From Syncephalis fuscata S228 (taxonomy: Eukaryota; Fungi; Zoopagomycota), in assembly GCA_025786725.1 (NCBI GenBank), contig JAHLTZ010000017.1, positions 372,001 to 436,000 of the forward strand: DNA of 64,000 nucleotides, written 5' to 3'. Positions 1 to 64,000 of this stretch are shown here, one piece after another. The position numbers and the translations under genes were made by a program. Every line of letters starts with the position of its first letter. Position 1 is the first letter of the stretch. The notes under the pieces are model-generated. The model was not told where the DNA came from. It ran no database searches and saw only the letters and a list, made by a program, of their open reading frames with translations.

Positions 1-28
1 AATATTAATACAATGTTTATTTCATTAG

Positions 29-261
29 TCAATATCCAGCTCAAATCAGGTAATTGACCAACTAATCCAACTATCATCTATACTGATGTTTAAATTGGTC
101 TCAAGTATTTGTTATTTTTATTTGCATTCTTACTAGTATTGGTGGCGTTCCCTATAACTTACTTGTAAGTAGTTTAGTGCCAATAATAACGCCTATTTAT
201 TTATTATTTAATCATCATATTATATACATCTTATTTTTACTATAGTAATACTAGCCATTAA
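29..261 (+). CDS. 3' end of an unidentified spliced gene ending in a hydrophobic segment (partial)
   Basis: Donor GTAAGT at 165 and acceptor TATAG at 241-245 join to read ...SQVFVILFAFLLVLVAFPITYFNTSH* (TAA 259-261). The upstream acceptor is unclear. Confidence 0.3.
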
Positions 262-985
262 TTGACGTCACATCTACGTTATTATTTTGTTTAGCCTTAT
301 TATGATGCCCCAATAATTATTTTTTTCTTACGGATTTATCTATTTTCTAACGGTAACAATGCAAATTCTCATTGTTCAAGGCACGATTATTAATTTAGTA
401 ACATCATTGAATTTAAACATTTTAAAGTCCGATCATGGAATTCTTTAGCGCTTAATAAATTTATCGCTATTTTAATTTAATATAAATATTATCTCAGATT
501 AAATTACTACATTGCCCAATTTGGAAATTCTATTTTTGGCACTTTTACAGGCTCTTTAGTATTACGTGAATTTCTTGTAAACCAAGATAGCTTAAAAATT
601 ATCATTTGGTCCGATATGAAAACCACCCATGGTTTTAATAGCCAAGTCAATAAGTTGATGAGAACGATGCGGTCTTTATAATGCGTATGCTCTTTGCAAC
701 TTTGCCTTGCTTTCCTAATATTCCTATCTACTTTTTTTCAACTCAAACCGTCTACCTATTGCTAGTCAACTATTATCCTGATAGCTATACAACTGCCTAA
801 TACACTATCATCAGGATTATTGCTGTATTGTACTAGATACATACATATATATATATATATACATCTATATCGATAATCAAATCTGTTATTACACTTTATT
901 TCGTATAATACATTGATCTCTTTTAATCCGTTGAACTAGATACTGCTGGGCTAGATCTGAATTATTTGCTTTTCATAAACTAATC

Positions 986-3690
986 ATGCGACTTTTATCA
1001 ACTATTATCTCTACTCTTTCATTACTGGCGGTAATACAGACCAGTACGACAATTGGTGGTCCAGTGGGTCGTACAAGCTCAAGTAAGCAGTCGACTGCAT
1101 TACCACGCCTTTTGGCACGCGATACACCTATAGAAACCGTTATCAATGATCAGTCGACCGTTGTGGCCGAGCCCTATAATACATACGTTATCGAGTTTGA
1201 CGTGGACTCGGAAGTTTCTTCAAGCGACGCACTTAGTAATTTTCGTGGACAGCTCACTGCAGCCAATATCACCTACACTGAACGATATGTCTATAATACA
1301 GCACTGAAAGGCATTAGTTTGCAAACAACAAATGACCAATATCGTCAACTTAGTTCACTGGGCCTGGTCAAGAAAATCTGGCCTGTACATGTGGCAGTCA
1401 GTTCACCGGCTGTTGTTGTCGCCAATAGCCAAGTCAATCAACTAAGCCTGGTACATCAAATGACCGGTGTTACCAAAGTACAAACCAACCTTAAACTCAA
1501 TGGTAGCGGCATTAAGGTTGGCATTGTTGACTCTGGCGTTGATTATCGCCATCCAGCACTGGGCGGTTGTTTTGGTGCTGGGTGCCGTGTTGCCTACGGC
1601 TACGATTTCGTCGGCGATAAATTCGATGATACAAGCATTCCTGTGGCCGATAATGACCCTCTTGATACTTGCAGCGGACATGGCACTCATGTTGCCGGCA
1701 TTATTGGTGCCAACAGCGCAGTGGTAACAGGTGTTGCACCTAATGTTATTTTCGGTGCCTACCGTATTACTTCATGCAGTGGTCAAACATTTTCTGATAT
1801 CACTGTGGCCGGTATGGAACGTGCCTACGCCGATGGCATGGATATTATTAATCTATCGATGATCAGCGAGAATCCATGGCCCACATTTACAACGGCGCTT
1901 GCGGCCGAACGTATAACAGCTCTTGGTGTGCACGTAGTAGGTGCCGCCGGTAATAGCGGTTTACTTGGACTATGGCTAGAAAGTGCGCCAGGTGCAGCGC
2001 CAAGCGCTATGTCAGCCGCATCTTCCGAGAGCTCAAAGTATATGGCCTCGGTATTTACTGCAAGCACCGATCCGGACCGTGTTGTTGAATATGTTGCAGT
2101 AACAGCTGGTCTTCCATTGAATTTTACCGAAGTTGGTGTAGGTATTGCTCGAGGTAATTACCCGGCCAATGATACAAGTAGCGACAGTGCTTGTACACCA
2201 CTTACTGGCAATTATAGCAATATTATTGTTGTTGCTAAACGTGGCAACTGTTCATTTGACACGAAAGCACTTAATGCGCAGAACGCTGGCGCACGTCTAA
2301 TTGTCGTATATGACACAAGTGAAATCGCAACACCACCAGCCATCGACGATCCTAGTGTGACCATTCCATTGATAACCATTCCAAACTCGGATGGACTTGC
2401 CCTTTTAGCAAACATCAATGCTAATGGCACGGCTGTCAATATTACATTTGCATCCGAACCACGTCTTACCGATAATCCTGAAAGCGATTCTATTTCTACT
2501 TTTTCATCTTGGGGCCCAAGTCCTTATCTTGACTTTAAACCGGACATCACTGCCCCGGGCGGCAAGATCTATTCGACCTGGCTTACAAACGCTGGCAGCT
2601 ATGCGACATTAAGTGGCACTTCGATGTCATCGCCATATGTTGCTGGTTCAATTGCACTTTATTTGCAATACAAAGGAAAGGCTCAGTCAACGATTGCTAA
2701 AGTGCGTCAAGCTTTCCAAAACGCAGCCAGGCCCATACTTAATACTAAAGGCGACAAATTATACGCATCGACTGCGCGGCAAGGCAGCGGACTTGTCGAT
2801 GTCTACCAAGCATTAGCCGGCTATACACGCGTATCTCCGGCTCGTTTGGCTCTTAATGATACTGAACATGCAGGCACGACTAATCTGTTTGGTATAACAC
2901 GCTCATTTACCATCTACAATGACGGTTCGCAAACACGTACCTATAAGATTACCCATCGACCAGCAAATCAGTACGCAGTCTCGAATCGGATGGCAGTGCG
3001 GCTGAACAGCCATCTTTAAGCAACTATACAGCTGCCGTGCTTTATTTCCCGCCTATTGTTATCCTTGCACCTGGTAGCTCGTATACTGTCGATTTAACTA
3101 TTGTACCACCTATTATGTTGCCTGCTGCCGAGCGATGGATCTACTCGGGCTACATTATTGTTGATCCTAAGCCGTTTCCGTCCATTCTTATCCCCAGTGG
3201 TGTCGTCACCGAAAATGCTGTTCATGTTCCGTACATGGGCATGAAAGGCAACATGCATGACATTCTTCCACTTCAAGCAAAGGCAAATTATGTTAAATTG
3301 ATGAATCTACGCGATTGGCAAGAAGTACCGGCCGGTCAGAAAGGAACTTATACGTTTACATATTCAGATTTTCCAATGATGTATCTTCATATCGAGTTTC
3401 CAATCCGCCAAATCTACGTTTATCTTTATGATGCGGCAACTAAAACTAAAATTGGTACTTTGCCTGATGCCACGACGACTGATTATGCAAGAAATGATCG
3501 CCAACTCTTCCCTGTGGCCTATGTGGTTTGGTATGGATCAATCGAATCGGCTATTAATGGATCTATCAGTCAGGTTAAAAGCGGTGAATATTATCTTCGA
3601 CTTGCTGCGCTGCGTCCATATGGCGATGTTAAGAATGATGCCGACTATGACTACTGGCAGTCACCAAACATTATTGTTAAACGATCTTAA
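986..3690 (+). CDS. Secreted S8 subtilisin-like serine protease (signal peptide, I9-like propeptide, S8 domain with PA insert, Fn3-like C-terminal region); intronless; one probable assembly frameshift
   Basis: Catalytic motifs GIVDSG, GHGTHVAG and SGTSMSSP; PA motif KRGNCSFDTKALNAQNAGA. Adding one A to the run at 2965-2967 fuses the ORFs 986..3019 and 3037..3690 (PAKSVRSLESDGSAAEQPSLSNYTAAVLYFPP). Confidence 0.92.
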
Positions 3691-3919
3691 CTCATTTTTA
3701 GTTTAATACTTAATAAAAACAATCTCTCATATATTATTGTAAGTTGAATTAAAGTTTTAACTAATTAATGGACTTAAAGTTATAAATTATTTTTACAGCT
3801 AAGTTAATTGTTGAATAAAATGAAAAAAATCATGCATATAAAATTTTGATTAAACAAAATTAAAATAAAACCAAATGTTTATTACTAGGATTTGGACAAC
3901 TGAATGAAAACAGCTAAAT

Positions 3920-5953
3920 TCAGATTTGTAGTAATATAATGGCATCATTAATTATAAGTTGAGTAAACCGGTGCATTGATCGGTAGTTGATATGCGAATG
4001 AACTAGACGGCAACTACTTAGAGGTCTTGCCGTCCCAAATGTATATCTAAATGTATAGATTGACAATTCAGTCGTACTATCAATAGCAACGCCTTCGATA
4101 AACCGGTTAATCTATGTTTATAAATTTATACAACAAAATTCATGTAGTTAGTGTTTAAATTAATTATTATACAAGTGTCGCTTACTTTCTATTAATATTA
4201 GTTATTAAATATATACACCGGATGGTATATGTTTAGTGGATAGTTAATTAATGTATAGTGCTACTTACATCCTATTAGTCATTAAAAATACAAATTGCAT
4301 ACAATATGTTTAATGTATAATTAGTTACTATAAACGTTACTTACTATCTATTAATATAAGTGATTAAACATGTATATAGCATAACATATGTTTAGTAATA
4401 GTTAATTAATTAGTGTATAGTGCCACTTGCATTCTATTGGCCATTAAGCGTACAAATTGTATACAATATGTTAGTGTATAGTTGTTTATTAAAAAGTTAC
4501 TTACTCCCTATTAATACAAGTTGTTAACCATACAAATTGTATAACATGTATTTAGTGGAGGTTTAATTAATGTATATTGTCATCTACATCCTATTAATCA
4601 TTAAACATACAAATTACATACAATATGTTTAGTGCATAATCAATTATTATAAATGTTACTTACTATCTATCAATACGAGTATTATATATATATATATATA
4701 TATAATATATATATGTTTAGTAGATGGTTAAATGACGCTTAGTGTCACTTACTTCCTATTAATTATCAAACATACAAATTGTATGGTATATGTCTAGTGT
4801 GTAATCGATTATTATACAAATATCGTTTACCTCCTATTGATACAAGTTATCAAGCATACAAATTGCATGAAATGTGTTTAGTAAATGGTTAAATAATACA
4901 TAATGCCACTTACTTTCTATCAATTGTTAAATATGCAAATTGTATGTTATATATTTAGTGTATAATCGATTATTATGTGTTACTTACTCTCTATCAACGC
5001 GAGCGGTTATAAATATATATATCAATATTATTAGTGTATAGTTAATTATTATTTAGATGCCAATTACCTCCTATTAATATAAATTATTAAACATACAAAT
5101 TATGTATTATATGTTTAGTAAGTGTTTAATTAATGTACAGTGCCACTCACGAGCTATTAGTTATTAAGCATACAAATTGGGTGATATATATTTAGTATAT
5201 GATCAATCAATGCGCAATGCCACTTACTTTCTATCGGTCATTAAATGTACAAATTGCATGGTACATTTTTAGTTTACAGCTAATTACTATACAAATCCCA
5301 CTTACCAACTATCGATACGAGTAGTTAAATATGCAAATTATACGATATATTCTTAATGTATATTTGATCGTTATACAACCATCACTTACCCACTGTAATG
5401 CAAATTATTGAATATACAAATTATATGGTATTTGTTTAGTTTATGATTAAGCAATGTACAATGCCACTTACTAGCTATCAGTTGTTAAGCATATAAATTG
5501 CATAATGTATTTTAGTGCATGGCTAATTAACACACAGCAGCACTTACGAACTATTGTTATTAAACATACAATTGCATGGCATATTCTTAGTTATGGTTAA
5601 TTTTTATATAAATGTCACTTGCAAACTATTAATACAAGTTATCAAACACACATATTACATATTATGTATTCAGTAATAATTAATTAACATATAAATGCTT
5701 AATTACCTTCTATTAATGGCAACCCAGTAAATAAACGTAGCCCATAGCATACTCTAATACACAGATAATTAATGTAATGTCACTTACGATCTATTAACGT
5801 GGTTTTTCAGTGTATACATTATTTAATTAAGTGAATGACTGATTATTGTAATACGACATACCACGACGGCTAGAGTCGGCATAGCATCCACCGTAGCTGT
5901 GATGACTACCAAGGCCATAAAATGGTACATACGACGCCAATAGAAAACTTCAT
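3920..5953 (-). CDS. Candidate secreted-peptide micro-exon gene: signal-peptide exon, 21 three-nucleotide exons and a terminal exon
   Basis: Exon 1 is 5953-5862 (MKFSIGVVCTIFMALVVITATVDAMPTLAVV after adding one T at the run 5919-5922), donor GTATGT. It is followed by 21 units of YAG|NNN|GT/GC-donor between 5790 and 4186. The terminal exon starts at 4111 after ATAG. The end coordinate given is the phase-0 stop (TGA 3922-3920). Confidence 0.7.
4112..5861. repeat. Degenerate tandem array of about 74-89 bp units (each unit is an intron plus a 3-nt exon)
   Basis: Plus-strand motifs CACTTAC-NNN-CTAT, TTAAACATACAAATTG and ATGTTTAGTG recur once per unit in 21-22 units. Confidence 0.9.
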
Positions 5954-6088
5954 GCTGGTATTGATTTGTTAAAATAAACAAGTAGAATGAACAATGCAAA
6001 ATGCTAGGAATAAAATGAACAATGCAATGGTTTTGCAAAAGTAGAATGCGATGATGCTATCACTGGGTAGTTGTGTGTATTTTGTGGG

Positions 6089-6101
6089 CTATTTAAATAT
6101 A
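6089..6101 (-). promoter_or_regulatory. Possible TATA-like element of the micro-exon gene
   Basis: TATATTTAAATAG on the minus strand about 135 nt upstream of ATG 5953. The AT-rich background makes this weak. Confidence 0.25.
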
Positions 6102-7299
6102 CGTCTGTCCTAGAGAATTAGAAAATGTATTCTATCGCCTATACCCTTGAGGTGCAATGTGGCCAATAAAGTGAATTCACATAATAGCTAGAAGCGCGCG
6201 TACAACAATATACCAATGACGTAGCAGTATGCAATCTAGCTCTTTATTCTAAACATGTTCGGCAATTACACAAGTGATTCAACAATGTAAATGATTTAAC
6301 ACATATGTTGTAAAATATGTTATCGACTGTTCTTGCGCGGTTACACAATTCAGCAATGGCGCGCAAGCTCAATCTACTAGTTTTCCAAAACAAAAACAAT
6401 AAACTGTTGCACCTTTGATGTTGCCTTTGGTGTTATTTTCGCCGACAAATTCAGTTTCTAATATATTTATGAACATTGAAAAACACGGCTGCAATTCACT
6501 GGCACAAATAACATAATAAGATTGTATTTATTTACAATTCTTTAAACCACAAAAATGCACTGATCAGTTTTTCATGAATTATCTTGACATTTAATATTTG
6601 ATTATGAAAATGAACGGTTTATTTTTAGTATTGTACTACCAAATACTGCTAAAGGCTTTATCGCCAACAATTGATTGTTTTTATCAATTATTCATCGTTG
6701 TGTAATGCATTCTAATAATAAAACACTAGATTCGAGTATCAACGTCATCGATTCTTTGTTTATAAAGTGATGTAAAGGCAATAGAAAGCACCCACTAGGC
6801 CATCCTAGTTAAATATAGCTGATTTTGGGTGTACAACAGTAATATACGACATATCAATTGGCGACAATGATGTAAAAATAGTCTACTTGATAGTAACTCG
6901 ATGGAATAACCTGTTTTATTATGATTGTCATGGTTTGCAATAAGTGGACGTAGCGAATTGCATTGTTTTGAGTTGGACTAAAAGTTTGACTAGTCAACGG
7001 CTTTTAAAGGTATACGGCATTTTTATATTTAGAATACATTACTTAGGATATACCAGCTTCATGTTCAATATAATATTTATTATTAAATGTAATTATTAAT
7101 AAATTGTCTAATATGTTATTTGTGAAAAGCTATCTTTATTTAATTAATAAAAGAAATAATAATAATATATAATACTAGTTGTAATACAAAATCAAGTAAC
7201 TAAACGGCGTGTTAAAACGGCGTGAGAATAAACATAATGATCACTCTCGATAAACAGACACTGTAACAAATGAACGGCCTTCAAAAAAAAGTTATTTTG

Positions 7300-8799
7300 T
7301 CACATTGACCATAGATTATCGGTGGCAATATGTTCTTCAGCTAGTTGAACTCGACGACGATTCATTCTAGCTATCATCGTACGTCGTAAATCCCATTTAT
7401 GCGTCTACATAGCACCAGCAATACATCAGCCACTAATAAACACTAAATCATGATTGATTTACCTCAAAATCTTGCCATGCTTGTTGTCGAGTAGCATCAA
7501 ATACCGCGTGAATATTATGAAAGGCGCAGTGTCTGCGATACTCGGCCAGGCCAAGCTGTGTCTTATGACGTTCTTTGATGGGTGCTAATTGTGATTGTAG
7601 GATAGGATGCGTCCCTGCTTGTGCCAATGCAATATCCTGCTCTATCCGTTCCAGCATTACTTGTCGCATACTGTAATCGTGCCATTAGTCTATAGAATGC
7701 ATAATAGATTATTTACTTACCGTGTTTGAGTAATGGCCAATAACTGCTCCAGCTGATTCATATCTGATACAGCTGCCTCATCAATATCTGACGGACATTC
7801 CTCTGGTTCATCATTATCGTCTAATACAATTAGCTATTGTTGCTATACTAATAAAAACTTACTCGACTTTAATGCAGACCTCGTTTTCGACGATGACCGT
7901 GTATGACGAGATCGACTAGTATTGTTGCCGTCACTGTTATTATTAATATTATTAATATTATTGTTACTATTATTATTATTTTCGTTCTCATCGTCGGCAT
8001 CGTCGTCGTCGGCATCAGCATCATTGGCGTCGTTATTAACGCCACGATTTGATTGGCGAGCGTGGTAACGTCGTTTATTCAATGCTCGTACATCAGAGAC
8101 ATCCGAATCTGATAAATTATTTACTAATTCCAGTGGTTCAAGAATATTTTCTGGGGATACATCAGCCGTGTGTGTATTAAATAGCGGATGTCGACCGCGT
8201 TTTCGCTGACTCGACGTGGCCGAGGCATGTTCAGTATCTGAATGAGAAGAATTTGCATTATTGCTCGTCGTAATTGTAGCTGTTTCATAACGATGCGAAC
8301 GAAGTCGACGAGTACGCGTTGATCGCCGCTCTCCGCCTTTGCTCTTACCACTCACCAGTGGCTGATGGCCCAAGTCCTTTGCTGCAGACGTACCATGACC
8401 ACTATTAGTACTGGTAATGACTGTAGTAGCATCAGCTTGACTGCCTTCAGTATCAGTGACCGACACTTCCGACAATTCACTATCATCACCATTATCGTCT
8501 ATAAAATAAGATGCTGCCGCCAAGGGTAAGTAGGATGATGAAGATGCTGATGATGATGAAGTGGCAGTCAGCGTGTTACGTTTGTGTGACAAACAGGTCG
8601 ATTCACTGTCTAATGCATTGGCAGTATTTGGTGGCATTGTGGAGTCATCAACATCATCTAAACCGACAATATCGACCAGGTCCGTTTCTCGCTCTATATT
8701 TGTTGTTAATTCAGACGGCGACAATGAACGATGTGTGACGGCAATAGCCGTAACTCGACGACGTGTTAATCGAGCAGATGGTGTAGGTGCTGTAATAGT

Positions 8800-8843
<44 letters not shown>

Positions 8844-9165
8844 AAACACTAGTGGCCCGACTATCTAGCAAGTTTAGTAATTTGGCATCTTTCTCATTAA
8901 GTAAAGCTTTTGTATGAAGTCCATCTTTACCACTTGAGCGTGTTGCTAGTGCGGTCGTTGCTGTTGCTGCTGCTGCTTTTCTTCCACTACGACGTCGACC
9001 ATACTTGCTATGATTGCGACTGTCACCTCCATTGCCGCCGTTGCTATTAGGCGTTGAGCTACTCCCGTTGCCAGCAGCACCTTTACTGCTAGAAGTACCA
9101 CTGGCCGTATCGGCATTATTGAACCGTCGTAGTACGGTCGCTGACACAGAATAAACCTGTGACAT
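7300..9165 (-). CDS. Sds3-like (Sin3/Rpd3L HDAC complex) protein with a long disordered N-terminus, paralogue A
   Basis: Exons 9165-7863, 7820-7721, 7670-7463 and 7404-7300. C-terminal coiled coil (MRQVMLERIEQDIALAQAGTHP...WQDFETHKWDLRRTM) resembles the Sds3/BRMS1 region. Confidence 0.7.
8799..8839 (+). repeat. (GCA)n microsatellite encoding poly-Ala in Sds3-like paralogue A
   Basis: Direct gcagcagca run. Confidence 0.9.
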
Positions 9166-10474
9166 TGTAGAAACAAAAGCAGACTACATCTCATGGAGTC
9201 AGTCACGCTTACTGCTATGGCTGGCTCGAGTACACCGCAGCCATACTACCTACCTGTAGAGAAATGACCGAGACTAACGACTAAAACTACAAGTATAACG
9301 CGAGTAAAAGAGAAACAGAAGGCAGTGTAAGCAAAGAAGGCAGACTAAGAGTACAGTATAATAGTGCAAATACGATAAGGAATAAAGGTGTGAATATGTA
9401 GCGTGTGGTAGTGGTGACAGTTTAAAGGTTGAGGAGCAAGTAAGGCGAACACAACAGCAGCAGTAGTCTATGTATTCACATTTACCACCAGAATAATAAC
9501 ACACTACTAATATGAATATGACTATTAATGTCACCATTACTATGGGCATAGTTATTAAATGTGCTCTCGTTTATTTAGTGTGAAAACCATGTCCTCTCCT
9601 TTTCTCAATTGACAGTATTCAGTCAGTCAGTAGTTCATTTACTTATTATTTAATAACTATTTGTAAATCCATATTTATATTTCTCGCTATCTATTTCTAT
9701 AAGCCCAATCTATCCGCTACTCTATTCATCCACTCTCTTCGCTTAAATGAATATTCTCTCGTTCTTGGTTGCTCCCCCTTGTATCTACAATCATAATAGT
9801 GGACCTATCAGTATCCACAAGGTTGTCACCAACGTGTGACGGCTATTCCAATCATCGTATCCCTTTTATGGATATGCATTTGCGTATGCGTTTATACTAT
9901 TCGTTTACTTGTTCTTTCTTTTACCCTCTCCTTTTCTTTGTTAGTATACACTGCTGTTGAATATATTTGTCTATTTGTCTGTATCCATTTATATCTATTG
10001 ATATTGGTATAGAAATAGAATAATATATTATATTGAATTATTTTAATAACTAGTACTACAAGTATGTAAATATATAAATATATATATACATATATATATA
10101 ATACACATATACATATATGTGTGTTTAAATCTTTATTTTGAAATAGTTATAAAAGCAAAGATAATAACAACAATCATTGAAGCGTATATATAGATATAGA
10201 TATGAATAGAAATGACACAAGTGTAGATAAAAGGTGTTGTTATTGTAATGGTACAGGTTGGTATTTAGTATTTACCAAGTGACAAAAAGCGCAAAGTAGC
10301 ATTAATATAAGGTTAAAGCAGCCAGCAAAAGAAAAGAATGAATATGGTGGCAATAATGGTCAATAGATGGATGACAGGCGAGTAAGTGGTGGATGTATGT
10401 ATGATGTATGAATGTATATATGAATGTAGCAATGTATGAAAATAGCAAATTAATAGCTGTGCGTATCGATTGCT

Positions 10475-12208
10475 TCAAGGACCGGCACTAGATCGTGCAT
10501 CATAAATAGGTCCAGGCAATGGCTCTAATGACTTAAAACGTTCCTCGGCCAATTGAACTCGACAAGCATGTAAACGTTCCGTGATAGATCTTCGTAATGC
10601 CCATTTCTGTGTCTAGAATAGGCCATGATAGGTTAATTAAATGATAAATAAAGTGATTTAAAAATACTTACTTCAAAATGACACTCAGCCTGTCGTTTTC
10701 TAGCTTCAAACATATTAAGTGCATTGGAGACAAGATGTCGCCGTTTTGCCTCTACAGTACGCATATTACACACATGCTTTTCCTCTACACTCGGTAATTG
10801 ATCGAGAAATGATGGATGATTTCCTATAGGTACATATACATATATAGTTGTTAGTATTACAAATGCCATTACTATTGCAACTATTTAAATAACTTACCTT
10901 CACGAATCAATTCTTCTTCTTGTTGCAGTCGTGTTAACTTCTCATGATATACTCTAATAGCAATTAAGTCATCAAACCAGTTTATATTATAATCACTAAC
11001 TTACCGTTTCCGTAAAAGACAGAATGCTTGCTCTAATCGATTCATATCGCTGATCGCTTGTTGTGCACCTTAGTAAATATTAATTATTTGAATTATTAAA
11101 TAAAACTACCAGCTAAACTATAACATTGCTTACCTTCTAACATTTCACCCTCTTGTTCTACATCTTCAGCTTCATCGTTCGAATGTGATGCACCGGGATT
11201 GCTACGGCCGACATCAATCGACTCGCTCCAGCTACGTCTTGTTGCGCGAGCAGATGGTGTACCTGGTGCTGATCTAGTTTTAAGTGTTGTTGCATTCGAT
11301 GCAGTAGCAGTTGTCGTCGTATTATTACTATTAGCTGAGCTGTTAAATGCTGCTTCTAATAAACTGCCGGTAGACTGCTGTTTACTAGCCCGTGTACTTC
11401 TTCCACCTTTGGCACGACCACGTTTCCCTGTTGAACGTCGACCAACGCCATTCGTGTATCCATTAGACATGGTTTGTGTATCGGTTCGAGAGAATAATTC
11501 TTCAGCTGGATCAGCTACTGAATTAGTCTCGTCACCTTCCTCGTCGTCACCTTCATCGCCGTCCTCTTCTTCCGTCGTATTGACCGCTGATTCTCGGTTT
11601 GTTTCACCGCGTGTACTTACAGCTACACGTTTCCGTGATCCATTGGTGGCAATTGATTGACGTGGCTTTGTTTTTAAATTCTTGGTGCTTTTTGACGGCA
11701 ATGGCTTGGGCGGTTCAGCCTTTACCACTGTATTTTCCTTTTCTGTGTGACCATTGACTGTACTATTATTACTATTATATGGATATAGCTTCCAGGCCGG
11801 TTCCCAGTCATCCAGCTCCTCGTCACTATCAAGCGATGTTAACGGTGATGATATCGGTTCACTTAAATCATGATCCAGGCCTGATACAGCTAGCATTGCC
11901 AAGTTGACCGAAGTCAGTGGCGCTTCCTGTGACCCATTAACATGATTTAAACCGGCTGTGGATGGACGATTGGCAGCTATACTTGACGAGTTACTTGTGG
12001 TGGTCATAGTTGGTGGTGCATTATTGCTATTGTTATTAGTACGGCTTTGTGGCTCGTTAGACGGCGGTATATCAACACTTTCCGATGGGCCTGTAGAATT
12101 CGAATCCATCATACACTTTAATGACGGTGTTGGTAAAGGGGAAATCGGCTCGGATCGTGGCAATGAATGTGGCGACACAGTGATTGTCGCGCCATTCACA
12201 TCCACCAT
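10475..12208 (-). CDS. Sds3-like protein with a disordered N-terminus, paralogue B
   Basis: ATG 12208. Spliced C-terminus reads AISDMNRLEQAFCLLRK...YHEKLTRLQQEEELIREGNHPSFL...HFETQKWALRRSITERL...; TGA 10477-10475. Confidence 0.7.
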
Positions 12209-13206
12209 GGCCAAAATAAAAGAGTCTATATTTGGTATTAGCCAAGTAGGTGTTTGTTAGCTTTCTTCCTATTCCGCATTATCCCGCCTTGTTACAAAAA
12301 GTCAACTAATTCTGCCTCGTTGCCATCGCCGATAGTGAATAATACGTGTTGGTGACGGCATTAAGCCCAATGAAACGCATACAGTCGACCATACACTGTC
12401 TGGACGATAGCTGACAAGCTCGCATGAACATTGCACTTCATCCACGAGTAGAATCCAGTTGCAGCCTCCAGATAGGGACTTACCACGAATGTGTACAATA
12501 GATTATGGCTGTAACAATGGTGTTATGGCTCTTGTAGGTCTGTCTACACACGAAGAAGGTATAAAGGTGAGACGAATAGTTTTGATAGCATATGCACTAG
12601 CAACAGGCTAGCTGCACTGCGCCAATAGTCGAGACTGACACCTATCGTTTAGATACCTACCAAAGTAGTACTAGCCAACTGGAAAGTAGAGGGCAGCTTG
12701 TGGCCAGTGCTAGCGTTGCCTACTTGCAAACAAATAGACAATAAAATAGTAATAGATATCAAAGCAGTGTGGCCAGGAGTAATGTAGGAAATAATAAGAA
12801 TTTACGCAAGTTGAATTAGTAAACAAGGTGCGTCTTTGCTGTACCGTAGCATAGACCAGAGGCACAAAGTAAAGTAGAAGGTGTAGACGCGGAAAGCAAG
12901 CAAAGGGAAAAAAGCCTAGTGGGCGCAGGTGGTGGAGGAAGAAGGAGAAACAAAATACCACTCTCATCGTCTTTCTTATCACAACACCTCTCATTCACTC
13001 ACTGTGTGTGTGTATATGTGTGGGCACATTAGATCACTCGTCACAGATCAACTTATAGTGTAAAGTGTAGTATTTAAGTGAACTTAAAAATAGATTCATC
13101 ACTAATTTAAGATTTTTTTCTTTTTTTCCCTTCAGTTTCAATCATTAAACTCGTCAGTCACGCCGTGGTATAGATTGCATTGTGTATACCGCTTTTACTT
13201 GCTAGC

Positions 13207-14880
13207 ATGACCGATTATATACCTGGACAGTTAAGTTCGCTGTTTGCCAGTAACAATGGCAGTGGTAATACTTTATTGCCAGCTGCTTTGAACAATAAGA
13301 ATGTTGCGAGTGCCGAGCCCAGCACCAGTGATAAAAAAGCCAAACGAGCACGTAAAAGCAAAACTGGCAATACAAACTCCGTGGATACGGCTACAGTGCA
13401 AAGCAGTATGAACTCGACGTTGGTTGCTTTGTTTGACAATAGTGTAAGAATAAATGAACTAAAACGGCTAATATATCAAGTATCTAATACAATATTGATA
13501 GATACGAGCAGAAAAGACAACAACCATCACTAAAACTACTACCTCGGCCACTGTTTCAACTAGCGTGGCCAAGTCAGAGAAGACGACTGACCATGATAAT
13601 GACGTTGTTATGACGGATAAGAAACAGCCAAAGAGACAAAAGAACAAAGCGATGGTTGAACAGAAAATGGCCCAGCCTCAAAAGAAACGGAAACAAGATG
13701 CTTCTAATGATGTTGAAGAAAAGTTTGAAAAAATGATTCGTGCCCGTGCACTAGCTGCTATGAAAGAAGATAGTACGCATAGCATAGTACCAACAACTGA
13801 AGATAAAATGGAAATTGAAAATGAAGAAGCGCACTTATCGAACGATTCAGATGATAGCGATTCGGATGATAATACAGACACGGATGAACAACAATTGAAA
13901 CGACCACGTAAGAAGGACAAAGTACAGAATGCTTCACGTGACGACGATCCAGCTCGTTTGGTTCGTACCGTATTTATTGGCAATCTACCAACATCTGTGT
14001 TGAACAAGGTAAGTATCAGATATCATAAATAATTAATTAATATATTAATATCAATAAACGAGTTTATTAGACCGAATACCGATCATTAAAAAAGCATTTT
14101 ACTGAGTATGGTAAAATTGAAGCTATTCGATTCCGTTCTATTGTAAGTAACTGGTATTAGAATAGTAAAGCAACATTTGTTAATTTATGTATATTATAAT
14201 ATATATATATAATAGGCATTCTCTCGACCATTGGCACGTCGCATTGCATTTGTCTCAAAGCAACTGCACAAGGAGCGTGACACGCTGAATGCCTACATGG
14301 TGTTTGATAACGAGGCATCGGCACACGCTGCATTAGCGGCCAATGGCACAGTACTACTTGAACACCACCTGCGTGTAGATCGTGCGACGGGTGCAAACCA
14401 TTTTGACCGGAAACGCTGTGTATTCGTCGGTAATCTATCGTTTGATGCACATGAAGAGTCGCTGTGGCGCCACTTCAACGATTGTGGCCGTATTGTGAAT
14501 GTACGCATGGTACGCGACCGTAAATCAAATGTTGGTAAAGGCTTTGCCTATGTAGCCTTTGAGGACAAGTCGGCCGTTGGTCTGGCAATGCGTCTACACC
14601 AAAGCCGTTTAGGCGAACGCACGATCCGTGTCCAACGCTGTCTAGATACTCGACACCAAAATGGTGCACCGAATAAGGGTCAAGCCGCTGGTAGTGAGGT
14701 AAGCACAAGTAAATTGATTAAGAATAGTATACTAACCATTGCATTGAATAGTCGGCTGGTGCAGCATTCGAAGGTGAACGAGCGGTTAAAGGCAAGCCAG
14801 TTAAGCTACAAACAAAACGACGCTCTAATAACCGTACACGCGGTAAATCCACGTCGAAACCATCTAAACCATCCAAATAA
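13207..14880 (+). CDS. NOP12: Nucleolar two-RRM protein NOP12/RBM34
   Basis: RTVFIGNLP, IEAIRFRSIAFS, NAYMVF, HHLRVDR, CVFVGNL, GKGFAYVAF and the C-terminal AFEGERA motif; four GT-AG introns. Confidence 0.88.
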
Positions 14881-15609
14881 CCAACCAGCTATTTTCTTTT
14901 ATTTAATCTATTTGATTCTTTATAATAAAAGCTACTCCTTTTCTTGCCATTCCACATGTTATACATCTTTTATCCTTTAGCACCTATACTATTTTGTCTT
15001 TCATGGCTTGGTGTTCGATAAGACGGCCACTATAGACACCAATAAAAATACCAACATTGACCAAGGCCAATCAGATGAAAGCAGCATGGAGAGACCGCAT
15101 GGCCCATGACAATACCTATGCTTATCATCGTACATTAGTCGCCATAGCAACTCTACACATTATTTTAATGGTATTAGCATGATAATGTAATAAATGTATA
15201 GTATTTATTGTACCAACAATAACAACTGTAATAGTTACATCATTTGCCATGATTATTTCAAATCATTGCAGTGTTACACGCATATTTAACACATGCACCA
15301 TTTATGGATATGCGTGGAGGGAAATACTTGGACGGAAAAAGGGAACACTTGACATCTACACTCAGATAGTAGCAATACATCCATCCATACACACGCACAC
15401 GCACACCCACACATACACACACTTGTACACATCTATAGATAGACACGTTGAATAAGTGAACCTGTGTCCTCCTTTCCTTTTTGTTCTTTCCTGTTATTTC
15501 GTCATCTCGAACTAGTTTATACTACCTTTCTACTTTTCACTTTATCGTATATAGTATATAATATTGTGTACGCGTATAGTTTATAACAATAGTAAATATC
15601 CATTCCACG

Positions 15610-16937
15610 ATGACTGAGACTGCTATTGCTACTACCGCAGTGGATGCCACGCCAACCAAGGCCGACTTGGTGGAACCTAGTGTTGCGGTAGAAACACCGG
15701 CAATAGTAACTACCGCTGACGAGAGCATTCCAGTATCACCGGCGGTCGTTATTGTGGAGGATATAACGACAGGTGATTCGTCTACTGTAGCGACCGATAC
15801 TCAAAAGACAGTTGAAGTAACGGGTCAGGATACGCTACAGGTTGTTAAAGATGCTAATGCGGAGCCGCGGAGCTCATTTGATGATTTGATTGGTAAATTT
15901 GATACATTCCGTCAAAAATTACGCGATGGCACACTTAATATTGAAGATCAGGTAGGTAAAACAGATTAAATAATACAATATGTTATTGATGGTTAATTAT
16001 TGATTACTAATTAAATGGCTGTAATTGATATTAGGATGCATTTAAAGAGTTGCGTGATTTATCAACTAATAGTGCCGATGGTGATGATACAATGGGAGAT
16101 GAGCATGATTCAATAAAAGGTAATGGACGCAAGAATAAATATGATCACGGACAGCAACAGCGCTGGAGTATCCGTAAATCAATTCGTTCATTTTGGCGTG
16201 GAGATCGATCAGTATCCGATGAGGGTAAGTCATTACCACCACCGTTAGTTATGCTTCGTACGCGTCGCGCCTCTATGGGATCGGATATGTTACGGGCCGA
16301 TTCCATAACTACTGCTCTTGCTGCTACTACTGCTATTGCTGCTGCCTCCACTGCCACTATTGCTATTGACACTACTACTACTACTGCTGCTGCTGCTGCT
16401 ATTGCTATTCCTACTGTTATTGCTATTAATACTTCTAATATTGATAAGATGGATGGGTCTGCTCCATTAAGTGCTCCTATTTTGACATCGAATAGTATGT
16501 TTGATATGATTTCTAATGCTGTACCTTCTCTACCACCTATTGCGGTGTGTAATCCCGCAGATATATCTGACGCTATTCTAGTCGCATCTCCTATTGTCCC
16601 CACTTCTGTACCAACTCATGATATAGAAACTCCATCCGTTGAGGCGACATCACCAACTAATGATTCTGTTCCTTCTGAACTAGCTGCCACCACCACCACC
16701 ACTATCGTAAGAAATAGTAGTAGCAATGATACACAGGCCAATACACTTACGGAAGACAAAGTATCAATGGAACGGACAAGTACCAAGGAAACGAAAGAAG
16801 ATAAACGCCGTTCTAAAGGTTGGAAAGCTTGGATGTTTTGGCAGGCAGAAACGACAACACCAGCAGCGACAACACCGGCAGAAACAACACCAGTATCTAA
16901 TACGACTCTAACTACCACCACTGCTGCAGCATTTTAA
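15610..16937 (+). CDS. Hypothetical low-complexity Thr/Ala/Ser-rich protein
   Basis: Two ORFs joined by intron 15952-16034 (GTAGGT...TTAG); no recognisable domain. Confidence 0.6.
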
Positions 16938-17389
16938 TTAGAGATAATTTATATTTCTACTGTTTATCCATTTAGTATCTATTATCTCCAGTCTTTCCAT
17001 TAATATTATGGCCATTCAAGATTACGCGTTTATTAACGTATTATTGCTTTAAAGCGCTTTTTCTATCCAAGTTACTTTTGAATTTATTCACTATTGTCAC
17101 TCAGACACTGGTCTGTCGAATTGACAATGATTTAATACTTGCGAATTAAATTTAATAAATTGCGCTTTATTGGCATATGGATTATTAGTATTTATTAGCG
17201 GGTTGTTATAAAGTTATTATAAAAATTAAGATTGTTTTTGATATTTTTAGTAAATGGCTTAATTAAATTAAATTTTTTTATGAATTTGCTTCTATAGATT
17301 GTCGTTGATTCTTTTTCTTCTTTATCGCTATTGAAGATTTACGTTTGACCAACCAACTATTGTTAAAGTTAACGCTATTGTCGACGAGT

Positions 17390-23217
<5,828 letters not shown>

Positions 23218-23230
23218 ACGTTCTATTCGT

Positions 23231-24691
23231 TTACAGATGTGCTAAATGTTGGTCAAATACTCGGCCAATATGTATTAACATGTCCGACGTTTGCGTGGCT
23301 CGTCCATGCTCTTTAAACGCCTCGTGAGCACAGGAACGAATGAGCCAACAACCGGCATAGCACGCAAGCGGTATTAATTCGTGAGAATCAATTCGGTGAT
23401 CGTGTCTATGATATCATTAATAAATAACAATCTATATTTTGTGTCTATTAATGAATTGAATGTTAAATACTTACTTCCATACTTGACGTTCATACGCCTC
23501 AGTCCAGGCGATGAATGTAGCAATTAATCCACTTAGAATATCGCCTTGACCTCCACATCGCTTTAAACTGCCATTAACATCACATTGAAATACAACGGGT
23601 GACCGAACAATAATATCTGATGCACCTTTCTGTACAATAGTCACACCACCAAGTCGCTGGCATAGTTCTTCAGCTGCTCGAGTAGATGTCTTTTCACTAA
23701 TAGCAATATCCTATATATTTATAATAAACGATCTAATTAGTCAATTTTATATATTGACTGCTTAATCGACTTGCCATTGCTTTGCATAATCGTTGGAATT
23801 CAACGACATTAGGTGTAAGTACAGCTTTTGTATAGCCACGAATGATATCTGGCTGTTTCTGTACCAAGTAAAGACCATCTGCATCAATGACAATAGGTAG
23901 ACCACGTTCACGAGCCATAATAATAGTCTCATGGGCTGCTTGTTGCATATGACTATCCCGGGATAGACCAGGACCTATAACTAGGACGTGTAAGCGGGCC
24001 AATAAACTTGCAATTCGTTCTTTAGTTGTATCGGCAAGTTCAGTTGGTGCATTGGATCTATAGAATGTACTGAAATTAATAAAAATTATACTATTACTGT
24101 TGCCATTACTTTGTACGTATTAATGGATGAACAATAAGATCTAATATTCTTGTTAATTAAGCATTGTTAAAATAAATTAATAAAATACTGACCGGGTGAG
24201 TAACTCTACTAAAATAGATTAATAAATATTAATAATTTATTAGTAAATCTTACTTTAATGGCTGTGGCAGCACTCGGTTCACAAATGATATGGGCCAGAT
24301 CAGCTCCCTAGCAATAATATACCGGTAAATAAAGCTAACTAAAATGTACTATAAGCTGTATATTAGCCTGTCTACTTGCCAGTTTCATTGCCGAAATTGC
24401 ACTAAAGAAAGGCGCACCTGTATATCTAATCATAATAGATAGATAGATAGATAGATAGATAGATGGATAGATAGATGGATATTATTAGTATTGCTGTTAA
24501 ATTAAGTGCAACTATAACTTGTATAGACTTACTCTTCTGAACCACCAATAACACCAATACGCCCTATTAGAAATATACCACTATTAAATACACCGGTTAT
24601 ATCGTTTAAACAACCTACCCGCTTGTCCTTTGTGCATAGTTGGACTTAGTGGTGGAATGAAGTGACGAATCCTGTCTAATAGTGCACGCAT
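23231..24691 (-). CDS. NAXD: ATP-dependent (S)-NAD(P)H-hydrate dehydratase (NAXD/Nnr2)
   Basis: [55 protein letters not shown] and KRCGGQGDILSG; includes a 13-nt exon at 24193-24205. Confidence 0.92.
24437..24480 (+). repeat. (GATA)n microsatellite in a NAXD intron
   Basis: agatagatagat run with occasional ggat. Confidence 0.85.
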
Positions 24692-25126
24692 AATGACTTA
24701 TAAACAATATGGCTAGTCAATGGTACGTAGACTACGTGTAGAACAGAAAAAGAGTGTTGTCAAAGTATTCATCACTTTATGAGCAATTATTTCAAGTAAT
24801 ATCATCATCAGATGGTGACGTCACATTGGGTACAATTATAGCAAATCAGTTTAAAAATAAATGACTAATAACACATTATAAATATTGTTCAACATTAAAA
24901 CACTTGCACAATAATGTGAAGACTAACTAAAAACATTTCTTTGACTGCAACTGTTAATCTGTTGTAAAAGAAAACGGATTGCCATCGTGTTCGTAAGTCG
25001 CGGCTATCTATCACCACCACACGACCACGGCCAGTCGATAGCCAACATGAGGACGCATTGTTGTAGGGATTACTGTGACGGAAAGGATTTACAAAAACCA
25101 ACTTGTCATCGTCAATTTCAGTGAAT

Positions 25127-27179
25127 CTATATGCTATATATATATAAAATAGAAAATACATTATAAGTATAATCTATTGAGTAGCAAGTAATGTTTAACT
25201 TACGCGCTAAAAGAATAAATGCCATGGATACATTATTATCGTGAATAATAATAGCACTCATTAGTTTACTCTTTTTAAAAATGAACTTATACTTACGTAA
25301 AAATGAAAAGATTATTAGTGGCGGCTACGGCAATGGAATCTTCTCTTGGGTGCCAGGACGCATGCATAATCTTCTTACTGAAATCGATCGTGTCAACATT
25401 ATAGTCATCGGGACGACGACCGGCACGTGGACCGCCATTGCGTCCGCCGCGATTCGTAGTGCTGCCCACACGTTTTGCCTTGAATGCACTCTTGTCAGCT
25501 TGTAGCATTACATCGGGCAATTCCTGATTCGTATCGTAGATGTGGAAATAGTTATCGTAGGAACCGGTCATGACAGAGCGACCATCACCGCTGAATATAC
25601 ATTCAAACTTGTCGAAAATACAGTCGTTTTCATAGAGATCGCACAGCTTGTTGCGCAGATGCTCGTGGATATTAATCGTCTTGACCGGCTTCGTTTCCAT
25701 ATTGATATCCCAGATTTTTAGCGTTAAATAGTCTCGTGAAAGAATATAACGGCCATCGGCACTGAACCGTACATCGGAAATGGAAGAAATGATTTCAGAG
25801 AAAAATGATTTGTTCGATGGGTCTTCCTCTTCTTCAAACACTATATATATATACATACAAAGGTATATAGATTGATGTAATCGTTAGCATAGGGTCAACA
25901 AACAGCTCTGTTGCATCCATCAAACTAATCCGGTACTTACACTTGGCATGTTGATCACAGAGTGCGGCTGCACGCATATCACCCAACTTGACCGTGCCCT
26001 TACTGCTGCTATACATAAACAGATTACATTGAAGCGGATGGAACTCTGCGGCGGTGATCACCTCCGTAAGCTCTTCCATATTTACAGGCTTAATATCGAC
26101 AATGTTAAAGCTTTGGTCGCTAATGTTAAGATTCCATAAATTAATACGTAAATCATCGGCAGAAATATAGGTTTCTCCGTCAGAATTAATAGAAATAGAG
26201 TTGATGTGGTAGGCGTGTGCATTGGCATAAGTTCGGCGCGGAGCAGCGGCAATAATCGTATCATGTATTGTTGTTCTAGGTAGGCGAAGTTGCATAGAAG
26301 ACGCTGGCGGTGCATGCGTACCATTGCCAAGATTATTTTCCGAAACGACCTTGATAGATTTTTCATACACTTTCCAAAGCTTTATCGTCTTGTCTAATGA
26401 ATAGCAATGGCAATAGTAGTGGCAATAGTAATGGCAATAATAACCAGATCACCATTATTAATATAATTAGTCAATTGACTAGCTAAAAGTCTTTCTATGG
26501 TCTAAACCACGTAAATTGATGAATAAACGCGCGTAACTTACCATTGGTTGAGAGTAAAAAGTGGGCCGAGTTTTGTCGTCTACACCATTTAATCTTATTA
26601 ATCTTTTCCTCAATTTCCAAACTCTTTAAATAGTCAAACTCTGGCTCGTGTGATTGAAATTCTGTGTAGAATTTGTACTCGCAGCCCTTTTTCTATTATA
26701 AACATTGATGTGTTAATTAATGCCACAGACCAATGTTAATAACACAAACAACAATAACAATAACAATAAAACAATGCCACTAATAATAGTAACAGCCATT
26801 ATCGTGTCATTATTTGTCTATGGTCACTTACACCTTCATTGCGTTCAAACAACACTACACGGCCACCCTTGTCGCCGGTTGCAAGGTAATCGCCTGTATG
26901 ATCAAATTCGACCGTGGAAATAATATCCGCTAAACAAAAACACGTATATCGTTATTAATCAGCACTAATCTATTGAGTGGCATCGTAATAATGCACGTAT
27001 CCAATACCCGTGCAAATACACCAAATAAAGACCCCCAGTTATTCCGCTATTAGCGCTTATAGCGCCTAGGCAGCCACGTCATCCGCCAGGGATACACCCT
27101 TACCTTCAGTTATTTCGTCGACATCTCCTTTGTCGCCGAAACACTGGGCAAATCGCCAGCTGTTATCGACTTCGGCCAT
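25127..27179 (-). CDS. CDC55: PP2A regulatory B subunit B55 (Cdc55/Pab1)
   Basis: [46 protein letters not shown] and [15 protein letters not shown]; C-terminus NNLFIFTAI* obtained via a 3-nt exon at 25206-25204. Confidence 0.95.
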
Positions 27180-27724
27180 TGCGGTGGTGGTGGTGGTGGT
27201 GGTGGGTGGTAGTAATAGTAGTTGTAGTAGTAGTTGTAGATGACAACAAAACCTCGATTGAAATAAAGGTGAAAAGCACTACAAGTAGCAATACGCTGTA
27301 GATTTAAAACGAAAGGAAGATGACAACAGCAGCAGTGAAGGTGTTCGTGATGAAGTAGGTGCAAAGAAGAAAGAAGTAGAAAGAAAGGCACTTTGGTGGT
27401 CGGTTGGCTGTAAGGTGAAGAATGATGTGGTGACGAAGCCAAGTTGAGCGATCATATGGTCAACACGACAATAACAACAATAACGATGTTTAATAGTAAT
27501 AACTGTTAACCAATAGTAATAGAATGGTTGTAGTTATAATATTAATAGCGACTAAGAACGCGGTTTACTACTGCTGCTGCCACTGCTACTACTACTACTA
27601 CTACTACTACTTGGCACGACAACTATCGCCGCATAGTATTACGGTATTTACTCTATTAAGACTAATAAGTGTCTTTAAAGTTTAGTCGTTTCTTTTACAC
27701 TTCTTCACATTTGTTTGTACGTTT

Positions 27725-30700
27725 ATGTCAACTGTATTTCATAACGTGTTTTTATCGTCAGTAGACGACCGAGATCCACGTGTGCGTCGGGTAAGCATAT
27801 TTATTATTATTCAAAAGCTTGTCTATAACTATAGTTCGTGCTATGTAGCATGCACTTGATGCATTGCGGCGATACCAAGCAGCAGGCGGCGATATCGGTA
27901 AACAAGTCTATGAGCGGTGCAATTTACTACTGCAACTCGACGAGGAGGAAAGCGTCCGACTAGCGGCCCTTACCAATATTAGGTAGCTTGATAGCTAGTT
28001 GACTAGCTGGTTACTCGCTCACTTACTGACGATGCCATATAATGATATGTTTATTATGTATTCCTATAATATTAATAATGTTGTTAATAATAAATAGCGC
28101 GTTTGCTTTTACGTCCAGTGTACCGTTGACACCTTATGTACGCGAAGAGGTGTTTATAGCCATTTGTGACGCGGCCAACGATGCCATGCCCTCGGTTCGT
28201 GAACAGGTCAGTAATGGTAGTGAATGGATGAATGGATGGGTTGGTGGTTCTGGATCATCACAATGGCACGCTGAACATAGGCTGTCATCACACAATGGCC
28301 ACAATAGCACTTTTAATGAGCGAATATTGTCGTCATTCTATTAATGCTGCTGCTATCTAGATATGTCGGCTATTGGGCTATTTCCACGATGTAGATACGG
28401 CTCTATTGTTACAAACACTCTATAAAACGATGCGTTCTGGCCTATCACGGAAACGGGTACCCGCATCTGCTTGTGGTGCATTTGTACATGGTTTGGAAGA
28501 TGAATTTGAAGAAGTACGACGGGCAGCCATTGGTGCGTTTTCTTTTATAGTCGCATGCTGATTGGCTTATTGTTCATGTATACACAACACATGCTTGCAC
28601 AAGTTTAGATTCCATTTGTAAATTGTCACTAGCTTGTAAACCATTTGCTAGCGAAGCAATTAAATCGCTTCTTGGTAAGTAGAGTGAATAGCTAGAGGAG
28701 TAGTTGAATAAGGGCAACAACACTGATATATACTATGATTAATGTATATAATAGATATGGTCAATGATGAGAATGATGCTGTACGATTAAGAGCTATTCG
28801 AGCACTCAAGGCAATTGGACACTACACGGTATTTCTATGAATAAGGACCGTGTACGTGTTTGCTTGGGTCTACTTGATGATCCGGAGCATAATGTACGAA
28901 TAGCAACTCATGCTATGTTAAAGTAAGTTAAAACATAACAAGTTATAATAGTAATAACAATATTACTATTATTAATATTCGTGTTAATAGATATGCACGA
29001 TTTGAAAATATTAGTCAAGAAATACATGAATTTATTAATGATTTACTGGCTAAATTGGAACATTGGCCTGCAGATCAGTTGGCAGCTTGTAGAATGTTTG
29101 GAGAAATTGGCAAATCACATGCATTTGAATTAGGTTGGCTGTTATTATTATACTGTATTAATCAACTCACTATTTAATTATCACTAGTTGGTACACGAAA
29201 TGAACTGCTTGGTCACCAAGAGGGTGTTGCACCCGCTGAGAAGCCATTACTTGGTACAGCTGGTAATATATATGATTATTGGTAATAGTATATAGACTCA
29301 TTCTAGATAGATATATTCTTGCTATGTATTCTATTTAATGCGGCTACAAAGGCGCCACAATTACTTAATGGCCTGTCAAATGCTATGTTCCGGCATTATA
29401 TGCTTATTCGAGATACGCATCCCAAGTGCATGCCATCCATTCTGGTAAGCTAGTACTTTATTAATAGAATGATATGTTAAGTAGATTGCTTGTTATAGTC
29501 ATTTCCTGAAACAGCTGAATTGCCCCGATCATTGCTAATGGAACGGCGATTATCACTTTGTCAAGGAGGCAAGTTGTTGTAACACTATACAATATGCAGT
29601 AGATTATTCATACGATATTTATAGATGAATTGGATGAGGATCCAACACGATTTGAACATCATATTGCCGATAAAATGCGATCTATTCTGATTGTTTATTA
29701 TTGCAAGATGATACAACTCAAGCTAGATATACAAAAGCATTATTTAGGTAGGTAGTCTTTGACTTGAAAATAATTATTTACCTATATATTATTCTAGTCC
29801 ATTTAATATTAACGAAAAGTCAGAAATGGTCTTGCAAAATGATCGATATCATATTAATTATAATGGATTAGCGTATATGTTATACAATTTATTAAGATTG
29901 TTGATAGAGGCAAGTAGCTAGTAGTAATTAAATGTTGATTATAATAATTGTATTATACGTTATAGTTTTATCAAAGCAGAAATGTGCCACCCAATTATCA
30001 CCACGATCCATTTAATCAACCGATGGCGGCATTGCTATTGTATTGCTATCGAATAGAATATCTGTTTTCTGGATATGACATTGAATTTAAACAATTTCTA
30101 ATGACCATTCGACAAATAGCCCGTCAATGGACATTGTTAGCAATACACAAAAAGCAAGTAAATTAGCTACTTGTACTATCTGCCAACTAATAACTATCTA
30201 GCCATTCTATTAGTGATCAGTCTCAACTACTACTGGAGCAGTTAGAAAAGTACTCGCAATGGTTAAATAGGTAAATATATTTATTATTTTAATTGTTTGT
30301 TAACGCAATTGTTTATGATAAACAAATGGCGATAGTGAATCAATAGATTTACTTAAATCATCAATTGAGAATTGTGATTACAATACGATTGAAACTATAC
30401 TTGATAAATGTACTTATCAGGTGTGTAACTATCAATCCATCAAACGACCATTACTAATGATATGTTACAGTCAATACAGCCATTTACACTGAGTGGTCTA
30501 CTTCATCAAGTATCGGCAACTATTTTACAGCCAACTCGAAACTACGAGAAACCTATATCATTTATCGATAAATTTCCACTTTCTATTACAGTTAAAGCAC
30601 AAATCTATGGTCTGGTAGATAGTGATCACGTAGCCGTCGTTGTACAATGGCCCGACCAAACAGTACAGTTTTATTGGCCAGCCCAGGAGCATTTTAGCAC

Positions 30701-31034
30701 ACAAGGCCGCGACCACTATCTACTCGAAACAACATTGCCACTATCTACACGGTCGTGGTCAGGTAAGTGGCTCATTAATATAGCTAGGCTAAATATTAAT
30801 CGATTACAATAAATTATAGAATCACATTATATCGAAATTGCTATTGTCCGGTGTCTAACATCATGTACTGAGCTCGATTTTGACACTGCACTTATTGCTT
30901 CACAGCCAAAAGAGAATCTAGCACAGGGAGAAATACTAATTGAATCAGGACATGCAAAGAGTCGGCAATGGATGATTTGTATCTCTTCATCTGTACACTT
31001 TTACATCTGGCCTCAACAAAAGATTAAAGCATAA
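27725..31034 (+). CDS. INTS4: Integrator complex subunit 4-like HEAT-repeat protein
   Basis: DDRDPRVRR, SACGAFVHGLEDEFEEVRRAAIDSICKL and DMVNDENDAVRLRAI match hallmark INTS4 motifs; C-terminal beta-rich domain. Confidence 0.75.
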
Positions 31035-31089
31035 TACTCGCTTTTATTATGATTGCTTAAACTAGTCTTTTATTTTCTCTTTAATCAAA

Positions 31090-32899
31090 TCAAACCAAAT
31101 GAATACACGAGTTTAATAATCCTCGTGCATTTCCATTTGTAGTCGTGTGTTTGATAATGGCCATTGATAAACTGGGTTCTAGAATATAATGTTATTACTA
31201 CCAATGATTAATCTATTTGTATATATTTACCTTCAAATATTACTTGGGCTCGATAGTAATAATCGAGCATTGACATGGTCTCTGTAACAGTAAAGTTGTT
31301 GATCGGGAATCGAAGTAGACGAGTTGGTGCATTATCTGCATCCACGGGCATTGATTGACCCATTCGAGCATCACGTAATGACATGGCACCGATAGTTAAT
31401 CCATGTTTCTATTTGTAGCATGTCAAGTTAATTGTAAATATTACTCGTAATAGCTTACCAAAATACGAGATCCATTAAATAGATCAACTAATGGCTTTAT
31501 CAAGTGCAGTTCATGTGGCATTAATTGACTACCATCAGAATGATGATAATCGGCTTTGGTGTAGAAAACGTTAACTTGGTCAACGGCCACTAATACTGGT
31601 GTTCTAATCCAGAGTTAATAATAATAACATTATAATATAACCACTTACGATGTTTGACTGGTTAGTTCGTCAATTAATGCTGTCCAAATGACAGGTGTCA
31701 TTGCTTCATTTGAAATGCCCTCATCAATCAATTGCAATAATGTGTTTTGTTTGGACAAATTTATCTTGCCTAACGAATAATCTTTTGATAATTTTAACTA
31801 TTTAAATATAAGTAAATAGCTACTAATACTAGTTTGTAAACTTTACCTCGTTAATATTTGAATGGTTCATCTGTTTAAAGTGCTTTAATACTGATTGAAT
31901 AAGACTGGTCTGTTTATATGATACTGGATTAGTGTCTTCCATTGGTGTATAGGCTGTACTGCCATTAACCCATGAAATGGCTATTTGCAATCATAAGTTA
32001 CACTATAAGCTAATGGTAAAATGTATTCAATAACTCACCATTGGGAACATAAAGAACGAGCCATTTGTGTGACAAGCAGTGGCTGACAGTTTGTAGCAAT
32101 GTAGCACTTTTACCAGCACCTGCTTCTCCAGCTATCAATTTATTACATGTTATTATCAAAATCTCATATTAATTATCTATTACATACTTAGAAGAACACG
32201 GAGACTAGTGTCGGTTGTTTTTTGGGTGGCATCGGCTAATTGCAATGCTTTAAATGTTGATTCGCGTACCATCAATGCATCGTTATAGGTGGTATTAAAC
32301 TAATTAATGTATTATTAATTAAACAATATTATAATACGTTGATCAGTTAACTAGTGCTTACATCTTTGCCAAGGTCTTTAGGATATCCATGAGGTGGATT
32401 GAGAAGTGCAGTAATATTCTGAGGTATACGCATAACTTCATTTGTTTCCTGTAGATTCAAAAATTCCTATAACATACCAAATCACTAATAAATACCGAAT
32501 TATACAATGTGTATAGTCTGTAAACCTACTGGTTGGAATTCCCGCAGCGCAATAGTAGGTGCTTCAACACTAATTTCTACGCGTTTGACAGAGGGCGCGT
32601 CAAATGCTGGCTAGAGCACCGCATACCAATATTAATATTTAAACAGAATTCCAGTATAGACTACCTTTGATTGTGGGCCCTTTCGTTTGATCTTAAATGA
32701 TTTCGAAACTGTCTTTGTGTTTTTTACTTTGATAGCCTTGGTTAGTAGATGGAAGGCTGAGTTGGCGCTGTATAAAGCAAATACCTTTTGCCGCCATAAA
32801 TCGTCGTGTTGTATAAGGTAATGCCCGATCAACGTGATGAATGCAGGCCCCTTGCCTGATCACGCTTGCGCGTTTAGCAACAAACCGCAAGCCAAGCAT
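31090..32899 (-). CDS. RSM23: Mitochondrial small ribosomal subunit protein mS29 (DAP3/Rsm23)
   Basis: Basic presequence, ALMVRE, P-loop LLTGEAGAGKS, PVLVAVDQVN and the C-terminal NGNARGL. Confidence 0.85.
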
Positions 32900-33339
32900 A
32901 ATTACCAGCAAACGTAAGTGACAAACTTGGATTCTGAAGAAAAAGCAACGTTTCGTGTTCGCGTCAATCTTTTACTTTGATTAAAGGTCAGATTTATTAA
33001 TATTAATTGACTGAGTCGATTCAGATTAATAAAAATGGCGGGAATTAGATTTGTCATTTAGTATTTTTGTAAATAACTGTCTAATTAATAGGCAATAGTA
33101 ATAAAAGTAAATCAATTATGCCATAATTAATACAACAGATTTATACGTGTTGTTAATATCTTTAATTGCCTAATGCTTTATAGGCGTTAAATATAAAGCA
33201 AACATGAGCATGTATATAGCAATTCCATCAAATAAAATTAAAATGAAATCATATGTTTACTACTAAAAGTCTGTACAGTTGGAGACAACTAAGCTCAAAC
33301 TTTTTTGATAATACAATGGTGTCACTAGCTAAAAGTTGA

Positions 33340-33730
33340 TAAACTAAAGCATTGGTTAGTAATTGGTATGCGAATAAACTAATCGGTAACTGTTAAACAG
33401 TATTAATTTGCCGGATGTACACCTAAAACATATAGATTGACAGTTCAATCACACTACCAATGACAATGTCTTGGGCAGATTGGCTAATCTATGTTATTCA
33501 TTATACAGCAAATTTCATATAGTTAGTGTTTAAATCAGTAATATATAAGTTCATTTATGATCTGTTAATACGAGTTATTAAGCACACACACACACCGGAT
33601 GATATGTATTTAGTATATAATTAATTACAGTACAGCGCCACTTACTTTCGATTGTTTATTAAGTATAAAAATTACACAGTACATTCTTAGTGTATAATTG
33701 ATTATTATACAAGTGCTACTTACTCACTAT
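33340..33730 (-). pseudogene. Truncated, decayed copy of the 3' end of the micro-exon gene (terminal exon plus 3 repeat units)
   Basis: Colinear similarity to 3960-4350 (e.g. TATGCGAAT, ATAGATTGACA, TAATCTATGTT, TAGTTAGTGTTTAAAT, ACACCGGATG); one donor (ATAAAT) and one acceptor (ATCG) are mutated. Confidence 0.75.
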
Positions 33731-34113
33731 AACACATCTCTATTGAGGTAATGGAAGTAACAAGAAGAGTAAATCGTAATAAATAAATTTTATTTTATTT
33801 TAAAACATACATAGTCATACAAAATATTACTAGTAAACTAATGAATATAGTAAGAAGACAGTAAAAATAACTACAAACCACTCCATATTAAAGACTAGTG
33901 TGATTATAGGATGTATCACCAGTACAACTATGGTTTTCCTCAAAAGTTGCCTATTTTAATATTCAATATAAAAAATTACCACGCTACTGTTTCTTCTTCT
34001 CCTTAAATTAACACACGTACTCACCTCTACAGCTTGTCTACATTGCTGCCTGTCATTAACACTGGTCATTGCCGCTATAACTGAATACAGATACTGCGTT
34101 GTTTAGTTTAACT

Positions 34114-36225
34114 ATGTTTGCGTTGAAAACTACCGCTCGCAAAGCAGTCTTTACAGGCCAAGGTGTTCGTGCTATTGCTGCTATAGGACATGCAAACAAG
34201 CTATTCTCGCTAAAAGGGACGCGTCAAATATCAACATCTGACTCAGTTATCGATCGTAGGTATTCTTATACATTTAAATACACCACAAAATACAACGCAC
34301 TATGCTAACATCTGATATGTATTAAGCAAGCATCGGGCTAGATCGTAAGTCTAACGGACAAAACGCGCCACTAGTCTTTTTTTTGCTGATTGATGTATTG
34401 CATTATTAGAGGAACAGATTGAAATTATGAATTTGGCCCGAGATTTTGCTAATAAGGAAATGGCCCCCAAAATGCTCGAGGCAAGTATTACTCCGCAAAA
34501 TGGATGTTTAGCCTGTTCCGGGTAATACTAACCATGAGAAATAGTGGGATAAGCAAGAAACGCTGCCTGTAGATGTATTAAAAAAAGCAGCAGAATTAGG
34601 ATTTGGTATGTCATAGTAATGTTATGTGCTTTAAAGTTAATAGACATGATATTAGGCGGTATTTATGTTTCAGAAGATGTAGGCGGTACTGGATTAGGTA
34701 AGCCAGTTGAGTGTGTAATTTAAAGTAAAATAAGCTAATAGCATAGAATAAATAGGACGTCTTGAGACTTCAGTTATTTTCGAAGCATTGTCTACGGGCT
34801 GTGTATCGACTACAGCTTATATTAGTATACATAAGTGAGTATATGATCGATTGCTTGTTGATAATCGGTTTAAATAACAACGACCATTAGTATGTGTGCA
34901 TGGATGATTGATAGATTTGGTAATGAAGAGCAGCGAAAAAAGTACCTACCTTCGCTAGTTGCAATGGAGGTAATTTAGGCTTAATTATGAATATGTATAA
35001 ATAGCTAAATTTGTGTTGTTTTAGACACTAGCCTCTTACTGTCTCACGGAACCTAGTGCAGGTAGTGATGCTGCCTCGCTAGCGACTACAGCCGTTAGAA
35101 AAGGAGATCATTATGTTCTTAATGGAAGCAAGGTATAAAAGGATAGCAATTTGCAGTATAAAGTATAACCAATGTACATTAGGCATTCATATCAGGCGGC
35201 GGTCACTCTGACGTTTATGTTGTTATGGCACGTACTAGTGGTGCTGGTAAGCCATTTAATGCTACTATCAACTATTTCACCAATTGAAATTAACATGTCA
35301 TTCCACAGGACCAAAGGGTATATCAGCGTTTATTATTGAAAAGGGCACACCTGGTTTAAGCTTTGGCAAAAAGGAGAGCAAAGTTGGATGGAATTCTCAG
35401 CCAACACGAGGTACATAAATATACAAACAAATGGGTGCATGGATGGTTGCTAATTTGCACTGGCAACTAGCGGTGGCATTTGAAGACTGTCTTGTGCCAG
35501 CTGAAAATCTACTGGGCAAGGAAGGACAAGGCTTTCAATTTGCTATGAAAGGTCTCGATGGCGGTCGAATCAATATTGGTATGTTGATATAGTGTAAACC
35601 AATGCTTATAATATAGTAGCCAACCATCTGCAATCAAATTAGCCTCTTGTAGTTTAGGTGCGGCCCAAGCATCAATTGAAGCGGCATTGGACCACACGGC
35701 TGTCCGTAAACAATTTAATAAGCCGCTTAACCAATTCCAAGTAAATATATATATATACTATTTATGATCAATAGACTGTATCTTTATTAATCACAATTAT
35801 TAGCATAATCAATTCAAAATGGCCGAAATGGCCGCTGATCTTAATGCATCACGACTCATGGTACGTCAAGCTGCTCGTCTACTTGAACAAGGAGCACCGA
35901 TGGCAACTTCCTACTGTGCAATGGTAAGTACAGTTAATAATTCAATGTCTATTGATCAACACTGATACTGTAATAAACAAGGCCAAAGTATTTGCTACCG
36001 ATCGGTGTTTCGACGTAAGTAAACACTGAATACCTTTTAGTTATTTGTCTAATATAGTTACTTTAGGTATGTAATCAAGCCTTGCAACTCCACGGTGGTT
36101 ACGGCTACCTAAAGGACTATCCAGTCCAACAATGGGTGCGAGACTGTCGAGTACATCAAATACTCGAGGGTACCAATGAAATTATGAAAGTCATTGTATC
36201 GCGTGAACTTGTTGGTCTTCAATAA
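34114..36225 (+). CDS. ACAD8: Mitochondrial isobutyryl-CoA dehydrogenase (acyl-CoA dehydrogenase family)
   Basis: [50 protein letters not shown] and [35 protein letters not shown]. Confidence 0.9.
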
Positions 36226-36578
36226 ATAGTGCTAATAAATAGCTAATTGCAAACTACTAACTAGCTAATTATTAATTGATTGATTAAGTAAATAAAAGTA
36301 TGGTATAAACATGTGTGGATAAATGAGTGTACATTATAGTCCATGTTTTGTTATAATGTATTATCCATCATCACACTACACTTACCTTCTCTCTTATTCT
36401 CTTGTTTGTGTGTAGCTTCAGCTTTAATCATTTTACTCCTCACTTGCAGATTGGAAACACTCTGTGACGCTCTCTTCCTTGGCTGGTGTCTTTTATATAT
36501 ACATACACTCTTCTAAACACTACTATTATAGCAGATATCCGCCTTTTCGTTACTGGTCCGTTTATTATTATTGCTAGT

Positions 36579-39443
36579 ATGCGCGATCCCATAGTGGAGC
36601 GTTACAGGGATGAGCCACCGTCGCTGGTGATGCATATCTATCCGACGCATTTTAAGTTTGAACACCAGGTAAGCTGTGTGTATTGTTTATTTATAAAGGT
36701 TATAACGCGTATTGTATCATTTGTATACGTTGTTTATTGTATACTCTATTTAGGATGGTGTATTTTTGCTTAACGGTGTGATGAAGGTAAGCAAATAGGC
36801 GTGTCAAGTCAAACTAGAATATTGACACGGATACTGTCGTGTATTATTAGGATTTCCTACAGTATATTAAAGACCGGCGATTACCGCCTGATCTCGTTGA
36901 TGTTTTTGAAGAGGCCAATTGTCCGTTCTACGAAGGTAACCTATCACCAATTATGTTGTTATTGTTGTTATTGTTATTGTTGTTACTATTATTGGTGTCG
37001 ACGCGACCAAGGCTGACCGTGGTAACGTGTACTGTTAGGCTGTATCATTGTAGAAATACGAGATCATCGTTCTATTGCTGCTAAAGAAGCACATCGTACG
37101 GCAGACAATGATAGCGATGTATCTTTGGACACGGATGAGACGTCGTCGGGCGAGGAACGAGAGAAACGTGATGGTAAATCAGCAGCAATTGCACGGCATT
37201 TACGTTCTACGTATCGCATCTCGTTACAACCGACGGATGAATGTCTATGGTCGGATATTTGTATGTTGAACGAACAAATGGGCGTACAATTGACGCAGGA
37301 CATGGCACTTGAACTAGAGTCCCGTATTCTAGTAAGTATCCATACTAGGACTATTATTATCATTATTATTGAGAGAATTGGTTATAACATTTGTAATACA
37401 GCTGGCTACTGCGCCGCCTCTTTGTTTAGAGCCAAGCGTAGATGTTACGCGTGTTTCAAATGCTATCTCTTTAGCTCAAAATCGACATCGATCTTTGGCA
37501 AAGCGTAAATGGAATTCATCAGAAATGGAAGAAGAGGCAGTGTCGCAAGCAGAACACGAAAAGCTTATGCTTTTGATGGATGATGTAAGTTAACAATGTT
37601 AATAAGACCAACTATAGAATGCTAATGAACGATCAATTTATAGAAACATAAGCGAGCATTTCAACCTACGTATGTATTAAATATAATAGTAACACACACA
37701 TATTTATGTTAATTTGTTTATTACTTTATTTATTAATTTTGTCTACATTATATTTATAGATTTGGAAAGGTCAACTTTTTACAAGATTGGCGACGTAAAC
37801 GTGCCAAGGCAGATCATGAACCAACACCTACACTTGATACCAAGAATAATAAATGTAAATATAAAGGATTGATACTGTTGAATATCAGGTATTGACATAG
37901 CAAATTGCACTTACAGCACGATCAGGCAACAGTCTACGTAAGGGATCAACTGATATGGCTCTACCGCCGGCCGATGGACGTAAACTTGTTAGCACACTTC
38001 GATTTGAACAAGGCTCTAAAGAACGTAAGTAGCTTTTTTAAACAAAGTAAATAATGTTAACACTTTATTTTATAGCTAAAAAGCACGTTCTACTCAATAT
38101 TTATTCTACATCTATGCATATATATGAGGGGCTATTACGTTGGGGAACTGTAAAGGATACTTCTATTCATGGTCAAACGTTAAAGCAAGTATTTATATTA
38201 CAAGAAAAATTAAGCTAATACATATAAATTGATTAATTAATTAATTATAGCTTTGTTATTGGTGATGAATTGACTACTCGGTTTTATCTATTTGGCATTC
38301 AACGATTTATGCTAGTAGATCATAAACTTGTATTTGAGCACAATATTGGATTGGGTGCACAAAATAATGCCATAGTCAATGGTGCTGGCAATCAAATAAA
38401 TGGCAGTGGCAATGTCAATAATCTTAATAATAGAAATATACCAACTGGTACACCACAACAACGAGCAGCAGTGGCGGCAATGATTGCACGACAACAACAG
38501 CAAATAATGATGCACAACTTGCCGGCAGTTAATAATGATATGAGCCAGATGAGTAATCCGGTATCGGCATCTAGTGATATAGATCAGACGGCTACTACAA
38601 TGCCGGCAATTAACGAAGAAACAGGTGATGATAATGATAAATATTATATAGTACTAATTACTAATTAATTAATAATACAGGTACACCACAACCTCAGCTA
38701 CAGCCACAGCCACCAACTCCGGTTATTAATTATGCTGGCCACCCTGTTGCATCTGGCGCATCAATGGCAGCCAATCAGGCCAATATTCCATCGGCCAATC
38801 CTCTTGTTTTGTCGCCACACGCTTCTATAGCACAGCCATCTTCAATAAATTTGGTTCCACAGCAACAAACGCTACAGCAAACACCGCAGCCACTGCAGCC
38901 GCAACAGCCGCCGCAACAGCCACAGCCGCAACAGCCCCAGCCACAACAACAGCCACAGCAAACACAGCCACAGCAGCCACAACAAGCTATTCTTCCAGGT
39001 CTACAGAATATCAATCCGGCCTTCTTACGTGCTTTATTGGCTCCACAGCAACAGGCTGGTCGAGGACAAGCAACACAGCCCAACCCAGCTGCTACTTTAT
39101 TGGCCAGTAATCCACATTTGGCTAATCAACTTTTGGCCGCTTTTCAACAGCCGGGGCCAGGTGCAGCACGACCCGGTCAACCTCAAATTAACCTTAACCC
39201 ATTAATGGTGGCTGCTCTGATACAACGACAAAGACAAAGTCAACTTTCTGCGGCACCTAATGCTATGTCTTCTCCACTAGTGGCTCCTGTATCTGCTCCT
39301 GTTCAAGCAATGCCTCAAAGGCCTAATATGCTGCCACAACAACAACAACAGCAAGCAATGGGATTACCATTAGTACAGCAACAACAACAATCACAGCATG
39401 GACAACAGCCACAATCGCAACCACAGCAACAACAACAACAGCA

Positions 39444-39500
<57 letters not shown>

Positions 39501-39510
39501 ACAACAACAA

Positions 39511-39542
<32 letters not shown>

Positions 39543-40629
39543 ACAACAACAACAGCAGCAGCAGCAAGCATTATTGCAACAGCAATTACTACAGCAGCAG
39601 CTACAACAGCAATTACAACAGCAATTACAATCACAGGCACAGCAACAGCAACAGCCATTACGACCTGCTGGCATGCCAAATCAATCTATAATTAATAACA
39701 ATATGGCTCATCAACAATTCCCTATTAATCAGCTTGCACAGCTAATGGTAAGTAATTTATTAATACAAAATATTTAAATACTAACTATTTTATAGATTCA
39801 ACGTGCACAACAGCAACAAGCACAGGCACAACAACAAGCGCAGCAACAGGCACAACAGACACAAGCGCAACAAGCGCAACAACAACAGGTACAACAACAG
39901 CAGCAGCAGGTACAACAACAGCCACAGCAGACACAGCCGCAACAACCACAGCAGCAACAGCCACAGCAGCAACAGCCACAGCAACTTAACGCACAAGGTA
40001 ATTTACTACTATATAGTTTAATATAAATAATACTAATTAATGCTTAATTAGGAGCCATGATGAACAATAATTTACTAAATGCTATAAGACCAAATACAAT
40101 CCCAGGTTCACCTAATGTTATGCCAGTAAATCCATCAAATCTATCTGGTTCACCACAGCCAAATCAGGCATTTGGTTTGGCACAACAACAAGCGGCTATG
40201 CGATTATGGCAACAGAATCAACAAGCTGTTTTCATACGTGCACTACAACAACAGCAACAAGCACAGCAACAGCAAGTGCAACAACAGCAAGTACAGCAGC
40301 AACAAGTACAGCAGCAACAAGTGCAACAACAACAACAACAACAACAGCAAGTGCAACAACAAGTACAACAACAGCAAGTACAGCAGCAACAGCAACAGCT
40401 ACTTGCTCAATTAGCACAACAAGCTGGTATTCAAGTACCAAATAATAACTTGCTTGCACCACTTATGCAGCAATTTCTACTTGCTAATGGACGTGGTCGA
40501 GGTATAAATCCAGCAGCAGCAGCAAATGCTTTGGCCGCAGCAGTTGGTCGTGGTCGTGGCATGCCAGCCGGTCGTGGCAATGCCGGTGTCAATCCTACAG
40601 CTCATGGCGCAGGTCGCGGGGCACAATAA
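36579..40629 (+). CDS. SPT20: SAGA complex subunit Spt20 with a Gln-rich C-terminus
   Basis: PPSLVMHIYPTHFKFE, LPPDLVDVFEEANCPFYEGCIIVEIRDHR, LQPTDECLWSD and LESRILLATAPPLCLEP. Confidence 0.85.
39424..39567 (+). repeat. CAG/CAA repeat encoding 48 consecutive Gln in Spt20
   Basis: 144 nt of uninterrupted CAR codons. Confidence 0.9.
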
Positions 40630-40722
40630 CATGAATAGTAATAGCATTAATAATAATAATAATAGCAATAACAATAATAAGATAAATCATCATTTAATAG
40701 CAAAAATAAGAATATTTATTCT

Positions 40723-41629
40723 TTATTGCATTGTACTATACAACCGATCGCCCGTATCACCGATACCCGGTACAACGTAACTATAGTAGAAATTAAGTAA
40801 ATATATATATATAGTTCATTCCATTTATCACCTACCCGTGACTATTAAGTTGGTCGTCTACTGCACCTACGTATACCTCTACATCAGGATGGGTCTTTAC
40901 TAGCTGCTCGAGACCACTCTTGCTGGCACAGATGCAAATAAATTGTATACGCTTTACGCCCCAGTCTTTAAGAATGTTAACGGCAGCCACGGCTGTACCA
41001 CCGGTAGCAACCATAGGATCTAGCACGATACATTGGTCTACATTGCGGTCGGCTGGTAACTTGTTGTAATACTCGACAGGTTGTAAAGAAAGCTAAATAG
41101 TGTTTAAATGTTAAATCATCTTAATAAATTAACAACTACATACCTTCTCACGGTAAATACCCAAATGATAAATTTGGGCCGACGGAATTAAAGCAAGACT
41201 GGCTAATAATGATGTTGATTGTTAAAACGTGTACACACCAACTAATTGATCCAACTATGACCTGTATTTACTTACCATCAACCATACCAAGGCCTGAACG
41301 CATCACTGGAATAAAAGCAATATCGTCGCGTAGACCAACGGCATTATATGCCTGCAATGGACCTTCACGCTAAATACATTACATAAATAGCCGTAAGCTA
41401 TTAATATTACATACAAACATATACAACAATAACAACAACAATAGACTATATTTACCTGGCCTTTATCGGTAATAGCAAGCGACTTTGTGGCATCTATCAA
41501 AAGTATTTGGGCAAGCTCACTTATCAACTCGCGTACTTGCTTTGACGATGTAGTCTTATCGCGCAACAACGATATTTTATGAGCCACCAATGGATGACTC
41601 GAAACATGAGTATGGTCAGAGAAAGACAT
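40723..41629 (-). CDS. FUR1: Uracil phosphoribosyltransferase
   Basis: HPLVAHKISLLRD, PVMRSGLGM, HLGIYRE, the PRPP motif VLDPMVATGGTA and GYVVPGIGDTGDRL. Confidence 0.92.
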
Positions 41630-42017
41630 TTTGACACTGTAGCAATAGAAAAGCAGACACTAGTACAAATCAACAAAAGTAGACACCAACAAGTACAAGT
41701 GGACGTGACTATAGCGGAGTATTTAGCTTAAACGATGAAGTGAAAGAGAGGGTGTGTGTGTGTGTAAACAGTGAATAGTAAAGCAAGTAGTAGTGGTGGT
41801 AGCGGTGGTGGTGTTATAAGTAGTGTCGTGGCAAATGACCACGCCTAGTTTGATCTATTTATTGAGAGACAAGGCGACAATAATGCAGACGTCAGCACTT
41901 AAATCACGTGTTGCATAATCATTATCTTGGGGATAATTGGAATAGTATACAAGTAATGTATTATGGCTAATTATAATTTATCTAATTCGTGTTAATTCTT
42001 CAAATAATATTAACAAA

Positions 42018-42898
42018 TTATGAAGATTTAGAAGTAGACTGATTAGTATTCTTGGACAATTGAGCCAGTTTTCTTTCTAATGCTTTGATTCTTGTATCGA
42101 CACTATATCGTAGTAGCGTTAGTAATAATGAATAACACAAATGCAATACATCCATGAAACTTGCCTTGAATGGGCCATTTTCTGGTTACGTTGTAGCGTT
42201 GCCGACAGACCATGCGAAGCCGTATCATAAGGCGTGCCACGATGTTGTCGGGGTCTATCCTTAGTATCTTTTATCTATAAGCGATCAAGACAGTTGAACG
42301 GTTAATTAGATTGTATTGACAAAGGTTAGACAGTCATTAATAACTTACCGGTTTAAACCAAGACAAGCCAAGTTGTCGGCCATAGAACTTTCTACCATTA
42401 AGATATTGCATCGCAACATGTGCTTCCTATTAAAATAAAGCTAATAAATACATCTGTATATATGTATATTTAATCTTACTTGATACTTACTTTATGTGTG
42501 GCGTATTCTACAAAACAATAATTTCGTGGCTTACCGGCCATAGGACCTTCCTTATGGTAAAGAAAGTCAAGCTTGGCAATTTTACCATACTGTTGGCATA
42601 GCTTAATCATTTTATATCTAACACATACGTCAGACAAGCCTTTTAAAGCAATACACCTAATAACCGTATCTCCCTACTTACTCCGTGGCTTCAGCGGGTA
42701 GATTACCGACAAAGAGGCGGCAACTATTCATGACAGTATCTGATACGGCTGCAGAGGTCGTCTCTGTCTGCTCAAGCCGGATTAGCTGTGTGCCTTGATG
42801 AGCATGGAATCATGATGGACTAGATTGGCACAAGTCTACGCAATTCTACTTACCGGTTGCGCGTCATCACTCTTCTGTATTCCGCCTATGTTGTCCAT
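42018..42898 (-). CDS. RBM18: RBM18-like single-RRM protein
   Basis: RLFVGNL...YGKIAKLDFLYHKEGPMAGKPRNYCFVEY and the C-terminal SVDTRIKALERKL; absent from the ORF track because of introns. Confidence 0.75.
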
Positions 42899-43310
42899 AG
42901 CAATGTCCGTGTATTTGTCTCTAAAATCTTTGTTATTAGTACGCAAACAAAGATGCGTGGGAATTGTAGTAACAATCACTTAAAGATACTAGTTAAATAA
43001 AATAGTGTCGGTGTTTATTGTCTAAAGACTGGGCACTGTATGGTTTAAAACGGACAAGTCACGCGCTTCATTAAATACGCACGCATTGTTTGCGTGTTTG
43101 TACATCTTCATACCGATAATAAATAACAGTGCACGTCATAAGTACGCCCCACTTATTCTACCTTTTGCTCTTCGTTCACTTTCTCGACTTACTGCCTTGT
43201 CTCTACTTTATTCATCAACTACTATTGCTGCTTGTATTTGAGCCGTATCTTTCTTGTTCTGCTGCTTATTGACACCGAATACCACTAGTACCAGCACTAC
43301 TTTGACCAAT

Positions 43311-43817
43311 ATGACTGACGGACAAGTGAAACCAGCGTCGCTTGATACGCTATCCGAATTGGCAGGAAAGCTACAAGCTGTTCTTAATGATGCCGATGCT
43401 ACTACAAAGCTTTCTTCTGAGGAGATTACCCAATTGCGACAGCAATTAGCCCAACTTACTGGACAAGGTAAGCGTTAAACCGGATAGACATTATCTATAA
43501 CTTACCATATATATATATATTAGATGAGACTGCGGCTACTGCATCCGAATCCACGTCCAGTGCTATTACCACCAACGCCACATGTACTGATGCTCCCATT
43601 GCTAAAGAGCCATTGTATACATCGCGGGTTATTCTTACAAGTAAGTAGAAGCGATAGATGAATGTAATAGCTATATTTACTAATCATTATCGTCTATAGC
43701 CTATCCGGGACAGATGAGCATTAAACCGGTGCCATTTTCATGGGGTGCATCAACACCTGAAGAACGTGGACCTGTTGTAGTGTCACGTCATCCTAACGCC
43801 CTTAAGATTAGGTAGGT

Positions 43818-43863
<46 letters not shown>

Positions 43864-45367
43864 ACAAGGCCTATTGATCAATTTATTAACCAGAAATAAT
43901 ACAAATTGTATCTAGAAACGCCATCGGTTCATATGGTGGCTCTTATTGTGTATATCGTGCCCTTGCCGTGGCTATTGGTGCTCTTGAACCTACTCATTTG
44001 CCCAATCTATTTAACACCGAGCCGTCTGTCAAGATTGGCCCTTATCCACAATGGTCAGATCCTAAAAAGATTGTTTCCATTGATGCCTATGGCCATATCG
44101 TGTCAAGTGCATTTAAGAAAGAAATGATCGATGGCATGGACATTCGTCCAAGCATTGCTATTACCAAGGCACATATGACCCTTGAAGAGATGACAACGGC
44201 CGTACGTGAAGGCCGAGTTAAAGTGGATGGCAATGTAGTGATTAATGAGCGAGGCGATCTTAATGTGGTAAAGGCTGCAGTTGAACCAGTCTGGTATTTG
44301 CCAGGTGTTGCTGAACGATTCGGTATTGAAGAGAATATATTGCGTCGTGCCTTATTGTAAGTAATTGAATATTGATCTATAATGACATGGCTAATACAGT
44401 TATATTTATTTATCTAGTGAAGAGACAGGTGGCATGTACCCCGAGTTAATTACTCGTCCTGATCTTAAAGTCTTTCTACCACCCATTGGTGGTCTAAGTG
44501 TCTATATTTTGGTAATCCAGCTTATTTATCGGATCCAACTAAGGCATTGACCGCACGTGTTCACGATGAGTGCAATGGATCAGATGTATTTGGTAGTGAT
44601 ATCTGTACATGTCGTCCATATCTTATGTACGGTATTGAGGAATGTGTTAAAGAGGCACAACGCGGTGGTGTTGGTCTAATTGTTTATTGTAAGTGGTGTA
44701 AATAGTAATGAATATATAGCATGTTAATTAATAACGATGTATTATTATTATTATTATTATTAGTCCGTAAAGAAGGCCGTGCCTTGGGTGAAGTAACTAA
44801 ATATCTTGTTTATAATGCTCGTAAGTTAATATTTAATTGTTAATAGCCAATTGATTAATTAATTAATTAACCATATTGATTGTTACTATCGACAATAGGT
44901 AAGAGACAGGAAGGCGGTGACACGGCTGCCAACTACTTCTTACGTACGGAGGATATTGCTGGTGTCAAAGATATGCGATTCCAAGCATTGATGCCTGATG
45001 TACTTCACTGGCTAGGTGTTACAAAAATTGATAGATTTATGGTAAATGGCATTGTATTTATACAAGTATATAACTAACATAATTACTATTCTATTTATTC
45101 AGTCCATGTCCAATATGGTAAGTTTACGCATTGTATCTATATGAATACGATAACTTACATTCAGTATAATAGAAATACGAGGCCATTGTTGATGCTGGCA
45201 TAGAAATTAAAGAGCGTTGTGCCATTCCCGATGAGTTGATTCCATCGGATTCGCGTGTTGAAATCGAAGCCAAGATTGCCAGTGGCTACTTCACAGCTGG
45301 TAAAGCCATGACGGAAGATGAACTTACTGCTGTTAAAGGACGTGATTGGGATGATATTACACATTAG
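43311..45367 (+). CDS. URG1: GTP cyclohydrolase II-like uracil-regulated protein (Urg1/Urc1)
   Basis: RNAIGSYGGSYCVYRALA, DIRPSIAITKAHM, VEPVWYLPGVAERF, RVHDECNGSDVFGSDICTCRPYL and RKEGRALGEVTKYLVYN. Confidence 0.9.
43817..43863 (+). repeat. (GATA)n microsatellite in a URG1 intron
   Basis: About 11 GATA units directly visible. Confidence 0.9.
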
Positions 45368-45590
45368 AAACGTTCTCGTAAATGATCTATGATTAATATG
45401 CACCAATAAATTGTGCGTATAGATATGTGTGTGTGGGTATTTGTGAGTGGTATTTGTGAGTTAATAAACTTATGAATAGTATTTGAATAAATTGGTGTTT
45501 GCTTTTATTATTACCAATACAACTGTCCACTCCAATTGATTACGTGTTATTGTCACAAGCTATTATTACTATTCTAACTAACTAGTCTAA

Positions 45591-47275
45591 ATGTCATCAT
45601 TGTCTTCCAAATCCTCGTCTAACTCACTCGACTCTTCTTCCTCAAACGTTATTGAGGATAGTGAGAAGTTAGATAGTAATAATGAGTCAAGAGCACAGCC
45701 TAATTACTCGGTACCGGATAGTGAAGAAAGAGAACGGGAATTAGAAGAATTTCGGCGGCAATGGACGGCCGAAGTAGTTGCTCGACAACGACAACAACAA
45801 CATAAAGGCGATACAAACAATTTAATCAACAAGATTCCAGTAGAGCAAACTACAAGTCACCAAAAACACCAAGTACTACGATAGAAGATACCATTGATGT
45901 GCTAAATCATCTTTCCCTAAAGGATAATAACGATACCAATAGCAGCAGTAGTCAGCCCGAGTTAACGAGCTCACAGCTGAATGACGGAGCAATAGCATCG
46001 TCTCAAGTACCTTTTAAACCAATACCTTTATCGGCACTAGAACACTATAGAAGAGCGACTCAATTTGAAAGTAAAAGTCAACTTGGTGATGGTAAGTAAA
46101 TTATTAAATCAATTTAGATATCTATCAGTGGTATTAGTATTAATCTAAAGTGTAATTAGCATTAACACATTACCAACAAGCATTTCGAATGAATCCCAAT
46201 GTGGATCGTGATTTCCATCGTATTTATCAAGGTAACGATTCTCAGTCTTTACCAACAACGAAGACTAGTTCAGAAGTGGCACAAAAGGTGGAGGGTGAAG
46301 ATGTATTTGTTCGTACAATTCAACTTGAGGATGATTACAAACCACATCGTCGACGGCGTGGCGGTAATGCTGGCAAAGATGCTTATCGATCTACATTAGA
46401 AAAAGATCCATTTCAACAATTGTTACGAGAAACGCGTAAAGTAACAAATGAGCTATTTGATCCACTTGTTGCGTTATTTCGTCTTCCTAAAGAGATTCTT
46501 CTTAGGATTGTTCAATGTCTTGGTTTACTTGAAGTGCGTGCATTAATGCGATTCAGCCAAGTGGCACGCCTACCATTAGTACTTGTGTATGATCCATCAG
46601 TGTGGCGTCTATTATGTGAGCGTAATTACATGGAAACGGGCTCGGAAATAGAACTACGTCAGCTTAGTTTGACGGCTTCAAAGGCTAAATTGCAACAAGA
46701 ACTAGAGGAGGATTATTATAATGATTGGCATTTAATGTATATTGATCGGCCACGTGTCCGTGTAGATGGTGTATATATTTCAACTTGTTTTTATATTCGG
46801 TAAGTATTTAATCAGTTATCATTTATTAACTATGATAATAATAATAACAATAATGCTGATAAATAGGGAAGGGTTATCGGAAAATACGTATTACCAACCA
46901 GTACATCTCGTCACTTATTATCGGTATTTGCGCTTTTTCCGCGATGGCAGCTGTATTGCCCGATTAACCAGTGATGAACCGGCTCAAGTGGTACGTGGAT
47001 TACGACTTGATACTACTAAAGCAATGGATATGGCATTTGGCCATTGGACCCTTAATGAAGATAGTTTACGGATTGAGGTGGCTAGTCGACAACGACCAAC
47101 TATAATCTTCCATATGCAACTCGGTTTGCGTAGTTCATCACGCGGTCGTCATAACAAATTGAACTGGTCAAAATATATTAGCATTGATACAACACGAGAT
47201 AATGAAATTAATGAATATTCACTAAATCAATTTAAAAGCTATTATTTCTCGCGCGTACTAGCATTCCCAAGCTAG
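45591..47275 (+). CDS. HRT3: F-box protein 9 / Hrt3 / Pof7 homologue
   Basis: ELEEFRRQWTAEV, a TPR-like ALEHY segment, F-box LPKEILLRI, RPRVRVDGVYISTCFYIR and PVHLVTYYRYLRFF; probable frameshift near 45860-45880. Confidence 0.85.
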
Positions 47276-47433
47276 CGGTGCAGCTACATTTGTTTGTTTG
47301 TTTGTTATTAATAAATATACTTTATTATAGGAGAATTTAGAAAATACACCGTTTTGAAATTTCACCGTAATAAAGTCCTCTTTTTAAAATTTATTTAATA
47401 AATAAAAATAAATCATTGTTAATTTTATTTATT

Positions 47434-47535
47434 GAAATACATTGTTTTGAAAATCCACCAAATGTTTACCAAACTATTTAAAGAAGCTATATTTAATAGT
47501 ATTGAAACAGTAGTTGATGTTGAAATAAACGCTTT
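47434..47535 (+). repeat. Dispersed repeat, copy 1 (possible transposon relic)
   Basis: Aligns by eye to 55395-55484 (GTTTT.AAAA.TCCACCA...CTATT.AA..AAGCTATATTTA...GATGTTGAA). Confidence 0.55.
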
Positions 47536-47903
47536 TATTGAAGAACAGATATAAACTACCAATGAAACAGCTATAAAAAACATATCATTAAGAGTATTTA
47601 ATTGATGATAAACGTTATTACAAAAAACGAAGTGTGGGGTAAACAAAAAAGATTTTATTAGTAAATAAATTTAAAAATTTAAAAAAACGTATTTTCCTAT
47701 TTAAAATAAAAAACAACGTGTTTTTCTAGTTTTTCTTTTATTATATTACCATTGTTAATAAAGTAAAAGCTTATTCAATAAATGAACTGAAGGCCAAATA
47801 AGTACTATTTCAAATAAAAAATTATGAAATAGCTACGAGAATGCAAACTAATTATAGATTGCAACATAGGATATGGCTACAATAATCACAACATAGCCGT
47901 AGA

Positions 47904-49692
47904 TTATGTTGTTTTAATTTTCGTCATTTTGAGTGTATATATTTGCTTAAGCTGCTGAATTGTCCTGTGGAAGGCGTAGATTATGCCAAAAAAGGTTAAT
48001 AATCCACGTCCATACATCAATGTTATTGGTACGCCACCATGACATACGCTGGTCGGCCGTTTCCAAGTATTTTAATGCACCAGGAATGGCTGCCATTTCT
48101 ATCATATCTGCTACATAAGGCAGTCGACGATTATATAGCTTGGCCATCTTTTGAACTCGACGTGTATTCTTATGCAGCTCTTTGCACTTTCGCCGACCAT
48201 TAGCTGTTCAAAAACGAATGCATAGCGTCGGTTCCAACTTGATCCCAAGTTACATGTTTGCCTACTTTCATCAGCTCAACCTTTTTGCATTAATCAATTG
48301 ATCACCAAATATTGGGATTGCTATAATAGGTGTGCCGGCTTCCATGGCTTCATTAACGGATGCGCTGCCACAGTGGGAAATAAAAAGCTTGACCGCAGTG
48401 TGTTTTAGTACTGCTCGTTGTGGCGCTTTACCCAAAACTCGAATAAATGGATGCTTGCTGTTTAGCATATCTTCAATGCGATGCTCATGGCTTGTTGATT
48501 TGCTTAGACCATCTGTATGATTTGTGTATACTACAGGTGGTAAACTTTCTATTTTTGTATTCATTAATCCCCAGTAGCACCATCGATATATCCAGCTTGA
48601 TAAGCAGCGGATAGCGATTGGACCATCACCTCAAATCGAGCAGGTGTAATGATGCCTATGGATCCAAAGCCAATAAAAATAGTACGTTCACGTACATCAA
48701 GAAACTGTTTAAGTTCAGGGTAAGTGGCGTATATTTCTTTGGCAATACCGGACCTATGTAAACGACATTTGGTCGAGTAGGACGTGGTTGCTATTAAATA
48801 AATTAGTTGACATCAATAATAAATAATTACTAGTGACCGAAAGCTTAGTCCTTACATCAAATCCAATAATCAATGGTACAAGAATAAGGCTTTTTTCAAT
48901 GTATGGTGACTCGCCCGAATATGGTTGAACTCCGTGTTCTTCATAGCATTGTGCTGGTACTCGTAAACGGAACGGTATCGGTAAGCTGCAATGATTGGTA
49001 AAGCTACAACATTGTATAACGATTCAAAAATGAAGCAGACTCCAAATTTGCTACGTAGTTTCAAAAAATGAAGGCAAATAAGAGGCATGACTGTGCTCTG
49101 AAAATTATGTTTAGCTACTAATACTCGATTATCTATGGTATCTTACCGTCCCAATCCAAAGTGGCTGCTCGTACGGCACATGGAACATTCAAGGCATGTG
49201 CAGCATCAATGCATGCTTTGGCAAAGTTATCACACATCACCATATCCATTGGCCTTCATTTCCGGATTTACCAGATATAATATTGTGGAAAATATTGTAG
49301 TATTTCTCGTAGTTTTGATAAAGTAGCATATTCAAAGCCATATGACTGCCCATATAATCATTGAACTCTGTCGTTCCATCTCCGCAAGTTGCTCGGCCAT
49401 TGTTTCCTGGCTTATACCTTCTGTAGGACCAATGTTTATGAGATTGATATCTGGCTGTGGCGCGGCCCATTTAAGTTGTTCTTCAAATGTGGCATAATAG
49501 ACATGGTGATCACGACTAATTAATTCTTGTGATATAGCTAGCAAGTAGCTAGCATGTGATCGCGTTCCATATAGCACACCCACAAGTATTCGAAGAGGTT
49601 TGGAGTTTCAAGTTCATTGGAGACAACGATATCTGATGTAACAGACAATAGTATTGCTACAGCAGCAAAACAATATTTAAAGAAAGCTTCAT
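47904..49692 (-). CDS. UDP-glycosyltransferase (GT1, ER-type) with many frameshifts (assembly errors or pseudogene)
   Basis: GTRSH N-terminal motif and the UGT signature APQRAVLKHTAVKLFISHCGSASVNEAMEAGTPIIAIPIFGDQ; signal peptide and C-terminal hydrophobic segment recoverable after frame correction; one intron near 48790-48855. Confidence 0.75.
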
Positions 49693-51584
49693 AGTTAGCG
49701 AAAAACAAATGGTCAGGGCTTATTGGTTCTGTAAAGTGGCATCTACTAAACATTAGCTATTTTATAGCGGATTTGGCTATAAGCTAAGGCCGTTCGATAA
49801 TTATACATCAAGCTAGATACTACATTTGTTCTAGACCAACGGTTAGAATAAATTAACCGAGCCGATAAGCATGGTTTATTATGTCTGCAGAATTGTCGTC
49901 GTTTTAGTAATACATGCGTTTCATACTCTGCCTGTCATGCGTTGATCGATAATCTGGTTATTAATGCCTTTTTATTAGTATGCGTAAAATGACTAAATTC
50001 TAGAATATTGCAAAATGATACACGATAAACAATTACTAATACCATAACAACACTGATAATATGGTTGGTTATTTTTATTAAATTATTATTCAAATCTGGA
50101 ATCTGATAAAACACAAGACATCGCTAGGTAATTCATTCTAATATGGATGCCAAGCATTTATTTGTACAATTATTGGATATGGAAGCCATCGATTCAATCA
50201 TTTTCTTTATATTTCCTTTACATCCTCATTAATATTATTCATCTTGTTAATGGTCTAGGCTATTATTATCTGACTATTTTTAGTGATTGGTAAAAAATGA
50301 TGGACACGCTGAAACTACAAGCTTGCCTTTTCTTCGCTTAATAGTTTTGCCATGACTTGTTTACTAATATTGTTACAGCCGTGACTTTATGGAATTACTA
50401 TTAATTGCTATGAGTTAACCAATTTATTATTAGTAAACTATACATATATATATATTTAAAACAAGTACAAATGCTTGGAATGTTAGATTTATGTGCACGC
50501 TGACATGTACTAATGTGGTGCATAGCTATTCATAACAACCAGATCAGCATACTTATTATCCAATATCAATAAATTTTTAGCATTGCTCTACTTTTACGCT
50601 TGATATTATTTTGCTATTTAAATGCCGTTTATTATCATATTATTTTTACGAAATATCTAGTGCTGCGTTTATAAGTCTCAGCACTGTTCACATCTTCTAT
50701 AATATAACAAATAACACATTTGAATAATTATTCGATTTGTTTATTGAGTTTAAGATATAACCTTGTTCAAGTTCTTACAGACAACAAATAAAAAGCTATT
50801 AAATATTGAAATCTAATAATAACCAGATTTGACTTATTAATTATAAATAGGTTTAATTTACATCATAGCCCTTGATCTACCGATTTAAATAGCTTAAACT
50901 ACAACATTTACAAATAAAAATAGATTCAGCTACTTAACGCAAGCGCAAAAAAGAAATAAACTAAAGGCCTAGTTGATAAGTAGTATCAAACCATTCTTCC
51001 TATGAATTTAAATGATGCAAATCCTTGTCATACCATGATTACTAATAGCACGACAAATGTTAAATAAACTATTATTTATTTTAAAATAATGCAATGACGT
51101 ATAATAATATTATACAGATACTGCAATAATTATAAATATATAAATGTGTAGAAATATAAGCTATGCTATATTTTATATATTTACAGTATAACAAAAATTG
51201 TGCAGTTTATGATGCTTTTGTGTGGGAATAAACATATAATTTATAGTTACCAAATATGGTTAATACAAGCAAATGAACGTTATTAATGCTGCAACGATAA
51301 AGAATGCTTAAGCATCAACAAGACATAAACTTGTATTGATTGTTAATTGAATGCAAAGCTGCATTATAAATTACTGAATCTTGTCTAGCGCCTTTGCGTC
51401 TCATGATGTTGCTGTATTTCTTTGTTTGGAATGAGTCTTTGAGCTGGTTGGCGGTGTTAGACCGAGCTCGTGTAACTAGCATGTTGCTATATTCGCAGTT
51501 TAATTGGGCTGGCCTTGACTTGTGCTCATAATTTTAATAACTCATTACATTTTACATTCCAAGACTGAAGGCATACTAGACGCA

Positions 51585-54500
51585 ATGGTTACAATAGCAA
51601 CCAGTGCTACCACTGGTAGCCAAGAAGCTGTAGAAGGAGTTAATATAGCGGTCTCAACTATTGAAAATACTACCGTGGTGACAACAGTTGTAACAACCAA
51701 CCAAGTACAAATGGTCAATGAAGTACCATCTGAACCTCCCAATTCCGCGCCAGCACTTAGTAAAGAAAAGGCAGCAATAGCGGTGACAACAACCAGTGAA
51801 TTTACAACTGCAACTGTTGTAGTAAACAACGAACCAAATAAAACACTTCAACATGCAAACACTATGCCAGCTTTACTGGACCGTAGTCGTTCTACATCCA
51901 GCAATAAAACAAACGACACAGAGGAAAGAGTTGGTTTACCGACTGCAGCAGCAGATGTTCTAAGTGATGAATTGCCAACTAATATGATTACAGGTGTCGA
52001 TATGCTTTTGTTTAAGCCAAGAAAATGCCATTTACGAATGTACCACTTTTACGTGGATCTATCACAGCTGCGTATTATTGGCCGTTCACTAAAAAGTGGC
52101 AAAGAAACACACAGTAGGTCGAATTAGCACAAGCAGCTATATAATTTAACATTTTAGTGGCTATTAGTCGACATTGAAAGTATCAAAGAATACCGTATAG
52201 ACAATGAATTACCACAGGCAATGCGTGATCTACCAGAGATGGATGCGCCGACGCGACTACGTGCCTTTAGCATTGTTTATCTAAAGGGATCACGGTATGA
52301 ATCGTTGCATATTATTCCAACAACCAGTGATGTCCAAGTCGATTGGTTAACTGGATTGCAAATTCTTGCACATCGTTACTGTCATCAACATCATGATGAT
52401 GAAACGACTACACTTAAAGAGCAAGAGAATGTGTGGCTTGGTAGACAATGGAAACTGGCCGATAAAGATAACAACGAGAAGCTATCATTAAGCGAGTTTA
52501 CTCGGATTTGCCAACAAATGAATATGGCATTGTCGCAGAAAGAGCTTAAGCTCCGATTTGTGGTAAGTAAAACACTTAAATTACAAAAGAGACAACAAGG
52601 AATGTTATTAATGCAATTCTACGTATGTTAAATTTAATGTTATACAGGAAGTAGCAGGAAACAAAGAAAATGAAATTGAATATGAAGCATTCATTTCATT
52701 GGTACAATCATTAAAGGTTAGACACGACTTGGTCGATATCTTCTATTTGTATTCGCGTGATTACAATCAAGAAGATGTCACACGACCAGCAAATGAATCG
52801 ATAATATGCGTAGTGAACAATTTAAATCATTTCTCGTACATGTTCAAAAGGCAAGTCAATAGTGCAGTGTGCATCAGCGATTCTAATATAATAATATAGT
52901 TACCATTAGCAAAGCCCGATCTTGATGCCATTGTTGCCAAATATACGACAATAATAATGGCGATGGCATAGTAACATTTGAATCATTTACGCGTTTCTTA
53001 CAAAGTGAAGATAATCCGGTGAATCTAGAAGTTAACAAAGGTATTTGGCAAAACATGAAATTCCCACTTTGCCATTATTTTATTCATTCGTCACATAATA
53101 CGTAAGATTAACTAGTGTAGCAGATAACTACATAACTAATTTGTATTTATATCGTATTTTTGAAACTATTAAAAATGAGATAGATACTTAATTGGTAATC
53201 AATTGACCGGCAAGTCATCGGTAGACGCCTATGTATTTGCATTGGAACATGGATGTCGCTGTGTTGAATGTAAGCTGAGTTATTTATTAGTTTATTTATT
53301 TATTTGCTTACGTCAATATCAATGAAAATGATTGCTTACTAGTGGATTGCTGGGATGGGCCTGATGGTGAACCAATTGTTTATCATGGCTATACTCTGTA
53401 AGTGACAGAATAATACAGAAACTTGCTTTGTACTAATACAGTATATATCTATATTTATACACTACTTTATTCCAGTACGACAAAGATTTCATTCCAGGAG
53501 ATTATTACCGTTATTAAGAAACATGCATTTGATCGATCTCCGTTCCCGTTGATTTTATCGCTCGAAGTGCACTGCAAATTGTTACACAAGAACGTATGGC
53601 GTCCATTCTTACGAGACACTTGGTGATATGCTAGTTACAGAATTTCTTACTCCTAATGAAACGGTGCTACCATCGCCACATGATCTCATGTATCGTATTT
53701 TAATCAAAGTAGGTGTATAGTGATAATATTAAATTGGTCAAAATATTAACTTATTCGGTTTTATAGACCAAGGGATTAGGAGAAGCTGATTCATTTACTC
53801 TGAAGCGTAGTACTACTATTATGGTTACCGAGCCTACACTAGAGGACATTGCAGATCCATTAGGTGGGTTGATGCTACGACTGATTGGCAACTGTTTAAT
53901 GACTTTACATTACTACAGATGAAGAAAAGCTGGAGCAAGTAAAACCTGTAAAGTTTGCCTCTTCACTTGCAGCACTTGCCGTTTATTGTCAAACCAAACA
54001 CTTTGTAAGTTTTGGTCACAGTCAAGGTAAATAATTTATGCTACTAAGCAATGACTTGTTTAGTCTAATAATCGCCCAATTAGCCAACGATGCTATTTAT
54101 GAAATGTGTTCATTTGCCGAGTCTACCAATGTAGCTTTGGCTAAAAAATCACCGGCAGCAGCTATCCGACATAATAAAAAGCACCTATCGCGCATTTACC
54201 CATCAGGTAAACGAATCAACTCAACCAACTATGAACCAGTTGTGCATTGGGGTGTTGGCAGCCAACTTGTAGCACTCAATCTGCAAACCTATGGTAAGTT
54301 AATTAAGTAACAGCAGCGCCACTTTATTGTATTATAACAATGGCTATAGCTGCTACAACAGTTATAATAATATTGGTCAGTTAATTAATTGTTGATTGCT
54401 TATTAGATGCAAGTGTTCAATTAAATCGAGCCATGTTTCGACAAAATGGTCAATGTGGCTATGTACTTAAACCACCCCACCTTTACTTACCATCATCAAT

Positions 54501-55108
54501 AAGTGGACCTAATCTAGGACAGCGTACGTTGCGTGTTAAGGTAAATTTATTCAGCAAACTATTTAGTCGCCTATTGATCATTTATTTATTTATATATCTA
54601 TTATTATTGCTACCATTATTATCAGATTATATCAGGCCAGCAATTGCCAAAACCAAAGAATAGCGAGGGAGGCGATGGGGTTGATCCGTACTGCATTGTT
54701 CAGTTGATTAGCCCAACTGGCACGCAAAAATACTCAACAAACTATGTTTACGATAATGGATTTGATCCCATTTGGAATGAGCAGTTTTCTTTAAAAGTCG
54801 AAAATTTAGAATTGGCATTTCTAAGGTAAGTACGCCTATTCAGGTAACCGGTTACGAGTATAACTTAGGCTACGATGATTAGATTTAGCGTTTGGACGAA
54901 AAAATTAACAAAAGCAAATTTATTTCTCGCTTCATTCTGTGTCGTACTAAGTAATCTCCACTCGGGTGAGTAAATAATTAATAGCAGGATTTTCTTATAA
55001 TTAATTGCAATGGTAATACTAGGCTATAAACATGTGCCATTACGTGATTACAAAGGCAACCCATTATTAGGATCGACATTATTCGTGTACACTGAACTCT
55101 CTAGATGA
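51585..55108 (+). CDS. PLC1: Phosphoinositide-specific phospholipase C (PH, EF-hand, X/Y, C2)
   Basis: [68 protein letters not shown] and [10 protein letters not shown]. Confidence 0.93.
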
Positions 55109-55394
55109 ATAAATATTGCAATTATGATGAGGCCAGACGCGCAAGTTATCATTATTCAATTAGCACGTTTATGTGATACACTCATACACATTTTAATAAG
55201 TAAATAATAAACATTTTCTAAATTAACGTAAAAGTAAATAGTTCAAAGCATAAATGTTATAAACAAAACAATTTACAATTAATTTGATTATTACTAACTT
55301 GAATATCAAAATCAGATAATTTGTTAAATTATTAATTGGATTTTTAATGAGTTAGATTGTGCAAAATCAACGCTATTATTATTTATGTTTTTCT

Positions 55395-55484
55395 ATACAA
55401 AGGTTTTAAAAAATCCACCATAGTATCTACTGAGCTATTAAAAAAGCTATATTTACTATATCAAAAAACTGGATGTTGAATTTG
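55395..55484 (+). repeat. Dispersed repeat, copy 2
   Basis: Matches 47434-47535. Confidence 0.55.
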
Positions 55485-56184
55485 ATGAGTTTAAGATTGT
55501 TGGCAATTGTGAATGATGTTGCTCATTCTCAAATGTAAAACCAAAAAATGCACAAGTAAAATCATTAAGTACATATTTAATTATAATATATATTAATAAT
55601 TGTAATAGCTTAATATATGCTATTTTTTTGTTACAAAGCTGGTCTGCTTTTGATTTAATAAAAAAGCGTGACATTGTTACAACAGCAGTAATAAAATGAT
55701 GTAACATTGACCAAGTAACTAAAGGAGAAAAATAGAAATAGTTGCTGTGTCATTTAAATATGCATTAATAAAAGTTAAATAACATAAAATGTGTGGTGAA
55801 AGCAAATTAAGCACAACAAATGCAACAAAGTTTAAATAATATTTCACACATTTATATAATTTAACTATTATATACATTATACAATTGAGCTATTTGACAT
55901 ATTTGTTTGTACTGTCAGTTTGACGCTGATGATTTACTACATAGTGTCACTATAACTACGTTGCATAGTCATAACTGCAGTTGTTATTTTATATAAAATA
56001 AACTAATGTTTATTGTTGATGCTATCTGTGCATCATTAGTTTAATTACTATATGATAAAGTGGGATTAACGCGTATCTAATTAACTAAAAGCATTGCATT
56101 TCCATATTGCTACTTTATTACTTATTTTTATTTGAATTCCATCTTGTCTGAACATTTACTGCTATTTCCAGCTATACTATAGCC

Positions 56185-58837
56185 ATGTCTTTTCCAAACT
56201 CGTTCACTTCAAGTGGTGATAGTGAACCATTTTCGCAAACAGAGTCAACAATACGCAGCGCTGCCCTGCTCTATTACAGCCACACAGCAGATGATTCCAA
56301 TGCATTTGTTGCTGACTCTTCTGTTTCACTCTTCCCTCAACCACCCGCTCCATCTACTGCATCATCTGCATCCACTTTCTCAGCAAGTACATCCAATTCA
56401 AATGACATTATGACGCTTTTTTCATTAAAACACCTGCAACGTGGGATAGTATGTCCATGAAGAACAACACGGTGTTTATGGCTGGATAGAACCGTTTGAT
56501 CTAGAACGTACAGGTGAATAGAGGTGTGTGAATGACTATGGCATAATTGGCTAATCAAATTATAGAGCTATTAATTCGAAGTAACTCGAATTATACTTTT
56601 GGAAATGGGTATGAATGGTAAGTATTAAATTAAGTATTATTGGGGACAAATGGCATTTTAGTAATAATTACGTAACAATTATATTGAATAATACAGTGAT
56701 TACACCATTCTAGATGCAGCGGCACCTGAAAGGTCGTTTCGCATTTATATGGTAAATACTATATTAGTATTTATATTTTGTACTAACTGGTGTTATAATT
56801 TAATATAGGATGGAAGTTTCATTAAGTGTGAAGTAAGTATATTATTACTATTTATATTTTTATAACCAACATTTATTTAGAATATTAATGAAACACCATT
56901 AAATGGTAAATATTAAAACATAACTTAATTATACGCTAACATTTTTTACAGTTAATGATAGAGTTGTAAAAGAAAAGAACATATTATTCTTTTGGAGGAT
57001 GGTTTTATTACCATTATTAATTGCAGAAGTAAGTTATAACAATTGTCGCAACCAATGCAGCCAATAATTAATTAATAGCCACATTTTCCGTGCACGTTAT
57101 GAATTTCATAACTCCATTTGTGCCCGATGATAGTCCGAGCTATACTGAGGTAAATTTAACTAGCATAAAACAATCACATTACATATAACACATGTAACGA
57201 TATATAGGCGGTTGGAAGCAAATACGTTATTACTTCAGCCTTGCTTGGATCGTAAGTACATTGATTATTTATTGTCATAAAATACTAATTACTAATATTA
57301 GCGGCACATTTGGTGAGGTTCGTTTGGCAGTGGATAAAGCCACTAACAAACGAATTGCAATAAAGCAAATGGCTAAGAAGCTGGATGAATCTGGAAGGAG
57401 GCAGAATCGTCTGTTGTATCTTTTCTATCTGAACTTCACCTTCTGAGCAGGGTGGCAAATCATACTTTTATGGTAAATGTACTGGGCGATATGGTTACAG
57501 ATAAGTTTAACTATATTGCGCTTGATAACGCCGAGGGTGGCAATCTGAACAATTATTTAGAGCTGCACCGCCCTTTGTTAGAATCGGCAGCTCAGTACAT
57601 TACACACCAATTAATGCATGGCTTGAAGGTAAGTAAAAATTATAATAACAAATATTTTATTAACGCAAATCAACTAGTTCTTGCACAAAAACAATATATT
57701 GCATCGGGGTAAGTGCAATGCTTATTGATTGAAAATATTTACTAATAGTATTTATTGGTATTATCAAACATTAGACATTAAAGTAAGTAACAATTAACAA
57801 TTCGACACAATCGACTAATGCTGTTGTAGCCCGCCAATATTCTCCTCCGCGGACATCACATGTTCCCACATGTTATGTACTCGGATTTTGGTCTGTCGTG
57901 TGTGTTGCCGAGTGCTGATGCACTTGCAACCGAATACTGTGGTACACCAGGCTTTATGGCCCCAGAAATAATACTGGGGCCAGCATAGGTCGTGATGGCC
58001 TACTAACAGCCGCCGCAGCAGCAACTCCATCGCCCAAGCTTTTACCATCTCGGCCCATTTCCTTGAAGGATATGGAAAAGAAATTGATGTGTGGAGTATG
58101 GGTATAACAATATGTCATTTATTTTCAGGTAAGTTTTAAGTAACAATAATGTTATATCTTTATTAACATTTGTAATTAGAAAAGGGTTTTTTGAAGGATT
58201 TACTGATAACTACTCTCTTGTCAATAAGATGTTGACTGAGAAGCTTCAGTTTAACAGTAAAGTGTGGAAGGGTGTTACAGCACAAGGTAAGTAATATGAT
58301 TTAGCCTAGTACCGTTTATTAACACATTTACAGCTATGAATTTCATAGCTGCTTTATTGAATCCCAGCTCATCATCCAGATATACGGCTGAGATGGCTCT
58401 GGAAGATCCATGGCTCAGTGAGCCATTGGATATACTAGCTGAACGATATCATGACTGTCAGCTAGCACAAGACCTCAAGGACCTGAAACAAGCTGAAGAA
58501 GCTGCACAGGTCGAACTGGTCCAGCATAAAGCAAATGCTGAGCCAGTACAAGACAAGAACAAACGTGAACCAGAAGAGCTAGTGCAATATGCTAAAAAAG
58601 AAACACCGGCCAGTAGCAAGGATTCGACTGTCAAAGACAAACAGGCAGCCGAACAAGCATCACTGGCCAAGGAAGAGCAGGAAGAGGCCAAATTTGCTCT
58701 TCCTCCCAAGCTGAAAAAGCGTCAGCTTTCTCATGCTTCAGAGAATAAAGCTGAGGAGGGCAAGCACAACAAACTTGGTAAGTACATACTAATATACATT
58801 ACAATAACTAACATCAATACTAGACGATGGTTTTTAA
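56185..58837 (+). CDS. Ser/Thr protein kinase, CAMK/Chk2-like, with a possible degenerate FHA-like N-terminal region
   Basis: LGSGTFGEV, IAIK, HRDIKPANIL (8-nt exon 57775-57782), SDFGLS, YCGTPGFMAPE, DVWSMG and RYTAEMALEDPWL. Confidence 0.8.
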
Positions 58838-58948
58838 ACTGTACTTAGTTTTGTGCATTAAATAAATTGTTTTTATTAATTATTTAATGTGATTCGGCGT
58901 CAAATGACTATTTTTAATAACGTTCGCGTAATTGCACTGCGCATTCAA

Positions 58949-59422
58949 TCTATTGAACATGGGGACAAGTGGTGAGTTTTATTTAATTATCACATCATCA
59001 CATTTATTGTTTGTTTGGTAGTCGAATGAATAACATTTAATAACGCCCAATCTATTAAACATGATGTTGGGTAATGAATCAGTCGACATTTATTAATAAT
59101 AAAGCTAGAAAAAAAATATTTGGATGGAGGAAGACTAGGCGATTATAGAATGATATACAGCATGATAAATGTACGGTAGGAAAGCATATAAAATAATGTT
59201 AAAGTTATAGTGCATATAACATAATGAGTAAACTGAATAAAGTATAATGGAACATATAAATAATAGAATGTGTCTAGTATATCATTTGATGATATATAGT
59301 AGTTTGGGATATAATGGGAATGATATAGGTGAATAGAGTATATATGCATATTGATAATAAATCTACAATGATGAGTATTTAATAATTGATATCACTCACC
59401 GCCCATCATTATGTTCAATAGA
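58949..59422. mobile_element. Candidate MITE-like element with degenerate terminal inverted repeats of about 60 bp
   Basis: Left end TCTATTGAACATGGGGACAAGTGGTGAGT versus reverse complement of the right end TCTATTGAACATAATGATGGGCGGTGAGT; no clear target-site duplication. Confidence 0.45.
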
Positions 59423-59670
59423 AAAATGTGTAGTTAAACTACGCGAATGTTATCAGCAATAATCATTTAACACCAAATAATAATGAGTCATTAATATTTA
59501 TTAATAAGAATCATATGTTTATCATTAGCTATATTCTTTGTATTGCTGGCTTGGTTCAATTAGTCATTCATATGCACATGCAATGCTTCAATACGTTCTA
59601 GATGAATAAATCTTTAATCTGCAACCTTTATTCCTAATCTTATCATAATCAACCACCGTACAATGCTAGT

Positions 59671-62600
59671 TTAAGCACTGGCGTTGTCAATAGATTGGCC
59701 ACCCATTGTTTTGCATTCTCATCGGTCCATTCTTGCATTGCACCAGCAATCTAATATGCATTTATTAGCCACCATTTAATAGAGCATACTATCAATACAT
59801 CTTAGTACTTACCGCATTAGGATGTTGACTATTAAATTGTTGCAAATGCATAGCCAGAATAGACGTGGATCGGCAACACTTGCCAATGGATCATCCGCAG
59901 GACGTGCAGCTGCACCAAGTTTACTGTAGACCGCTTGGAAACCAACTGATTCGTCTAAATCAAAAGTCTCCTCTTCGTTAGATGCTGCCACCAAAGAACG
60001 ATTCGATGTGAAAATGGTCACTACCGCCTTGAATAGTTCCGGCCTAGTCATCAATACATGGACATAAGTACAGATTCATGATAGTTATCCTAAATGCATT
60101 ACCAGATAAGCACCATGGATGGCTGCATAATTGCCGTAGATTGGGTCAAGAGACGAGTGTAGCCAATCGCACATGTCTTACAATCTAGCGGTAGAGTCAC
60201 TGTGGCAAGAGTTGGAATGACCACCGAAGTAACAAGATTGACAAACAATCTACTCATTCAATTAAATAGTATTAATGGTTATGAATATATAATCAGGTAT
60301 CCAATAGTTGACACTTACCCAGGCTGGATAGACTCGAACACTTTAATAACACTATCGGGTCCTTGTTTGAAATTGTCTGATCCTAGTAGAAAGCCCAAGA
60401 ATGTTACCAAGGCACGTGTAAACTTTTCTGTACGACTGCTTTGAAGTCGATTCAACAATAGACGTAAAATAGCCGGGAAATAATTGGTCATGCGTTCTCT
60501 AATATAGCAACATAACCAGTTGGTTAAACGCAATGCTTGTATATTCAATATCAATAGCTGCTTACTCGGGTGCATTGATAAATAGAGATTGTAACAACTC
60601 GAATCCATATTGGTCGTTCAACTTTGAAGCATTTAGTTTCTGGAATACGCCTAGTATTGGTTCAATTTGACCTCGTTCGAAAATACCCAAAATATCCTTT
60701 GAAATATACGCTCTAATCAATCGAGCCAATGCCGGAATGTTACCTAGACCATTAATAGATTGGTCAAATGTAGTAGACTAAACATTATAAATAGCTACCT
60801 TGTACTTCCCAAAGTGCAGGTTGTAAGAAAGGTGGCAACATGGCAGCATAGGCTGGTGGTACATTACTATGCATTTCAAGCATAAGAGCCATCACTTGGA
60901 TAACATAAGGAATAAATTCTATAAATTTGTTAATACCAACTGTCATTACAATATTGGTGCAAATATCATACCAGCTACATCCCGTTGTAAAATAGATTGA
61001 CATGCGGGAATTAATTGTTCTTCCAATGTAGCCAATCCTGCAGGTCCACATCTATTCAATGAAACATGTCAATTGTATATTATCCAATCTATTGAATAAC
61101 ACTTACCGGAACAATGCACTGACTGCCTCAAATGTATAATGATTGAAGCGTGGATTACTTGGATTAGTGCTTACTGCTTCAATGATCGTTACCAATTTGG
61201 TCATAATAAGTTGTGGCTGTGATACTTGATCATAACCAGTAACTAGAATACGCATAATAGCTAACAGCAATAATTATATAATATTAGTAAACAAATAGAT
61301 TAGTGACATATATGCCTACCTTTCATTAAAAATTCATTCTCGCCAATTTCTCTGGCGATTGGCTTTTTCCAAATGAGCAAATAGTTTAATGAGCAATGTA
61401 TCGACATATGGCTTAATATCCAATGAAGTAATTCTATATCATATTGTTAGATAATAGTTATGATTAAACGACTAAAATGAAAGAATTAATGACTATTCAT
61501 TTTACAGTTACATACAATAATGCGGACTGGCCTGTTTGATGGTCAAAATACGTTCAATACAGATGGCTGCATACGTATAGACAATAACATGCTCGGATCC
61601 AAGACGCTCAGCCAACAATGGCATAATCAGCATAAGTTGCTCTTTAGTAAGCTAGTAATTATCAATATACATATATTATAGTAAATAAACACACTATATG
61701 TCATCAATTAACACTTTACCTGATGACGGAATGTATTAACAAACTTGATAGCATCCATCTGTAACACAGGATGTACTGTATTGGCCGGTGCTTGTAGATC
61801 AGTAAGCACATTATTGGAGAAAAAGCTAACAACATCAACAAATTGACTTGTTGTAATGGCACCCTGATAGTATCATTGGTTATAAATGTATTTGTATATA
61901 TATATATGATGTATGTATATAAGTATACCTACGTGAGATGTGGTACTACGTGCAGCAATTGAAGTCAATAGATAAATGGCAATATCCTTGTCACGCCAGT
62001 TACTAGCTGGATTCTCGGCATAACGCTATTTAATCATTAGTATTGCATGAATAGATTGTATATTGTTTAATAGTTACCTGTAAGAATTGCGTAATATATA
62101 AAGTAATGATGTTTGTTGTTTGTTGTGCAAATTGTTCTTGCAATGCTTGGACCAAATCAGTGGCTGCTTTACGACGTGTATCGTTTTCTATATCCCACTA
62201 ATGTAAGTATTGATGTATATATATAGTATTTATATCCCTAATTACCTGTGCCTTCTAAGTCCTTGCGAATAAAAGCAATTGGCTCATCTTCAATTAACTC
62301 TTCATCTGATTCTATTTGTAGTTATTGTGATGAGTATTCATAGTCATATTGTTACAAGTATTACGTTTAGTGACAGTTGATTTACAGATAGTTTAAATGA
62401 CTACTTACCACGCATACTCATATTTTGAAGTACAAGTTTTTCACAAATCTTCTCCATGGTTTCTTCATTGCCAAACATTTCTCGTGTATCTCTCAATTTA
62501 ACAACGGTGGCCAAAAACGATAATGCTTTGCACATCAACTAATATTCATCATTAATCTAAATGTCTTATATTCATTGCTTCTACTTATTAATAACAAATT

Positions 62601-64000
62601 GCTTACAATATCATTCTTGGCATCCAATGAGAGTTTAGTCAACATGGTCCAGATGATGGTAATGAATTCTTGAAGCATCTTGAATTCTTCGGCATATCGT
62701 TTGGCATATAGATCAACAATTTCACAAATGCTTGCCCGTAGTTTCTCCAATGGACCTGCTTCATCAACATCCTAAATATTAAATATCCATTTGTTAATGT
62801 ACGTAATTGACTATGTCTAATCTTTAGTAATTTAATACAATTGGTACATACTTGAGTCTCTACAATTGGATTGGCGTATAACAGATATTTACGGAAGATG
62901 GTCATAAATTCCGTCATGTGATCTTCAAAGAACTCGGGTAAATCTTGTGCATTCAAATTATAAAACACTTTGGCTGACAAAAACATCGATTCAAGCAATG
63001 TTTGAAGTGCTGCTGCATCATTTTCATTCTTATCAATCAATTGATCGGTATTCTATTATAAACATTAGCATTAGTATTGGTATATATACATCAATGATAA
63101 ATCAAATAAATGAATGAAAATATTAATATAATATACTTATTCATATATTACATACCAATACTAAATCAAGGAATGGCTGACCAAATACACCAATAACATA
63201 TTTGATCTCAGAAAAGATGGCATCTGATGCAAAAGCGTGTCGCCATCTAAATAATGAATGTTATGAATATTAATATACACGTTAATCATCACATCCACTT
63301 CTTACCCTTTGAATAACATATGAATTGTCTTAAGAATACCATTATTAATGGTGTAGTCTTGAGGATTAAGCTTTGCAACTAGATTCTAATAATATAATAA
63401 TTGAATTAATATAATATTGATTAGTTAATTGTTTGTCATGATGATTTGACCAGTAATAGGCCATTTACGCGATAAACTTACTGGCACCAAATCAGACCAG
63501 TCTGCTGGAAAGTCATTGTCGGCAATTGTAGCAATAATCTCGCCAATCTGAACCTGAATCCTTGGCACGACCTTGACTAGCACGTCAACAATATTGGCTT
63601 TGATAGCCTGGCGATCCTGTGGTGAAATAGAATCCTGTCCATCCGTCTAAGATGGTTTAAACCAATTAGTCAAGCAGTAACGCATTTAAAATAGCGCTAA
63701 TAGCACTTACTACGCTCCAGTAACGCTTAACGAAATTCTTAAGCAACAATGCAGCAGCAAAGCAAATATTAGGATCTGTGCCATCTTTGACGATCAGTGT
63801 CAAAGTAAGTAGCGGGAATCCAGCATTCTTTTCCACAGACTTTAGAAACTGCTCAGCTTTAGACGTTATAGAAACACGTCAGTTTATTTGCGTTAAGAAT
63901 GGCCAGGTTTGCGTGTTTTTGCTCGCTAGTAACTCACCTTCTCGACGTAGCGCAGGATCCAAGGTTTGGCCGAGGTATTGCGCAAGAACTTGCAGATTTT
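59671..64000 (-). CDS. CSE1: Importin-alpha re-exporter Cse1/exportin-2 (start lies just beyond the window)
   Basis: KNFVKRYW, IADNDFPADW, QDLPEFFEDHM, DLEGTENDTRRKAATDLV, NPSNPRFNHYTFE and EFIPYVIQV. Confidence 0.92.

Follow-up and report, generated by a model that had tools for sequence, protein, structure and literature searches.

The minus strand of the window analysed here, a 64,000-nt stretch of DNA from the fungus Syncephalis fuscata S228, carries what is probably a transcribed, spliceosomally processed gene for a 51-residue secreted prepropeptide, one member of a diversifying S. fuscata family. The gene is real and expressed, and it is unusual in its scale and in the product that it encodes: the variable part of the peptide is specified by twenty-one consecutive exons of 3 nt each. 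S. fuscata, a member of the Zoopagomycota, is an obligate mycoparasite of Mucorales.

The array extends on the minus strand from 5790 to 4186 and comprises 21 units, each consisting of a YAG acceptor, 3 nt and a GT or GC donor. The first bases of micro-exons 1-11 lie at 5790, 5709, 5625, 5550, 5474, 5392, 5308, 5230, 5153, 5070 and 4990, and those of micro-exons 12-21 at 4916, 4833, 4755, 4666, 4590, 4507, 4433, 4347, 4271 and 4188. The acceptor is ATAG in 20 units and ACAG in one, and the introns, 71-86 nt long, are homologous repeats of ~80 bp. In all these respects (triplets, coordinates, acceptors, donors and intron lengths) the array is as a sequence-only reading had described it. Under a first-order Markov model of this stretch, 0.6 YAG-N3-GY units are expected on average by chance, with a maximum of 5 in 2000 runs. 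When spacer lengths of 0-12 nt were compared within the array using a stricter donor pattern, 3 nt gave 19 matches and every other length at most one. Independent DNA runs match some stretches of the array, as well as the last intron, with 0-1 differences. TRF reports a 161-bp period over the array, and neither Rfam nor ARAGORN returned a match to structured RNA or tRNA within it. A stricter parser lost weak units, including the AAG and TGG of this gene, and runs were therefore taken as the union of two parses; the AAG that it dropped is an exon seen in RNA.

The introns display the hallmarks of U2 spliceosomal introns, namely a GT or GC donor, a putative branch point, an acceptor that is the first AG after the branch, and removal in RNA. 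A branch-point-like CTAA is found ~36 nt from the donor in most array introns of this gene, and past position 37 none of its 22 introns contains an AG other than the acceptor. Across 444 family introns, the zone between the branch motif and the acceptor holds 16 AG dinucleotides versus 729 expected, and the upstream part 210 versus 428. Such an AG-free zone before the acceptor points to spliceosomal scanning from a distant branch point and not to a satellite. In ordinary introns of the window the same distance is mostly 10-36 nt, as estimated by a crude scan of 25 unverified introns. In the array, the branch point would lie ~40 nt (36-50 nt) before the acceptor with no intervening AG, and this distance may allow spliceosomes to assemble to either side of a 3-nt exon. 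A weaker candidate branch site, TTAAT, is located 17 nt before the acceptor.

The array is framed by the parts of an ordinary gene, all on the minus strand. A TATA-like box at 6092-6101 is a candidate promoter element, and the 300 nt upstream of the gene are 99% identical to those of a sister locus, L021. The 5′-UTR covers at least 5954-6016, where RNA contig 7 begins (at 6016). The coding part of exon 1 (5862-5953), delimited by RNA and family copies, encodes a 24-residue signal peptide ending in VDA and a 7-residue propeptide ending in RR, plus one base, and is followed by a phase-1 GTATGT donor. The signal peptide was judged by eye from its hydrophobic N-terminus ending in VDA, and its pattern is kept in 22 aligned copies. 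The terminal exon (3878-4111), defined by RNA contig 6, which aligns over 3941-4111, and by the family pattern, consists of two bases, an in-frame TAA (4109-4107), the 3′-UTR and an AATAAA at 3883-3878. The same NN-TAA start, in the phase-1 frame, is found in many family loci. A secreted S8 subtilase with a PA domain adjoins the gene on the plus strand (986-3690).

Evidence for transcription and splicing comes from one run, listed as probably RNA, that was aligned to positions 2400-6400 of the window as assembled contigs at a depth of ~3. Its coverage is that of RNA, with reads over exon 1, the terminal exon and the adjoining subtilase and zero depth over 4276-4945. Contig 7 matches 6016-5870 perfectly apart from one additional base near 5920; there follow 10 letters, made up of a second missing G, the remainder of exon 1 and a single A, and finally 32 letters ending at 5627. 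In minus-strand order it reads exon 1, AAG, TTT and a GC-donor intron. Micro-exon 2 (AAG, 5707-5709) is joined to both exon 1 and micro-exon 3, micro-exon 1 (ATC, 5788-5790) is missing, and the first 27 nt of the weak GC-AG intron following micro-exon 3 are retained (TTT and this intron together span 5551-5625). This contig is a partly spliced intermediate in which micro-exon 1 was either skipped or lost through deletion of its unit in an allele. In contig 6 the alignment opens with the sixth letter, placed precisely at the terminal acceptor (4111), which is where removal of the last intron would put it. Three of the 22 junctions are seen in RNA, and splicing of all 22 introns in this copy is quite likely.

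The same RNA repairs the assembly. Assembled exon 1 is short of two single bases that RNA contains, a G near 5920 and another near 5870, and the apparent break in the subtilase is a base missing at 2964 that RNA likewise supplies. Since all three frameshifts are absent from RNA, they are assembly errors, and single-base deletions are frequent in this assembly. Contig 7 derives from this locus or its allele, because its restored codon near 5920 is not the one found in L021 and L022, two sisters with 99% identity. Very high depth over exon 1 from sister contigs that are 90-95% alike hints at strong expression of the family, depth being no measure of level.

Because the exon-1 donor is in phase 1, the triplets are not codons: each micro-exon ends one codon and opens the next, so that one intron lies inside every codon. 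The initial description of the units as single-codon exons is corrected accordingly to triplets that straddle codons. A phase-0 reading, in which translation starts at the second ATG and every exon is one codon, was rejected, as the family donor is in phase 1, RNA restores that frame, and stop codons are depleted in phase 1. Translated in phase 1, the array gives DQVFPMVETREKR followed by GNRWKYR, and then a stop codon spanning the junction of micro-exons 20 and 21 (4186-4271). The predicted prepropeptide of 51 residues comprises the signal peptide, the propeptide ending in RR and 20 further residues, with a second dibasic site, KR, before the cationic heptapeptide GNRWKYR. The RR is near-invariant at positions 30-31 of family exon 1. 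Judging from these motifs, the peptide is predicted to be secreted and cleaved by Kex2. Both the signal peptide and the propeptide, with its terminal dibasic (Kex2-type) site, would come from exon 1, and the 3-nt phase-1 exons would spell the variable part, the main product being the all-included, collinear form.

Selection on this frame is visible across the family. In 21 non-redundant loci, stops occur at 0 of 340 adjacent phase-1 junctions versus 9.6 expected when exon order is shuffled within genes, and none of 5000 shuffles was as low. Phase-2 junctions in the same loci hold 24 stops versus 25 expected, and the middle base of micro-exons is T in 58% of cases, resembling a wobble position. 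Junctions that would arise by skipping are not depleted, with 6 stops versus 8.8 expected for one skipped exon and 7 versus 8.1 for two. Selection therefore acts on the all-included product.

This result bears directly on the function first proposed for the locus, a combinatorial library in which exon skipping generates many isoforms per locus and is itself the selected function. Every internal exon is frame-symmetric, as the proposal held, and the in-frame TAA opening the terminal exon terminates any skipped isoform; skipping nevertheless fuses half-codons, and 2 of the 21 possible single skips truncate this peptide. The sole informative RNA contig is without micro-exon 1, and the nank genes of Tuber melanosporum are reported to undergo extensive alternative splicing (PMC4986451, PMC3689799, PMC13449251). 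However, the exon could be absent because its unit is deleted in one allele or because the partly spliced intermediate contains an error, skipping would break the pattern of Cys-spaced peptides such as those of L048 and L049, and intronless sisters persist with open frames. Taken with skip junctions that retain their stops where adjacent ones do not, the library is unproven and, as the selected function, unlikely. The stop test is compatible with some skipping, as truncated minor forms may be harmless.

The gene encoding this probable prepropeptide belongs to a large family. The end of exon 1 with its phase-1 donor is present in at least 132 genomic copies (control, 0), and the genome scan for the unit pattern suggested by the sequence-only reading returned 2377 strict doublets (control, 0). 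Scaling from 31 parsed loci gives about 5,300 units and up to ~300 loci genome-wide, haplotype duplicates included; some of the apparent paralogues, those on small contigs, could be allelic copies. Family size is estimated at roughly 130-300 loci. Promoter region and 3′-UTR are common to all members, as is a signal-peptide exon that closes with RR and one further base. When splice-site models trained on 3-nt units were applied with exon length left free, 526 of 545 parsed internal exons measured 3 nt. The longest array, in L051, contains 43 micro-exons. Sister peptides are Pro-rich, Ser/Gly-rich, cationic or Cys-spaced, and the short family peptides tested had no match in Pfam, PDB or Atlas.

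Some members carry the same information without introns. In L046 (881-1030, G000 C350), exon 1 runs without interruption through 19 more codons to a stop and on into the 3′-UTR; both this 3′-UTR and the promoter are those of the family. P0015, P0016 and P0025 likewise combine the same exon 1 with a peptide that is contiguous in the genome, and several further intron-free copies are suggested. These sisters look like spliced forms written back into DNA. With the RNA joins and the frame selection, they uphold the proposal that the array consists of spliceosomal 3-nt micro-exons of a secreted-peptide gene.

An exon-1 profile search found, among named matches, S. fuscata proteins only, so that the signal exon was not found outside this species in that search; a single-sequence homologue search with exon 1 gave no match. 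The public models tested are intronless sisters or continue differently after exon 1, and no micro-exon model was confirmed among them. In P0023 (KAI9594927.1, contig C79), residues 23-52 lack a contiguous genome match, and this protein may be a rare annotated micro-exon product. The same signal exon, followed by a long first intron, leads into ordinary longer secreted products at L042 (G000 C1, ~496.5 kb) and in P0022, P0024, P0026-P0029 and P0033, of which P0027 has an SVWC domain. The leader exon thus serves more than micro-exon genes. Broken copies exist as well, such as L029, and L032, L036 and L037 are missing the start ATG in the assembly, being either pseudogenes or assembly errors. 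On the minus strand of the window itself, at ~33200-33800, lies a 5′-truncated family remnant with a few decayed units and a terminal exon, without exon 1.

Comparison of close relatives indicates how the arrays change. Near-identical loci differ by whole units in frame: L022 and L043 by one unit, L048 and L049 by eight, and L023 and L024 by a two-unit block among other differences. The present gene shares 96-100% identity with L021, which lies 33 kb away, in the upstream region, exon 1, first intron and terminal exon, whereas similarity between the array introns of the two drops to 65-77% and, past the first residues, their peptides are unrelated. Near-identical ends around a divergent array denote a cassette swap. 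In 56 pairs of sister units, chosen on their distal flanks and not phylogenetically independent, exon sites differ by 21% and proximal flanks by 5.9% (P=3e-9). Changed exons differ at 2-3 bases in 11 of 20 cases, which implies conversion or recombination as well as selection. Changes at the middle base, mostly synonymous, are as frequent as other changes, and fast exon change may result from conversion rather than from positive selection. Diversity arises mainly at the DNA level, through gain and loss of units, cassette swaps and fast exon change, to which skipping may add.

Array introns also harbour a SINE-like element of ~300-400 bp with a T-rich end, a tRNA-like other end in most copies and a target duplication of ~15 nt. 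In at least five genes it is inserted in an array intron, directly behind the donor; carriers are L022 (in its second gene), L034/L044, L035, L045 and L050, and the element is absent from near-identical L021. It looks like a retroelement targeting array introns.

Similar architectures occur beyond S. fuscata. A triple-unit pattern matched at least 120 metagenome stretches. Many of these were discarded as plain tandem repeats with an invariant triplet; others have variable triplets and intron sequences unrelated to those of S. fuscata. One lies inside a gene for a PNP_UDP-NACHT-ankyrin protein (L069, which with L122 represents ankyrin NLR arrays), others upstream of HET domains (L062, L065) and others upstream of kinase domains on very AT-rich contigs (L133, L135) that we take to resemble Glomeromycota genes. 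In the AT-rich arrays, phase-1 stops number 1 versus 6.9 expected (P=0.001). AT-rich array contigs further include L073, L082 and L100, the kinase link being found in two of the AT-rich set. Additional 3-nt exon arrays with unrelated introns lie on the fungus-like contigs L059, L102 and L110, and RIP-like decay is seen in L105, L123 and L130.

These arrays are relevant to the idea that introns proliferate selfishly or neutrally, an intron and 3 exonic bases duplicating in tandem in an introner-like manner, with the resulting peptides merely tolerated. The introns are indeed homologous 80-bp repeats under concerted evolution, similar arrays in other fungi arose with unrelated intron sequences, and the SINE-like element exploits the arrays. 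Yet the arrays that were examined belong to a single family of secreted peptides in which promoter, signal exon and 3′-UTR are conserved; the frame is maintained, and divergence is faster at exon sites than in introns. In other fungi the genes that carry arrays encode HET, NLR and kinase proteins, and families of this kind typically diversify. Proliferation is accordingly improbable as a full explanation and may account for the origin of the arrays rather than for their maintenance. A non-coding minisatellite or pseudogene in which splice-like motifs are simply part of the repeat unit, as the doubly frameshifted assembled exon 1, the TRF period and broken copies such as L029 might suggest, is extremely improbable given micro-exon joins in RNA and phase-1 stop depletion, and the pseudogene is rejected on RNA that is free of the exon-1 frameshifts.

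Fungal Kex2-processed prepropeptides and small Cys-rich effectors typically combine a signal peptide, a propeptide, a dibasic site and a short hypervariable peptide, often rich in Cys, Pro or Arg, and known families use ordinary exons or repeated cores. The present gene shares the dibasic site after the propeptide, but the members tested match no such family. Its exon structure does have a fungal precedent, contrary to the initial reading: the nank genes of Tuber melanosporum, which encode NACHT-ankyrin NLR proteins, are reported to splice tens of codon-sized micro-exons (Iotti 2012, PMID 22289772, via PMC4986451, PMC3689799, PMC13449251). Both systems are fungal, belong to expanded families, string together tens of consecutive codon-sized exons and likely act between organisms. 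In nank, however, alternative splicing of the exons serves to diversify a receptor inside the cell, whereas here the entire variable portion of a very small secreted peptide is built from them, in the Zoopagomycota and without NACHT or ANK (both of which metagenome locus L069 does have), with selection on the all-included order and variation at the DNA level. Micro-exon genes (MEGs) of Schistosoma comprise 35 genes with exons mostly of 15 nt (range 6-81), introns of 0.1-5 kb and proven alternative splicing (PMC10526429). They too encode secreted parasite proteins with signal peptides in a multigene family missed by automatic annotation, with most coding sequence in short frame-symmetric exons; in contrast, the S. 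fuscata family has near-uniform 3-nt exons, homologous-repeat introns of ~80 nt and 130-300 loci, and the named matches of the exon-1 profile search revealed no sequence homology to MEGs. Coprinopsis cinerea likewise splices exons of ≤3 nt, with 27 3-nt exons in 26 genes (PMC12230235), but these are isolated, compared with an estimated 5,000 in tandem here. The gene works like a cross of Tuber nank and a Schistosoma MEG and belongs to neither family. Our literature search found no description of micro-exons in Zoopagomycota, Syncephalis or mycoparasites, nor of a secreted-peptide family built of codon-sized micro-exons.

In the prepropeptide gene proposed here, each codon junction would lie in an 80-bp homologous sleeve, such that unequal crossover or gene conversion could add, remove or swap residues in frame. 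The same sleeves would let paralogues exchange whole arrays, and leaky skipping might yield minor variants. The likeliest role is that of rapidly diversifying secreted effectors or antagonistic peptides directed against or toward host fungi or competing microbes, as suggested by the signal peptide, dibasic sites, family expansion, hypervariability and lifestyle; a part in parasitism is plausible, though far from secure. A bolder and more doubtful conception is a residue-addressable system, in which an intron per codon in hundreds of genes allows recombination and regulated skipping to edit secreted peptides residue by residue and so equips the parasite with a peptide library, a design that would have evolved repeatedly in genes of non-self recognition (HET, NLR, kinases) across several fungal phyla.

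The metagenome arrays suggest that the Tuber case is not isolated and that fungal annotation misses such genes widely. In S. fuscata, ~1.5% of the genome (an estimated 0.43 Mb) is a hidden secreted-peptide family largely missed by public annotation. With 20-40 consecutive 3-nt exons, distant branch points and ordered intron removal, it puts the geometry of the spliceosome to an extreme natural test. The family also supplies candidate effectors for mycoparasitism in the Zoopagales, for which none was found described in the literature. It further offers a setting in which to test whether introns may be retained in the role of recombination sleeves that let single residues change in frame.
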